Part shown: piece by piece, positions 1-64,000 of the stretch
Layout of the letters: every line of letters starts with the position of its first letter
Position numbering within the stretch: position 1 is the stretch's first letter
Source of the DNA: Saprospiraceae bacterium
Lineage (GTDB): Bacteria; Bacteroidota; Bacteroidia; Chitinophagales; Saprospiraceae
DNA length: 64,000 nt
Assembly (NCBI GenBank): GCA_965222105.1
Contig: CBDCTQ010000080.1
Span: forward strand, 18,638 to 82,637
Direction of reading: 5' to 3'
Position numbers and translations under genes: made by a program
Notes under the pieces: model-generated
The model's database searches: none
What the model saw: the letters and a program-made list of their open reading frames with translations, nothing else
What the model was told of the DNA's origin: nothing

Positions 1-3000
1 TCGTCGGCCATGTATTCCAGATAATTCGGATTGTAGGTAAAGGTCAACAGTGCAGCGCTGTTGCTGGTGGGTTGCGTTTGCGAATTGATGAGGAAAGGAC
101 AGTTGTCCATCACCGAGGTGGGAATGTCCAAAGCAATATCCACTTCGCCACAGCCCTCATCTGCCGCCAGGTTGTAGACAATATCAGAAGGGCAGGAAAT
201 GGTTGGATCCTGGTTGTCCGTCACATCAACTACAAACGAACAAGTCCCCACATTCCCAACGCAATCCGTCGCATAATAAGTAATGGTGTTTGCACCCGTC
301 ATCAACGTATCTACGACCGGCGCTATGGGGTCGACTGTTTGCAGCGGACCGTTGTTGATGCCGTATTGGAATGTCAGGTTGTTGGGTTCATTAGCCGAAT
401 AGTCGAGGCTGGCATCCACACTCGTACCACCTCCCGTGCCTGCATTGTTGGGGCAAATATCGTTGATCGCAAAAATTCCCGGTTGATTGGCGGGGATATT
501 CGGTTCGAGGGTGATCTGCACCTGACCATCTATCGCCCAGGCATTGAAAGTAGCTGCCGGAATGTTGACCACCGTCGTTACATCTGTACATTGCGCTGGC
601 GCAAAATTGGTCGTTCCGAGAAAGGATCCATCGTCGCCATAAATATTGAAAAACTCGGTGGGCTCCTCTCCGTCAAGCATGGTAAAATCTAGCTGGAGGG
701 CCACCGTGCCAGTAGCAATAACCGGCGGTGTCGGCAATCCGCTGAAGGTGATCGTAACCGGATTGACAGGCGTATCGTCGTCGCCGGGTTGAGAGGAGGC
801 GATTGGTTGAGATTCTGTAAAGTTATAACTAACCTCATTATTACATCCATCCGCTATTATTGGAGCAGCGAGCGTATACAAATTGTAACACTGCCCAGGG
901 TCGGTGGCCACGGCATCGTCGCCAGGACAAAAAACAAAGTCAGGAGGCGAGGTGTCGATGACGTTGAACACCCCGGTAGTCGAAGTAGCTGCGTTGCAAT
1001 CGTCGTACACCACAAAGTCGACCGTTTCACTGCGGTATATTCCAGGATTGGGAGATGGGCAGACCGCAGGATCCAACGCTCCCGGATGAGTTCCAGGCCA
1101 GGTAGACTGATCATTAATATTGTAGCTGCCCGGCACCGCTGCAAACCAGTTAAGATTGGTGGTACAGAGATCAAAAGCAGTAGCGTTGCCATTATTATTC
1201 ACCCAGTTGGCAAAAGCAGCATCCGCAGCCGTTTCGGTGGTACATTCCAGATTGATGGTTTCAGCGGGCGAAGTGATGGTGGGCCCGATGGTATCCTGCA
1301 CCGTGATGGTTTGTAGTTGGGTAGCCGCCGCATTGTTACAGGCATCCGCTACCGTCCAGGTGCGCTCAATGATGTAATTGTTAGGGCAGGCTCCCGGTAT
1401 ATTGACAATCACATCGTCATAACTGATCATGGGGTCGGCATCGCAATTGTCCGATACGTTAGCTACTGTTCCCGTTCCGCCGGGTGTCAAGTCGATGTGG
1501 CAATCAACAAGCGTATCTGCTGGCGCCGTAAAAGAAGGAATACCCACGTCCTGTACCATAATGTCCTGGGTGTAAGTATTGGCATTTCCACAAACGTCGG
1601 TTACCGTCCAGGTGCGGGTGAGGGTATAATTGTAAAAATTGCAATTGTCGGGGTCGGTGCCCTGTGTACTCGATTCGTCAAACTGTACCCCGGCGGAAAT
1701 ATTGCCATCGCAATTGTCAGCGGCAGTATAATCAGTACCCAAAACCGGTGCCGTGGGCACATTGTTGCAATCGACGGTGGCATTTCCCGGAAGACCACTC
1801 AACGTAGGCGGAGTCACATCCTGAACGATAATGGTTTGGGTAACAACGGCAGTGTTGTTGCAATCGTCAGTAGCTGTCCAGGTACGCGTTCGCTGAAAAT
1901 GGTACAGGCAGGACAAAGGTGTATCTACCGAATCGAGCGCAACAGTTACCGAAGCATCACAATTATCGGTTGCCACCACATTGGGCAGAGCCGGGATGGG
2001 ATCATCGCAGTTGACCGTCAGTGTGGCGTTGGAAGGATCAATCCCCGAAAATGTGGGGTCGGCCATGTCAGTAGCAAAAAAAGTAGCCATTGTTGTAGAA
2101 GGATTGTTACAACTGTCGATCACTGTAAAAATGACTTCTATCGACCAGTCGCAACCCACAGGAGTTATGGCAGGATAGCTGGCGTAATCGCCAAATTCAA
2201 TACCTGTGTCCGATCCTCCACTAGAAATGGTATAGCTGAAAAAGTCCCATTCGACGTCGGAGCAATTGTCGAAAGCAGTGGCACCTCCGTAATTGTCCAC
2301 CCAGGCATTAAAATCTGACTGATCGTCGCCCCCACCACAAGATTCTATATGGTCGGAAGCCGTAGGTGAAATGGTGGGCGAAATATTGTCTTCGACGATG
2401 TATTGAGCAGAGGACGTAGCGGTGTGGCCGCAACCATCAGTGACTGTAAACAGCACGATCCGCCTGCTTTCGTTGTAGCAGGTTCCGGGAATGGAGTCGA
2501 GCAGAGTATAAGACCAATGAGTAGAGCCAGGACCGTTATCAATGGTTGTACACACATCAACAGCAGATGCCCCCCCTCTGGTATTCAGCCAGTCGGAGTA
2601 AGTGATGGAAGGGTTGTCGCATTCCACCGTTATATTTTGAGCAAAAGTTGCCAGTGCCGGAGCAATGGTATCGATGATATTGAAATCGGCATCGGTGGTG
2701 GAGGTATTTCCGCAAAGGTCGGTGTAGGCAAATTCCACGGTTACGGAAGCACCACAACCAGAAGCCAGTTGCGCGTCTACAGAATCCTGCACCTGCGCAG
2801 GTGTTACCACATTGCCGCTCATTATCATGCTCATGGCGATATCGGCGTCAGCCGTACAAACATCAGAGGCTTCTGAATCGGCCCGATCGGCGAGCCAGGC
2901 CGACAACTGCACCTGATTGCCATTGCCGTCACAAACGACGGTGGTGTCTTTGGCACCGGCAATGATGTCAGGGTCGTTGGAGTCCTGTACGGTGAAGTTG

Positions 3001-4139
3001 ATCGTTACCGCATCGGCATTACCACATTGGTCGGTGGCGGTATAGGTAACAGAAGCTGTACCGGTAGTGCCGCCGCAGCCGCCAGCCAGGCCGGTAAAAT
3101 CATTCGACCAGACAATGTCGCCGGGAGTAGTACAATTGTCAGCCACCATAAAATTATCGCTCCAGTTCAAAATCTGAGTAATGGGATCGGAGGGAACACC
3201 GGTACATTGAAGGGTCGTATCGGTGACTGCCGGAGGGCTGATAATCGGATTGATGTTGTCAGTAATGGTATAGGTCACCGTCACCGCAGCAGTATTTCCG
3301 CAAAGGTCAGTTGCCGTGAAGGTAACATCCAGACTAGAGCAGTCTTCGTCGTAAACAGCGGGCGCGTCATCTGAGAGGCCCATGAGACCACAACCGCTGT
3401 CGGTGGCATTAAAAATGGCTCTTTGCGCCGTAATCCAGGTGCCGTAATCAGCCATTTCGCACGACTCGGTGGCTCCAACCGGAGTTCCGGTGATAACGGG
3501 ATCATCGCTATCGCCCAGTAAGGTGATGGTTTGGATATAAGTTGTCGAGTTGCCGGCGTCGTCAGTGGCAGTCCAATTTCTATCGAAGGAGCCGCCGTCA
3601 CATCCTGGAGGAGTAGTGGTTTGACCATTGTAAACCACCGTTACACCGCTACTACCACCTCCTGGAGGAGGGCAATTGTCGGTAGCCGTGAGTGTTGGCG
3701 GGCCGGGCACCTGGGCCAGGCAATCGTAGGTAGCATTAGCAGGTAGGGTGCCTGCATCGAAAACCGGATCGGTATCATCGACAAAATCGATCTCGAAGAT
3801 GAAGTGAAGGGAACCCACCTCTCCGTTGATGTCGTAATCCGCCTGATAAGTAATGAAAACAGTCACGCCCGCCTCGACCGGATCGTTGATGGCGTAGCCA
3901 CCACTGATCTCCATGAGGAAAAAATCGGTGATGATACAATCCGGTGTATTACATACCACACTCGTAGTTGCCGGATGCCCCCAATTTAGTGGAGCGGTAC
4001 AATCGGCCCCCACATATATGGTATCGGGTCCGGTATATTCAAAGGTCATATCAACCTGAGCATGAAGGGAAACGGAAAGGGTGAGTAGTCCGGCAAATAT
4101 CAAAAGGAAGTGCGGCACTTTGAGTAATCGGTTTTCCAT
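1..4139 (-). CDS. Large secreted repeat adhesin, SprB/HYR-like, N-terminal 1379 codons; the gene continues past the window start
   Basis: Minus-strand frame from ATG at 4139 (MENRLLKVPHFLLIFAGLLTLSVSLHAQ signal peptide) is open to position 1, and the ORF track lists no minus ORF in this frame. More than 13 spaced repeats of the T-W-T-(A/V)-x-D-x-CxN / NCD motif, typical of HYR-like Ig-fold adhesin repeats. All listed + strand ORFs here are antisense artefacts. Confidence 0.6.
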   Translation of the reverse strand, partial: MENRLLKVPHFLLIFAGLLTLSVSLHAQVDMTFEYTGPDTIYVGADCTAPLNWGHPATTSVVCNTPDCIITDFFLMEISGGYAINDPVEAGVTVFITYQADYDINGEVGSLHFIFEIDFVDDTDPVFDAGTLPANATYDCLAQVPGPPTLTATDNCPPPGGGSSGVTVVYNGQTTTPPGCDGGSFDRNWTATDDAGNSTTYIQTITLLGDSDDPVITGTPVGATESCEMADYGTWITAQRAIFNATDSGCGLMGLSDDAPAVYDEDCSSLDVTFTATDLCGNTAAVTVTYTITDNINPIISPPAVTDTTLQCTGVPSDPITQILNWSDNFMVADNCTTPGDIVWSNDFTGLAGGCGGTTGTASVTYTATDQCGNADAVTINFTVQDSNDPDIIAGAKDTTVVCDGNGNQVQLSAWLADRADSEASDVCTADADIAMSMIMSGNVVTPAQVQDSVDAQLASGCGASVTVEFAYTDLCGNTSTTDADFNIIDTIAPALATFAQNITVECDNPSITYSDWLNTRGGASAVDVCTTIDNGPGSTHWSYTLLDSIPGTCYNESRRIVLFTVTDGCGHTATSSAQYIVEDNISPTISPTASDHIESCGGGDDQSDFNAWVDNYGGATAFDNCSDVEWDFFSYTISSGGSDTGIEFGDYASYPAITPVGCDWSIEVIFTVIDSCNNPSTTMATFFATDMADPTFSGIDPSNATLTVNCDDPIPALPNVVATDNCDASVTVALDSVDTPLSCLYHFQRTRTWTATDDCNNTAVVTQTIIVQDVTPPTLSGLPGNATVDCNNVPTAPVLGTDYTAADNCDGNISAGVQFDESSTQGTDPDNCNFYNYTLTRTWTVTDVCGNANTYTQDIMVQDVGIPSFTAPADTLVDCHIDLTPGGTGTVANVSDNCDADPMISYDDVIVNIPGACPNNYIIERTWTVADACNNAAATQLQTITVQDTIGPTITSPAETINLECTTETAADAAFANWVNNNGNATAFDLCTTNLNWFAAVPGSYNINDQSTWPGTHPGALDPAVCPSPNPGIYRSETVDFVVYDDCNAATSTTGVFNVIDTSPPDFVFCPGDDAVATDPGQCYNLYTLAAPIIADGCNNEVSYNFTESQPIASSQPGDDDTPVNPVTITFSGLPTPPVIATGTVALQLDFTMLDGEEPTEFFNIYGDDGSFLGTTNFAPAQCTDVTTVVNIPAATFNAWAIDGQVQITLEPNIPANQPGIFAINDICPNNAGTGGGTSVDASLDYSANEPNNLTFQYGINNGPLQTVDPIAPVVDTLMTGANTITYYATDCVGNVGTCSFVVDVTDNQDPTISCPSDIVYNLAADEGCGEVDIALDIPTSVMDNCPFLINSQTQPTSNSAALLTFTYNPNYLEYMAD

Positions 4140-4783
4140 ATTTTTCTGGTTTGTAAATAAGAAAGCAGGTTTTCGCTAAATAGTTTTAGGATTTACCTTC
4201 CGGAAAAGGTAAAGATGTCAAAAGTAAATCGTCGAAAAAGCAAATGAGGTACAGTTGCTTACTAAATTGGTAAGTAATTCGGTCGGGCCTTCTCAACATC
4301 CAGTCCCTGCCAAAATGGTTGGAGTGGATGCTCCAAATTTGTACAAAGCGTTCCACCATTGCAGACCGCCAGGGTCATCAACGTGTTGCGCAATCAGAGG
4401 CCGAGATTCGTTTGAAAAGAATGTGTACTTAGGCAAGTCGGTGACTTTGATACACCGTCGTATGTCACAACGGGTATAAAGCATTAGCTTTGATCTGTTC
4501 GTGGGAATCATTATTGCTGAGATTACATCTCCCCCCATAAAGGGGATTTCCGGTTCAAGAGATAATTTCAGCCAAAAATGAGACAATTATCGGTAAAAAC
4601 AAAAAACCAGACTAAAAATCGTGGTTTTAGTGCCAAAAATACTTGTTTCTACTCCCCGAACAGGCCATTTAATGGCCATCACCGCTTTTTAAAACAGGGG
4701 GCGATTCCTACCGCCCAAAAGTAGTGTAGTTGTACGGGACAAGTCTTCAAATGTTTGCGCTTTTGCAAATTTTCCCTGGTGGT

Positions 4784-4993
4784 TCACTCTTCTTCTTCCC
4801 TTCGTCTTTTTGCCAACTCCATCAACTTTTTGTCCTCTACGTTTTCATCGAGAAATTCGTTGATCTTTTCCACCTTAAAATTGGAGACAATCTCTCCAAA
4901 TTCATTGATCTGCACTTCAAAGCCTTCGAGGTCTTTATGCACCTTAGGCTTTTGGTCTTTGCTCTTTTTGTCCTTGTCCTTTTTTTTGGCCAT
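4784..4993 (-). CDS. Small highly charged Lys/Glu-rich hypothetical protein, translationally coupled to gltX
   Basis: 69-aa ORF MAKKKDKDKKSKDQ...RRREEEE starting 3 nt after the gltX stop on the same strand. No recognisable domain. Confidence 0.4.
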   Translation of the reverse strand: MAKKKDKDKKSKDQKPKVHKDLEGFEVQINEFGEIVSNFKVEKINEFLDENVEDKKLMELAKRRREEEE

Positions 4994-4996
4994 AGC

Positions 4997-6535
4997 TCAG
5001 GCATTGGTTAATAGTTTATCAAAATAGTCGATCCCGGCAGCAAGGTGTTCCGTCACTTTTTCTTTTCCCATCAGGGCCATCATTTCGTAGAGGGCGGGGC
5101 CCTTCATGGTACCAGCCAATACCAGCCGGAGAACGGGAAATACCTGCCCATTGCCCAGCCCCGTCTGCTGTTTGAATGTATCGACGGTTTTTTCCAGATT
5201 GGTCACATCGAATGGGGTCATCTGCTGAAGATCGGCGGCCAGTTTTTCAAAATAAGGCTTATACTCCGGCTTCCATTTTTTGCGGATCATCTTATCGTCG
5301 TAGCTGTGTACGGGTTCAAAAAAATAATATCCCTCGGCGGGAAAATCGGAATAAAAAGTAACCCGTTCTTTCATCAGTCCGCAGAAAGAAGCCAAAAACG
5401 CGTCATCAACAGCAGCGGATTGCTTATCTGTCAATAATGGTTTTACGATCCGGGCCAGTTCGTGGTTATCGGTAGCTTTGATGTATTCCTTGTTGTACCA
5501 TTTGGCTTTATCGAAGTCGAATTTGGCGCCGGAAGTGCCGATCCGTTCAAAGCTGAAAGCCTGGATGAGTTCGTCCATGGAGAATATTTCCTGTTCGGTT
5601 CCCGGGTTCCAACCCAAAAAGGCCAGAAAATTAATAACCGCTTTGTGGTCGAACCCAAATTCGCGGAAACCGACGAAAGCGTCATCGGGATCATCGCTTT
5701 TCCACGAAAGTGGGAACACGGGTATCCCCAACCGCTTGCCATCGCGCTTGCTGAGCTTACCCTTGCCGTTGGGTTTGAGAATGAGGGGTAGGTGGGCAAA
5801 GGCAGGCGGCTCCCAGCCAAATGCCCGATAGAGCAGCAGGTGATGGGGCGTACTGGGAAGCCACTCCTCCCCTCTTATCACATGGGAGATTTGCATGGCG
5901 TGATCGTCCACGATGTTGGCCAGATGATAAGTGGGCATCCCGTCGCTTTTGAGCATGACTTTGTCGTCGAGGGTGTCGCTGTTGTAGGGTACCTCACCTT
6001 TCAGCAAATCTTTCACCACGATGGTTTCTCCAGCAGGCACCTTTAGGCGAATGGTGTAGGGTTGCCCACTTTTCAACCGTTGCCGAACCTCTTCGTCAGT
6101 CAATGTAAGACTATTGTTCATCTCCATGCGGATGTGGGAGTCGTAGGCCAGCGAATGACCGCCGGCGGCTTTGAGGCGCTGGCGCATGGCGTCCAACTCT
6201 TCCGGGGTATCGAAAGCGTAGTAGGCCTGTCCGTTGTCGACGAGCTGCCGGGCGAACCGGCTGTACATCCCCTTTCGTTCCGACTGGCGGTAGGGGCCAT
6301 AGTCGCCGCCAAAGCCTGGACCTTCATCTGGGTGCAGGCCACACCATTCGAGGGCTTCCAGAATGTAGGCTTCGGCCCCGGACACGTAACGGGTCTGGTC
6401 GGTGTCTTCGATGCGAAGGAGGAAGGTGCCGCCCATTTTTTTGGCCAGTAAATAGTTGAAAAGTGCCGTGCGGATGCCGCCAATGTGGAGGGCTCCGGTA
6501 GGGCTGGGAGCAAATCGTACCCGGAAATTTTGCAT
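4997..6535 (-). CDS. gltX: Glutamate--tRNA ligase
   Basis: 512 aa with class I aaRS HIGH motif (PSPTGALHIGG) and KLSKR motif. Full-length GluRS-like sequence. Confidence 0.95.
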   Translation of the reverse strand: MQNFRVRFAPSPTGALHIGGIRTALFNYLLAKKMGGTFLLRIEDTDQTRYVSGAEAYILEALEWCGLHPDEGPGFGGDYGPYRQSERKGMYSRFARQLVDNGQAYYAFDTPEELDAMRQRLKAAGGHSLAYDSHIRMEMNNSLTLTDEEVRQRLKSGQPYTIRLKVPAGETIVVKDLLKGEVPYNSDTLDDKVMLKSDGMPTYHLANIVDDHAMQISHVIRGEEWLPSTPHHLLLYRAFGWEPPAFAHLPLILKPNGKGKLSKRDGKRLGIPVFPLSWKSDDPDDAFVGFREFGFDHKAVINFLAFLGWNPGTEQEIFSMDELIQAFSFERIGTSGAKFDFDKAKWYNKEYIKATDNHELARIVKPLLTDKQSAAVDDAFLASFCGLMKERVTFYSDFPAEGYYFFEPVHSYDDKMIRKKWKPEYKPYFEKLAADLQQMTPFDVTNLEKTVDTFKQQTGLGNGQVFPVLRLVLAGTMKGPALYEMMALMGKEKVTEHLAAGIDYFDKLLTNA

Positions 6536-6656
6536 GGTTCAACTGGTAATTTGCCGACCTATCTGACAAAAGGCAGCAAAAGTCAAAAAATACCGTTCTA
6601 CAACGGAGTGCAAAATTATAAAAATATTACTAACAGCATCCACACCACGCCCTTTT

Positions 6657-7280
6657 ATGTACCTCGCCAAAACACCTGCGTTCTTCCAAACCCTTTTTCC
6701 GGATTTCGTCTGGCAAATACCCTCGTCCGATAAAACTATTTATCTGACCTTCGACGATGGTCCCGTACCGGAAGTAACTCCCTGGGTACTCGATCTACTG
6801 GAGCAATACCAGGCCAAAGCAACCTTTTTTTGTGTGGGTGAAAACGTGGTGAATCATCCCGATATCTACGATCAGATCATCCGGCAGGGACACAGTGTGG
6901 GCAACCACACCCACAACCACCTCAACGGTTGGTCGACCGATGTGGTGACCTATGCCAACAATGTTCGCAAATGTGCACATCATGTTAGGTCAAGGCTGTT
7001 TCGCCCGCCCTATGGACGCCTTCGACCCCGGCAGGCGCGGTTTTTGAAAAAGCATTTCGACATAGTACTCTGGGATGTGTTGAGTGGCGACTTTGACCCC
7101 GGCCTTACGGCTGCACAATGTTGGAAGAATGTCCGCAATAATGCATCAGCGGGTAGTGTAATCGTTTTTCACGACAGTGTAAAGGCAGCCGGAAAACTGC
7201 GGGAGGTATTGCCCCGAACGATGGCGTATTTTGGCGGGCTGGGATATGGATTTCGCGGATTAGTAGAGTCAGGCGAATAA
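6657..7280 (+). CDS. Polysaccharide deacetylase family protein (NodB homology domain)
   Basis: TFDDGP motif and His-rich metal site (HSVGNHTHNH) characteristic of the CE4 / NodB fold. Confidence 0.85.
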   Translation: MYLAKTPAFFQTLFPDFVWQIPSSDKTIYLTFDDGPVPEVTPWVLDLLEQYQAKATFFCVGENVVNHPDIYDQIIRQGHSVGNHTHNHLNGWSTDVVTYANNVRKCAHHVRSRLFRPPYGRLRPRQARFLKKHFDIVLWDVLSGDFDPGLTAAQCWKNVRNNASAGSVIVFHDSVKAAGKLREVLPRTMAYFGGLGYGFRGLVESGE

Positions 7281-7380
7281 ACCCGCCCGCCCGACACCGG
7301 CCAACAATCTCCATACCCAATACCTGTCGGCAGCCGTACCTTACTTGCTGATGTGCTGATGAAAACTTGCACACTCCTCC

Positions 7381-10300
7381 TTACCGGATCAAGGTAACAT
7401 CTCCCCGATACAACAACACCGTACCATCGACAAAGATCACCTCTGCCAGATATACGTATACTCCGGTGTTCATGTCTTTGCCGTTGAACCGACCGTCCCA
7501 GCCTTCCAGGTAGGAATCGGCCGGAAGAAAGTTGAGATCTGAGTACAACTGCTCTCCCCAACGATCGTAAATATGAAAATAGCTGACCTGGGCCACACCA
7601 GGCCCTGTATATATCTTCATCACATCGTTGATGCCATCTCCGTTTGGAGAAAAAGCATTGGGGATGTACACATTTCTGTTTTTATCGATATCCACTATGA
7701 TCTCGTCGGTACCCACACAACCATTGACGTCGATTACGGTTATTTCATACTGAATCGTCTCCAACGGGCTGGCAACGGGTTCCCTGCAAAGGGTATCTCC
7801 TATCGGGCAGCGAAGAAAATTCATCGGCATCCAAAGCAACGTGTCAATGGGAAATACCGACCCGATGGCCGGATCGAGCTTCACACTGTCTCCTAGCTGT
7901 ATGGTCGTGTCGGGGCCCAGGCTCACCACTACCGGCAGCGGCTGGCCGACCGAAATATTGTATTCCGTAAAACAATCGTTGCTGTCAAAAACCCGGATGA
8001 CGTGATCTCCCGCTAAAATAGGAATAGCTGCCGTTTCAAATTGTTTTGGCCCAAAGTCGACAGAAAAGAAATATGGCTCTCCAATTCCTCCCCACGCCGT
8101 ATCGACTGTAACCACGGTTTGATCGCCAAAACAAAGCGGCTCCACAGGTGGAGGAATAAGTGCTTCCACCGGAGCAGGTTCCAACACGGTGTGTTGCACC
8201 TCATCCGAGCAGCCCTTCGAATCCGTAACCGTAACCGAATAAGTCCCCACCGTCAACCCCGTGGCAGTAGAAGAGTTATTCACATTTGGGTCCCAGGTAT
8301 AAGTAGCACCGCCGATATTGCCCCCCGTCCAGGTGACCACTATCTGCCCATCTTCCAGTCCGGCGCAACTGGCATTAAAAGTATTATCCAAATCAATGGC
8401 TGCAACCAACGGATCCGGCTCACCTACTATTACGGGTAGTAGTTTAGTACAACCATTGGCATCCGTGGCAATGACATTATAGGTTCCCGTGGGAACATTA
8501 TCTATTGTAGGGCCTATGGCCGCTACGGGATTGGTCCATTCGTAGGTATAGCTCGGTGTCCCTCCTGTAGCCTGAACCGTTGCTGAACCATCAGAATCAC
8601 CAAAGCAACTTACAGGAATACTGCTGGTGTTGGCAATGTCGAAAGCCAGTTCGGGTGGTGACGGAATGCTGTCGATCATATTCAACAAGTCTTCCACCTG
8701 TACCGTCACCGAGCAGTCTCCATCGTTGACCTCTACTGTCTGCACGCCCTGGCATAATTGCTGCGCCATGCTTTCCGAAACATTATTGAACACTTCTCCC
8801 GAAGACCAGTTGAAATTGTACAATCCCGTCTGGGCAGTACCGCCGGAAGCAATGGCCGTAGCCAGTCCATCACAAGGTACCCCCCCATTGCAGGATACCC
8901 CTTCTATGCCCGTGAAGGTGACCGCGATGGCTGAAGGGCATCCAACTTCTATACTCTCTTCAATGGTTTCACAAAAGTTGGCATCCGAAATGGTCACATT
9001 GTAAAATGAATCGCAGGTCAGGGCCGGCAACACAAAATCGGTACTTCCATTTTCCCAAAGAATGTTGTATGGTTCTGCACCTCCTGTAATATTTAAATTA
9101 ATCTGACCATCCGGGTCTTCCGGACACATGGGCTCCGTCACCACATAATCGATCACCATAGGAGGAGGCGCAAACAGGGTCACAGAATCCTGGGTCGAAC
9201 ATCCGTCAACATCGGTGACCGTCACGAAATAAGTGCCTGCGTTGAGGCCCGAAATCGTCTGGTCATTCTGTCCATTGCTCCACTCGTAGTTGATGATCGG
9301 AGAGGTACCGGGCTGGGCAATCACGGTCAGTTCGCCACTTTGATCGTTGGGACAAATGACACTTACCGAGTCAAAACCTGTGATGACCGGAAGGATCGGT
9401 TCACTGACGGCAATGGGTTGGCCATGAACACAACCATTTCCATCTGTTACAATCACATTATATAATCCTGCAATAAGGTTGGATATAGCTGGCCCGGTAG
9501 CCCCGTTGTCCCATGCATAGGTAAATGGCGGGGTCCCACCACTGGCCAACACCGTAATGGCCCCACTGCCGGGGCCAGAGTCGCAAGTGATGTGTTGCAA
9601 TAGGATGGTATCGAGCGTAATATCGATGTTACCGATGCCCTGACTGACCACTGTAGAGCACCCCAGGTTATCAGTGACCGTAGCAGAATAGGTACCCTGC
9701 CCCAGGCCATTGAGTTCAGTCATCCCATCATTGCCGGGCACACTCCAGACGATGTCATATGGAGCAATGCCGCCACTAAACACCAACGACATGGAGCCAT
9801 CCATACCACCAGGACATTGAGGATTGGTCGGATTTAATTGGGCAAACAACGGATCGGTATTGGGTATGGTAATCGTTCCGGTTTGAATAGTGCCTGTAGC
9901 ATCTGTTACTGCTACATCGTAGGTGCCTGGCGGCAAATCGATTACGGATTCAGTGTCGCCATTATTAGCAATAGTCCCCATCCCGTTATTTCCAGGATTA
10001 CCTACCTGCACCCATCCAAAATTATAGGGTGCATTGCCGCCGGTTACGGTGAAGGTGAAACTCCCGTTGTTGAGAATATCGGTGGTGCTGCAGGCTGTAA
10101 AATCCATTGTAATAGAACTGTTGGTGATGGTCACAGAACCTTCATTAAATTCATACCCGATGGCAAAGATGTCCACACCATTGGTCATCCCTATTTCTAT
10201 CACCGTCAGGTCATCGCCAAAAAAGGTAATGGGGCTACTGGTACCCACCGCACCAATGGCTGTAAAACAAACTTCGTACAAAACGGTGCCAGCAGGAAAG

Positions 10301-11457
10301 GTCTGACTGGCCGGAAACAAGTTGTAAAACCAGGTGAGGTTGATCTCGCCCGGTAAAGGACTGCTGAACAACAGATCATCGGGGAGCGCCACATTATTAA
10401 TGGTTTGGAAAGTCAGTACGGCGGGGTCGTACCCAATGATGTACTGAAACGATGCCAGGTCTACAAAGCCATCCGTTGCCGTAATAGGTACACAAACGGT
10501 AGAGCCAGGCGTCGCAAACTCATCGCCTGCCGTGGTCGTCAGATCCGGGCAGCCGGACATATCAATGGTAAAGCTGGCCTCACAACTTTTCCCGTCTTCG
10601 ATCACCACATTGTAAAGCCCTGGCTGGGAGATGGAAAACACAACCGTTTCTCCATGAGTGATGTTGGTGTTTTGAATATCAGCAATGACCGACGGATCGC
10701 TGGCCAGGCTGATGCTGATGTTGGTGTATTCAGATCCATCAAATTCGGGCAAACCGCCTTCCGCTACGAAAGAGCCCGCACAGGGGCCGTTGGCAGCCAC
10801 GTTGATATTGGTGCCTTGTATTTCATTCAAATACACAACGCGAAAGGCGTCGTTGGTATTGACGTTGATGCAAGGGCCATCGGGACCGCCCATTCCATCG
10901 GTTTCAAATCCGGCAACAGCCCAGTCGTCAAAAGTAACGGGAGCAAACCAAATCTCTACCGGATCTCCATTGTTGAAAAAGTTCTGTAATAGACCACCGT
11001 TAAAAAATGTGGCATTGCCGTCGATATCCAATGGGGTAGTAGGGCTTTGCGCTGCCCAGAATGGAAAGGGGCTCGGATCGGGGTTGGTGATATGACAGGG
11101 GTCGTTTTCCACCGTCGCAAGGTCGGAACCACTGACCGTCGGTGGGCAGTCATAAAATATATAGGAGATGCCCGGCGGAGAGCTGGGATCGGGGTCGCCA
11201 AAGGTTTGTCCGCCCAGATGGTCGATTTCGAGGGAGTCGCCCAGGCAGAGGAATTCTACATCGTTGGATTGTGCCGAGGGAAACAACGTCTGGTTGGAGG
11301 TACCGGCAAAGGCAGATACTCCTATTGGGCATACCACGACCAGGTTGGGGTTGGGGGTTCCAACGGGTGTTTCGGTTTGAACCGGCATCGGGATTTGAGC
11401 GACAGCTTCCGCAAAAAAGAAAAAGAGGAGTAAAACAGGAATGAAACGTTTCATCAT
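7381..11457 (-). CDS. Giant T9SS cargo surface protein with type B C-terminal sorting domain (SprB-like)
   Basis: Signal peptide MMKRFIPVLLLFFFFAEAVAQ. Long Ig-like repeat region. C-terminus NVYIPNAFSPNGDGINDVMKIY...YRGDVTLIR matches the gliding-motility-associated CTD (T9SS type B). The ORF track start at 11523 is probably too far upstream; the MMKRF start at 11457 is preferred. Confidence 0.85.
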   Translation of the reverse strand: MMKRFIPVLLLFFFFAEAVAQIPMPVQTETPVGTPNPNLVVVCPIGVSAFAGTSNQTLFPSAQSNDVEFLCLGDSLEIDHLGGQTFGDPDPSSPPGISYIFYDCPPTVSGSDLATVENDPCHITNPDPSPFPFWAAQSPTTPLDIDGNATFFNGGLLQNFFNNGDPVEIWFAPVTFDDWAVAGFETDGMGGPDGPCINVNTNDAFRVVYLNEIQGTNINVAANGPCAGSFVAEGGLPEFDGSEYTNISISLASDPSVIADIQNTNITHGETVVFSISQPGLYNVVIEDGKSCEASFTIDMSGCPDLTTTAGDEFATPGSTVCVPITATDGFVDLASFQYIIGYDPAVLTFQTINNVALPDDLLFSSPLPGEINLTWFYNLFPASQTFPAGTVLYEVCFTAIGAVGTSSPITFFGDDLTVIEIGMTNGVDIFAIGYEFNEGSVTITNSSITMDFTACSTTDILNNGSFTFTVTGGNAPYNFGWVQVGNPGNNGMGTIANNGDTESVIDLPPGTYDVAVTDATGTIQTGTITIPNTDPLFAQLNPTNPQCPGGMDGSMSLVFSGGIAPYDIVWSVPGNDGMTELNGLGQGTYSATVTDNLGCSTVVSQGIGNIDITLDTILLQHITCDSGPGSGAITVLASGGTPPFTYAWDNGATGPAISNLIAGLYNVIVTDGNGCVHGQPIAVSEPILPVITGFDSVSVICPNDQSGELTVIAQPGTSPIINYEWSNGQNDQTISGLNAGTYFVTVTDVDGCSTQDSVTLFAPPPMVIDYVVTEPMCPEDPDGQINLNITGGAEPYNILWENGSTDFVLPALTCDSFYNVTISDANFCETIEESIEVGCPSAIAVTFTGIEGVSCNGGVPCDGLATAIASGGTAQTGLYNFNWSSGEVFNNVSESMAQQLCQGVQTVEVNDGDCSVTVQVEDLLNMIDSIPSPPELAFDIANTSSIPVSCFGDSDGSATVQATGGTPSYTYEWTNPVAAIGPTIDNVPTGTYNVIATDANGCTKLLPVIVGEPDPLVAAIDLDNTFNASCAGLEDGQIVVTWTGGNIGGATYTWDPNVNNSSTATGLTVGTYSVTVTDSKGCSDEVQHTVLEPAPVEALIPPPVEPLCFGDQTVVTVDTAWGGIGEPYFFSVDFGPKQFETAAIPILAGDHVIRVFDSNDCFTEYNISVGQPLPVVVSLGPDTTIQLGDSVKLDPAIGSVFPIDTLLWMPMNFLRCPIGDTLCREPVASPLETIQYEITVIDVNGCVGTDEIIVDIDKNRNVYIPNAFSPNGDGINDVMKIYTGPGVAQVSYFHIYDRWGEQLYSDLNFLPADSYLEGWDGRFNGKDMNTGVYVYLAEVIFVDGTVLLYRGDVTLIR

Positions 11458-11629
11458 TTTTTTGCTTGTTTTATATTCGTTCATGGAACAAGTCGTGGAT
11501 ATAGTCTGATACAGAAGGATCACAACTTTTCAGATTTATCAAAACAGGGTTAAAGGTCGAGGGCTTCAGGTCAGGAGGCAAACACTAATTGGTTATTTAA
11601 CAGGTTGGATGCAAAACAATCTTCACAGG

Positions 11630-11670
11630 TTTAAAAAATCGCACAAAAATAGATATACAATGCGATTTTT
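11630..11670 (-). terminator. Candidate hairpin + U-run (weak)
   Basis: aaaatcgca...17-nt loop...tgcgatttt followed by a T-run on the minus strand. It lies 235 bp downstream of hutI, so the assignment is uncertain. Confidence 0.2.
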
Positions 11671-11903
11671 CCGTTACCTGAACTTGTACAAATACGCCCT
11701 TTGGTCAAAATCAGCCAGTTTTTCGCCCTTCTACACCGGATTTTCCTCTTTTGATCCCACTACCCTTGACATTACAGCTATTAACCATGCATACTTTGTA
11801 CCACAAATCAGCCTTTCACATGGCAATTCCAACCCTATTCAACATTCGGAGCAGTTATTTTAGTACCTTTCGGTAAATAATAATGACTGTCCTGCCCAAA
11901 TCT

Positions 11904-13157
11904 TTACATCATTTCTCCGTGGAGTATCACCTGCCCGATCAGATCGCTCCCAAAGGCATAGGGCAGGTAGGCTATTGAAGGGATGCGCCTGGTAATGAAA
12001 ACGCTGCCTGTTTTGCCCCTTCCAATGCTGCCATGTGTGGCTTCTGCCTCCAAAGCGACAGCTCCGTTGATGGTAGCTGCGTTGATGGCCTCTTCCGGGG
12101 TCATTTTCATTTTTATACAGGCCAATGACAGCACAAAGGCCATTTTGCCGGAAGGCGTCGACCCAGGATTATAATCCGTTGCCAACGCCACAGGCAACCC
12201 CGCATCGATCATCTTCCGGGCAGGCGGGTAATGGTCATTCAGAAAAAACGGTGCAGTGGGCAGCAAAGTGGGCAGAGTATCCGAGGCGAGCAAAGCGGCA
12301 ATTTCCTCATCGTTGACCACTTCCAGGTGATCAACAGACAATGCCTGGTGCCGGATAGCCGCCTGAATACCTCCCATACAATTAAACTGGTTGGTATGGA
12401 TTTTAGGCTTTAAGCCGAATTTGGCGGCAGCCTCCAGAATGGTCTCTGTTTCTGCGACCGAAAAAAAGCCCTTTTCACAAAACACGTCGATGTACTCGGC
12501 CAACCCCTCTCCCACTGCCTGCGGAATCATTTCGCGGCACACCCGATCAATGAAGGCGCTGCGGTTGTCGCGGTATTGTGGTGGAAGGGCATGGGCCGCC
12601 AGCAAAGTAGCCTTGATCGGGATGGGGCTCGCCTCCTTTAAAGATCGTATGACCCGCAACATCTTCAGTTCGTTCTCCACGTCGAGGCCATAGCCGCTTT
12701 TTATTTCCAGCAGCCCAGTCCCATATTGGATCACCTCTTCGAGGCGGGCGGTGGCAGCCATGAGTAATTCTTCTTCCGGTGTCTGCCCCAGTCGTTTGGC
12801 GGAGTTGAGGATGCCACCACCCCGGCGCGCGATCTCTTCATAACTTAAACCATTGATCCGGTCTACAAATTCGCTTTCGCGGCTGCCGGCGTACACAAGA
12901 TGGGTATGGGAGTCGCACCAGGCAGGAAACACCATCCGGCCGCTGGCATCGATCCGGTGGTCGGCGCGATCGGGGCAACTGTCCATCGTTCCAAAGTCCT
13001 GAATAAGGCCGTTGTCGAGAAGGAGCCAGGCATCGTCGAGGGTGGGCAAAAAGCGCATGGCCTCCCCTTTGACAGGGACACACTGTGGTGACTGATCATC
13101 AGGAGAATCCTCTACCTGTACCAGCGTTTTGATATGGTGGATAAGCGTGGAGGCCAT
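11904..13157 (-). CDS. hutI: Imidazolonepropionase
   Basis: Amidohydrolase fold with the DSHTHLVYAGSRESEF...GGGI motifs typical of HutI. The ORF track extends to 13211; the MASTLIHHIKTLVQ start at 13157 is more likely. Confidence 0.88.
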   Translation of the reverse strand: MASTLIHHIKTLVQVEDSPDDQSPQCVPVKGEAMRFLPTLDDAWLLLDNGLIQDFGTMDSCPDRADHRIDASGRMVFPAWCDSHTHLVYAGSRESEFVDRINGLSYEEIARRGGGILNSAKRLGQTPEEELLMAATARLEEVIQYGTGLLEIKSGYGLDVENELKMLRVIRSLKEASPIPIKATLLAAHALPPQYRDNRSAFIDRVCREMIPQAVGEGLAEYIDVFCEKGFFSVAETETILEAAAKFGLKPKIHTNQFNCMGGIQAAIRHQALSVDHLEVVNDEEIAALLASDTLPTLLPTAPFFLNDHYPPARKMIDAGLPVALATDYNPGSTPSGKMAFVLSLACIKMKMTPEEAINAATINGAVALEAEATHGSIGRGKTGSVFITRRIPSIAYLPYAFGSDLIGQVILHGEMM

Positions 13158-13235
13158 GCGGCTCGTTTTGTTTTGAAAAGCGAAGTAACAAAATTTGCTG
13201 CAAGCCGCCAAGAAAACAATGTCCTAACAGTATAT

Positions 13236-14108
13236 TTACTGCATCGTAGAAAGATCCTTAACGATCGCTTCGATGCCCTTCTGACGCACCTTTGCTTTGA
13301 AGCGGCTGGCCTGGTTCAAGGTGCGAAATTCGCCGATCAACACTTTGTACACGGTTTTGCCACGTAGCTTGGCGATGTGTACGATGATGGGTTGACTGAA
13401 CATTTTGTCCAGCCGCTCCGCTTCCGTCAACACATTACCATATTCTGCGAAAGCGCCTATCTGAACGGAGTATCCCGAAGAGGGTTGCCGCGTCACCTTG
13501 AAGCGATACAATCCTTCGCCCGACCCGATGGGATCAGTCGCGGGTTGGGTATCGGCAGATCCACCGGAGTAAGTTCCCGTATGGTCAGACGAAGAGGAAC
13601 TGCTGCCCGTAGATGCAGTAGGTGGGGGTTTGACAGGTGGAGGTGGTGGAGGTGGCGGCGGAGCACTCGTCCTTGTCTTTACCCGGTTGGCAGCCGTATT
13701 GTGCTTTTTGAGTATTTCGAGAAAACGACCGGCCGACAATGATTCCTCGTAGCGGTCTATTTCTTTTCCTTTGGAATTGAAAATGAGAATGGAAGGCAAC
13801 ATCTTGACATTGTGTACCTGCTTGTAGGCATAGCCGTCGAAGTCGTCGATGTCTACTTTCACGGCGATGTAGTTATTCTTTACATAGTTGGCCAGCGTAG
13901 GATCGGTAAACGTCGTTTCGTCCATCCACCGGCAGGGCATACACCAACTGGCCGTAAAGTCGATGAAATAGAGCTTCCCCTCCGTGGCTGCGCGGTCTTT
14001 GACGGCAGTCAGACTACCCGTAAAAAAATCGACTTTGGTATCGCCGGGGCTGAACCCCATCCACATGGGGACGGCGAGAAAGATAAATAACAGAAGTTTG
14101 TTTTGCAT
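13236..14108 (-). CDS. Thioredoxin-like domain protein with Pro-rich linker and C-terminal SPOR (peptidoglycan-binding) domain
   Basis: Signal peptide. FTASWCMPCRWM thioredoxin-like CxxC region. PPPPPPPPVKPPP linker. C-terminal ~80 aa (YSVQIGAF...KAKVRQKG) fits SPOR. Confidence 0.7.
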   Translation of the reverse strand: MQNKLLLFIFLAVPMWMGFSPGDTKVDFFTGSLTAVKDRAATEGKLYFIDFTASWCMPCRWMDETTFTDPTLANYVKNNYIAVKVDIDDFDGYAYKQVHNVKMLPSILIFNSKGKEIDRYEESLSAGRFLEILKKHNTAANRVKTRTSAPPPPPPPPPVKPPPTASTGSSSSSSDHTGTYSGGSADTQPATDPIGSGEGLYRFKVTRQPSSGYSVQIGAFAEYGNVLTEAERLDKMFSQPIIVHIAKLRGKTVYKVLIGEFRTLNQASRFKAKVRQKGIEAIVKDLSTMQ

Positions 14109-14517
14109 GGTTTTGAAATTATATTAGTCCGATCAGTGTTTGGACACGAATTTTCACAAATTGCACGAATTTCAAGAACTTGAAAAATTCCTGCTGGTCG
14201 GCAGATACAGGCGCTCGCGAATTTTAAGCTGTAAGCGAACGAACAACATGCATTCTAAATCCTTGCCTATGAACGTTTTACGCCGGAAATATAAGCGAAA
14301 TTTTATGCCGAAATGGCGTATTTTACTCTTTTTCCAGATGAAAATATGAAAATGGTGCAAATAAGGTGCCACACATATGTTTTTGTTTAATTTGTTGTGT
14401 TTTGTCTGGCAGGGGGTTTCAATATATTACACCCAAAAAGCAACACCTGTTTCCATCTCCACGTCCTTATAAGGTGGAGGTGGAGGATGTCCAACACCTT
14501 TCAAAACAACCTATCTC

Positions 14518-15639
14518 ATGCAAAATGTACTGATCACTTTTATCAGCTTTCTACTCCTTTCGGGAAATTTAGCGAAAGCGCAAACCACATCCGCACCAAG
14601 GGATGCCCGCCAACACCATGACGTCGATCTGGATCAACTCCTCGACCAACACGCCCACGCGATGGGCGGCGCCGAAGCCTGGAAAAATTTTAATACCCAC
14701 CTCATCGTCCACGATAGTCAGCAAGGCGATAAAAATTATTCCAGTACCCTTTACATGAAAATGCCCAACAAATTTCGCATCGACTTCAAGGCGGGTGACA
14801 TCCAACGCACCAAAGCCTACGACGGAGTGGAGGGCTGGATCATGCAAAACGACGAACTGCGCCCCATGCCACAAGGAGAAGACCTTGAAATGGCTGAAGA
14901 AACGGAGTTTTACGGCGAACTGGTATTGGCCCGCGACCGAGGCCACCAACTGGAATACCTCGGCACGGAAACCCTCAACGGAAAAAAAGTTCACAAAATA
15001 AAAATGACCAAATCCAAAACGGATGAGCAGTTCTACTACCTCAACCCCGAAACCCACCTCTTGGAAATGGTCGCCGAATACTCCGAAGACGTAAGCTGGA
15101 AAGGCGTTCTTTTCAAAACCAGTTTCGACGATTACCGCGAAGTAGATGGTCTCCTCTTTCCATTCAAAATGGAATTGTTTGCCGACGAGCGACTGCTCCG
15201 AAAGTTCAACACCAGAAGCATCGAAGTAAATGGGACCATGCCCGACTCCATCTTCAGTAAAGACCAGGCAATAATCCGCCGCAACATACGCCAATTCTCT
15301 GAAGCCCTGGTTAGCCAAAACTACGATGCCGTGGTCGATGCCTACACCGCCGACGGAAAAATATTTCCCAACAACAAGCCCATCCTGGAAGGCCACCCCG
15401 CCCTGCGCCAATACTGGACGCCCAAAGAAGGCAGCACCTATCGGATCATCAGCCATAAAATCACCCCGCTGGAGATCAAGATCATCGGCAACGAAGCCTA
15501 CGACTATGGCTACTACGAAGGCACCTCCACCAGTGAGGGCAAAGAAAGCAGTTGGAAAGGCAAATACGTCATTGTATGGAAAAAGGTAACGCCGGATGTG
15601 TGGAAGATGTACCTCGACATTTGGAACCGGGTACCGTAA
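14518..15639 (+). CDS. Secreted hypothetical protein with a LolA-like N-terminal region and a C-terminal NTF2-like (DUF4440/SnoaL-like) domain
   Basis: Signal peptide MQNVLITFISFLLLSGNLAKAQ. The C-terminal 120 aa (FSEALVSQNYDAVVDAYTADGKIFP...YVIVWKKVTPDVWKMYLDIWN) resembles DUF4440. The opposite-strand 359-aa ORF is antisense noise. Confidence 0.6.
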   Translation: MQNVLITFISFLLLSGNLAKAQTTSAPRDARQHHDVDLDQLLDQHAHAMGGAEAWKNFNTHLIVHDSQQGDKNYSSTLYMKMPNKFRIDFKAGDIQRTKAYDGVEGWIMQNDELRPMPQGEDLEMAEETEFYGELVLARDRGHQLEYLGTETLNGKKVHKIKMTKSKTDEQFYYLNPETHLLEMVAEYSEDVSWKGVLFKTSFDDYREVDGLLFPFKMELFADERLLRKFNTRSIEVNGTMPDSIFSKDQAIIRRNIRQFSEALVSQNYDAVVDAYTADGKIFPNNKPILEGHPALRQYWTPKEGSTYRIISHKITPLEIKIIGNEAYDYGYYEGTSTSEGKESSWKGKYVIVWKKVTPDVWKMYLDIWNRVP

Positions 15640-15734
15640 GCCGAACAACCGTCAGAAGTCATGTCGTAAGAGGGAAATTATCATTGTGGCTTGGAGACTT
15701 AGGATTGTCACGCTCGTGTGGATGTTGAAATCTG

Positions 15735-15815
15735 TGCAAAATTATGTTTGGTTTTTTGCTTTCCCCGCCCCTCTCACTCCCCTGAAGGGGAGAACACCGC
15801 CCTCAAACCAAACAT
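15735..15815. repeat. Structured palindromic element: 13-bp outer inverted repeat enclosing a GC-rich core with a ctcccctgaaggggag hairpin
   Basis: ttatgtttggttt ... aaaccaaacataa are perfect reverse complements. The inner ctcccc-tgaa-ggggag forms a 6-bp stem with tetraloop. A related element is at 49846-49915. Confidence 0.45.
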
Positions 15816-15860
15816 AACTTCAGTGTTGTCACACTTGATAATTGACTTTTAATACTGTAC

Positions 15861-16612
15861 TAAATTCTTACGACAATAGCCATGAGCAGTATGAAGAGCG
15901 TCAGCTTTGTGGAACTTTGTGTCTTTGTGACTTAGTGGTAAAAAAACAGGTATTTTGACAAATCCCGTGGAGTACTCCCGCTCGTCGAAGCCCGCCTGCC
16001 GACCGACAGGTCTCTAACTTCGATGTACTAAGTTCCTACCACAATAGCCATGAGCGATATGAAGGGCGTTACCTCTGTGGAACTTTGTGTCTTTGTGACT
16101 TAGTGGCAAAAAAACAGGTATTTTGACAAATCCCGTGGAGTACTCCCGCTCGTCGAAGCCCGCCTGCCGACCGACAGGTCTCTAACTTCGATGTACTAAC
16201 TTCCTACCACAATAGCCATGAGCGATATGAAGGACGTTACCTTTGTGGAACTTTGTGTCTTTGTGACTTAGTGGTAAAAAAACAGGTATTTTGACAAATC
16301 CCGTGGAGTACTCCCGCTCGTCGAAGCCCGCCTGCCGACCGACAGGTCTCTAACTTCGATGTACTAACTTCCTACCACAATAGCCATGAGCGATATGATG
16401 GGCGTTACCTCTGTGGAACTTTGTGTCTTTGTGACTTAGTGGTAAAAAAACAGGTGTTTTGACAAATCCCGTGGAGTACTCCCGCTCGTCGAAGCCCGCC
16501 TGCCGACCGACAGGTCTCTAACTTCGATGTACTAACTTCCTACCACAATAGCCATGAGCGATATGAAGGGCGTTACCTCTGTGGAACTTTGTGTCTTTGT
16601 GACTTAGTGGTG
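15861..16612. repeat. Tandem array of about 4.5 copies of a 168-bp repeat
   Basis: Period is exactly 168 bp (aatagccatgag anchors at 15875, 16043, 16211, 16379, 16547). Copies are >95% identical outside a ~30-nt variable window. No spacers, so this is not a CRISPR array. Each unit contains the perfect palindrome ggagtactcc and a 17-codon micro-ORF. Confidence 0.9.
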
Positions 16613-16645
16613 GAAAAAACTCAATGGAAAAAAAACATCCGTGGT

Positions 16646-16690
16646 AAAAAAAACAAAGCCCGTTTTTTGCAAAACGGGCTCAGGAAACGA
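16646..16690 (-). terminator. Rho-independent terminator (minus strand)
   Basis: 10-bp stem agcccgtttt / aaaacgggct with loop ttgc. On the minus strand it is followed by TGTTTTTTTT. Confidence 0.5.
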
Positions 16691-16777
16691 ATCTTACAAT
16701 TTTTTAACCAAAACTTACACCTTCCCAAAGGCAAACATGGTGCCAAAAACGCTCCTGAACCAAAAAAATCAAAAAAA

Positions 16778-16838
16778 AACACCTTTCTGCGGAAGAAAAA
16801 TACAGAAAGGTGTTTTTGGTTCGTCCAAATGCGACTAC
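16778..16838 (-). terminator. secDF terminator (hairpin with T-runs on both sides, bidirectional)
   Basis: cacctttc...gaaaggtg stem immediately downstream of the secDF stop (16840). T/A runs flank it on both strands. Confidence 0.5.
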
Positions 16839-16839
16839 A

Positions 16840-19800
16840 CTAAGTACTGGCCGCCTTGGAAAAGCTGCGCTTCTTGGCCGACTTGGCCTTGAGGTCGCCT
16901 GTAAGGTCAGACATGATCGGCGTGGCCACAAACACCGAAGAGTAAGTACCCACGATGATGCCGACAAAGAGGGCAAAGGCAAACCCACGGATGCTGGTAC
17001 CACCAAAGAACAACAGGATGGCCACCACAAACAAGGTGGTCAACGAGGTGATCACCGTCCGGCTGATCGTACTGTTGATGGCCATGTTGATGACCTCCTC
17101 TTTGGTCTTACCGGTATAGCTGTTCATAAACTCACGGATCCGGTCGAATACGACCACCGTATCGTTGATCGAGTAACCGATCACCGTAAGGATGGCCGCA
17201 ATAAAGGCCTGATCTACTTCGAGCGAAAAAGGTAGTATGCCCCAAAACAGTGAAAAGATGGCGAGCACCACCAGTGTATCGTGAAACAGGGCCGCTACCG
17301 CTCCCATACTGTACTGCCATTTATTGAATCGCAGGAAGATGTACAGGAAGATGAGCAGCAAAGCAAATATGGTCGCATACACCGAGCTGGTCTTGATGTC
17401 GTCGGCAATGGTGGGCCCCACCTTGCTCGACTGCGTAACATGCGCCCCACTCACTGCATCGGGATTTTTAAAACTTTCGTAGTTAACCACGCCTCCCAGG
17501 GCGGCATTCACTCCTTCGTGCAATTTGACCATGACCAGGCTGTCCGCCTTTTCCTCATCGCTGTCGATCAGATAGCTGGTCACCACATTATAGGTGTTGG
17601 CCGTGCTGACCGCCTTGACAACGGGCGCCGAACCAAAGCTGCCCTTCAATGCCGTACGCATCTGCTCTACATTGACCTGTTGGCCTTCTTCAAACTGAAC
17701 ATTGTAGGAGTAGCCCCCTTTAAAATCAACCCCCAGGTCGAAGCCCCGCATAAACATAGAACCGATTCCCAACAATATAATGGCCAGTGACAGGCCGTAG
17801 GCAATTTTGCGCTTGCCCAGCCAGTCGATATTCAGGTTGGCAAATGCGTTTTTGGAAGCATTTGTCCAGAAAGTCATGTTCTTTTCGCGATCAACCGTCC
17901 ACCAGTCGATGATCATCCGGCCCACCAGTACGGCGGTAAACAGCGAACAAAGCACACCGATGATCAACACCACAGCAAACCCCTTGATGGGCCCCATACC
18001 GAAATAGGCCAGTACGAAGGCCGTCAGGATGGTCGTCACGTTGGCATCGATGATGGCGGAGTAGGAATGTTGAAAACCGTCTTTGATCGACATGAGCAAC
18101 GATTTGCCAGCCCTTAGTTCTTCCCGTATCCGTTCGTAAATGATCACGTTGGCATCCACCGCCATACCGATGGTGAGTACGATACCGGCAATACCCGGCA
18201 AGGTAAGCACCGTACCAAAGCTGGCCAGCATGCCAAAGATGAAAAACAGGTTGAGAAACAGGGCAATGATCGATACCACCCCGCCCGATCCGTAGTAAAA
18301 GATCATAAAGAGGAGCACCAGTCCAAAACCGATCAGCAGTGAGTTGATACTACGCGAAATATTTTCCGCACCCAGCGAAGGCCCCACCAATGATTCCTGG
18401 ATGATCTTGGTCTTGGCCGGCAGCTTACCGATTTGAAGGATCTTCGATAGGTCTTCCGCCTCCGTCATCGTAAAGTCGCCGGTGATGGACGAGTTGCCAT
18501 TCATAATCGGGTTGATGACCCGTGGTGCCGAAACGATCTTGTCGTCGAGGGCAATGGCAATTTCGCGGTTGTTGTCCTGGGCGGCTTTGGTGGTCATTTT
18601 GCCCCAGATGTTGGCGCCTTGTCCGTTCATCCGCAGTGATACGGCAATCTGACCGTTCGTGGGATCGGGAGCGGCGCCGGCAGCTGTGACCATATCGCCG
18701 GCCAGAGGTGGGTCGTCGTCGTTGATGCCTTCTTTTTTGATGGCGTAAAGCTCGTAGATATTCGACTCGGCGTCGTATTCGTTGTAGCCGGTGGCCGGAT
18801 AGTGCGACCATAGGAATACCAGGTCTTTGGGCAACAGGCTGATTACGGCCGGGTCTTTCAGATATTCGTTGATCTTGTCGATCTTATTCTTCTCGGCGGT
18901 ACCGACTACGGTCAGCGGCATGAGCAATCCACTGGCGGAGGAGTTGTTTAGCGTAAGCAAATTCAACAGCGGGCCGGTGGTGGTCAGCAGATCGTCTCCG
19001 GCAAAGGTGGTGTCGTAAGTGACTACTGCATGAGAATCGATTATGTTGCCGGTATCGTCGTAATCGTATGACCAGGTAGAGGTACTGTCAACAGAAAGCA
19101 CCTCTTTTTCGTCGGTTACTTCGGTGGTATCACCGGTGCTGAGTCGTCGTAGTTTATCGTCGGCTTGTGCCAAAAGCTGAGTGATGCCGAGGCCGGAGTT
19201 GTTCATCCGGTCGGAAACGCGGTACACGTTCCAGAATTCCAGTTTGGCGGTGGTTTGCAGGAATTTACGGGCCCGTTCCGGGTTGGAGATGCCGGGCAAC
19301 TCTACGATGATGAGGTCTCTGGCGGCATCGAGCGATACGTTGGGTTGTATCACGCCGAGTTCGTCGATCCGTTCTTTGAGCCGTTTATGGGTCAGGCTGA
19401 CGGTTTCATCGGCCTTTTCGCGCAATATCCTTACCACCTCCGCATCGGAGGTACCGATTTTGATTTCATCGCGTAGTATTTCATTGGATGTGAAGGGGCG
19501 TGCCAAACTACCGCCGCCGACCTCTTTATAGGCCCTGGCAAAGAGGGTGATGAAGTCGGATTGGGTATTTTGAAGTTGGGAAGATGCTTTTTCTATAGCC
19601 TTTTCAATAGTGGGGTCTTTGGAATCGTTGGCGAGTGAGCGAATAAAATCTCTTAGGTCAACCTGTAAGACCACACTCATTCCGCCTTTCAGGTCGAGGC
19701 CGAGGGCCAGTTGGGCATTCTTCATCTCCTCGTAAGTGTACTTCTTGAGGAGGGGAATGCTGAAAATGGTTTCGCTGGACATCGAGTCCAGGTAGGAGGT

Positions 19801-19992
19801 ACGCGCTTTTTTTTCGGCGTCCCTTTGCTCTTCGAGCGACTTTCCTGCTTGTTCGGCCAATTCTTTGGCTTCGGCAGCGCGTGTATCTGCATCACTCTCC
19901 ACCGAACGGGTGGGGATCATGTAGAAGTACTGCAACAAACAGAACAAGGAAAGTACGATCAGGAAGAACTTAACGATTCCTTTACCTTGCAT
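16840..19992 (-). CDS. secDF: Protein translocase subunit SecDF (fused SecD-SecF)
   Basis: 1050 aa with two RND-like 6-TM bundles and periplasmic domains. Typical Bacteroidota fused secDF. Confidence 0.95.
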   Translation of the reverse strand: MQGKGIVKFFLIVLSLFCLLQYFYMIPTRSVESDADTRAAEAKELAEQAGKSLEEQRDAEKKARTSYLDSMSSETIFSIPLLKKYTYEEMKNAQLALGLDLKGGMSVVLQVDLRDFIRSLANDSKDPTIEKAIEKASSQLQNTQSDFITLFARAYKEVGGGSLARPFTSNEILRDEIKIGTSDAEVVRILREKADETVSLTHKRLKERIDELGVIQPNVSLDAARDLIIVELPGISNPERARKFLQTTAKLEFWNVYRVSDRMNNSGLGITQLLAQADDKLRRLSTGDTTEVTDEKEVLSVDSTSTWSYDYDDTGNIIDSHAVVTYDTTFAGDDLLTTTGPLLNLLTLNNSSASGLLMPLTVVGTAEKNKIDKINEYLKDPAVISLLPKDLVFLWSHYPATGYNEYDAESNIYELYAIKKEGINDDDPPLAGDMVTAAGAAPDPTNGQIAVSLRMNGQGANIWGKMTTKAAQDNNREIAIALDDKIVSAPRVINPIMNGNSSITGDFTMTEAEDLSKILQIGKLPAKTKIIQESLVGPSLGAENISRSINSLLIGFGLVLLFMIFYYGSGGVVSIIALFLNLFFIFGMLASFGTVLTLPGIAGIVLTIGMAVDANVIIYERIREELRAGKSLLMSIKDGFQHSYSAIIDANVTTILTAFVLAYFGMGPIKGFAVVLIIGVLCSLFTAVLVGRMIIDWWTVDREKNMTFWTNASKNAFANLNIDWLGKRKIAYGLSLAIILLGIGSMFMRGFDLGVDFKGGYSYNVQFEEGQQVNVEQMRTALKGSFGSAPVVKAVSTANTYNVVTSYLIDSDEEKADSLVMVKLHEGVNAALGGVVNYESFKNPDAVSGAHVTQSSKVGPTIADDIKTSSVYATIFALLLIFLYIFLRFNKWQYSMGAVAALFHDTLVVLAIFSLFWGILPFSLEVDQAFIAAILTVIGYSINDTVVVFDRIREFMNSYTGKTKEEVINMAINSTISRTVITSLTTLFVVAILLFFGGTSIRGFAFALFVGIIVGTYSSVFVATPIMSDLTGDLKAKSAKKRSFSKAAST

Positions 19993-20400
19993 GTTAAAAA
20001 ATTTAGTTATTGAAAAAGGTTTAGAAAAAACTCCGCAAATATACGGCTTTTAAGGTACAAATGCTGGGAAGATCGACGGCAATTCCGTGTTTGGCCCTCA
20101 TTATGGGTTAATCTTGATACAGGGAAGTACTGTCAGTCCTGTAATTTGTCATTTGATTCCGCTTTTAGGTAATTATCGACCAAAAGAACGATTTTCACGA
20201 CAGTGGGTTCCTTTTCCGTCGTGGAAGCCTTTGCAGGCAAAATCCCCATTATCAAAAAAGCTCAAAAATAATTATGCCGATTTGTAGCAATCTGTTGCAT
20301 TTAATTAGCTTTGCACAAAATTGCCATATCAGCTGGCTCAATTGGACATTATTTCATAGTGTCTATTTGGAATAAAATCACTAACTAAATCAGAAAAATT

Positions 20401-20886
20401 ATGGGCTTATTTTCATTTCTAAAAAACTCAGGCGCCAAAATTCTCACCAAAAAAAATGCTAAAGAGGTCGTTACACCTGAAATAAAAAGAATGGAGGAAG
20501 AAATTCTCAATAAACAAAAGATGATCCTGCTCAGAGGCGTCGTCGACAATCTAGGCATCAAAGTCAAAAACATGGACCTGAACTACGACGGCTCCACCGT
20601 AACCATTCACGGACAAGTCAACACTCAGGCCGACCGCGAAAAGGTCATCCTCGCCCTGGGCAATGTGGGTGGAGTATCCAGGGTTGACGACCGCCTCTCC
20701 GTCAAAAAAGAACAGCCCGAAGCGGATTTCTACACCGTAAAACGGGGTGACTCCCTTTCCAAAATCGCCAAACGATACTATGGCGACCCCATGAAGTACA
20801 AGAAAATATTTGAAGCCAATAAACCCATGCTCAAAGATCCGAACCTGATCTATCCCGGGCAGGTGTTGCGGATACCGCAGAAGTGA
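20401..20886 (+). CDS. BON + LysM domain protein (Kbp/YgaU-like)
   Basis: Central BON-like region followed by a C-terminal LysM motif (YTVKRGDSLSKIAKRYYGDPMKYKKIFEANKPMLKDPNLIYPGQVLRIP). Confidence 0.8.
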   Translation: MGLFSFLKNSGAKILTKKNAKEVVTPEIKRMEEEILNKQKMILLRGVVDNLGIKVKNMDLNYDGSTVTIHGQVNTQADREKVILALGNVGGVSRVDDRLSVKKEQPEADFYTVKRGDSLSKIAKRYYGDPMKYKKIFEANKPMLKDPNLIYPGQVLRIPQK

Positions 20887-20911
20887 TTAGAGAGATTATT
20901 GGTTGACTAAT

Positions 20912-20955
20912 TATTGATTAATTGATTATTAAAACACTGATAATCAATTAACAAT
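20912..20955. terminator. Bidirectional AT-rich hairpin between convergent genes
   Basis: attgattaattgattat ... ataatcaattaacaat pair over ~15 of 16 bp (loop aaaacactg). It lies between the 20886 (+) and 20956 (-) stop codons. Confidence 0.5.
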
Positions 20956-21618
20956 CTATAATTCATTAGCCACAATTCCATTTTTCACCGCATAAAGAAC
21001 CAGCTCGGAGGTAGAGCCGATCTTCAGCTTTTTCATAATGTTTTTGCGATGGGTATAGATGGTATGGGTACTGAGATTGAGGTGGGCGGCGATCTCTTTG
21101 GCGATCAGGCCTTTGGCAACGAGTTGGACGATCTCTATCTCGCGGGTGGTCAGGGGCATCGGGTCGCAGTTGCCTTCTTTGTCGGGGAATGACTTTTCGA
21201 AAATGTAATCCATCACCCGGCTGCAAAAGAATTTTTCGCCTTTAGCGGTGCTCATCACGGCATCGATGATCTCGGAAGAGTCGCATTCTTTAGTCAGAAA
21301 ACTTTTCACACCGTGTTCGAGGGCCTGATAGATGGTTTGCCGATTTTCGTCGGCGCTGATTACAAGTAGTTCCGTTTCCGGAAAACGGGATTTAATGGTC
21401 CGGATGGTACTTAGGTCAAAATAACCGGGTTGGTTGTAGTCCAGGATGAGGACATCGACCGCTTTGTGGGCCATCATGTGTAGCAACTCTTTTTCATTTT
21501 TGACGTCCCCCACTATTTCAAAACGGACATCGGTGGAGAGCATAGCCCTCAGACCCGCCCGGATGAGGTATTGGCCGTCGGCTATACAAATAGAGGTTGT
21601 TTTAATGGTGGATGTCAT
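20956..21618 (-). CDS. Two-component response regulator, NarL/FixJ (LuxR-type HTH) family; no adjacent histidine kinase
   Basis: N-terminal receiver domain (phospho-acceptor Asp in ...VDVLILDYNQPG...). C-terminal LuxR HTH (LTTREIEIVQLVAKGLIAKEIAAHLNLSTHTIYTHRKNIMKKL). Confidence 0.85.
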   Translation of the reverse strand: MTSTIKTTSICIADGQYLIRAGLRAMLSTDVRFEIVGDVKNEKELLHMMAHKAVDVLILDYNQPGYFDLSTIRTIKSRFPETELLVISADENRQTIYQALEHGVKSFLTKECDSSEIIDAVMSTAKGEKFFCSRVMDYIFEKSFPDKEGNCDPMPLTTREIEIVQLVAKGLIAKEIAAHLNLSTHTIYTHRKNIMKKLKIGSTSELVLYAVKNGIVANEL

Positions 21619-21896
21619 TTGTCGATTGCTTAACTAGACAAAATCTAAATAACGATTGCGCAGCGAAGATAGTGCTAAATCGGGGTTTGGCAAAATGGAT
21701 CGGGATTTGTTTCGACGCCTATTTTGCTTTCCCAATGCGGTAATGCTGTATAAACATCGTACATTTGTATATGTTGTGGTTATATGATTTTGGTTTTTCG
21801 ACATCTGCCTGCTCCCGATACGTATTGGGGTGGGCTATCAGAGGATTTCTCAACGAAGGATGCTTTTGAAGCATCGATTTTAAAAGCTAACAGTTA

Positions 21897-23069
21897 ATGT
21901 CCAAAGACTATAAATACGATCTACGGGGAGTATCGGCCACCAAGGCAGAAGTCCACGCCGCCATTCAACATCTCGACAAGGGGCTCTACCCGAATGCTTT
22001 TTGCAAAATACTGCCCGACATTGCCGGGGGCGACTCCGATTGGTGCAACCTCATGCATGCCGATACTGCCGGCACCAAAACGAGTCTGGCCTGGCTTTAC
22101 TGGAAAGAAACCGGCGACCTCTCCGTATGGGACGGCATCGCGCAGGACGCCATCGTGATGAACCTCGACGATATGGCCTGTGTGGGCTGTGTAGATGACA
22201 TCGTTTTGTCGTCGACCATCGGGCGCAATAAAAACGCCGTACCGGGTGCCGTCATCAGCCGAATCATCAACGCCGCCCAATCATTTCTGGAACGGTTGTC
22301 CAACCACGGCATTTCGGTACACCTGGCCGGCGGCGAAACGGCCGACGTGGGCGACATCGTCCGCACCATAGATGTAGGCTACACCGCCTTCGCCCGTATG
22401 CGCCGCGACCAATTGATCGTCAACGACATCCAACCCGGCGACGTGATCGTTGGGCTGGCTTCTGACGGAAAAGCCACCTACGAAGACCAATACAACGCCG
22501 GCACCGGCAGCAACGGTCTGACCTCGGCCCGACACGATCTCCTCCACACCGATTACGCCCGCCAATATCCGGAGAGCTTCGACCCCAGTATGCCGGAAGC
22601 CGTCCGCTACATCGGCCAACACCGACTCACCGATGCCCTCTCCTTCGACGGAGTCACCACCGATGTAGGCCGCCTGATCCTGTCCCCTACGCGAACCTAC
22701 CTGCCGGTATTGAAAAAACTGTTCGACCACCACCGGCCCACCATTCACGGATTGATCCATTGCACCGGAGGAGGGCAGACGAAGGTGGGCAAGTTCATTC
22801 AAAAAGGCAGGGTGGTAAAGGACCATCTTTTTGAGCCGCCTTTCTTATTCAAAATGATACAGGAAGAATCTAAAACATCCTGGCGGGAAATGTATCAGGT
22901 GTACAATATGGGTCACCGGTTGGAGTTTTATTTACCGAAAGGGGAAGCAGACACAGTCATAGAAACGGCCCGCAGCTTTGGCGTCGAAGCGCAAATTGTA
23001 GGGCGGGTGGAGCCATCCGACCATCCGGCAGTAGTGATAGATACTCCCGGCGGCAGCTTTACGTATTGA
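21897..23069 (+). CDS. AIR synthase-related (PurM-like) protein
   Basis: Collinear with PurM motifs: ADTAGTKT, GGETAD, GLASDG...SNGLTSARHDL, LIHCTGGG, MYQVYNMGHRLE. It is not purM itself because it has a different N-terminus. Confidence 0.7.
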   Translation: MSKDYKYDLRGVSATKAEVHAAIQHLDKGLYPNAFCKILPDIAGGDSDWCNLMHADTAGTKTSLAWLYWKETGDLSVWDGIAQDAIVMNLDDMACVGCVDDIVLSSTIGRNKNAVPGAVISRIINAAQSFLERLSNHGISVHLAGGETADVGDIVRTIDVGYTAFARMRRDQLIVNDIQPGDVIVGLASDGKATYEDQYNAGTGSNGLTSARHDLLHTDYARQYPESFDPSMPEAVRYIGQHRLTDALSFDGVTTDVGRLILSPTRTYLPVLKKLFDHHRPTIHGLIHCTGGGQTKVGKFIQKGRVVKDHLFEPPFLFKMIQEESKTSWREMYQVYNMGHRLEFYLPKGEADTVIETARSFGVEAQIVGRVEPSDHPAVVIDTPGGSFTY

Positions 23070-23171
23070 TGTATTGATATTGTTTTAAAAAACAGCAGCT
23101 TCTGGCCAAATTGTATTTTTATACAACAACCTGCCAGACATAACAGATAAAGATAGCCCTTTAGCTAATCG

Positions 23172-24434
23172 ATGAGACTACTAATTTTTCTTCTACTTTG
23201 TTCCGCGACATTGACGGCACAGGATATCCCTGCCGACGATGAGGGAAAACGGACACAGATTTCGGGTACGCTCCGGAATGTGACCGCTCCCGCTGTGGGG
23301 ATCACCTTTTTCAGCGATCTGATCTCCCTGGCCGAAGAACTGTATCAGGTGCCCATCGATTCGACCGACCGCTTCTCCATGCGTTTCCGCCTCCACGAAC
23401 CCACACAGATACGGCTGAATTACAACGGGCAAAGCATCCGCCTATACATTGAACCGGGCGACGATATCCAACTCCGTTTCGACGGAAATGCCCTTGCCTC
23501 CACTCTGGTTATAAAAGGCATCGGTGCGCTGCACAACGATTTTCTACAACAAGAGCATCGTCTGTTCAACCAATGGAATGAAGAACAACTGCTCTACGAA
23601 ATGGCGGACCGTACTCCCCTGGATTTTCGCGGATACATGGACGCCCAACGGCGGCAGCGGTGGTCTTTCTTTCGGCAATTTCCGGGAAGAAGTAAATTTT
23701 CAGACGACTTTCGCTACTTTATGGCTGCCGACATTGACTATGGGTGGGGCTATTATCTGTTGCGCTACCGGCTGGAACACTACGTAGCCCAGGGATTGAA
23801 AGAAGCCCCCATGCCCGACCCCTACTATCATTTTTTGAACGACCTGGTGATCAGCAACGACCGGGCCATGAACAATCCCAATTATCTCTACTTCCTAGAC
23901 CAATACCTGCGCTTCCGCCAGGAATGCGATACCCTGCCCATAGTCGAACCCGTCAACATTCTGGTTGACGTGCCCAGCTTGTTTATGATGTCCAAACCCG
24001 AACAACCACCCATCGTCACCGAACTCAAAAAAGGCGACCGGCTCCGGTTTTTGAACGAAAAGTCGGACTTCAAATCGAAGATAATGATCCGCGAAGCCCT
24101 CCACGAAGACCACTGGTACAGGGTCAAAACCGGAGATGGACACGAAGGGTGGGTCATTGGTGTAGGGCTATTGTTTGAACCAACCCCAACCCCGGATACT
24201 ACCGGCACCGGACCACCTAAACTCAAAAGCCAAAGCCAATATGCCAGGGAGTTGCTCAAAGGAAAAGCCCTTTATTACACCCTGGCCAACGACCTATACT
24301 GGCGCGCACACACACACGCCACTCGAAGACATGGAGCGGGAGGTGGAGTCATTTGTTTTGCTCAACCCGATCAAAGCCTACGATCAGATATTGCAGCACA
24401 CGCTTCACACGGCCCAGATGAAGGTGAATCCTGA
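23172..24434 (+). CDS. Secreted hypothetical protein with C-terminal SH3b-like domain; 3' end uncertain
   Basis: Signal peptide MRLLIFLLLCSATLTAQ. WYRVKTGDGHEGWVIGVGLL resembles bacterial SH3. The tail after ~24290 switches frame relative to neighbouring protein-like ORFs. Confidence 0.55.
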   Translation: MRLLIFLLLCSATLTAQDIPADDEGKRTQISGTLRNVTAPAVGITFFSDLISLAEELYQVPIDSTDRFSMRFRLHEPTQIRLNYNGQSIRLYIEPGDDIQLRFDGNALASTLVIKGIGALHNDFLQQEHRLFNQWNEEQLLYEMADRTPLDFRGYMDAQRRQRWSFFRQFPGRSKFSDDFRYFMAADIDYGWGYYLLRYRLEHYVAQGLKEAPMPDPYYHFLNDLVISNDRAMNNPNYLYFLDQYLRFRQECDTLPIVEPVNILVDVPSLFMMSKPEQPPIVTELKKGDRLRFLNEKSDFKSKIMIREALHEDHWYRVKTGDGHEGWVIGVGLLFEPTPTPDTTGTGPPKLKSQSQYARELLKGKALYYTLANDLYWRAHTHATRRHGAGGGVICFAQPDQSLRSDIAAHASHGPDEGES

Positions 24435-24439
24435 CGTGA

Positions 24440-26060
24440 CCTATGGCGCAACCAACTATCGAATCATCGACGAACCCGGAAATGCTGACAAAAAAAAGGA
24501 AGGAGCAGGTCGTCATGAATTTTCCCGTTTCCGAAAAAAGCAGCGAAGCAAAAACAACGGCAACAGTTGCCCCCGACGAATTGCTCCAAGTACTCAACAC
24601 AATTGTACAACAGAACATGTCGCAAGACAGTCAACAGACCCGGGTCGATACCAACCAGGCAGTCGTGGCTTCTGTTTCCTCCACCCCACCTACCTCTGTT
24701 TTATCATCACCACTAGGCACAGAATTCCTCCGATATACCCTTGCCGGAAGAGGAGCGGCCTTCGTTCGCCCCTTCACTTGCTCGGGTAGTATACAAAACC
24801 ATACGGGTAAATCGTTGAAGTTGGTTTTGTATGCCGACCCCATCAGTTGTGCAGAGGATGGCCCATGACGTGGTGGTGGGGCCGACATGGCAAGTTTGAG
24901 TTGATCCACCAACTGTCGGAGCCGCAAATCGGTTATTTGGTCTATGGCCCCGAAAAACAACCCGTTATACATCGAGCCGGGCAATCAAATCGACATCCGG
25001 TTCAATGGGTTGCAATTTGAAAAGACCCTGCATTTTAGCGGAAGCGGCATGCCTCCCCAACAATTATTTGCTGGCTAAAGCCAAACGCTTCCACGACGAG
25101 GAAGACCAGCTCCGCCAACAGATGAAAGACCTCGCTCCTCCTGATTTTCTCGCTTTCATGAATCGGGAGCGAACCACCCGCATGGAAGTTTTAGGCAACT
25201 ACCAAAGCAACTACACTTTTTCCTCCGCTTTTGCCGCTTACGCCAAAGCTGCCATCGACCTATTGGTATGCCTATCAGTTGATGAATTACCCCTGGGAGC
25301 ATCCCCTCTACCACGACCAGGAAGCCCCTTATGGATTTGCCGGGAAGGCGTATTACGATTTTCTCAACAACCTGGATATCTCCAACAGCCAGGCCCTTCC
25401 CAATCAACAATACGCTTACTTTCTGGATCAATACTTCGACTACCTCTCCGACCTTCCCGAAAACAATGATCTTACGAGATTACAACTGGCCGAACAATAT
25501 CTCTACGGTGATGTGCTCAACTATTACAAAGCCCGCCGCTACACCATCGCCTGCCGCCGGGGCAATGCCAAAGCTACCGGACCGGTCATCCGGGATTTCA
25601 TTGCCAATTGCGACAACGAACTCTACAATCGACGTACTCCGGCGCGCCTACAACGAAGCCAAAGGACTCACCAACGGCGCTGAGGCTCCGGCGTTCCGCC
25701 TCAAAGGATGCCAGCGGAAAGCTCGTCCAACTGAGCGACTTCCGGGGAAAAATCGTTTACCTCGACTTTTGGGCCAGTTGGTGTTCGCCCTGCGTCATGC
25801 AAATTCGCAACAGCCGCGAATGGAAGGTCGCGCTTCAAAGATAAGGACGTGGCCTTCGTGTACATCTCTCTCGACAAGGACCCCGCTGCCTGGCGCAATT
25901 TCATAAAAACCATGGACCCCAACGGCATTTACCTCATCGCCGATTCGGGAGATGTGTACCAGTCCAAAATCGCGCTGCGCTAACCACGTCAAGCGATTAC
26001 CCACGGTGTTTTTGCTGGACAAAAAGGGGAAGATTTATTTTAATTCCGCCAAATGATACG
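24440..26060 (+). pseudogene. Frameshift-shredded paralog of the upstream gene fused to a TlpA-like thiol:disulfide oxidoreductase domain
   Basis: Protein-like segments alternate across all three + frames. One segment (YIEPGNQIDIRFNGLQFEKTLHFSGSG) is paralogous to IRLYIEPGDDIQLRFDGNAL in the upstream gene. Further segments: [34 protein letters not shown] (TlpA CxxC), DVAFVYISLDKDPAAWRNFI, YQVPTVFLLDKKGKIYFNS. At least 4 frameshifts and 1 in-frame stop. Confidence 0.55.
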
Positions 26061-26132
26061 GCTCAGCTCCGGCTCTCCGAGATGATCCAGGAATTTGTTA
26101 TTGTCTAATTAGATTTTTGTTGAATAAAGCCA

Positions 26133-27074
26133 TTGATATTTTCTATACCTTCGCGCCATGTTCGAGGAGGTAAAAAGGTCGGTTTGGGTTCTTTTGAATT
26201 GCTGGAATTGCGGAGCCTGGCTGGCAGCCATTCGATGAAAGTGGTCCCTGGTTTTGGTGCTACCCTGGTGGGTCTGCAACTCAACGGGCACAACTTGTTG
26301 GATGCCTACACCTCGGAGTCGGAAATGCTGGCTTACAAATGGATGAAAAGTGCATTGCTATTCCCTTTTCCCAACCGGTTGAAAAACGGCACCTATATCT
26401 GGAACAACGACACCTACCATTTTCACATCAACGACGCCATCACCGGCAATGCCCTTCATGGTTTCGGGATGGATAAGCCTTTTGAAGTTGTACAAACAAA
26501 GCTGAATGGTGATTATGCCAGTCTGACTTGCCGGTACGAACACAATGGCGAGCTGCCCGCTTATCCTTTTCCCTTTACCGTGGAGGCGAGTTATAGCTTC
26601 GACCGTGAGGGAGCATTCAATTTCCAGTTGTTTTTTTACAACGACGGCCCTACCGCCATTCCCGTGGGACTGGGCTGGCATCCATATTTTCAGTTGAATG
26701 AAGATATTTCGAGGCTGAAAATGCAACTGCCCCGTTGTGAGATGATCGGCATCGACCAGTATATGATCCCCACCGGCAAGCAATACGAATACGATGAGTT
26801 TGCCAGTTTGCGCAAAATCGGTGCAACCGTACTCGACAATTGTTTTGAAGTGGCTCGCAACCCGGACCCCACCGACGAAGAAGTGCTGCTCCAGTCAGAC
26901 CACCTCCACCTCCGCTATTGGCAACGAACCGGGCCGCGGGCCTTCAATTTCCTACAGATATTTACCCATCCCGACCGGCACGCCATCGCCCTCGAACCCA
27001 TGAGCTGCAATATCAATGCCTTCAACAACGGGGAGGGCTGGCCGTACTGCTTCCCGGTGAAAAACTGGACCTGA
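26133..27074 (+). CDS. Aldose 1-epimerase family protein (galactose mutarotase-like)
   Basis: GSFELLELRSLAGSHSMKVVPGFGATLVGL...HGFG...WHPYFQL motifs of the aldose epimerase fold. TTG start at 26133; the exact start is uncertain. Confidence 0.75.
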   Translation: MIFSIPSRHVRGGKKVGLGSFELLELRSLAGSHSMKVVPGFGATLVGLQLNGHNLLDAYTSESEMLAYKWMKSALLFPFPNRLKNGTYIWNNDTYHFHINDAITGNALHGFGMDKPFEVVQTKLNGDYASLTCRYEHNGELPAYPFPFTVEASYSFDREGAFNFQLFFYNDGPTAIPVGLGWHPYFQLNEDISRLKMQLPRCEMIGIDQYMIPTGKQYEYDEFASLRKIGATVLDNCFEVARNPDPTDEEVLLQSDHLHLRYWQRTGPRAFNFLQIFTHPDRHAIALEPMSCNINAFNNGEGWPYCFPVKNWT

Positions 27075-27148
27075 TCTGTGGGTTGGAGGCAACTAACCCC
27101 GGTTGATTTTCGTAGTAATCAAGATACATTTTACAGACCAAAATACCC

Positions 27149-27769
27149 ATGTCCATATTATCCAATGAAGAGCGGGCCAATGTGTGGACCCATGCACTGG
27201 CCATCCCTTTTTGCATTCTCGGAAGCATCTGGCTGCTGTGGGGCAGCCACGTCAACCAAGCGGTGTATATCGGGTTGTGGGTGTATTGTATTTCGCTGAC
27301 AGCGGTCTACATCATTTCCACCTTATACCATTATCAGACGAAGCCTCGTCTAAAGCATTTTTTTCGGGTGGTCGACCACATCGCCATTTATTTCCTGATA
27401 GCAGGTACGCATACTCCATTTCTGTTGCTTTACCTCACCGATACTTATGGGCAGTGCTTTCTGGCGGGGCTGTGGTTGGTGGTCGTTTTCGGCATGGTGT
27501 TCAAAATCCGGTATGTAGGTGAATACGAGGGGTTTTCCGTTTTTCTGTATTTGGCTATGGGGTGGTCGGCGGTGTTTACCTTGCCCTATATCTGGCATCA
27601 GTTTCCTGAAAATGCATTGTTGTGGATATTCATAGGTGGGGTATCTTACACAGTCGGTGGAATATTTTATATGCTCGATCAATTGCCGTACAACCATGCT
27701 CTCTGGCATGTTTTTGTGATTGGAGGGAGCCTGGGGCATTTTTGGGCGGTTTGGTTGTGTGTGGCTTAA
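27149..27769 (+). CDS. Hemolysin III / PAQR family membrane protein
   Basis: 206 aa with 7 predicted TM segments and conserved NVWTH...H...HxxxH motifs of the HlyIII family. Confidence 0.9.
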   Translation: MSILSNEERANVWTHALAIPFCILGSIWLLWGSHVNQAVYIGLWVYCISLTAVYIISTLYHYQTKPRLKHFFRVVDHIAIYFLIAGTHTPFLLLYLTDTYGQCFLAGLWLVVVFGMVFKIRYVGEYEGFSVFLYLAMGWSAVFTLPYIWHQFPENALLWIFIGGVSYTVGGIFYMLDQLPYNHALWHVFVIGGSLGHFWAVWLCVA

Positions 27770-27869
27770 TGACTGGAGTCAAAACCGTAGATTGATACCT
27801 GCCAGAATACTGGTTTGAGACTGATGAGTGGTGAGTCGGGCATTTTCCAGAACAGGTGTAAGACTTCTG

Positions 27870-29381
27870 TTATATTGTGGTTCCAGATAAAGATCGATGG
27901 TTTTGGTAGGCCGATACGCGATTTTGCAATCCTGCTCCCATATCCAGTCTGTTTTTTTTGAGTGATGGGTGCATGGTATGTATTCTGGTTCGTTCTGGCC
28001 GCAAATTGGGATGTGGGCTCCTCTGTGCGAGATCGAAGCTGCGCCGGTGTTTTTGCAGGTGAGACAGCACCATACCTACGGAACTGCTCAGAGCAAATTT
28101 TCCACCATCAAGGAGGGTATACCGGACGGACAAGGGGATTTGGAGGTGGGTATTCGTCATTTCGTCCTTTATTTCCATGCCAACCCGGGTGCCGTTGGGA
28201 ATGGTTTGGTCGGGCCGCCGGGAGAATGGAACGTCTATGGGTACATCTCCGTAGCTGGTACGCAGTTCTGTGGAGTAAGTAGTTTCGAGGCGGCCATCGG
28301 CAGTGGTGGTTTCCGCAGCCGGGTCATAGCGGAATGACAAGTCGTGATGGCGTCGGCTGGTCTGTTGCATCCATCCCAGACCGCTCTCCAATGACCATCG
28401 GTCGCTGATCTGCCAACCCAAGCGCAAACCAGCGGTAAAAGCATACTTATTGTCGATATTTTTGTTGATCGGTTCTCCGCTTTTGGTTTTGGCAATCGCC
28501 TTTGTAAAGGCGGGGCCTGCCCAGATACCGGCATACCATTTCTTTTTTTGCGGAAGCGGTATAGGGTCGGTGTGCCTTAACTGTCCTTTGGCCTTTGGCC
28601 CCGGCACACTGAGTAAGGGGTGAGTCTGGGTTGGGGCTAACACAAAAGTCGATGTTGCTTCTTTTTCGAAGGGGAAAGCCTTTTGCCCTACCAGTGGTTT
28701 GGATTTGGATCCGTTAAGGGCCTGGGGTGACTTTTGGCCTTTGTTTTCTTTCATTAGTTGTTTTTCCTGGGGACTTATCTTGTTTGTCTTCGTTGGTTTT
28801 GATTTTTCCAACTGCTGGGTGGGCTTGGTTGTTGGCGTAGGTGTCTTCTGTGATGAGTTTGGGATATTTTTAGATTCGGGTTTGTTGGTTGATTTTGTAG
28901 TACTATTGTTAATCGTCGTTGTTTTTTGTTGTTGGTTAGTGGCTTTTTCATTGGTATCGTGTGGCGGTTCTGAGGAAGGTGTTTCCAGGTCGGGAAGCAG
29001 GATGGTCGACTCTTTTAGTGCCTTTTCTGTAGGGTGCTGCTTTATTTCATCGGGGAGTTGGTTCAACTGGTCTGCCTGGCGGGCAAGTTGTTGCTCAAGG
29101 GTGCTTATTTTGTGGTGTGAGTAGATGGCGATACCAGCTACCATCAGTAAGAGTATGGTAGCAGCGATGGCCCAGAGGTGTCGCCGCAGGGGTCTGCGGA
29201 CGGGCTGTTTGGGAGCCGGTAGTTGATCGGCGATGCCTTCCCAGACGGCGTGGGAGGGCAGGTCCCAGTTGGTGGAGCCTGGCTGGCTGGGGTTGTCGTT
29301 CAGGCCTTTTTGGAAGAACTGTTCCAGATTGTCGTTGGGTTTATTTTTTTTCATATGTTGGATTTTCATCGCGCTTCGCAC
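27870..29381 (-). CDS. Membrane-spanning anti-sigma factor-like protein with low-complexity linker and C-terminal outer-membrane beta-barrel-like domain
   Basis: Located immediately downstream of the ECF sigma gene on the same strand. Cytoplasmic N-domain, one TM helix (WAIAATILLLMVAGIAIY), T/K/P/Q-rich linker, C-terminal ~200 aa rich in alternating beta-strand patterns. Start codon ambiguous: GTG at 29381, ATG at 29369 or ATG at 29354. Confidence 0.6.
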   Translation of the reverse strand: MRSAMKIQHMKKNKPNDNLEQFFQKGLNDNPSQPGSTNWDLPSHAVWEGIADQLPAPKQPVRRPLRRHLWAIAATILLLMVAGIAIYSHHKISTLEQQLARQADQLNQLPDEIKQHPTEKALKESTILLPDLETPSSEPPHDTNEKATNQQQKTTTINNSTTKSTNKPESKNIPNSSQKTPTPTTKPTQQLEKSKPTKTNKISPQEKQLMKENKGQKSPQALNGSKSKPLVGQKAFPFEKEATSTFVLAPTQTHPLLSVPGPKAKGQLRHTDPIPLPQKKKWYAGIWAGPAFTKAIAKTKSGEPINKNIDNKYAFTAGLRLGWQISDRWSLESGLGWMQQTSRRHHDLSFRYDPAAETTTADGRLETTYSTELRTSYGDVPIDVPFSRRPDQTIPNGTRVGMEIKDEMTNTHLQIPLSVRYTLLDGGKFALSSSVGMVLSHLQKHRRSFDLAQRSPHPNLRPERTRIHTMHPSLKKNRLDMGAGLQNRVSAYQNHRSLSGTTI

Positions 29382-29466
29382 GATGTTGGTGCAGTCGCCC
29401 TGTTAGGGCTTTTTTGATGATGCATCGCGCTTCGCACGATGTTGGTGCAGTCGCCCCGTTAGGGCT
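29368..29466. repeat. Two direct copies of a ~44-bp sequence, 12 bp apart, at the sigma / anti-sigma junction
   Basis: catcgcgcttcgcacgatgttggtgcagtcgccc[t/c]gttagggct at 29368-29410 and 29423-29466, with one mismatch. Copy 1 overlaps candidate start codons of the anti-sigma gene. Confidence 0.6.
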
Positions 29467-29476
29467 CTTTGGGTTT

Positions 29477-30019
29477 TTAGGGTTTTGTTTGGATGATGAT
29501 GGTTTCCAGTTTTTTGCGCAAAGCGGCTTTTGCTTTAGACAGTTGTGATTTGGAGGTGTTGATGTTGATCTGTAGTTGTTCGGCGATTTCTTTGTGGGTG
29601 TATCCTTCTATTACGTACAGGTTGAACACCAGGCGATAGCCCGTTGGCAGTTGTTGTATAAGTTGGGTTAGGGCTTGGGCATTGAGTTGGTAGTGGATGT
29701 CGCTTTCAGCGAAATGGGTTTGGTGTATGGCCTGGATGTCGGTGGTAGCTGTGTGTTTTTTGTTTTTCCGGAGGTATTGCAATGCGGAATTGACAATGAC
29801 CTTTCGGATCCATCCGCCCAGGGCGCCTTGTCCTTTGTATTGGTGCAGATCGGTAAATACGCGGATAAAGCCGTCCTGCAGCATGTCTTCTGCTTCCGTG
29901 CGGTTGGTGGCATAGCGTAGGCAGATACGGAACATGGGCACCTTATAGGCTTCGTACAGCCGACGTTGAGATAGGCGGTGGCCCTCCAGACATCCTTGTA
30001 TGATTTGATTTTCCGACAT
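29477..30019 (-). CDS. ECF-type RNA polymerase sigma-70 factor
   Basis: 180 aa with region 2 (DMLQDGFIRVFTDL) and region 4 HTH (YRLVFNLYVIEGYTHKEIAEQLQININTSKSQLSKAKAALRKKL). Confidence 0.85.
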   Translation of the reverse strand: MSENQIIQGCLEGHRLSQRRLYEAYKVPMFRICLRYATNRTEAEDMLQDGFIRVFTDLHQYKGQGALGGWIRKVIVNSALQYLRKNKKHTATTDIQAIHQTHFAESDIHYQLNAQALTQLIQQLPTGYRLVFNLYVIEGYTHKEIAEQLQININTSKSQLSKAKAALRKKLETIIIQTKP

Positions 30020-30361
30020 ATGACTTTTTTTCCCTCCACGCTATGGGAATAGACTCCAGGGCATAAGTTTTACTGGTTTAGAAGCCATTTGTTTTTGTTT
30101 CTTGTGTACCATCAGGGTGATTTTAAGCGGGAAAAGGTTGCCTGAGAAAGAAGGAAATAATGTACAAATACAATATCCACAAAGTATCTTTTCGTTTTAA
30201 ATATCTGGGCTAGAAATTAAATTTTATTGCCTTTCGGCTAAAAATTAACTGCATTTGTCGATGCAAAATGCAAGTTTTAGGAAATTCTGCCTATATTTAT
30301 TGCATCAGGAAAATGATCATTTAAACAGCATTTCGCTCCAAACCAAAAGAACACAGGGCCT

Positions 30362-30967
30362 ATGATTGTACTGTTTTTAGGAAACTGGTGGGGAGACCTA
30401 TCCAATACACAGCAAATTTTTTGGACCATTGCCATTGTTTTCAGCATTCTTTTGCTGATCCAGATGGCCTTGAGCATGATCGGCATGGAGTTGCACGACA
30501 TTGACGGAGATGCCTCGGGCGATCACGGCGATGTGTCGGTGGATGCCGATTTCCATCTGCTTTCCGTAAGGAGTATCATTGCCTTTTTCACTTTGTTTGG
30601 CTGGGCTGGTGTGCTATTGCTCAATTCCGGCAAAGCCATACTGACCACCGTGTTGCTGTCTTCTGTTGCAGGTTTTATTGCTATGATCACCGTTGCTTAT
30701 TTGTTGTATTTATTTGCCAAACTGGGAGAGTCCGGCAATGTAGACCTCCGCGACGCCATTTTCCAGACCGGGCAGGTCTACCTGTCCATCCCCCCCGCTA
30801 AAAGTGGCCAGGGAAAGGTTCACATCGAAATACAGGGCGCCCTCAAAGAACTGGACGCGATCACCGAAGGCAACGGCCTGCCCACCGGATCTCAGGTGAG
30901 GATACTCGAAATACTGGACGACAACCTGCTACTCGTTGAATCGATCGAACAATTTAGGTTTCAGTAA
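30362..30967 (+). CDS. NfeD-like membrane protein (YuaF/YqiJ-type partner of flotillin)
   Basis: N-terminal TM helices and a C-terminal OB-fold-like beta domain (GQGKVHIEIQGALKELDAITEGNGLPTGSQVRILEI). Immediately upstream of the flotillin gene, as in yuaF-floT operons. Confidence 0.7.
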   Translation: MIVLFLGNWWGDLSNTQQIFWTIAIVFSILLLIQMALSMIGMELHDIDGDASGDHGDVSVDADFHLLSVRSIIAFFTLFGWAGVLLLNSGKAILTTVLLSSVAGFIAMITVAYLLYLFAKLGESGNVDLRDAIFQTGQVYLSIPPAKSGQGKVHIEIQGALKELDAITEGNGLPTGSQVRILEILDDNLLLVESIEQFRFQ

Positions 30968-31267
30968 AAAGACGGAATTAAGTTACTTGTTGTCGGTTGT
31001 TTGTTTCCGTGTAGCGTAAAATTCGAAAAAGCAGGGAGGCCATTTTTCAAATGGCTCATTGTCGCGAATAAAACACCTCTGAATAGAAACAATATTTCAA
31101 AACCTATAAAAAAAACCGGCATGGCACTATCGGCTAACAACTGGCTGATGCCCCCTGCCCCATAAACCTCATTATCTGACCAGAGCATGTTTAGGTAAAC
31201 CGTTCCTTCAAAAAGGCGGTTATTTTGGAAACACAAACTTTAAACATACTCCTAAAATTCACTAGTT

Positions 31268-32734
31268 ATGACTACCGCAGCTATTTTAATTCTTATCCTG
31301 GTTTTCATTTCCGTGGTCACATTGTTATTCCTGATCTCGCGTTACAGACGATGCCCTTCCGACAAGATCCTCGTCATTTACGGCCGTACCGGCAAGGGAT
31401 CAGCCCGTTGTCTGGCCGGTGGAGCAGCCTTTGTGTGGCCCGTCATCCAGGACTATGAATACCTCGATCTCACCCCCATCTCCATCGATGTTGACCTACG
31501 CGGTGCCCTCAGTAAACAAAATATTCGCGTAAGCGTTCCCTCCCGGTTCACCGTCGGTATTTCCAACGAAGATGGCGTCATGCTCAACGCCGCAGAACGT
31601 CTGCTCGGCAAAACCACCGACCAGATCAGAGACATTGCCAAAGACATCATATTCGGTCAGTTGCGCCTCGTCGTAGCCACTATGGACATCGAAGAGATCA
31701 ACGCCGACCGCGACAAATTCCTCTCCAACGTCTCTACCAATGTTGGTGCAGAGCTCCGCAAGATCGGCCTCTCCCTGATCAACGTCAACGTAACCGACAT
31801 CCAGGACGAATCCGGCTACATCGAAGCACTGGGTAAAGAAGCTGCCGCCAAAGCCATCAATGACGCCAAAATGTCGGTTGCTGAGAAAAACCGCGACGGT
31901 TCCATCGGAGAAGCCAAAGCCAATAAGGACAAACGAATACAGGTATCTTCCGCCGACGCCGACGCCAAGATCGGGGAGGCAGATGCCGAGGCCAAATCCA
32001 TCGACGGGGAAAACGAAGCCCTCATCAAAATCGCACAATCCAACGCCGAACGGCAGGTCAAAGAAGCCGAAGCCCTCCGCATCGCCACCGCTGCCGAGAA
32101 AATCCAATCGGCCAAAGCATTGGAGGAGGCTTACGTTGCGGAAAAAGAAGCCGAAGAAGCGCGTGCCTCCAGAGAAATGGCCACCCGACAAGCCGACATC
32201 ATCGTTCAAGCTGAAATAGCCAAACAAAAAAGAGAGATCGACGCCGAAGCAGAAGCAGAACAAATACGACGACTGGCCAAAGGAGAAGCCGATGCCATTT
32301 ACATGAAACGAGAGGCAGAAGCAAAGGGTATGTTCGAAATTCTCAGCCGACAGGCAGAAGGATTCAACAAAATCGTCGACGCTGCCAACGGCGATACCCG
32401 CGACGCCGTACTGATGATGATCGCCGACAAGCTGGAAGAACTCGTCAAAACGCAGGTAGACGCCATCAAGAACATGAAGATCGACAAGGTGACCGTCTGG
32501 GAAGGAGGCAACAACGCCAACGGCGAAGCCAACTCCACCGCCAAATTCGTTTCGGGATTGTACAAATCAGTACCGCCCCTCAACGACCTGTTCAACATGG
32601 CCGGAATGGACCTCCCCCAATACCTCGGACAAAACGCATCATCCCCCAACGGCAACGGAAAAGACCTGCCCCCACCCGTAACCAGCAATGACCCACCAAC
32701 TGATGTTGAAATAGAAGAGGAGCCTACGGACTGA
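31268..32734 (+). CDS. Flotillin family protein (SPFH / band 7; FloT-like)
   Basis: N-terminal TM anchor, SPFH domain, long EA-rich coiled coil (AEAEAKSIDGENEALIKIAQSNAERQVKEAEALRIATAAEKIQSAKALEEAYVAEKEAEEARASREMA). Confidence 0.9.
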   Translation: MTTAAILILILVFISVVTLLFLISRYRRCPSDKILVIYGRTGKGSARCLAGGAAFVWPVIQDYEYLDLTPISIDVDLRGALSKQNIRVSVPSRFTVGISNEDGVMLNAAERLLGKTTDQIRDIAKDIIFGQLRLVVATMDIEEINADRDKFLSNVSTNVGAELRKIGLSLINVNVTDIQDESGYIEALGKEAAAKAINDAKMSVAEKNRDGSIGEAKANKDKRIQVSSADADAKIGEADAEAKSIDGENEALIKIAQSNAERQVKEAEALRIATAAEKIQSAKALEEAYVAEKEAEEARASREMATRQADIIVQAEIAKQKREIDAEAEAEQIRRLAKGEADAIYMKREAEAKGMFEILSRQAEGFNKIVDAANGDTRDAVLMMIADKLEELVKTQVDAIKNMKIDKVTVWEGGNNANGEANSTAKFVSGLYKSVPPLNDLFNMAGMDLPQYLGQNASSPNGNGKDLPPPVTSNDPPTDVEIEEEPTD

Positions 32735-32754
32735 TGCCGAAGAATCATATTTTC

Positions 32755-32795
32755 ATAAAAAACGGCCCGAAGTCCTTTCGGGCCGCTTTTTTATT
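32755..32795. terminator. Bidirectional rho-independent terminator
   Basis: cggcccgaa-gtcct-ttcgggccg 9-bp GC stem flanked by A-run and T-run. It lies between the convergent flotillin (+) and BNR-like (-) genes. Confidence 0.8.
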
Positions 32796-33801
32796 CCACC
32801 AAAAACCAAAACAACCGCCCTTCCTCACTCACCACCCAACCCTGGTCTCCAACAATATGTACCCCCAGCAGATCGACACCTGGAAAATTGTCGACCACCT
32901 GCCAGTTGTCGCCACCATTGGCAGTACGCCAGAAAGTGCCATCTTCCCCAACAAGATACCCACGGACTTCGTCGATGAAGTGGAGATCGCGGAATGGGAC
33001 GTTCTTCACCCCGATCTTTTCGCCTTTGCGAATCTTGTCCCATTTCCTTCCTCCGTCGGTGGTTTTGAGGATAGTGCCTCCCGATCCCACTGCGTATCCA
33101 ACCTCTGGTGATGGGAAATCAACAGCCCGGAAAAAATCGCCGTCGATGTCGAGGCGCTGCCAGCTTTGACCACTGTCGTCGGAACGGAGCACGATGCCAA
33201 ATCCCAGGGCGTGAGCAGTCGAATCGGTGGAATAACAAATGGCCGCCAACTCATTCTCAAAAGTATCTATCTGCGTTACATTGTTATTGTCGAGACGCAT
33301 GATGACGCCGAATCCGTAAGCGATACCGCCCACTACCATTCCTTCATTCCGGTTTTTGTAAGCCACGTCGCGTAGAACATCGTATCGGGGCAGCCGCAAA
33401 AAATTCCAGGGAGCCTCCGGCGTTTCCTTTCGGAAAAGGTAACCATCAATACCGACGCAGACGCCATAGCCATCCTCCAAAAACTGGAGGCCGTTCATTT
33501 TTTTATTGGTCAGCGAGTCTACCAGCCAGGTATCGCCTCCATCGGTAGTCGACAGGTAATAGCCCTGATACCAGGTATCGCCTCCGATGATGTGGCCGGT
33601 ATTTTCGTTGGTAAAAAAAACAGCCGTCAACGGAGAAGTATTGTTGACCATTCGCTCTTCCCACACCAGGTCTATCTTTTCCTTTCCGCAAGAAGACATG
33701 GCCAGCAACAGACAGATAAAATAAAAAAGCCTGTGGTAAACAGGCTTTTGGGTTATCTTATTCAAGGGGGTGCCTTCATTCATTTTGTCCCGATTTGACA
33801 C
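32791..33801 (-). CDS. BNR/Ycf48-like beta-propeller lipoprotein
   Basis: Lipoprotein-like leader (LLLAMSSCGK). Repeated TDGGxTW / SxDxGxTW motifs (TTDGGDTWL, SDDSGQSWQ, TTDGGRKWD, TANGGDNWQ). Confidence 0.7.
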   Translation of the reverse strand: MSNRDKMNEGTPLNKITQKPVYHRLFYFICLLLAMSSCGKEKIDLVWEERMVNNTSPLTAVFFTNENTGHIIGGDTWYQGYYLSTTDGGDTWLVDSLTNKKMNGLQFLEDGYGVCVGIDGYLFRKETPEAPWNFLRLPRYDVLRDVAYKNRNEGMVVGGIAYGFGVIMRLDNNNVTQIDTFENELAAICYSTDSTAHALGFGIVLRSDDSGQSWQRLDIDGDFFRAVDFPSPEVGYAVGSGGTILKTTDGGRKWDKIRKGEKIGVKNVPFRDLHFIDEVRGYLVGEDGTFWRTANGGDNWQVVDNFPGVDLLGVHIVGDQGWVVSEEGRLFWFLVE

Positions 33802-34351
33802 TGTCTTTCACCAGTGGGCCGATTTTGTCGGAAGACTTTTCCTCCTCTTCCTTTTTAGAAAATGTGGGGAAAGAGGCCACCCCGTAGTGGGAAAACTTTT
33901 TACCTACTTTTAGTGGAAACTGGTAATTATTGATGAAGCTCATCAGGAAGAGGGTAAGTTTGTCGGTGTCGACATTTCTGGAATTGGGTTTGGGGTAGAA
34001 CGCAATGTGACGGATGCTGCCGTCCTCTTTCCAAAAGATGTTGAGCCATAGTTTGACGCCTTTGAGGTCGAAATTGACCACATCGGAATGCGACTCCATG
34101 GCGACGACCATATCCCGCCATTTTTCGAAAGCCACGTTCATATCGTCGTTGCAGGCGGTCAGCAGGAGGGTTTGATGCTCGTTCAATAGTTGTTCGAAGG
34201 CCTGCTCATATTCACCTATCAGAAAGGCTTTGGGGGCGATGCTATCGGTTTGGATAGGCTGAGAAAACCCTTCCAAACCGGGCATGGCCGCAAGTTGGTT
34301 GGTATTAGCTAGAAAATTTGCAAGCATTAAAATGCAAATGACGAGTCTCAT
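33776..34351 (-). CDS. Hypothetical secreted protein
   Basis: Signal peptide MRLVICILMLANFLANTNQLAAMPG at the internal ATG 34351. The ORF track start at 34564 is probably too long. No recognisable domain. Overlaps the 3' end of the upstream gene by 26 nt. Confidence 0.4.
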   Translation of the reverse strand: MRLVICILMLANFLANTNQLAAMPGLEGFSQPIQTDSIAPKAFLIGEYEQAFEQLLNEHQTLLLTACNDDMNVAFEKWRDMVVAMESHSDVVNFDLKGVKLWLNIFWKEDGSIRHIAFYPKPNSRNVDTDKLTLFLMSFINNYQFPLKVGKKFSHYGVASFPTFSKKEEEEKSSDKIGPLVKDSVKSGQNE

Positions 34352-34778
34352 GGACTTATTAATTTTTGTCAAAAGTAAGAAAATATATTTACCCGATACC
34401 ATCGCAGTTGTTTCGTTCTTAGTACAAAAAAGAACACAAACTGTAACCTGCGATCTAAGTAGGATGGGAGGACTCTGGGCGGAAATCGATGAAAATTCCC
34501 GAAAATGACTAATGTATGGATATGTTCCTGCGATATTGCTTTCAGGACCAAGCAGAATTTGCATAAAAAACGTGCAATAATAACGATCTTTTGCCTAAGA
34601 ACGTATTAAAATCAGAACCTTTGCAAAATTTTAAACCAACTCACCGGCTAATTTTTTGCGATCAACATTGAAAAGGCAGATACTTAACCCCTCAGAGTAT
34701 CGTTTTAAGGGAGAAATGGCGAGAATTTCGGGATTTGCCATTGCCGAATTACACCAAAACCCTTATCTTTGCGCTCCG

Positions 34779-35585
34779 ATGAAAAAATCTGTTTTTTTCT
34801 TTTGTCTGATGGCTTTTCTTGCAATTGGATTTTCTTCCTGCAAAAGCGAATTTGAAACCATCCGGGTTAGCAACGATCCTGAATTGTTGTACAAAAAAGC
34901 CTTCGAGTACTACGAAAAAGAACAGTATCTTAAAGCCCAAACCCTGTTTGAACTTATCATAAGCGGCCTGCGGGGAAAGGTAGAGGCTGAAAAGGTATAT
35001 TACTATTATGCCTACACCCATTATCACCTCAACAAATACATCCTGGCAGCTTATTATTTTAAGAATTTTTCCAACACCTTCCCCAACAGCACCTATCGCG
35101 AAGAAGCGGATTTTATGACCGGTTATTCCAACTACGAAATGTCGCCCTCTTTTCGGCTCGACCAAACCTATTCGGAAAAAGCCATTGAAGATTTTCAGCT
35201 ATTCACCAATACACACCCCACCAGCAACCGGGTGGCAGAAGCCAACAAGCTGATCGATGAAATACGAAAAAAGCTGGAGCGCAAAGCCTTCCACGAGGCC
35301 ATCCTCTATTTTGACCTGCGCCAGTATCAGGCCGCCAGCCACTGTTTTGAAAATATGCTCAAGGACTACCCCGAAACCAAAGACGACGAGCGCATCCGGT
35401 TTATGATCGTTAAGGCCAATTACCTCCTGGCTGAAAACAGCATCTACGAAAAAAAGCCCGATCGCTATCGTGACGCCATCAAAGCCGCCGATACATTCAT
35501 CGCCCGCTACCCGGAAAGCGGCTACACCAAAGAAATAAGCAACATTAAAAAAGATTCTGAAAAAAGTTTAAAACCTTTCTCATAA
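34779..35585 (+). CDS. bamD: Outer membrane protein assembly factor BamD (TPR lipoprotein)
   Basis: Lipoprotein leader MKKSVFFFCLMAFLAIGFSSC. TPR-like repeats. Conserved synteny bamD-rpoZ-coaBC. Confidence 0.8.
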   Translation: MKKSVFFFCLMAFLAIGFSSCKSEFETIRVSNDPELLYKKAFEYYEKEQYLKAQTLFELIISGLRGKVEAEKVYYYYAYTHYHLNKYILAAYYFKNFSNTFPNSTYREEADFMTGYSNYEMSPSFRLDQTYSEKAIEDFQLFTNTHPTSNRVAEANKLIDEIRKKLERKAFHEAILYFDLRQYQAASHCFENMLKDYPETKDDERIRFMIVKANYLLAENSIYEKKPDRYRDAIKAADTFIARYPESGYTKEISNIKKDSEKSLKPFS

Positions 35586-35923
35586 TGACTGACATCAAAT
35601 CAAAAGTGCAAGGGCTGGAGCCCAACGTTCAGGCACGCGATATCCAGGAAATCGTCAAGAAAACCGGCAATATCTACGAGGCCCTCGCCATCATCGGCAA
35701 AAGAGCCCGTCAAATTTCCATCGACCTGAAACACGAACTGCACAATAAGCTCGAAGAGTTCGCCATCAACTCCGAAACCATCGAAGAGATCCACGAAAAC
35801 AAAGAACAGATAGAAATTTCCAAATTCTACGAGCGCCTTCCCAACCCCGTACTGATTGCTACCGAAGAATTCCTTCAGGACAATATTCACTTTCATTACA
35901 AAGAGGAGAAAAAGAGATATTAA
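35585..35923 (+). CDS. rpoZ: DNA-directed RNA polymerase subunit omega
   Basis: NIYEALAIIGKRARQI matches the RpoZ core motif (xRYELVxxAAKRARQL). TAATG overlap with the bamD stop. Confidence 0.6.
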   Translation: MTDIKSKVQGLEPNVQARDIQEIVKKTGNIYEALAIIGKRARQISIDLKHELHNKLEEFAINSETIEEIHENKEQIEISKFYERLPNPVLIATEEFLQDNIHFHYKEEKKRY

Positions 35924-35944
35924 TCCCTCGATCATACTCCTGCC

Positions 35945-37153
35945 ATGAACCATCTCAATGGCAAAAAAATTCTGCTCGGCATCACCGGCAGCATCGCAGC
36001 TTATAAGGCTGCATTCCTGGTACGCCTCCTCATCAAATCAGGCGCCGAAGTGCAAGTGGTAATGACTCCTGCCGCCACCGACTTCATTACGCCACTAACC
36101 CTTTCCACCCTCTCCAAAAACAAGGTGTACACGAACGTCAGTGCCGAAGACAGCTGGAACAACCATGTCGACATGGGCCTATGGGCCGACGCCCTGGTCG
36201 TAGCCCCCGCCACCGCCACCACCCTGGCAAAGATGGCTCATGGTATTTGCGACAGCATCATCGTGGCCACTTACCTTTCGGCAAAATGCCCCATTTTTTT
36301 TGCGCCAGCTATGGACCTCGACATGTGGAAGCACCCCGCCACCCAGGAAAACATCGGGCGGCTGCAATCGTTCGGCAACCACCTCATCCCCGTCGGACAT
36401 GGCGAACTGGCCAGCGGGCTGACCGGCGAAGGAAGAATGGCCGAACCAGCATATATTTGCGAAGTGCTGGACCAACATTTCCATAAAAAAAATACCTTAG
36501 CCGGTAAAAAAGCCCTCGTAACCGCCGGCCCCACCTACGAAGCCCTCGACCCGGTGCGCTTCATCGGCAACCACTCCTCCGGCAAAATGGGCGTGGCACT
36601 GGCCGAAGAACTGGCCCAGAGGGGCGCCGAAGTTACCCTGGTGCTGGGTCCTTCAAAACTAAGTGCGGCCCATCCGCGTATAAAGACCGTGCGCGTAGAA
36701 TCGGCCCGGCAAATGTACGAGGCTTGCTCGGATGATTTTCCCGCATCTCACATCACCGTTTTGGCGGCAGCCGTTGCAGACTTTCGTCCAAAAACCAGAG
36801 CCGATCAAAAGATCAAAAAATCGGGCAATGGCCTGTCGATCCACCTTGAACGCACCACCGACATCGCCGCCACCCTCGGCAAGACCAAACAGGCCGGACA
36901 ATTACTCGTCGGATTTGCCCTCGAAACCAACAACGAACTGGCCAACGCCCAGGGAAAACTGACCCGGAAAAATTTCGACTTCATCGTACTCAACTCCCTC
37001 CGCGATAAAGGCGCCGGATTTCAACACGACACCAACAAGATAACCCTCGTCGGGAAAAACAATAAGATCAAAAAAATGGAGTTAAAATCTAAACGGAAAG
37101 TGGCTGAAGACATCGTCGATGAAATAGAATCACTCCTCCCGGAAACGGTTTAA
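35945..37153 (+). CDS. coaBC: Bifunctional phosphopantothenoylcysteine decarboxylase / phosphopantothenate--cysteine ligase
   Basis: N-terminal flavoprotein domain (ILLGITGSIAAYKA) and C-terminal CoaB domain (ITAGPTYEALDPVRFIGNHSSGKMG). Confidence 0.95.
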   Translation: MNHLNGKKILLGITGSIAAYKAAFLVRLLIKSGAEVQVVMTPAATDFITPLTLSTLSKNKVYTNVSAEDSWNNHVDMGLWADALVVAPATATTLAKMAHGICDSIIVATYLSAKCPIFFAPAMDLDMWKHPATQENIGRLQSFGNHLIPVGHGELASGLTGEGRMAEPAYICEVLDQHFHKKNTLAGKKALVTAGPTYEALDPVRFIGNHSSGKMGVALAEELAQRGAEVTLVLGPSKLSAAHPRIKTVRVESARQMYEACSDDFPASHITVLAAAVADFRPKTRADQKIKKSGNGLSIHLERTTDIAATLGKTKQAGQLLVGFALETNNELANAQGKLTRKNFDFIVLNSLRDKGAGFQHDTNKITLVGKNNKIKKMELKSKRKVAEDIVDEIESLLPETV

Positions 37154-37178
37154 TAATCTCTTTGCAACAATTTACGAT

Positions 37179-38084
37179 ATGAAAAAGCTGTTTTTACCCT
37201 TGCTCTTCCTGCTGTCTATCATCTTGTGCCTGCACGCTCAGGAACTCAACGTCTCCGTCAGCGTTAACCACCCCGCTACGCAAAATACCGACCCACAGGT
37301 ATTTAAAGACCTGGAGACGACCATCACTGAATTCCTCAACACCCAAAAATGGACCGAAGACGTCTTCGAGCCCGAAGAGCGCATTGAAGCCAACGTCCAG
37401 ATCAACATCACCGACGAACTCAGTGCCACCGAGTTCAAGGCCGACGTGCTGATCCAGTCCATCCGGCCGGTCTATGGTGGTGATTATCAAACAGTGCTAC
37501 TCTCTCATGCCGACAAAGGCGTCGTATTTACCTACGAGCAATTCCAGCCATTGGTGTACACCAAAAACATTTTTATAGACAACCTCACCTCCGTTCTCTC
37601 CTTTTATGCCTACATCATCATCGGGTTGGATTACGATTCGTTTTCTCCTTTTGGTGGAGACCCTTATTTTCAAACGGCACAGGATATTGTCAACAATGTA
37701 CCCTCCAGCCAGACTTCCAAATACAAAGGATGGCGCAGCCTCGACGGCAACCGCAACCGCTTCTGGATCATCGAAAACCTGCTCAATCCCCGCGTCCGGC
37801 CACTGCGGCAATCCCTTTACGACTACCACCGCCTGGGGCTCGACACCATGCACGAAAACGTCGAAACCGGAAGATCGATCGTAGCCACCGCGCTCGAAGC
37901 CATCGGTTCGGTACACAAAGACATGCCCACCGGTATGATCATCCAGCTGTTTACCAATGCCAAGAGAAATGAGGTAGTGGAAATTTTCAAAAAAGGCGAC
38001 CGGCAACAAAAAACAAAAATCAAACAATTGATGACCAAAATGGATGCTTCCAATGCAACCAAATACCGGGAGATCGGGAGGTAA
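37179..38084 (+). CDS. DUF4835 family secreted protein
   Basis: Signal peptide. Sequence and post-coaBC position match the Bacteroidota DUF4835 family. Confidence 0.65.
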   Translation: MKKLFLPLLFLLSIILCLHAQELNVSVSVNHPATQNTDPQVFKDLETTITEFLNTQKWTEDVFEPEERIEANVQINITDELSATEFKADVLIQSIRPVYGGDYQTVLLSHADKGVVFTYEQFQPLVYTKNIFIDNLTSVLSFYAYIIIGLDYDSFSPFGGDPYFQTAQDIVNNVPSSQTSKYKGWRSLDGNRNRFWIIENLLNPRVRPLRQSLYDYHRLGLDTMHENVETGRSIVATALEAIGSVHKDMPTGMIIQLFTNAKRNEVVEIFKKGDRQQKTKIKQLMTKMDASNATKYREIGR

Positions 38085-38158
38085 AAAGCATCAACCTCCT
38101 TTTTCCATAACAATATATTTCCGAACCGATCTGCATCTAATAGTACACACCTTTCACT

Positions 38159-39379
38159 ATGAACAATGTCATTTTGTTTGACAACGAAACCAGAGACCAA
38201 CTCCTTCCTCTTACTTTTACCCGACCGGTTTGCGAATTGCGCACGGGTATCCTGCGCATCCGTCAAAAATGGGAACGGCTGCTGGAAGCCCAGGTCTCCT
38301 ACATCACCCAGGACTACCTTTCGGAAAAATATCCCATTCACATCGGCGACGACAACATCGTCATCAACGGCTCCGTGTTGCCCACCGAACAATTGGTGCG
38401 GTTAATCACCCAATTGGAATCCAACGAGGCCCTGCTCCACCAGGAAGCCCTCATCGCCGCCCGCCTCAATGCCCGTCAATTTGAACGCCTAATGCACGAA
38501 GAGGAAATCGACGAGTTGGCGGGATTTGAAATTGGCGATACCCCCTTTCGGCAAATCCAATATCCCTGGGACCTGTTTAGCCTCAATGGCTACGAGTTGC
38601 ATTCCGATTTTAAGTTGATCACCAAAGGGAGGGATTCTCAACCACTCTCCGATACCAACACGGTTATTGGCGACCCCGGTCTTATTTTTCTCGAAGAAGG
38701 AGCCATCGTGGAAGCCGCCGTGCTGAACACAAATAAAGGCCCCATCTACGTGGGTACAAACGCCGAGATCATGGAGGGTTGCCATGTCCGTAACGGATTG
38801 GCGCTTTGTGAAGGCGCAAAGTTGAAAATGGGCGCCAGGGTATACGGCCCCACTACCATAGGCCCCTATTCCAAAGTAGGTGGTGAGGTTTCCAACATAG
38901 TGCTTACGGGTTATTCCAACAAGGGGCACGACGGGTTTCTGGGCAACGCCGTGTTGGGTGAATGGTGCAACCTGGGTGCAGACACGAATGCTTCCAATCT
39001 GAAAAACAACTATTCCGAAGTGCGCGTTTGGAGCTATCTCCAGGAGTCGTTTATCAGAACGGGGTTGCAGTTCTGCGGGCTCATCATGGGCGATCACTCC
39101 AAATGTGGGATCAATACTATGTTTAATACCGGTACGGTGGTGGGCGTGTTCGCCAATGTGTTTGGGAGCGGTTTCCCGCGAAATTTCATCCCGTCTTTTT
39201 CCTGGGGAGGGGCATCCGGTTTTTCTACCTATCAAGCCGACAAAGCATTTGAAACGGCCATCCGGACGATGGCCCGCCGAAAAAAGTTATTCAATGAGGC
39301 CGACCGGCAAATACTTCAAAATATTTTCACCCAAACCGCCCGGTTCAGACGGTGGGAAAAAGTAGCCTCCGAATCATGA
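38159..39379 (+). CDS. GlmU-like putative sugar-phosphate nucleotidyltransferase with C-terminal left-handed beta-helix
   Basis: N-terminal nucleotidyltransferase-like region. C-terminal hexapeptide-repeat region (GDPGLIFLEEGAIVEAAVLNTNKGPIYVGTNAEIMEGCHVRNGLALCEGAKLKMGARVYGPTTIGPYSKVGGEV). Confidence 0.6.
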   Translation: MNNVILFDNETRDQLLPLTFTRPVCELRTGILRIRQKWERLLEAQVSYITQDYLSEKYPIHIGDDNIVINGSVLPTEQLVRLITQLESNEALLHQEALIAARLNARQFERLMHEEEIDELAGFEIGDTPFRQIQYPWDLFSLNGYELHSDFKLITKGRDSQPLSDTNTVIGDPGLIFLEEGAIVEAAVLNTNKGPIYVGTNAEIMEGCHVRNGLALCEGAKLKMGARVYGPTTIGPYSKVGGEVSNIVLTGYSNKGHDGFLGNAVLGEWCNLGADTNASNLKNNYSEVRVWSYLQESFIRTGLQFCGLIMGDHSKCGINTMFNTGTVVGVFANVFGSGFPRNFIPSFSWGGASGFSTYQADKAFETAIRTMARRKKLFNEADRQILQNIFTQTARFRRWEKVASES

Positions 39380-40065
39380 AGCCCCCCGCCTGGAAACGGC
39401 TGCTGAGCTACATCCTGGAGCTGCATGTGGAAAGTACATCCAGCCAACACAACCCCCACCTATATGTGAGCTTGAAAAAGGGAAGGTACCAGTTGTGTAC
39501 TGCCAACGCGGTGTACTCCTATGGTGATCTTTACGATAATTTTTCCAACGCTTTTCAGCAAATGGACCTCGAACGGGCCAACATCAAAACCGTCCTGGTG
39601 CTGGGGTTGGGGTTGGGCAGTATTCCGCTGATCCTTGAAAAATGCTTCAAAAAGCTGTATCATTACACCGCCATCGAGATCGACGAAGAGGTGGTCTATC
39701 TGGCCAGCAAATATACGTTGCCGCAAATGGAGTCGCCCGTCGAAGTGGTTTGTACCGACGCCTTAGCATACGTACAACAATGCAGGCAAAAGTTCGACCT
39801 CGTCGCCGTCGATCTTTTTATAGACGATGTCATCCCCGACGATTTTCAAAAAACCGGATTTTTAGAACAGCTCGGCAAGTTGATATCTCCTGGCGGCACC
39901 TTGTTGTACAATCACCTGGCTTACACCCCCTGCGACGTTGAAAATGCCCGGACGTTTTATGAGTCTTCTTTCAAGCAGGTTTTCCGAAAGGGTACGGTCT
40001 TAAAAACTAAGGGGAACTGGATGATGGTTAGTTCGGGGGAATGGTTGACTGCCTGCGGCAGTTGA
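39376..40065 (+). CDS. Spermidine synthase-like / class I SAM-dependent methyltransferase family protein
   Basis: VLVLGLGLGSIP (motif I) ... DLVAVDLF pattern of spermine/spermidine synthase-like MTases. ATGA start/stop overlap with the upstream gene. Confidence 0.6.
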   Translation: MKPPAWKRLLSYILELHVESTSSQHNPHLYVSLKKGRYQLCTANAVYSYGDLYDNFSNAFQQMDLERANIKTVLVLGLGLGSIPLILEKCFKKLYHYTAIEIDEEVVYLASKYTLPQMESPVEVVCTDALAYVQQCRQKFDLVAVDLFIDDVIPDDFQKTGFLEQLGKLISPGGTLLYNHLAYTPCDVENARTFYESSFKQVFRKGTVLKTKGNWMMVSSGEWLTACGS

Positions 40066-40082
40066 AATTTGCTAATTCGTGC

Positions 40083-40138
40083 CATGAAGGCGGAACGTAG
40101 TGGAGTCCCCCGTAGCAAGTCCGGGGCAGGCTTTCATG
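40083..40138 (-). mobile_element. 56-bp MITE/REP-like palindromic element with catgaaRgc terminal inverted repeats
   Basis: Read on the minus strand it is catgaaagcctgccccggacttgctacgggggactccactacgttccgccttcatg. It shares its ends and core hairpin with the element at 58351-58485. Confidence 0.5.
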
Positions 40139-40180
40139 GTGCTGATGATTGATTTATTGATGGCGTAAGAAAAAAACAAC

Positions 40181-40696
40181 ATGCTACAAAAAAACGTGCG
40201 ATTTCTATTGGTCTTATTGTTCCTCGTCTTGGGGGTGGTCATCCACATTCGGCAGGGCATAGGGGGTGCCTGGTACCTGTATGCAGCAGCGCTTTTGTTG
40301 TTGGCTACGTATTTTCTGTTTGGCAATGTATGGAGTGCGTTCAGTTTGCTGAAAAAAGGCAAATTGGCGCAAGCCGAACACATCGTCGACCAGATCAAAC
40401 GGCCGGAGTGGTTGCTGAAAAAGCACCGGGCTTACTACCATTTCATCAAGGGGATGGCCACCTTGCAGCATAAAGAATTTGCAGAAGCAGAGCAGCACCT
40501 CCAGTCGGCCCTGCAACTCGGATTGCGCACTCCCAACGATACAGCGCTGGTCAACCTGAACCTCGCACACCTGTGCCTGCGCCAAAAACGCAATGAGGAA
40601 GCCCGCCATTTTTTGCAGGAAGCTAAAAAGCTACCCTTCAATGACCTGATGATGAAAGACAAAATTGCGGAGATGGAAAGAGCATTGGCCACCTGA
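40181..40696 (+). CDS. Membrane-anchored TPR-like hypothetical protein (paralog A)
   Basis: Two N-terminal TM helices, then a helical TPR-like region. Paralogous to 41357-41953 (shared RAYYHFIKG / RAFYYMIKG and EEAExxLxxAxxL segments). Confidence 0.55.
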
Positions 40697-40716
40697 TCAC
40701 AACACCACCCATTATC

Positions 40717-41238
40717 ATGACCCGGATCAAACTTCTAAAAGGCGACATTACCCAGATAAGCGCCGACGCCATCGTCAATGCAGCCAACTCATCCTTACTT
40801 GGAGGAGGTGGCGTCGACGGTGCCATCCACCGGGCTGGGGGCCCTGCCATCCTTGCAGCGTGTATGCAGATACGCGACCGGCAAGGGGGCTGCCCCACCG
40901 GAGAAGCGGTACTCACTACTGCCGGAAACCTACCCGCCGTGAAGGTGATCCATACTGTGGGGCCGATTTGGAATGGTGACCAAGAGGGGGAGCCTGAACT
41001 GCTGGCTTCCTGCTATAAAAATGCCCTCCAACTGGCTGTCGACAATCAGTTGGGCACCATCGCTTTTCCCAACATCAGTACGGGGGTATACGGTTTTCCA
41101 AAAGAGAGGGCCGCCGTCATTGCCATTGAAACGACCGAGCAATTTTTAGCTCAAAATGACCAGGTTGCAGAGGTATTATTCGTCTGCTTTGATGAGGAAA
41201 ATTACCGGCTCTATGAGCAATTGCTGTCACCCATCTGA
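40717..41238 (+). CDS. Macro domain protein (O-acetyl-ADP-ribose deacetylase, YmdB-like)
   Basis: [34 protein letters not shown] ... [12 protein letters not shown] canonical macro-domain motifs. Confidence 0.9.
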
Positions 41239-41356
41239 TGCCTTTTTTCGGGAAACCGGGATTACCGAGGGCATTTTTATAGTTCAGAACCAAGACTTAC
41301 CCGCCAAAAAAGCATACCTTTGTGGGGGCCAAAAACCCGTTACAAATAAGAACTAC

Positions 41357-41953
41357 ATGTTTACCATCAATATATATTTGCGCTTTGCGCTGATCGCCTT
41401 ATGCCTGATCGGAGGTATCGCCCTGGCCTTTGCCTACGGCTTTTGGTATGCCTTTCCCTTTCTTTTGACCGGTATCGTCCTCTTGCTTGGCTACATCTTT
41501 CTCGGAACGGTGCAGTCGACTGCCCAACTGGTGCAGGATATGAAATTTGTGGAAGCGGAAAAGCGCATCAACATGACCCGCTGGCCCAACTTCCTGTACA
41601 AAACCAACCGGGCTTTTTACTACATGATCAAAGGCACCCTGGCCATGCAGCGCAAAGACAATGAAGAAGCCGAAGAATGGCTCAACAAGGCGCAAACCCT
41701 CGAACTGCCCACCGACAACGAAAAGGCCATGGTACTCATGCAACTGGCCAACCTCCATGCCAGCAAAAGCAAATGGAACAAAGCCAAATCGTTGGTGAAC
41801 CGCATTAAAAAACTGAAGATCACCGAACCTCAGCTCAAAGAACAGGTCAAACAGTTTGAAAAAGCGATGAATCAAAATCGCGGCGCCATGCGGCACCAAC
41901 AGGGTATGCACGGCCGGGGACGAAAGGGTGGCGGATTCCGCCGCATCAAATGA
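41357..41953 (+). CDS. Membrane-anchored TPR-like hypothetical protein (paralog B)
   Basis: Start chosen at MFTINIYLRF, giving two TM helices. The ORF track start at 41156 would add a non-hydrophobic leader. Gly/Arg-rich C-terminal tail. Confidence 0.5.
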   Translation: MFTINIYLRFALIALCLIGGIALAFAYGFWYAFPFLLTGIVLLLGYIFLGTVQSTAQLVQDMKFVEAEKRINMTRWPNFLYKTNRAFYYMIKGTLAMQRKDNEEAEEWLNKAQTLELPTDNEKAMVLMQLANLHASKSKWNKAKSLVNRIKKLKITEPQLKEQVKQFEKAMNQNRGAMRHQQGMHGRGRKGGGFRRIK

Positions 41954-41966
41954 TGCCTTTTCTGTT

Positions 41967-44900
41967 TTATTTGACGAAAGTCCAGTCGTCGGCATACATC
42001 CCATACACATAGTCGAAGTCGTTGCAAAGGACGTAAGCCTCATTTTTCCCTTTTTCGGAATTGACGTGATATACAAAAACGCGGATGCCCCCTTCTTTCA
42101 GCTTGCGCAAAAAAGCCAGGTCTGTCCGCAGGGCATTGCGCGACAGGGCCACCTGTCCGATCTTTTTTTCCAGTAGCCAGGCTACCTTATCCCCCGACAG
42201 TTCTCCCAGCAATTTTTCGGAGGGTATCAGTTTTATGCCCTCGCGGATGGCCTCTTCTGCAGCACCAATGGAAAACAGTTCCATCACCAGGCGGCTTTTA
42301 TCGACGAATGCGGAAGCAAATTGTTGAGGCTCGTCGACTTTGTCGGTTATCAAAATGGCGTCGGGGTGGCTGGCAAACCAATCGTTGATCTGATCCATCG
42401 CCAGGGGGGTGTATTTTTGCAGGATCTTGTGCTTCAAAAATTCCTCGGTAGTAACCGGCATCACGCCTTTGTACCCGGTATGTCTGCGCCAGGTACCCCA
42501 GTCGTGGAGGGCTACGTAGTTGTCGTCGCTGGTTTGGCGAATGTCCAGTTCAAAGTACCGGAATCCTTTTTTATAGCTCAGGTTCATTGCCTCCAGGGAG
42601 TTGGTGTAGCGGTTGCCGCCGATGGCTCCACCTGCATGGGCGATGAACTTCGACACGTCGGCCCCGTCGGTTTCTATCTGCTGTTGGGAGCGGAGGGGCG
42701 AACGCACCACGTCGGGCAAGCTGATGGATATGGGGCGGCTGGCCTTCCACTCACTGATGAAGCCGTGATAGGCATAACCGATGTAGGTTTCGCCGGGTTG
42801 GAGGGTGGCTAGCTGTTCGCAACCGATCTTCTCAAATTCGGAAGCATATTGTTGGATATCGGCTTGCCATTGTTGGGCTACCAGAGCAAAAAACCGTTTT
42901 TCCTGGTTCAGCGTCTGGATGGTTTGCCGCAAGGTATCGGCTTTTTTTGGATTGGCAGCAATATCGAAATGGGTGACGAGGTATTGTTCCCCGTTTTTGG
43001 TGAGGAGGTTGATGCCTTTTTCGATGGGCAGTTTTAATTTTCCCAGTTTGATCTGTCCGGGGGTAAGCAATTCACCCGTGCCTCCGGTCCCACTGGTGAG
43101 GAACAGGAGGTCGTAAGGCGTTTCGTAATGCGGCCTTCGCGGCAGCCGAAATTCTTTGTCGGTGAAATCCCAGTCTTTCAGGGTGGCGATGTCGCTTTCG
43201 CTAAATTCGATGGCCCGGTCTCCGCTGCGTAGAATACCTACTTTGTTTTCTCTTCGGAGGTAGGCCATCAGGCGGCCATTTTTAATGCGGACGATCAGGT
43301 GGGGGTGATAGCTTTTGTATTTTGATGTTTCAAACGCTTCGAAGTGGGAGGCAGATTCGTGTTTGACGACGCGCATGCGCCGGTCGAAAGTAAATACGTG
43401 GACTTTTCCGGGGTTGGTATTGAGGTTGTTTACTTTCAAATTTGCGGAAGCAGAACTGAGTTTTAAGTTAGAAGGCGGCACATATTCCAGACGAAAGCCA
43501 TCGCTGAAATCATCGGTTACCAGCGCCGCCTCGTTGAGGGCTACCACCTCTTTTTTGTGTTTTTGGATATAGGAAGGAATAGCAACATCTTTGGGAATAA
43601 ATTCACTAAAAAATTGAACGTTGTGTTGCACCTGCGCGGCCTCCAGGATCAGCTTTGGAATATCGAGTTGGCTGATCGTTTCGTCAGGGTTGAAACTGAG
43701 GTCGCTTGTATCTGCATTGGTGAGGAGAAATAATTGCCGGAAGTCTTTGATGTCATTGAGGATGACAGGGATAGTACCCATTATCAAATGATCGGGGTAG
43801 ATCAGAAAACAAGTGTTTTCCAAAAAGCCTTTATCTTCCAGAAATTGAATGAACGAACCGATGAGGTAGTCCACTCCCGCCACCATAAATTCCAGTTGGG
43901 AACGTTGGGGCGGCACCAGGCTTTCGAGCCTGGAGTCGTACACCCCGTCGGGCAGGTGGGTGCTGATGGTCGACATGAATAAGGCGAAGGGCTGGCCCGT
44001 TATTTCCTTTTTCAAAACCAGTTCGCGGGCTTCGTCCAGGAGGTCTTTGTCGTGCAGGCCCCATCCCGACTTCGGATGTTTTCTCATCAGGTCTTTTTCC
44101 GACACTACCTCAAAGAGGCAGGCCTCCAACATTTTGTCGACGCCGCCAAACTCTTTGTTACCCATCAGGTAAGTGAGGTCGTATCCTGCCTTTTTCAGTA
44201 TGTGCCCGACCCCTGTCAGATTCAGTTGGTTGGCTCTTTGAAAAACCTCATTGGGTTTGCTTCTGAAGTAGGCCGGAAAACCGGTAATGGATGTGTAGAT
44301 GGAAGCTGCCGTCCAATCGCTTCCCGGGCTTTGCGACATGTTGAAAAGGGTGAGGGAGTCGGCCATGGCACGCAGGTTGGGAGTTAGGTGATCCAGTGGC
44401 TTTCGCAAAAAACCGTGTTCGAACGATTCCATGGAAATGACAATGATGTTTTTTCCCTTTGTTGCCTTTACGTCCTCGGGTGTGACGTATTGATCCGGGG
44501 GGATGTTCAACGCCTTCAGCGCTTCGTCAAAACTTTTTTGGGAAACCGTGGTCACCCTTCCCACTTCAAACAGGTTGTACAATACACCCTCGGGAATGGA
44601 AAGTAACAGTCCTCCCAGCAAAAGGGCACCCAGAAGTCTTCCCAGTGGTAGGTCCCATTTGCGTAAGCGACGGCTGCCGAAATAAATACCTGCCAATAAC
44701 AATACAAACACGCAGACCAGTACGATGGCCTGCCACAGAAAAAACTCCCTGACCAGGGCCCAGTCGAGGGTGCCGGTATGCATATAGTATTTATAATCGA
44801 TCAGGCTGCCCCCCATGTACACTGAACTGACTTGCAAACATATAAACCCAGCCAACAGCACCGACATCGGCCAGGCCATCCACCTGCTGCGAAACAAAGC

Positions 44901-44996
44901 GGCGATCAATACCGATACTACCAAAAGGATCAGAAGTTGAAACAGGATATACAACACGAGACAATAAATTAAACCAGGAAGGCCACTCGCTCTCAC
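41967..44996 (-). CDS. Membrane protein fusing an LtaS-like sulfatase/phosphoglycerol-transferase domain to a glycerophosphodiester phosphodiesterase (GDPD) domain
   Basis: 1009 aa. N-terminal 5-TM region. Alkaline-phosphatase-superfamily sulfatase core (NIIVISMESFEHGFL...). C-terminal GDPD motifs (FIAHAGGAIGGNRYTNSLEAM...FRYFELDIRQTSDDNYVALHDW). 4-nt ATGA overlap with the lnt stop. Confidence 0.7.
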   Translation of the reverse strand: MRASGLPGLIYCLVLYILFQLLILLVVSVLIAALFRSRWMAWPMSVLLAGFICLQVSSVYMGGSLIDYKYYMHTGTLDWALVREFFLWQAIVLVCVFVLLLAGIYFGSRRLRKWDLPLGRLLGALLLGGLLLSIPEGVLYNLFEVGRVTTVSQKSFDEALKALNIPPDQYVTPEDVKATKGKNIIVISMESFEHGFLRKPLDHLTPNLRAMADSLTLFNMSQSPGSDWTAASIYTSITGFPAYFRSKPNEVFQRANQLNLTGVGHILKKAGYDLTYLMGNKEFGGVDKMLEACLFEVVSEKDLMRKHPKSGWGLHDKDLLDEARELVLKKEITGQPFALFMSTISTHLPDGVYDSRLESLVPPQRSQLEFMVAGVDYLIGSFIQFLEDKGFLENTCFLIYPDHLIMGTIPVILNDIKDFRQLFLLTNADTSDLSFNPDETISQLDIPKLILEAAQVQHNVQFFSEFIPKDVAIPSYIQKHKKEVVALNEAALVTDDFSDGFRLEYVPPSNLKLSSASANLKVNNLNTNPGKVHVFTFDRRMRVVKHESASHFEAFETSKYKSYHPHLIVRIKNGRLMAYLRRENKVGILRSGDRAIEFSESDIATLKDWDFTDKEFRLPRRPHYETPYDLLFLTSGTGGTGELLTPGQIKLGKLKLPIEKGINLLTKNGEQYLVTHFDIAANPKKADTLRQTIQTLNQEKRFFALVAQQWQADIQQYASEFEKIGCEQLATLQPGETYIGYAYHGFISEWKASRPISISLPDVVRSPLRSQQQIETDGADVSKFIAHAGGAIGGNRYTNSLEAMNLSYKKGFRYFELDIRQTSDDNYVALHDWGTWRRHTGYKGVMPVTTEEFLKHKILQKYTPLAMDQINDWFASHPDAILITDKVDEPQQFASAFVDKSRLVMELFSIGAAEEAIREGIKLIPSEKLLGELSGDKVAWLLEKKIGQVALSRNALRTDLAFLRKLKEGGIRVFVYHVNSEKGKNEAYVLCNDFDYVYGMYADDWTFVK

Positions 44997-46834
44997 GCGT
45001 CGGACGAAGAGGCGCGCTTCCGCATCAAACCTTTTACAATTGCATTTAAGATTAACAATATACTTACAAAACCAGCTACCCGGCCGATCAAATCACCCCA
45101 CTGAACATAAAACGTTTTCTCTTTGTTGAATTGTATACTTCCCCGTACCGCTGCTTCTTCGTCATATCCGGTGGCTTGACTCACATCGCCCCGCTGATTG
45201 ATGAAGCAGGAAATCCCCGTATTAGCCGACCGGGCAATGCTGCGTCGCAATTCGATGGCCCGCAGCCGCGCAAAAGCCAGGTGCTGGCGGTGGCCGGCGG
45301 TATTGTCCCACCACCCATCGTTGGTAACGATGAACAGGGCTTCCGCTCCGTTTTTGACATAACCGGTACAGTACTCCCCAAACACAGACTCAAAGCAGAT
45401 GACTGGTGCCACCCCGGAGTCTCCGCTTTTGAATGCCGATCGTTCCCGCTGCGTGGCAAAACTACTTGGAGAGCCGCCCAGCTGATCTACCACCGGCTTC
45501 ATAAAAAACAACAACTCGTGATGTGGAAATATTTCTGCCCCTGGTACCAGTTTTGACTTGAGGTAAAAGTCGACCTCTTTGCTACCACTGGTGAGTTGGA
45601 TGGCGGAGTTGTGGCTTTCCCAGAAAAGGGTATCGCCCCGGGAGCGGACTCGGGTGCGTACGGCCGGGCCATGCGGTTCGCCGGGATCATATACTTTGTA
45701 GCTTCCCAGTCCGGTTACGAGTTTTAGTTTGGGATATTGGTCGATGAACCGTTGGAGGGTTGTAATTTTTTTGTTGGTGCGCATCGTGTTGGTTCTGATG
45801 CTGTTGAAACTCGACTCGGGAAAGACGAGGTATTCCGTCTCCGGCGTGATGGCAGCGGACGATAGTTTTAAAAACCGATCCATCGTCTGCGAGCTGGTAA
45901 TGTCGAATTTAACGTAGTGCGGTTCAAAATTGGGTTGTATAACAACAACTTCCCGAAAGGTACCTTTTTCCTTGCGGGTATAAAACAGGACAAGAGAAAC
46001 CAGTACGGGCAATCCCAGCAGGAGTACGGGTTTCCCCCAAAAACCGGATTTTGTGGATGTATAGTTGGATACCAATTCTTTTTGCAGGCTTTCCAGCCCG
46101 AACCATCCCGCCAGTTTTGGTGCCAACCACTTAAATAACAAGGCATTTGCGGAAAGTATCCACAGGCTGCCGCCAAATACGCCGGTAAACTCATACCACT
46201 GTACCCACGACGGGAAGGTGGCGAAGCTGTTGCCCAGCGTCAGCCAGGGCCAGGTGAGCTCCTGCCGCATGTGCAAATACTCAAAGGTGATCCAAAAGGC
46301 GATGAAAGCCATCCACTGCGAGCCGCGCCCCACCGTTTTTTTCACCTGGTGGTACAACACAAAAGGGATAGCCATGAAAAAGGAGTTCATCAGAAAAGCG
46401 AAGAGCCCCGCAAAAAAGGCCGTGTTGGCCACCCAATAAGTGGTCAGCAGATTCCAGACGACGAAGCTGTGATAGGCGTATTTGAATACCTCCCACTTCG
46501 CCGTACCCGCCCTGCTCTTCGCGATGTCTTCCTCTACCATCAAGAGCGGAATAAATGCGACAAACATCAGCGGCGTTAGTGGTATCATCGGAAAGCCCAA
46601 CCACAACAAGATCCCAGACAAGGTAGCCAGGCCAAATCTTTTGGCGTTGTTGGTATGGCGGGAAAAACGGGGGAGCAGGATAAGGGCAATCGCTGCCCAG
46701 GCAAAGAGGAGAAAAAACAAGGGGGTGTACCCCCAGAGTTGTTGGTCCTGATGTTGGTTGTACATCCACCACCCTACACCTATGGCCAGCAATAAGCTGA
46801 TGAAGATCCCTCCTATTCGGATTTTTTTTTGCAT
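44993..46834 (-). CDS. lnt: Apolipoprotein N-acyltransferase
   Basis: 613 aa. Multi-TM N-terminal domain plus C-terminal carbon-nitrogen hydrolase domain with conserved E, K and C (VICFESVF) catalytic-triad context. Confidence 0.85.
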   Translation of the reverse strand: MQKKIRIGGIFISLLLAIGVGWWMYNQHQDQQLWGYTPLFFLLFAWAAIALILLPRFSRHTNNAKRFGLATLSGILLWLGFPMIPLTPLMFVAFIPLLMVEEDIAKSRAGTAKWEVFKYAYHSFVVWNLLTTYWVANTAFFAGLFAFLMNSFFMAIPFVLYHQVKKTVGRGSQWMAFIAFWITFEYLHMRQELTWPWLTLGNSFATFPSWVQWYEFTGVFGGSLWILSANALLFKWLAPKLAGWFGLESLQKELVSNYTSTKSGFWGKPVLLLGLPVLVSLVLFYTRKEKGTFREVVVIQPNFEPHYVKFDITSSQTMDRFLKLSSAAITPETEYLVFPESSFNSIRTNTMRTNKKITTLQRFIDQYPKLKLVTGLGSYKVYDPGEPHGPAVRTRVRSRGDTLFWESHNSAIQLTSGSKEVDFYLKSKLVPGAEIFPHHELLFFMKPVVDQLGGSPSSFATQRERSAFKSGDSGVAPVICFESVFGEYCTGYVKNGAEALFIVTNDGWWDNTAGHRQHLAFARLRAIELRRSIARSANTGISCFINQRGDVSQATGYDEEAAVRGSIQFNKEKTFYVQWGDLIGRVAGFVSILLILNAIVKGLMRKRASSSDA

Positions 46835-47295
46835 GTAATTATGGCGAAAACAAACAAATTTTATTTAAAATTTTTGTTTTTAACAAAATATGTTTTATGT
46901 TTGTGCCGTGCTTCGATTGCACGAAGATATCTTCAATTTTTATATCCTGATTTTCCCCGATAGTTATCGGCCTTGATTGGGGAGGTAGAGGTATGTTGGT
47001 TTAGCAAATTGCGGACTGTGTTCCGGCGGCGGAGGCAGCGGGAGGGTCCCACCCTCAAGAACAAAGCCATGTTCAACACACAAATTTAATTTTTTACCAT
47101 ATGTTTGTCATCCAGCCCCTTCCACTCAAAGAGTGTGAGAGAATATTCAAAGAAGTGTATCATTTTCCTTCCCCGCCCTAGCTCTTTAGGGAAAACCTTC
47201 GCACTGACACACTTTTTGACCACCGTGGAGTATTGATATGTGTCGGCACTCCGAAAAGTAAATAATTGGCAATAACTCATCCTATTTCACGAGCC

Positions 47296-49422
47296 TCAAC
47301 TAACCCCAAACCCATTCTCCCACTCCTCTCCGGGACGAACAAACGCCAAATTTCCTTCCTCGTCTTCTGCCATGAGCACCATCCCCTGCGACTCCACCCC
47401 CATCATTTTCCGCGGCGCCAGGTTGGCGAGGAGGAGCACCTGTTGGCCGACCACCTCTTCCGGTTTGAAGTGCTTGGCGATACCCGACAGGACGGTCCGT
47501 TGTTCAAAACCCAAGTCTACTTTTAGCTGTAGCAGTTTGTTCGATTTTTCCACGGGTTTGGCCTCGGTGATGGTGGCGGTGCGTATATCCAGTTTGGTAA
47601 AATCGTCGAACTGGATGGTTGGCTTCAGTGGTGGCCGTTCTGGCCCTTTCCGGGCATCGAGGAGGGCCTGGAGCTTTGCTTTTTCTTCTTCAACGATTTT
47701 CATCCGGCTTTGGTCTTTGCGGTCGTTTATCTTTTGAAACAGCAAATCGGGTTCACCGATGGCATGGCCTTTCGGCAAAATGGGTTGGCCCTCCTCTATT
47801 TGTTTTGCAAGGCTCGCCCAGTCGCCGTTGACCACTTTGGGGAGGCGCAGCAGAGAGCGTACCTTATCGGAGGTGAAGGGCACAAAGGGCTGGCAAACCA
47901 CGCTGAGCAACCCAACGATCTGCAAGCTCACATACAAGGTCTCCTTCACAGCCGGGCTGTCGGGCTCTGTTTTCCAGATGGCCCAGGGGGCCGCATCCTG
48001 GAGATAGACATTTCCCCACGAAGATATCTCCATCAGCGTTTGGGCGGCAGCCTTAAAACTGAACGACTCCAGGTCGGAGGACAGCTTTTGTAACAATTCA
48101 TTTACAGGCGCCAAAACCGTCTTCAAGTCCACACCGGATTCCGGCACAACGCCCTGGAAGTATTTATTGGTCAGTACGATGACGCGGTTGACGAAGTTGC
48201 CGAGGTTGTCGGCCAGTTCTTTGTCGTAGAAGTCGACGAAATCGTCCCATTTAAAATCGCTGTCGCGGTTTTCGGGCATGTTGCGCACGAGGGCATAGCG
48301 TAGGGCATCTTCCTTGTTGGCAAAGTCTTTAAACTTTTCGAGGTATTCGTATTGTTCGATGCCCACGCCCAGTGATTTGGAAAACTTCTCTCCTTCAAAA
48401 TTCAGAAACTGGTTGGCGGGCACATTTACCGGCAACTGGTAATCGCCGTGTGCTTTGAGCATAGCCGGAAAGACGATGCAATGAAAAACGATGTTGTCTT
48501 TGCCGATGAAGTGTATCAGTTGGCAGTCGTCGCTTTGCCAGTAATCTTTCCAGTTTTTATCGTTGTCGGCGGCCCATTGTTTGGTGGCGGAGATGTAGCC
48601 GATGGGCGCGTCGAACCAAACGTACAACACCTTCCCCTCCGCCTCCGGCAGCGGTACGGGGATGCCCCAGGAAAGGTCGCGGGTGATGGCACGGGGTTGG
48701 AGTCCTCCTTCGCCATCGAGCCAGGAGAGGCATTGGCCTACGACGTGTTTTTTCCAATCTCTGGGGTTGTGGTGCAGGGAGCCGTCGAGTTGGCCGTTTT
48801 TGATCCAGTCGCGCAGCCAGTCGGCGTGTTTGTCGAGTTTGAAATACCAGTGTTTGGTTTTCCGTTTGACGGGTGTTTTCCCGCTAAGGGTAGACCGCGG
48901 GTGGAGCAGTTCGGTGGGCGACAGGGTGGAGCCGCAATTTTCGCATTGGTCGCCGTAGGCGTTGGGGTTGGCGCATTTGGGGCATTCGCCGACGATGTAC
49001 CGGTCGGCGAGAAACTGTTGGTATTCTTCGTCAAAAAGTTGTTCGGATTCGCGGACTTCAAACTCGCCGCCTTTTTCGTAAAGGGCGGTAAAAAAGTCCT
49101 GCGCGGTCTGATGGTGGAGGGGGTCGGAGGTGCGGTGGTAGATATCAAAAGAGATGCCCAGCCGCTCGAAGGTCTCCTTGTTGAGTTGGTGGTATTTGTC
49201 GATGATGGACCGGGGCGACACCCCCTCCTTCTTGGCCCGGATGGTGATGGCGGCACCGTGTTCGTCACTTCCGCAAACGAAGACCACATCGTGCCCCTGC
49301 AAGCGGAGGTAGCGCACGTAGATGTCGGCATTGAGGTAGGCGCCTGCCAGGTGGCCCAGGTGAAGGGAGCCGTTGGCATAGGGAAGAGCCGATGTGATGA
49401 GGTATCTTTTTGGTTGGTCCAT
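47296..49422 (-). CDS. metG: Methionine--tRNA ligase with C-terminal tRNA-binding (EMAP/Trbp111-like) domain
   Basis: HLGH (YANGSLHLGHLAG) and KFSKS motifs. Zn knuckle CPKC...CENC. C-terminal OB-fold tRNA-binding domain. The 331-aa antisense ORF is an artefact. Confidence 0.95.
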   Translation of the reverse strand: MDQPKRYLITSALPYANGSLHLGHLAGAYLNADIYVRYLRLQGHDVVFVCGSDEHGAAITIRAKKEGVSPRSIIDKYHQLNKETFERLGISFDIYHRTSDPLHHQTAQDFFTALYEKGGEFEVRESEQLFDEEYQQFLADRYIVGECPKCANPNAYGDQCENCGSTLSPTELLHPRSTLSGKTPVKRKTKHWYFKLDKHADWLRDWIKNGQLDGSLHHNPRDWKKHVVGQCLSWLDGEGGLQPRAITRDLSWGIPVPLPEAEGKVLYVWFDAPIGYISATKQWAADNDKNWKDYWQSDDCQLIHFIGKDNIVFHCIVFPAMLKAHGDYQLPVNVPANQFLNFEGEKFSKSLGVGIEQYEYLEKFKDFANKEDALRYALVRNMPENRDSDFKWDDFVDFYDKELADNLGNFVNRVIVLTNKYFQGVVPESGVDLKTVLAPVNELLQKLSSDLESFSFKAAAQTLMEISSWGNVYLQDAAPWAIWKTEPDSPAVKETLYVSLQIVGLLSVVCQPFVPFTSDKVRSLLRLPKVVNGDWASLAKQIEEGQPILPKGHAIGEPDLLFQKINDRKDQSRMKIVEEEKAKLQALLDARKGPERPPLKPTIQFDDFTKLDIRTATITEAKPVEKSNKLLQLKVDLGFEQRTVLSGIAKHFKPEEVVGQQVLLLANLAPRKMMGVESQGMVLMAEDEEGNLAFVRPGEEWENGFGVS

Positions 49423-49845
49423 GTACTGGTGGTGAAGTTGTAGAAATCGCGGGCGAATATACGGGTTTGGGCGCTATTGATGTGGTAAAAACGGGATAAT
49501 CTGTTTATTGGTTCCTGCTGTTGGTGTTTTCAGTCCGGTGCTGTAGATAAAAGATTGCCTATCGATACGGCCTATAACATGTTCCGTCAATATCAATAAA
49601 CGGGCAAAACCTTTTTTAGCTATTAGACTTTTCACAAGAGAATTTCCTGACCTTATAAAAAATATTTGACTATCTGACAAATTAGTATTACCTTTGATAT
49701 ATGTTCGACGTTGAACTCCCCGGAACCGGTGCCATGAACAACTAAAACTACACCACCTCTTCCGGATAATAACAGACCCTAACTGACATTTTTTCTTCCA
49801 CCGATCGGCGTGACTGTTGTGGTGGTTGTGTATTGATGTATAATG

Positions 49846-49915
49846 GTTTGTGATTTTCTTGCAATCGCCCGCCCCCCAACCCCCTGAAGGGGCGGATCAG
49901 CCCGCAAAATCACAT
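49846..49915. repeat. Structured GC-rich palindromic element related to 15735-15815
   Basis: Outer imperfect inverted repeat gtgattttcttgc ... gcaaaatcac enclosing ccgcccgccccccaaccccctgaaggggcggatcagcccgc. The core cccctgaagggg hairpin is identical to that of the 15.7-kb element. Confidence 0.4.
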
Positions 49916-50187
49916 ACCTACCTGCGAACAATTACAACTATCCGGAGCATCACCCTGTAAAGTATTTCTTAACCGGAAGCCCGCCAACAGGCCGGGCAAG
50001 GGCCGTGTTATGCTCATAGCCGGAATGGCATTGTTGTGCCGGTTGTGAGTAGTGGTGGACTTCCACAAAACCTTTTTAATATGAAATCGAATTCCAAATT
50101 CCGACCTTTTTTTAACAAGACTCCTCGTGAAAAGCCATTTATGAAAACACATTACCCCCCCCTTTAATATGTAAGGGGTTTACTTGG

Positions 50188-53100
50188 TTGAAAAAAAGTG
50201 CTTTACTCTGTTTTTTTGTTTGTTTGAATTTTGCAATTCATGGACAGCAATGCGACCTTGACAATTTACGCACACAGGCAGTAGAATTACTTATAACCGA
50301 TGAAAATATCAGTACGGATGAAGCAGGCGAAATAGACAGCTATATCAACAGTCAGAATTCAAATGGGAGTTGGACTGATGTTGATTATGACGATACAGAC
50401 CAAGATGACGATGACCAAGATGATACAAGCTGGGATCCAATTGACCACTTAAAGAGGTTGGTTATGTTTTGCCAAGCATATGCCGACTATTCTGATTTTA
50501 CAGGCTCGGGAGGAAACGCATCTTCTGAAGAGTTGAGAAATGGGATTAATACTGGCCTCGAATATTGGTATGGACCAGCAAATGACAATTCATGCAATAG
50601 TGGCCCTGCAGTTTGTCCTTGTGCTCAATCATGTCCTTGCAGTGAAAATTGGTGGTGGAACTGGATCGGAAAACAACGAGAATTGCAAGATATAGGCATA
50701 TTGTTTTATGATGAATTGGTAAACAACCAAAATTTACTCAATAGCATTATCGGCGATTTACCATTGGACATTGAGAATTGCAGGAATAATTCTGTTTACA
50801 CTGGTGCTAATCTGGTTGATGTAGCGAGTAGTATAATTGTCAACGGGTTGTTGAGCGGCGATGAAACATTAGTTACTGATGGAAAGACTGCATTTGAAAG
50901 CGGATTACAATTTGCCGAAGAAGGTATTCGGCATGATTATTCTTTTCACCAGCATGGGCCGCTGCTGTACAATGGTGGTTATGGGATGTCTTTTCTGGAA
51001 AATGTAGCCTTTTGGGGAGCTGTTTTTACTGGTGACGCAGGCTGCGACTACGATCCGGAAGGTAAAGAAAGATTATTTGAATATGTGCTGCAAGGAACGC
51101 GTTGGATGACAATAGATGATTTAACAGACTATAGTGCTAATGGTAGAGATATTGCGCGTGTGTATCCCAATAACAATGCAGGTGTGGATAAAGACGTCAT
51201 GAAATGGATTATAAAAATGGCTTATCCTGCTTATAATCTTAACGATCCCGATGATCCTCAACCACCTTCTTCTCCAGCAATTGAATTATGGCAAATGAAA
51301 GGGAAAATTGAGGCTGAAGATCGACAAAATATCTCAGGAAGCAAGTACTTCCCCAAATCGGACTATGTTGTACATCACAGGAATGAGGAATCCTTGCCTC
51401 AATATTTCTCATCCGTCAAAATGTGTTCGGGAAGAACCATTGGGACAGAAAGCTTAATCGGGGAAAACAAAAGAGGGTTTTGGCTGCCCTATGGCTGTAC
51501 CTTTGTTTACCTTCATGGAAATGAATATGAAAATATTTTCCCCTATTGGGACTGGATGCATGTACCAGGAGTAACAAGCCCTACTCTTACCACTAACCAG
51601 CCCGACTACCTTCCTGAATTTGAAGGCTGCCAGGGAGAAACACTCATTAGCACCCAAAATACCGAATTTGTTGGGGCGGCAAATAATGAGGATTATAGTG
51701 TTTCGGCAATGGACTATGTGGCCAACTATGACGGAGATGCTGATCCTAACTGGGAGATCGACAATGATGACTGTGTCGACCTTCCTGATAATATAGATAT
51801 AGAAACAGTATCCGGTAAAAAAGCATGGTTCCATTTCGGTGATGAAATCATAGCACTGGGAGCAGATATAGCTACAACTCAAGGTGAAGTACATACCACG
51901 ATCGATCAATCCATTTCTGTCACAAGTTACGATGAAGAGGGTTCCGATGCCTCTACCGAATGGGTGAAACACAACGGTATTGCGTATATTTTACCTAATT
52001 CAACTAACCAGTCCTGGGATTATAGCCTGGAACCAAGACAAGGAAATTGGAATATAATTGGTGATGAAAGTGTTGTTGCCAACGGGGAAGTGTTCAAGAT
52101 ATTCATCGATCACCAAAACATCAATTCTTACTATTACATCATTGCTCCAGGCAAAAGCGGATCTGATTACGATTTAAACAACAACCCGATCACTCTACTA
52201 GAAAATTCTTCAGCCCGCCAAGCCATAAAAAAAGACAACGGCTTGGCAGGAATCGTCTATTACCCCGATAATTTCAACCCTGCTGACCCACTAAATAACA
52301 TACAAGTAACCGACTTTGCTGAAATGAAAACCAATAGACCTTGTGCCTTACTCTACGACGAAAACAAGTATGAAGTGTGTATTTCCTCGCCTGACAGGAA
52401 AGAAGATAGAATCAATTTGACCATCGAAACGACTGATGGTACTACCACTACTATGAGTTTTGAAATGCCAACCGGCCATGAAGCAGGAACTTCCAGATGT
52501 CATTTGTTTTCCGATTTTGGGGTGAGTCAGTCTTGTAATGAACCACATGAACTCCAATTTAACGCTTTATTTCACGACGACGACGGGCCAAATCTAGGCC
52601 ATAGCTGGACCATAGAAGGTGGAGCACTGACCGGTGTGGTAGCCTTTGGCTCCGGTCAATCTGCTCCAATTTTCGACTTTAGTCCTCCTCATACTTTTGT
52701 GGAAGGAGAATATACCATTACCCACACCATAACATTGAATGGTGTAATGGTTACCAGTACGCAAGATATCAACGTCTTAGAAATAGACCATCCCAATGGC
52801 ATTACCGTAATAGCTGCCAATGAAGTTTGGAATGCAAACAACCAGGGATCCTCCGAAATAGTGATAGCAGGAACCCTCACCATTGCTCCCGGTGCTTCCC
52901 TAACCATAGCAGGTGACTTGACCGTGATGTTCTGTGGGGAAAACTCCAGGCTGGTCATTGAACCCGCTCAACTAGCGGGGCCTGGCGGCAAACTTATTCT
53001 AAACGGTACGCTAACCGACTACCAAAGCCAGACCTGGCATGGGGTAGAGGTAGGGGGTCGCTCTTTTGCGAATCATACTTCAACGCTCCATGGCCAATTA

Positions 53101-55146
53101 TTCAGCAATGCCGGGGCCGAAATTCGAAATGCGCGTATTGCCATCCGTACAGGTAAGAGTTTTCCCTCTATTAATCAAAACGGAGGAAAAATACGCTGCA
53201 CCCAAACCACCTTTCTCAATAATGCTCAAAGCATTGTCATCCCGTCTCACAACACGCCCAACTACCAGGGCGATTTCTTCCGTTGCAACTTTGTAGTGGA
53301 TGATGATTACCTGCATTCCTCATTCAGAGACTTTATCCACCTCACCCGCGTGGATGGCATAACCATAAAAGGTTGTACCTTTACCAACGACATGGACTTA
53401 TCCGACATAGCCACCGAAATCAACGACTGGGGCAAGGGCATCAGTGCCTCCGATGCGGGATTTGAAGTAGTGCCCTGGAGTGGGATTCCGAGCCAGGGTA
53501 TGAAAACCAACGTTTTCAACAACCTGGGCTATGCCATCTCGGCCCGTCGTAAGGGTGCCAACCGGAGCTTTAAGGTTCAGCAGGCGGAATTCAACGACTG
53601 CTTCGTGGGTATCCGCAACCGAAATGTCAACGCCAGCGAGATCGTACTCAACACTTTCTACCTGGGAAGGCTGCCACAGGGGGGGCTCGACGTCATCGAA
53701 CCCGTCCAGGAGGTGCTGGGATACCCGGGCACCGTCCAGTCGGGGGTCGTGTACGAGGGCACCATTGAAGGCTTCGAATGTCAGGGAAACAACTTTATGA
53801 ACACCTACCGGGTACCTACCCCCGATCATTTGACGGTAGGGGTTTTCTGCCACAACACGGGTGATATAAATAAGTCGATTCGACTAAATACCTTCGATTG
53901 GCTTAATGTAGGGAATCTGGCTGTGGGAGATAATGGGGCTGACCCAATGTCTCCTGCTCAAGGACTTACTTATCTGTGCAACACCAATACCAACATCCAG
54001 GAAAACGGCTTTGACATCGATGTGGCACAGCAGGATGGCACCACCACTCAAAGCCTGGTACGCTTGGGGCAGGGGTTTGTGGATGATGGTATAGATCGAT
54101 CAGCCGCCAATGTTTTTACGGACCCCGAGAATGCCAGCCCTGCAACTGGTTTTGCTTATTCAGGGCCTGATAATATTTCATATTGGAGATTTGGTAATGA
54201 CCCTGTACCCAGCGATTCGCCTGATGGTAGTGTTTTGCCGGTCGATAAAGCCGAAAACACCTGTCCGACAGAATATTGTTATCCTCCATGTAGCGAACCG
54301 CCTGTCAATATAAACGATGTGAAATCCGAGTACCATTCGACCAAAGCAGCCTATTATTTGGCTTTGGAGGCCAGCTACCAGGCCAATCCCAAACCAGGAG
54401 CAGCCGATTCCCTTTCACGATACCGGTTTCAGATGGACAAAACGGCCTTCACCGTTGTCGAGTATTATTTGGAAGATACCACCAATACTACCCAGGACAG
54501 TCTTTTCGCCTGGATTCGGCACCTGGACAATACCGGCGCGCTTTTGTGGCTGTCGAATGAGTACCTGGCCCAGGGAGACGGGACTTCGGCACTGGCTATG
54601 ATCGATGCCATTCCTGTAAACTATTCGTTGACTTCCGAGCAGGCGGAAGATATTGCAAATTACCGGTATGTTACCAACCTGTTGATCGGAAAAGACCTGG
54701 ATAGTCTGAGCAGCACGGCATTGACCAGCCTGGCAGCCTACGACAAATCAGGTGGTCAGACCGAAATCTGGGTGAAGGGTATACTCACCGACTATGGCTC
54801 GCATTACCCACCCGAGTATTCCTTTACTATTGCCGGAGCAGGCGCTAAACATGCTCCTGAGACGGAAGGTAACGATCAGAAACATATTGTCCCATCTGTG
54901 ATGACGGTGGCTCCTAATCCGGCGAAGGACTATGTACGATTTACTTTAGCACTTGACAACGAAGAGATGGTCCCCTACCTCGAAGTACGGGATTTGAATG
55001 GCAGAGTGGTATACGCTAGAAGCGATTTGGGAAGTGTAGAATCCACTACGTGGTACACCGAAAACCTGCCATCCGGTATTTACTTCTATCAGCTCTTAAT
55101 ACCCGGAGAGGTATTGCAAAGCGGAAAGATCATTTTGACTAAGTAG
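50188..55146 (+). CDS. Giant secreted PL8-like polysaccharide lyase with right-handed beta-helix region and T9SS type A C-terminal sorting domain
   Basis: 1652 aa. TTG start followed by a signal peptide. Acidic Asp-rich tract. DYSFHQHGPLLYNGGYG matches the His/Tyr catalytic region of PL8 hyaluronate/chondroitin AC lyases. The middle has pectate-lyase-like beta-helix repeats. C-terminus KDYVRFTLALDNEEM...LPSGIYFYQLLIPGEVLQSGKIILTK is a type A CTD. Confidence 0.7.
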   Translation: MKKSALLCFFVCLNFAIHGQQCDLDNLRTQAVELLITDENISTDEAGEIDSYINSQNSNGSWTDVDYDDTDQDDDDQDDTSWDPIDHLKRLVMFCQAYADYSDFTGSGGNASSEELRNGINTGLEYWYGPANDNSCNSGPAVCPCAQSCPCSENWWWNWIGKQRELQDIGILFYDELVNNQNLLNSIIGDLPLDIENCRNNSVYTGANLVDVASSIIVNGLLSGDETLVTDGKTAFESGLQFAEEGIRHDYSFHQHGPLLYNGGYGMSFLENVAFWGAVFTGDAGCDYDPEGKERLFEYVLQGTRWMTIDDLTDYSANGRDIARVYPNNNAGVDKDVMKWIIKMAYPAYNLNDPDDPQPPSSPAIELWQMKGKIEAEDRQNISGSKYFPKSDYVVHHRNEESLPQYFSSVKMCSGRTIGTESLIGENKRGFWLPYGCTFVYLHGNEYENIFPYWDWMHVPGVTSPTLTTNQPDYLPEFEGCQGETLISTQNTEFVGAANNEDYSVSAMDYVANYDGDADPNWEIDNDDCVDLPDNIDIETVSGKKAWFHFGDEIIALGADIATTQGEVHTTIDQSISVTSYDEEGSDASTEWVKHNGIAYILPNSTNQSWDYSLEPRQGNWNIIGDESVVANGEVFKIFIDHQNINSYYYIIAPGKSGSDYDLNNNPITLLENSSARQAIKKDNGLAGIVYYPDNFNPADPLNNIQVTDFAEMKTNRPCALLYDENKYEVCISSPDRKEDRINLTIETTDGTTTTMSFEMPTGHEAGTSRCHLFSDFGVSQSCNEPHELQFNALFHDDDGPNLGHSWTIEGGALTGVVAFGSGQSAPIFDFSPPHTFVEGEYTITHTITLNGVMVTSTQDINVLEIDHPNGITVIAANEVWNANNQGSSEIVIAGTLTIAPGASLTIAGDLTVMFCGENSRLVIEPAQLAGPGGKLILNGTLTDYQSQTWHGVEVGGRSFANHTSTLHGQLFSNAGAEIRNARIAIRTGKSFPSINQNGGKIRCTQTTFLNNAQSIVIPSHNTPNYQGDFFRCNFVVDDDYLHSSFRDFIHLTRVDGITIKGCTFTNDMDLSDIATEINDWGKGISASDAGFEVVPWSGIPSQGMKTNVFNNLGYAISARRKGANRSFKVQQAEFNDCFVGIRNRNVNASEIVLNTFYLGRLPQGGLDVIEPVQEVLGYPGTVQSGVVYEGTIEGFECQGNNFMNTYRVPTPDHLTVGVFCHNTGDINKSIRLNTFDWLNVGNLAVGDNGADPMSPAQGLTYLCNTNTNIQENGFDIDVAQQDGTTTQSLVRLGQGFVDDGIDRSAANVFTDPENASPATGFAYSGPDNISYWRFGNDPVPSDSPDGSVLPVDKAENTCPTEYCYPPCSEPPVNINDVKSEYHSTKAAYYLALEASYQANPKPGAADSLSRYRFQMDKTAFTVVEYYLEDTTNTTQDSLFAWIRHLDNTGALLWLSNEYLAQGDGTSALAMIDAIPVNYSLTSEQAEDIANYRYVTNLLIGKDLDSLSSTALTSLAAYDKSGGQTEIWVKGILTDYGSHYPPEYSFTIAGAGAKHAPETEGNDQKHIVPSVMTVAPNPAKDYVRFTLALDNEEMVPYLEVRDLNGRVVYARSDLGSVESTTWYTENLPSGIYFYQLLIPGEVLQSGKIILTK

Positions 55147-55156
55147 TTTCATCAAG

Positions 55157-55195
55157 CCCTGCTGGTTAAACGCCGGCAGGGCATAATTTTTTTGG
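55157..55195 (+). terminator. Rho-independent terminator after the lyase gene
   Basis: gccctgctgg-ttaaac-gccggcagggc hairpin followed by ATAATTTTTTT. Confidence 0.65.
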
Positions 55196-56743
55196 ATATG
55201 GTTAGATGTATGTTCATATTTATATTGTTAATTAATGTTCGGTTAACTGCGCAGCAAGGCTTTATTAAACCTTTTAATTTCGGTTACTCCACAGCTGTAA
55301 CCTTCAACGCCATGATAATGGACGAAGGTGAGTTAATTGTGTGTGGATATGTACGGGATAGTGTGCCTCCCTATCAAACCGGGGCATTCATTTCAAGGAT
55401 TGATACAGCACTGGTCAGGTTTTTATGTTCAAGCCCTATTACGATTCTTCAGGTGTTCACTACATCCCGGGCGAATATCCTGGAGGACTAATAAAGATGG
55501 CAGACAATAGTGGGTATGTATTTGTAGGGAATATTTGGGAGACTGCTGGAGGCTTTATGATGAAGTTTGATTTGGAGGGAAATCGGATTTGGACAAAAAA
55601 TTTGGAAGATAACGTTTCATCACAGGGATATTATCATTTGTTGTTGGAAACAGAAGATGGGCTACTGGTAGGGTGGGAGTAAACAAGAACCAGTTGGAGC
55701 TACTATCGATGGGTTCCTGATGAAAACGAACAAACAAGGGAACAAGCTATGGGAAAAGCAGTTTGGGACAACTTCACAACATGAAACGACCCAAAGTTTG
55801 CTTAAAATCACCGAAAACGAATACATTATAGGAGGAACTATAAGCACTAGTGGACTTCCCTGGAATCAGTGGCATGATCCAACTCCAAATTTTCGCAGTA
55901 GACTCTTTAGGTAATGAAAAATGGTATTGGGAAAGCGATCCGCCCTTTGATGAATGGAGCGTAGAGGACGTGGGGTGTCGGGGCCTGTATCGGGATGGGG
56001 AAGGCAATTGGGTGTATGCTACTATGAGGGGGGAGTTTCAAAATTCGGGTGGATTACTCTATCCGCAAGCAAAATTTATAAAACGAGACAATGAATTCAA
56101 TCTGCTAGAAGAAAAAACTTATGATGACCTGGATGGAGACCGAACTGGCTTCACAAACATGATTCCACTTTTTGACGGAGACTTTTTGATGCTGGGAAAT
56201 AATTACGAATTTTTCGAGTCTTCAAGTACAATACCTTATGTATATGCCTGGATGATTCGGGCTACTGAATCAGGGGATAGTCTGTGGACAAGATACGATC
56301 TGGCTTTTCCTGATACTGGTTCTTTTTCAGAGCAGTATTTACACTCAGCAGTAGAGCTACCAAGTGGAAGTATAATCGCGGCCGGCTATTGGACAGATTA
56401 TAACTCAAACACCTCCGACCACGGCCTCCTCATCAAAGTAAATCAACACGGCTGTATAGATACGATTGACTGTACACCTACCAACTTTCCGAATTTTGTG
56501 TATTCATCTAAACCTACACCAGATTTGAAAATTTATCCGAATCCAGCTCGTCATATTTTACATTACGAGAGTGATCGGGTATCTGAATGGGATCGAGTGG
56601 AGGTGTTGGATATGAATGGGCGGGTGTTAAAGGTGGAATTTGACAACAGTACTACTACAGTTGATGATTTGTTGCCGGGAGTTTATGTGTTGCGGTTGTG
56701 GCGGGGTGGGCGGTTTTGGGTGCGGAATTTTGTTGTTAGGTGA
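55192..56743 (+). pseudogene. Frameshift-shredded T9SS type A CTD protein (beta-propeller-like body)
   Basis: Four consecutive protein-like ORFs in different + frames (55192-55491, 55425-55682, 55720-55914, 55850-56743). The last ends in a type A CTD (KIYPNPARHILHYE...VEVLDMNGRVLKV...LPGVYVLRLW). The first carries a signal peptide. Confidence 0.5.
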
Positions 56744-56996
56744 GGCTTTGCGCGCACCCCATGAAGGGCGAGATGCCTTCATGACAGGCAGCCCCGGCGG
56801 GAGAGCATCAACCCGCAGGGCCACAGAGTAAAATATCAACTATGGCATGCATACTGACGTAAAAAATTGCATGCTGATATTTTGTAATTGCAATGTTATA
56901 TTCTTGCAGGTCTTTCGCAGGTGGCGGTTTCCCACTTATGGCGGGATTAGAGGGCGCGGGTGAGCATCCTACCATCCGCCAATCACCAAGCACTAC

Positions 56997-58319
56997 CTAC
57001 CCCCCAAAATCATCAAAGGCAATATTCTCGTCGGGTACGCCCAGTTCATCCAGTGTTTTGATTACGGAGGCATTCATCATAGGGGGTCCGCAGAAGTAGT
57101 ATTCGATCTCTTCCGGCTCGGGATGTTCTTTGAGGTATTGCTCGTAGCAGACGTTCATGATATACCCTTTGAATCCTTCGCCGTTGGGGTCGTCGATGTT
57201 TTCTTTTATCTTCCAGTTGTCTTCGGGCAGGGGGTTGTCGAGCGCCACGTAGAATTTAAAATTGGGAAATTCCTTTTCGATGGCTCTGAATTCATCGATG
57301 TAAAACAACTCTCTGCGCGTACGACCGCCGTACCAAAAACTTACCTTCCGGTCGCGACACTTCTCGGTGTGAAACAGGTGGAAGAGGTGCGACCGCAGGG
57401 GGGCCATACCGGCTCCACCGCCGATGTACACCATTTCTTTTTTGGTGTCTTTTATGAAAAATTCGCCGTAGGGGCCGGAGATCATCACCTTGTCGCCGGG
57501 TTTGCAACCAAATACATACGACGAACAAACCCCCGGATTGACGGCCATCCAGGTGTTGGCGTTGCGGTCCCAGGGAGGGGTAGCGATCCGGATATTCAGT
57601 TTTACGATGTTTCCTTCGGCGGGGTGGTTGGCCATGGAGTAGGCGCGAAACTGCTCTTCGTCGTTGACCATTTTCAGATCCCAGAGTTTGTATTTATCCC
57701 ACTCCGACTGGTATTTGCCGTCGCCTTCCGGGTCGTTCGGGAGTGGGCGGATGTCGATGTTTTTATAGTCGATGGTTATCTTCGGTACGTCGATCTGTAT
57801 GTATCCACCCGATTCGAAGTCGAGGGTTTCGCCTTCCGGCAATTTGACCACAAACTCTTTGATGAAGGAAGCGACGTTGCGGTTGGAGACCACCTCGCAT
57901 TCCCATTTTTTGATACCGAATATTTCTTCGGGAATGCGGATTTCCATATCGGAGCGCACTTTCACCTGGCAGGCCAGCCGTTTGTTTTCGGCGGCTTCTT
58001 TCCGGGTGAGGTGGTTGAGCTCTGTCGGCAAAACATCTCCCCCACCCTTATCGACGTGGCATTCGCACATGGCGCAGGTGCCTCCACCGCCACATGCCGA
58101 TGGCAGGAAGACGTTTTTGTCGGAAAGAACATTCAACAACGACGACCCCGGCTTTGCCAACAAGGGTTCTCCGGAATTGCCGTTGATGACGATCTTCACA
58201 TCGCCCTGCGGCACCAATTGCCTCCGCGCCATGATCAACATAAACGACAAGGCCATGATGACAGCGCTAAAGACCAGCACCGCCGATATCAAAGTAGAAA
58301 TTGTGGACAATAGTACCAT
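56997..58319 (-). CDS. nqrF: Na+-translocating NADH:quinone oxidoreductase subunit F
   Basis: N-terminal TM helix. 2Fe-2S ferredoxin Cys cluster (CGGGGTCAMCEC). FAD/NAD-binding ferredoxin reductase domain (RAYSMAN...GGGAGMAP). Confidence 0.95.
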   Translation of the reverse strand: MVLLSTISTLISAVLVFSAVIMALSFMLIMARRQLVPQGDVKIVINGNSGEPLLAKPGSSLLNVLSDKNVFLPSACGGGGTCAMCECHVDKGGGDVLPTELNHLTRKEAAENKRLACQVKVRSDMEIRIPEEIFGIKKWECEVVSNRNVASFIKEFVVKLPEGETLDFESGGYIQIDVPKITIDYKNIDIRPLPNDPEGDGKYQSEWDKYKLWDLKMVNDEEQFRAYSMANHPAEGNIVKLNIRIATPPWDRNANTWMAVNPGVCSSYVFGCKPGDKVMISGPYGEFFIKDTKKEMVYIGGGAGMAPLRSHLFHLFHTEKCRDRKVSFWYGGRTRRELFYIDEFRAIEKEFPNFKFYVALDNPLPEDNWKIKENIDDPNGEGFKGYIMNVCYEQYLKEHPEPEEIEYYFCGPPMMNASVIKTLDELGVPDENIAFDDFGG

Positions 58320-58350
58320 TTCGTTAATAATCAGTCAATTAATAATCAAC

Positions 58351-58485
58351 CATGAAAGCCTGCCCCGGACTTGATACGGGGGACTACGCCAGTGAAAGCC
58401 TGCCCCGGACTCGATTCGGGAGCCTGCCCCGAACTTGATTCGGGGGACTAACGCCGTTCACTGCACGTGTCGTTTCGCCTTCATG
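58351..58485 (+). mobile_element. 135-bp MITE/REP-like element with three tandem hairpin sub-repeats, in the nqrE-nqrF spacer
   Basis: catgaaagcc ... cgccttcatg terminal inverted repeats. Three internal copies of gcctgccccgRacttgaty cgggggact, each a 4-7-bp stem-loop. Homologous to 40083-40138. Confidence 0.55.
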
Positions 58486-58500
58486 ACAAGTAATCAATAT

Positions 58501-59106
58501 CTATTTCCCCAGCGCAGCCGGATCGATCCCCATCAAGCTCATAAAAGCGATGCCCATCAGCCCGGTGAGTATAAAAGCCATGCCCAGCCCGCGAAGAGCA
58601 GGAGGTACGTCGGAGTAGCGGATCTTTTCCCGGATGGCTGCAATGGCTATGATGGCCAAAAACCATCCGAAGCCACCACCTAATCCGAAGGCGATGGTTT
58701 CCCCAAAATTGTACTCCCGCGACACCATAAACAACGACCCACCGAGGATGGCACAATTGACTGTGATCAATGGCAGGAAGATACCCAGCGAGTTGTACAG
58801 AGCGGGAGACACTTTCTCGACGATCATTTCCACCAACTGTACCATAGAGGCGATCACCGCAATGAAAAGGATGAATCGCAGAAATGTCAGGTCGATGCCC
58901 AGTAAGCCATCTTCACTGAGGAGGAACTCGCTGATCACCCAATTGATCGGCATGGTGATGCCCAGCACAAATATGACGGCCAATCCCAGTCCGAACGCCG
59001 TTTTTACCGTTTTGGATACTGCCAGATAAGAGCACATACCCAGGAAGTAGGCCAGTACCAGGTTTTCGACAAAAGCTGCTTTTATAAATACGTTGAAAAA
59101 ATCCAT
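58501..59106 (-). CDS. nqrE: Na+-NQR subunit E
   Basis: 201-aa 6-TM protein, NqrE/RnfA family ([25 protein letters not shown]). Confidence 0.92.
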
Positions 59107-59240
59107 TTTATTTGTTTTTTGCTTGCCGCAAAGGCCATAAAGGCAGTTTACTTTTGAGCTTTATAGACAATATATGCACGGAAATTTTGCATAGAGCTAA
59201 GCTGAACCTTCCAAGTTTTCAACCTTGGGAGGTTTTTGAT

Positions 59241-59969
59241 TTAGGAAATATCCACCAGTTTAGGGTTATAGGTCCGGTGAATCCATATCAGGATACCGAT
59301 TACAAACATGGCCGCCGCCGGCAACACCATCAGGTTGTTGTTGGTATACCACCAGAACATAGAGCCTTCGGCAGCGGTGTTGATCATATATTCGGGCGTA
59401 GCGCCAATTATTTTCCATTCGACAGGACTTCCGGCAAAAAGGGAGCCTTTACCAAACACTTCTCTTACAAAAGCTACGATGAGCAGGATGGCGCCATAGC
59501 CCAGCCCGTTGCCCAGCCCGTCGAGAAAGGAGCGCCAGGGTTTGTTGGCCATCGCAAAGGCCTCTAGCCGTCCCATGACGATGCAGTTGGTGATGATCAG
59601 GCCGATGTATACCGACAATTGCTTGTAAATGGGATAGTTGAATCTTTTTAGCGTAAGCTCCACAACGGTTACCAGGGTGGCGATGATGACCAGTTGGACG
59701 ATCATACGCACCTGTTTGGGGATGCGGTTGCGGATGATGGAGGTAAACAAGCTGGAAAATCCACACACGAATACCACCGCTATCGCCATCACCAACGATG
59801 GGTAGACCAACGAAGTAACGGCCAGCGCCGAACAGATGCCCAGCACCTGCACCGTAATCGGATTGTTGTCATTGAGTGGGTCTGTGATCAGCTTCCGCTC
59901 TTTCTTACCAAACAACGGCTCCGATTCTTTTACCTGTATCTTTTCCGCCTGTAATGTTTCTTCTGCCAT
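59241..59969 (-). CDS. nqrD: Na+-NQR subunit D
   Basis: NqrD/RnfE family membrane protein (ITDPLNDNNPITVQVLGICSALAVTS). Confidence 0.92.
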   Translation of the reverse strand: MAEETLQAEKIQVKESEPLFGKKERKLITDPLNDNNPITVQVLGICSALAVTSLVYPSLVMAIAVVFVCGFSSLFTSIIRNRIPKQVRMIVQLVIIATLVTVVELTLKRFNYPIYKQLSVYIGLIITNCIVMGRLEAFAMANKPWRSFLDGLGNGLGYGAILLIVAFVREVFGKGSLFAGSPVEWKIIGATPEYMINTAAEGSMFWWYTNNNLMVLPAAAMFVIGILIWIHRTYNPKLVDIS

Positions 59970-59987
59970 GAAATCATTAATTATTTA

Positions 59988-60779
59988 TTAATAATTATTA
60001 ATTAATTCTCCGAGGGGTTTATCTTTTTTGGTTTTCACTTTATTGAAATAGGGCTCATAATATTTGATACCTCTCTGCAACATTTCGCTGACCCCATCGC
60101 AGGTCACCGTGGCACCGGAAATACCGTCGACACCATGTACATTTCCTTTTTTGGCCTTGCCTTTGGCTACTTTTACCGATTGGTATTCGTCGGTACTGCT
60201 GTATATTTTCTTCTCTTTAAATTGTCGGGAAAACTGAGGGTTGTCTTTGATCTCTGCGCCTAGTCCTGGTGTCTCTCCCTTGTGGTCGAACGAGGCACCG
60301 ACGATGGTGTTCATATCGTCTTTCAAGGCAATATTGCCCCATATTTCGTCCCACAGTCCATTACCACGTACGGAGGTAATGTAGAATTTTTCCTTGCCTG
60401 TGTCAAAAATGTATAGGGGAAGGATTCTTTGGGCCTCCGGTTTTTTCTTTTCCTTGGCCATGTCGATGTCTTCTGGTCTGCCTCCTTTATAACCGGCGGC
60501 GACGATGTCTTTCTCCTCCAGGGAGTTGCCGTTCATGTCAATTGCGATTTGTTCTACGCGGCCGTCAAATATGGAGACGACTTCTTCGTCGGGTATTTTA
60601 TCGGCGTCTTTACCTTCGCCCAGGTGATCGTTGATGGCAGCCAGGATAGCCCGCTTGTTGAAGATCGACTCGTTGATCTTCGACTGGTCTTTCCACATGG
60701 TGTACATACCGGTCAACAATAATGCCACGGCAGCCGTCATAATGAATACAAAACTGTAAATATATCTGGTACTATGCAC
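59988..60779 (-). CDS. nqrC: Na+-NQR subunit C
   Basis: N-terminal TM helix plus FMN-binding domain with GISGATVTCDGV (phosphoester-threonine FMN attachment motif). Confidence 0.92.
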   Translation of the reverse strand: MHSTRYIYSFVFIMTAAVALLLTGMYTMWKDQSKINESIFNKRAILAAINDHLGEGKDADKIPDEEVVSIFDGRVEQIAIDMNGNSLEEKDIVAAGYKGGRPEDIDMAKEKKKPEAQRILPLYIFDTGKEKFYITSVRGNGLWDEIWGNIALKDDMNTIVGASFDHKGETPGLGAEIKDNPQFSRQFKEKKIYSSTDEYQSVKVAKGKAKKGNVHGVDGISGATVTCDGVSEMLQRGIKYYEPYFNKVKTKKDKPLGELINNY

Positions 60780-60812
60780 TTGGCTAAATTTTATCTACGA
60801 TTAATATTAAAT

Positions 60813-62114
60813 CTATTGTTCAACAGGAGTAGTGGCCGCCGGTTCTACCATTTGCGTGACAACGCCTTCCCCCCGCTTGAGGCGGCGACTGATATTGGCT
60901 TCAATCACATAGTGGTCGATCAGCGGCGCAAAAACGTTCATAAACAAAATGGCCAACATCCATCCTTCCGGATATGCCGGATTAATCACACGGATAATCA
61001 TACCGATGAATCCGATCAGAAAACCATATATCCATTTGCCCCGTTGGGTAGAAGCAGCTGTGACCGGATCTGTCGCCATAAATGCCATTGCAAAAAAGAA
61101 GCTGCCCATATAAAACTGGTATTGCCAGGGTACTTCCATAAAAGGTGTTGCCCCCCAGACGTTCAGCAACCAGGCGCCCACTATGGCCCCAATGAACATG
61201 CTCAGCATGATGCGCCAACTGGCAATGCCGATCGTAATCAACATCAAAGCACCTGCCAATATAAAGGGCTTGCAGGTCTCTCCTACCGAGCCGGGGATGG
61301 CTCCCCAGAACATTTGGCTGGTGGAATATTGCTCCGTCACTGCGTCCCAGCCTCCTTTGAAAGCCAGGCTCAAGGGCGTAGCTCCCGAATAGCCGTCCAC
61401 TACCGGCACGCCGGCTTCGAAGGTGCGCCATCCGAGCCACTCAAAAATACCATTGAACAGGTTGTGCCCCCAGCCATAACTCGACACCAGGGTGTCGCCC
61501 TGCTCGGCTAGTCCGGCTACCCAAACTTCGTCGCCTGAAATGGAGGTCGGATAAGCAAAAAACACGAATACCCGCGCCAACAAGGCGATGTTCAGAATGT
61601 TCATGCCGGTACCACCAAACGCCTCTTTGCCGATCCAAACGGCGAAAGCCACCGCCAGGGCCAGCATCCAAAGAGGTATATCGGGTGGCATGATCAGGGG
61701 TATCAAAGCCCCCGACACCAGGAATCCTTCTTCAATACCATGTCCTTTTTTGGAGGCATACCAAAATTCGATCCCCAACCCAACCACATGCGTAACCACA
61801 AATATGGGAAGTATTTTAATGATGCCGTATGCCAGCTTTAGGTGCAAACCTTCCAGAAATCCCGTGTACATACCCAGAGCTGCATAATGCTGGTGTCCGA
61901 TATTGTACGTTCCGAAAACGTAACACAACTGCAGAGCCAACACTACCATGACCATCGTGCGTTTGAGGTCCATCCCGTCACGGATATGAACCCCTCCTTT
62001 GGTAGTATGATCCGGGCTGTATAAAAAGGTGTAAAGCCCATCATACAGCGTATGTAGAAAGGGCGTTTTCTTTTTATCCGGTTCAATTCTCTTGACAAAG
62101 TCTAATAAACCCAT
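60813..62114 (-). CDS. nqrB: Na+-NQR subunit B
   Basis: 433-aa polytopic membrane protein, NqrB/RnfD family, with FMN attachment region (GISGATPL-like: YSGATPLSLAFKGG). Confidence 0.92.
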   Translation of the reverse strand: MGLLDFVKRIEPDKKKTPFLHTLYDGLYTFLYSPDHTTKGGVHIRDGMDLKRTMVMVVLALQLCYVFGTYNIGHQHYAALGMYTGFLEGLHLKLAYGIIKILPIFVVTHVVGLGIEFWYASKKGHGIEEGFLVSGALIPLIMPPDIPLWMLALAVAFAVWIGKEAFGGTGMNILNIALLARVFVFFAYPTSISGDEVWVAGLAEQGDTLVSSYGWGHNLFNGIFEWLGWRTFEAGVPVVDGYSGATPLSLAFKGGWDAVTEQYSTSQMFWGAIPGSVGETCKPFILAGALMLITIGIASWRIMLSMFIGAIVGAWLLNVWGATPFMEVPWQYQFYMGSFFFAMAFMATDPVTAASTQRGKWIYGFLIGFIGMIIRVINPAYPEGWMLAILFMNVFAPLIDHYVIEANISRRLKRGEGVVTQMVEPAATTPVEQ

Positions 62115-62179
62115 GTTGTATAGTTGTCGGTTTCGTTGTCAGTTAATTCGATCGTTAATAATCAATAATTATTGATTCA

Positions 62180-63838
62180 TTATCCCTGCTCCCGCATCAC
62201 CTCCAGCCCCTCCCGGAGGATGGATTGCAGTGGCTGCTTTGAGGTGCATACAAATTCACAAAGGGCTACGTCTTCTTCGCTTAGTTCGTAGATGCCCAGT
62301 CCTTCCATTCGCTCAAAGTCGTTGACCAGTATGGCCTTCATCAGGTGCTGAGGGAAAATGTCCATAGGCAGTACCTGTTCGTATTGGCCAGTGACGACAA
62401 AAGCGCGTTTTTCGCCGTGGGTGTTGGTATCTGCTTCAAATTCGGCGTCTCTAAAAAGGAAGTTGGGAAACGTCCTCGATATGCTGGGCCGGGCCTTCAA
62501 TGGCAGTAACCAGCCAAACATCTCATGGTAATTGCCTTCTTTGAGGACGGTGATCTGATCGTCGTAAAAATTCAGGAATTCGGCGCTGGTTTTTTGTTTT
62601 CCGCTAAGGACATCGCCTGCTACAATGCGGGCGTCGGCCGATTTCATATTGTCCCGCAACAATTCTCCTACACAAGCCCCTTGATGGGTACTCACGTATT
62701 GGGGGTGATCCAACTCTGCGCCCGTCAGGGCCACTATCCTGGAGGCATCGAACCGGCCTTCGTTGAACAGCTTGCCCAGTTGGATGACTTCCTGGACTCC
62801 CAGCACCCATACTTTTTCTTTGGTGTCGATGGGGTCGGTGTGGTGTATTTGTATGCCCACGTTGCCGGTGGGGTGTGGGCCTTTAAACCAACGGTGGGTC
62901 ACCCCGGTTGCACCCGTAAAAGCGGCGGCAGGCGGTTCTGCGGCATTGAGGCCCAGGAAAATCTGGCCGTTGGTGAGTTTGCCCAAAACGTCGAGTCCTT
63001 TTTGAAAGGCAGCTTCTTGTCCGGCAACTACCAAATTGTTGTCGGGAGCCAGAGGGCCGGTATCAAAGGTGGAGATGAAAATATTTTGAGGAATGATGTT
63101 GGTATCGGCAACGATGTCGAACGGTCGTTGGCGGATAAGTGGCCAGGTTCCGGTTTCGAGCAAAAAGCGCACTAAATCTTCGCGGGACAGGGAGGCCAGG
63201 TCCGGTACGTTGATGGGTCGGTAATTCATCTCTCCCTTATCGGCCAGGATGACCACTTCCTTGATCGCCCGTTTTGCGCCCCGACGCACTTCTACGATCT
63301 CTCCGCTTACTGGGGAGCAATATTTTATGTCGGGTCTTTTCTTGTCAAAAAACAAGGGGTCGCCAGCTTTTACTTCTTCTCCTGGTTCGACCACCACCTT
63401 TGGAATGGGCGACATGCCAATGAAATTGCCCGGCTGGATAGCATAAGTAGCTGCCTGCCCGGGTACAATGGTTTTGGCGGCGGTGCCGGCCAGATTGATG
63501 TCGAACCCTTTTTTGAGGGTGATTACTTTGGAGCCCTTGTCTTTATCGAGCCAGTTGCCGGGTTTTGGAAAAACGGAGTAATCGTTGGTGGAGGTGTCAA
63601 GCCCGAGTTGTTTGGCTTCGATCTGCATCAGGTTTTCAGCTACCTGCAACACTATGCCAACCAGCAGAATGGCAACGACCAAAAACAGCGCGATCATGAG
63701 AAAATTGGTGCCGCCACCTGAGGCTGATTGTGAGAAAGCGAGTAGAGGCAGCGCGAGAAAAAAGAGTAGTAATACTGATCTGGTTATTCCGTTTATCATT
63801 GACTGTAAGGTTGTTACCGATTTAAGGCCCGGTGGCAT
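62180..63838 (-). CDS. nqrA: Na+-NQR subunit A (with unusual ~100-aa N-terminal hydrophobic extension, or mis-called start)
   Basis: NqrA homology begins at KVITLKKGFDINLAG (aa ~104). The upstream part contains two hydrophobic segments. Alternative ATG at 63628. Confidence 0.85.
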   Translation of the reverse strand: MPPGLKSVTTLQSMINGITRSVLLLFFLALPLLAFSQSASGGGTNFLMIALFLVVAILLVGIVLQVAENLMQIEAKQLGLDTSTNDYSVFPKPGNWLDKDKGSKVITLKKGFDINLAGTAAKTIVPGQAATYAIQPGNFIGMSPIPKVVVEPGEEVKAGDPLFFDKKRPDIKYCSPVSGEIVEVRRGAKRAIKEVVILADKGEMNYRPINVPDLASLSREDLVRFLLETGTWPLIRQRPFDIVADTNIIPQNIFISTFDTGPLAPDNNLVVAGQEAAFQKGLDVLGKLTNGQIFLGLNAAEPPAAAFTGATGVTHRWFKGPHPTGNVGIQIHHTDPIDTKEKVWVLGVQEVIQLGKLFNEGRFDASRIVALTGAELDHPQYVSTHQGACVGELLRDNMKSADARIVAGDVLSGKQKTSAEFLNFYDDQITVLKEGNYHEMFGWLLPLKARPSISRTFPNFLFRDAEFEADTNTHGEKRAFVVTGQYEQVLPMDIFPQHLMKAILVNDFERMEGLGIYELSEEDVALCEFVCTSKQPLQSILREGLEVMREQG

Positions 63839-64000
63839 CCCCGATAAGATATCGGAGTGGCTGCAGCAATTCTCAATTTAGATTTAAGTAATTTGCTGAT
63901 TTGCTAATTATTGATGTGCTGATGCCCCTCTACCGCGAAGTTCCCCGTGTAGAACGTAAATATTGATTTTCAAATTGAGAACCGCTGGAGTGGCTGCAAA

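Follow-up and report, generated by a model that had tools for sequence, protein, structure and literature searches.

Variable-number tandem repeat (VNTR) or minisatellite loci are well known in bacteria, among them the mycobacterial MIRU-type loci and the large-unit VNTRs that are used for MLVA typing, and copy-number polymorphism between strains is their defining property. Other tandemly repeated loci have an assigned function. The sopC site of the F plasmid is composed of twelve 43-bp repeats, each with an inverted repeat that is bound by SopB. The Sib/Ibs (QUAD) and Ldr/Rdl (LDR) loci of E.coli are repeated type I toxin–antitoxin loci that encode hydrophobic transmembrane toxins together with a conserved antisense RNA. 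The NsiR1 locus of Nostoc/Anabaena is a tandem array of small RNAs (sRNAs) in which, according to two papers that describe it, each unit has its own DIF1-motif promoter and gives rise to a 60-nt transcript conserved across heterocystous cyanobacteria (Ionescu et al. 2010, in PMC9045159 and PMC4030482).

Here we describe an array of 168-bp units in a 64-kb stretch of Saprospiraceae DNA (the window). Like the bacterial VNTRs, the array is head-to-tail and intergenic, with a near-identical interior and degenerate edges, is bound to one lineage and has no demonstrable function; unlike most of them, it has a unit at the long end of the range. A preliminary description of this DNA had offered four readings of the array, as a multi-copy sRNA locus, a micro-peptide array, a protein-binding array or a VNTR, and only the last of these survives the tests reported below. 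We consider it reasonably probable that the array is a young, lineage-specific, non-coding minisatellite of the VNTR type, homogenized by unequal exchange and probably neutral, in a species that is known from one genome. On the evidence presented here it is an ordinary bacterial minisatellite, if one with an unusually long unit, and its direct importance is small: at most, strains of an uncultured Saprospiraceae lineage could be typed with it. The earlier remark that none of the proposed readings is an annotated feature class in Bacteroidota concerns annotation practice rather than novelty. Two cautions follow from the locus, namely that features multiplied by tandem duplication represent one event and not five, and that the decay of an edge copy can mimic a selected variable segment. 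A small-RNA candidate beside the array, together with a second, unrelated array in a related locus, may matter more than the array itself.

The array also bears a superficial likeness to CRISPR loci, in that it has a constant part, a variable part of ~30 nt and a degenerate terminal copy. However, the variable part differs between copies by point substitutions (1–6 within the 30 nt) where a CRISPR array would have unrelated spacers between short identical repeats, and the constant part is 138 nt long as opposed to 23–50 nt. No cas genes were found among the ORFs examined in the 64-kb window.

Organization of the tandem array

Tandem Repeats Finder delimits the array at 15856–16620 (all positions are those of the window, and features given without a strand have none assigned), a span of 765 bp with a period of 168, 4.5 copies, 96% matches, no indels and a score of 1409. 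Start-to-start distances in a separate repeat search were 168, 168 and 168, so that the extent and period originally given, ~4.5 tandem units of 168 bp, are borne out by both methods. When the copies are laid out in phase, full 168-bp copies start at 15856, 16024, 16192 and 16360, and a partial fifth copy extends from 16528 to ~16620. The partial copy matches the consensus at unit positions 0 to ~92 only and is missing the GC-rich half of the unit. It is therefore four copies, and not five as first proposed, that are near-identical over ~138 nt. The tandem repeat itself is far beyond chance.

As had been claimed, the array is non-coding. No ORF of at least 40 aa was found across it, and each of the six frames contains at least one stop per unit, giving the head-to-tail non-coding copies that characterize a minisatellite. 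We also considered a long ORF with recoded stops, a reading that we rejected: a single stop per unit in two of the frames is no more than chance would give, and standard TAA or TAG stops terminate the flanking genes.

The copies vary at unit columns 8, 12, 16, 32, 33, 39, 41, 42, 46, 48, 51, 83, 84 and 96. The preliminary description had placed all of the differences inside one ~30-nt window and had seen there a tolerated or selected segment set in a conserved scaffold. This does not hold, as variable columns also fall outside the 30-nt window (83, 84 and 96, for example). The diverged left edge of copy 1 (15856–15907) carries 9 differences from the consensus at unit positions 8–51, and the other 116 nt of this copy are identical to the remaining copies. 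Copies 2–5 differ by seven singleton columns, one of which (84) is located at the decaying right end of the array. In a permutation test, the clustering of differences in the 30-nt window has p = 0.02 over all copies and p = 0.88 once copy 1 is left out. What appeared as a variable segment is thus the diverged 5′ 50 nt of the outermost copy, and the clustering is lost without that copy. We conclude that the variable window is the edge effect usual in arrays that are homogenized by unequal exchange and carries no sign of a selected segment, because the outer part of an edge copy is beyond overwriting by such exchange and therefore drifts. In the NsiR1 array of Nostoc the central copies are likewise identical and the peripheral copies diverged, as described in PMC9045159, which indicates that such a pattern is a general property of tandem arrays. 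We also looked for compensatory changes in a hairpin spanning the variable window; the pairing registers are inconsistent between copies and the sequences too few, and this candidate was dropped.

Variation among the copies also bears on whether the array could have arisen during assembly, by traversal of a repeat loop too many or too few times, in which case the copy number or the array as a whole would be unreal. The source is a metagenome-assembled contig that occurs a single time in the collections, which is consistent with such an error. However, the copies carry distinct private substitutions, which argues against an artefact because a looped graph would yield identical copies. The diverged edge copy and the clean unique flanks argue in the same direction, as do the names of sibling contigs, which are typical of long-read assemblies and so suggest, indirectly, that long reads were used. 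We regard an assembly artefact as highly improbable.

Chromosomal context and related loci

The array lies in the gap between two convergent transcription units, a DUF4440 gene on the plus strand and secDF with the small-RNA candidate on the minus strand. The DUF4440 gene had been noted upstream of the array and is indeed present there, encoding a DUF4440/LolA-like protein. The neighborhood is core chromosome, with genes for glutamyl-tRNA synthetase, an AIR-synthase-like protein, CoaBC, Nqr and SecDF; a BON–LysM protein is also encoded among the neighbors, as is a LuxR-type response regulator 4 kb away. No mobile-element genes (integrase or transposase) were found near the array, and neither partition genes nor plasmid or phage similarity, the context expected of an operator array, were found next to it.

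Structured elements had been described on both sides of the array, and both descriptions stand with minor changes in position. Between the DUF4440 gene and the array, an imperfect 16-bp inverted repeat encloses a CTCCCC-TGAA-GGGGAG hairpin (15739–15820, z = −2.4; 15735–15815 in the preliminary description), which is present in a single copy in the window and in all of the fetched loci. On the opposite side, the two terminators placed at 16646–16838 are hairpins at 16656–16681 and 16775–16817. The second, a perfect hairpin of 15 bp that closely follows the secDF stop (16840), is the secDF terminator and could terminate transcription in both directions. The first is the terminator of the small-RNA candidate.

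When the regions downstream of secDF are aligned, a sharply conserved element becomes apparent on the same strand as secDF, corresponding to ~16745–16645 on the minus strand of the window. The small-RNA candidate within it (16645–16725, minus strand) is composed of an invariant 38-nt single-stranded region, TGTAAGTTTTGGTTAAAAAATTGTAAGATTCGTTTCCT, and the terminator hairpin at 16656–16681, whose upper stem varies by compensatory changes (AU/UA/GC). Upstream is a sigma-54-type promoter, TGGCACCATGTTTGC (16731–16745, minus strand), of the form TGGCAC-N5-TTGC, whose TGGCA and TTG columns show no variation across 8 loci. The window has just one further match to the strict sigma-54 pattern (14371, minus strand), which is intergenic and upstream of a thioredoxin/SPOR gene. 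A covariance model of the small RNA (R1), built from 8 loci with L153 kept out of the training set, matches 10 of 10 loci, including L153, once each with scores of 75–107 bits, and scores 102.5 bits in the window. Rfam 15 contains no match to the candidate, and our literature search returned nothing relevant on sigma-54 sRNAs in Bacteroidota or on tandem arrays beside sRNA genes. A candidate sigma-54 small RNA in ten Saprospiraceae-like loci is a testable new regulatory RNA; to our knowledge, few regulatory RNAs have been described in Bacteroidota.

The array starts 26 nt past the T-run of the small RNA, and those 26 nt belong to an 18-bp mini-repeat (16614–16654, 2.4 copies) of the T-run/ACCAC tail that lies between the small-RNA terminator and the array. 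A motif of the mini-repeat, TGTTTTTTTACCAC (minus strand), recurs in every 168-bp unit. The mini-repeat and the recurring motif together point to repeated slippage seeded at the terminator tail.

We compared the window with the secDF loci of relatives whose SecDF proteins are 82–69% identical (L024, L025, L026, L150, L151, L148/L149, L152, L147 and L153). In the eight relatives that are readable at this position (L024, L025, L026, L147, L148/L149, L150, L152 and L153), no such array follows secDF, yet the adjacent small RNA is kept in all of them. Conservation in related genomes, a possibility raised in the preliminary description, is therefore not seen at the secDF loci; absence from the orthologous site in related species is instead the lineage restriction expected of a minisatellite. 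A DUF4440 homolog in L023 (65% identity) is not beside secDF and has no array. The flanking proteins assign the source to an uncultured, Saprospiraceae-like lineage of Bacteroidota. The closest named matches to SecDF are from Saprospiraceae, Phaeodactylibacter and Lewinellaceae MAGs, and each of the two flanking proteins, encoded on a 167-kb contig, is the only member of its cluster.

Homologs of the unit were not found elsewhere, in searches that rest on exact-pattern scans and would miss relatives below ~90% identity. The 18-mer CGTGGAGTACTCCCGCTC, from the invariant core of the unit, has 22 scattered single matches in 185,579 species genomes, which are in unrelated phyla, are never tandem and are about as many as had been estimated beforehand for chance. 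There was no match to the array in viral contigs, plasmids or phages, and no dispersed copy of the unit in the rest of the 64-kb window. Comparison of the unit with its own flanks, with the small RNA and with the intergenic DNA of relatives gave null-level scores, with the exception of a low-complexity match, GTGGTAAAAAAA.

We infer slippage or unequal exchange, and neutrality, from the organization described above. The founding unit would have been a stretch of ~168 bp of intergenic DNA beside the T-rich tail of the small-RNA terminator, within a space, presumably free of constraint, that separates the convergent transcription units. Slipped-strand mispairing, or unequal recombination between short direct repeats, could have duplicated this stretch; the array would then have expanded to 4.5 copies, with near-uniformity maintained by unequal crossing-over or gene conversion. 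The 50 nt at the outer end of the left copy would be inaccessible to such exchange, which would account for a drift of ~20% there (9 differences in 44 nt). Three observations count against a minisatellite. The 79 nt that are invariant across all four full copies could reflect constraint rather than recent homogenization. The minus strand of every unit contains a weak hairpin with U7 behind it, and an unstructured sRNA, or a promoter for an alternative sigma factor, may be encoded in this sequence. Finally, the presence of a different four-copy array, with units of 131–157 bp, at the same position in L150 suggests that the position may be of some importance.

Sequence features of the repeat unit

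The unit contains a perfect 10-bp palindrome, a TTGACA hexamer and a 17-codon ORF, each of which had been presented as a repeated and potentially functional element. Because the copies arose by duplication, these features are not independent events and each counts only once, and each is at chance level for a single unit. In a minisatellite, all three would have been present once in the founding unit by chance and would have been multiplied along with it.

The palindrome, GGAGTACTCC, is found in every full unit (15969–15978, 16137–16146, 16305–16314 and 16473–16482). Five such sites had been counted; there are four because the partial fifth copy lacks the half of the unit that holds the palindrome. 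Its constant phase of 168 bp, or 16 helical turns, and its position inside the invariant part of the unit are what would be expected if the four dyads recruited a dimeric DNA-binding protein, whether to enhance the neighboring sigma-54 promoter from downstream, to titrate the protein or to act like a centromere. The sigma-54 promoter is 250–800 bp away, and promoters of this type need an enhancer-binding protein. The array also resembles sopC in having direct repeats with one dyad each at constant phase. Unlike sopC, however, it is located among chromosomal core genes with no adjacent partition genes, and its unit is four times longer.

The dyad-symmetric site that an operator array would have in each repeat is thus present in the four full units, but at the frequency expected by chance for a single unit: a perfect palindrome of at least 10 bp occurs in 15.5% of shuffled units and in 13% of real 168-bp windows from this DNA. 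No related site is found near either sigma-54 promoter or in the small-RNA loci of relatives, in which the small RNA and its promoter are retained although the array is missing, and the only regulator gene in the vicinity is that of the LuxR-type protein 4 kb away. A scan of metagenomes for two GGAGTACTCC dyads spaced 143–173 bp apart returned at least 120 matches with an excess at a spacing of 168. We rejected this excess as a sign of homologous arrays, since it is caused by unrelated coding repeats and by a GC-rich 169-bp satellite family, and blastn comparison of the matching loci with the array found nothing in common beyond the dyad. Loci that share the dyad pair are therefore unrelated sequences, and we consider a protein-binding array to be very unlikely.

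The TTGACA-like box reported for each unit is present, as TTGACA, in the four full copies. It is expected on either strand in 8% of shuffled units, and the promoter that it might have indicated was not found. A scan with the sigma-70 consensus, which is the wrong consensus for this genome, detected no promoter in the array. Promoters in this genome are of the TTTG/TAnnTTTG type, and the unit likewise contains no TTTG-N17-23-TAnnTTTG site; the window holds three full TTTG-N19-21-TAnnTTTG sites, one of them a short distance upstream of a gene with its start at 20401. A search of the units for sigma-54 motifs was negative as well. With respect to all three patterns, the unit therefore lacks the promoter of its own that an NsiR1-type array would have.

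Tests of RNA structure were similarly negative. Whole units fold no better than dinucleotide shuffles on either strand (z of +0.27 and 0.01), and the same is true of the invariant GC-rich part on the minus strand (z = −0.74). A search of the entire window against Rfam 15 at the gathering thresholds, which the preliminary description had suggested, found nothing in the array, and a search of 15600–16900 with E-values of up to 10 returned only terminator look-alikes, none of them in the array. On the minus strand, every unit has a weak, mostly A-U hairpin of 9 bp followed by U7. The 39-nt segment containing this hairpin and a 3-bp hairpin has a folding energy of −8.5 kcal/mol (z = −0.7), and the terminator scan makes no call for it.

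These observations bear on the idea that each unit is its own transcription unit in a multi-copy, NsiR1-type sRNA locus, for which the minus strand would be the most plausible. In that case an RNA of ~100 nt would cover the invariant GC-rich part and end at the hairpin and U7, and the variable part would act as promoter or spacer. The invariant 79 nt do coincide with the putative RNA body, the variation falls in the putative upstream part, and a hairpin and U-run are present in each unit. The array also resembles NsiR1 as an array of short non-coding units with identical central and diverged peripheral copies, for which PMC9045159 provides the precedent. However, it differs from NsiR1 in that no promoter of a recognized type was found in its units on either strand, in that it has only a weak terminator-like hairpin, which the scan does not call, and in that it is absent from relatives. 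Together with the shuffle-level folding and the lack of an Rfam match or of a homolog in the collections searched, this makes a multi-copy sRNA locus quite unlikely.

The micro-ORF is intact in all five copies, as described, with the peptide variants that had been listed. It begins with ATG and has 17 codons (MSDMKGVTSVELCVFVT; 16050–16103, plus strand, with copies at 15882, 16218, 16386 and 16554), and we judge it not to be a gene. The possibility that it encodes one member of a repeated micro-peptide or type I toxin–antitoxin family, with a 17-aa peptide in each unit, has a precedent in the tandemly repeated type I loci of enterobacteria. Like Sib/Ibs and Ldr/Rdl, the array consists of tandem intergenic repeats in the 100–500 bp range with a very small ORF. 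Unlike those toxins, the peptide is insufficiently hydrophobic and evolves without constraint. It contains D, K and E and has no more than six uncharged residues in a row, fewer than a membrane helix requires, so that it cannot be a membrane-spanning type I toxin. Changes among the copies are 1 synonymous and 8 non-synonymous, which gives no sign of the purifying selection expected for such a hydrophobic peptide. Among shuffled units, 86% contain an ATG-ORF of this length (17 codons) or longer, and the unit has no promoter from which the ORF might be expressed. A micro-peptide array is accordingly extremely improbable.

A second array beside the small-RNA candidate

One of the relatives, L150 (72% SecDF identity), has a tandem array of its own that starts 8 nt after the small-RNA terminator. 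It is composed of four copies of 157, 131, 157 and 154 bp and fills the gap up to a convergent PLDc_2 gene. In L026, where the gene order is the same as in L150, the gap between the small RNA and the PLDc_2 stop is 9 bp, as compared with 600 bp of array in L150. No similarity is detectable between the L150 unit and the unit in the window, and the two arrays share neither a junction nor a core sequence. As a possible sponge or target of the small RNA, both arrays were rejected: complementarity of either one, on either strand, to the invariant region of the small RNA is no better than that of shuffles.

The finding of two unrelated arrays at one spot suggests that the site is not an ordinary one, and that it may be a hot spot or have a functional link; it also raises a hot-spot question that is testable. 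Small, unrelated non-coding modules could have been inserted and amplified recurrently at the 3′ flank of the sigma-54 small RNA, through template switching stimulated by the hairpin or the T-tract or through a site-specific process that targets the 3′ end of the small RNA. Integrases, for comparison, target tRNA or tmRNA genes. Such a hot spot would account for the two arrays at the same orthologous spot, which are the only arrays with a period of at least 40 in 150.7 kb of related sequence, for the difference between the 9-bp gap of L026 and the 600 bp of L150, and for the T-run/ACCAC copies at the junction in the window. It would also fit the gene content of the flank. The gene that follows the small RNA differs between groups of loci and encodes an unknown 334-aa protein, an HDAC, a PLDc_2 protein (twice), OmpA or the DUF4440 protein, which means that synteny breaks exactly after the small RNA.

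Against a hot spot, arrays are present in only 2 of 9 evaluable loci, and these loci were sampled around the site. The lack of a junction or core sequence common to both arrays and of an integrase or transposase nearby also argues against it. Because of this sampling, and because convergent gaps are permissive for arrays, the coincidence of two arrays is suggestive and not proof, and we consider recurrent acquisition at this flank to be unlikely. A stronger form of the same idea, in which the flank serves repeatedly as the docking site of unrelated, non-coding tandem modules that are functionally coupled to the small RNA, has in our estimation a low probability; the modules could, for instance, be read-through 3′ extensions, platforms for enhancers or titration, or products of recombination that targets the small-RNA terminator.

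A difference in RNA structure between the two arrays likewise counts against a hot spot. Folding is strong for the L150 unit (z = −3.4), whose hairpins carry compensatory changes among copies, whereas the unit in the window is not structured, and the two arrays may therefore differ in origin. Among the genes that follow the small RNA, OmpA is found in L147, L148/L149 and L152.

A conserved small-RNA candidate downstream of secDF

Directly 3′ of secDF, Saprospiraceae-like genomes carry a conserved small-RNA candidate, which together with its promoter occupies 16645-16745 of the window on the minus strand. Among the fetched secDF loci of relatives, it lies at 9290-9370 in L024, 9439-9519 in L025, 9567-9647 in L026, 6297-6374 in L147, 6510-6587 in L148/L149, 3434-3514 in L150, 3926-4003 in L152 and 6281-6359 in L153. 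The predicted promoter is of the sigma-54 type (TGGCAC-N5-TTGC), the candidate contains a 38-nt invariant region with two UGUAAG motifs, and its terminator hairpin shows compensatory changes among loci. A covariance model built in this analysis finds one match per locus, at 75-107 bits; the candidate has no match in Rfam.

In L151 (GCA_024449835.1), another relative, the contig ends at 5940-5950, inside the sigma-54 promoter of this locus, and L151 therefore falls outside the comparison of array presence and absence. The contig break might itself be a sign of a repeat.

A second perfect sigma-54-type motif, TGGCACCTTATTTGC, is found in the window at 14357-14371, intergenic and on the minus strand, ∼250 bp upstream of a thioredoxin/SPOR-domain gene (13236-14108, minus strand).

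A tandem array at the same position in a relative

The L150 locus (JGI 3300081799; SecDF 72% identical) contains a four-copy tandem array at 3519-4117, with units of 157, 131, 157 and 154 bp. It occupies the same position as the window array, starting 8 nt past the small-RNA terminator, and its units are unrelated to the 168-bp unit of the window. These units are strongly structured (z of -3.4 for folding energy against shuffled sequences), and their hairpins show compensatory changes between copies; a 26-nt inner hairpin is absent from one copy.

Elements flanking the window array

The stretch that separates the array from the DUF4440 gene contains an imperfect palindromic element of 82 bp (15739-15820), in which 16-nt arms enclose a CTCCCC-TGAA-GGGGAG hairpin. 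It folds with a z of -2.4, lacks a T-run and has no second copy in the window or in any of the loci fetched. Possible identities are an atypical terminator and a degenerate element of the MITE/REP type. At 16614-16654 the terminator of the small RNA has its T-run/ACCAC tail duplicated as an 18-bp mini-repeat of 2.4 copies, and a 14-nt motif within this mini-repeat is also present in every 168-bp unit.

Other repeats

The scan of metagenome contigs for pairs of the GGAGTACTCC palindrome also encountered a GC-rich (∼65%) tandem satellite with a 168-170-bp period (L137, 572-1250), with related units in L074, L080, L101 and L126. This satellite carries the palindrome once per unit, is otherwise unrelated in sequence to the 168-bp unit of the window, and partly explains why 168-bp spacings were over-represented among the pairs. 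Elsewhere in the window, two short intergenic direct repeats were noted. One consists of two 48-nt copies 56 bp apart and 96% identical (29367-29470); the other has three copies of 38 nt, shows a sub-period of 24 bp (58353-58454) and is made of hairpin-like units GCCTGCCCCG..CGGGG.
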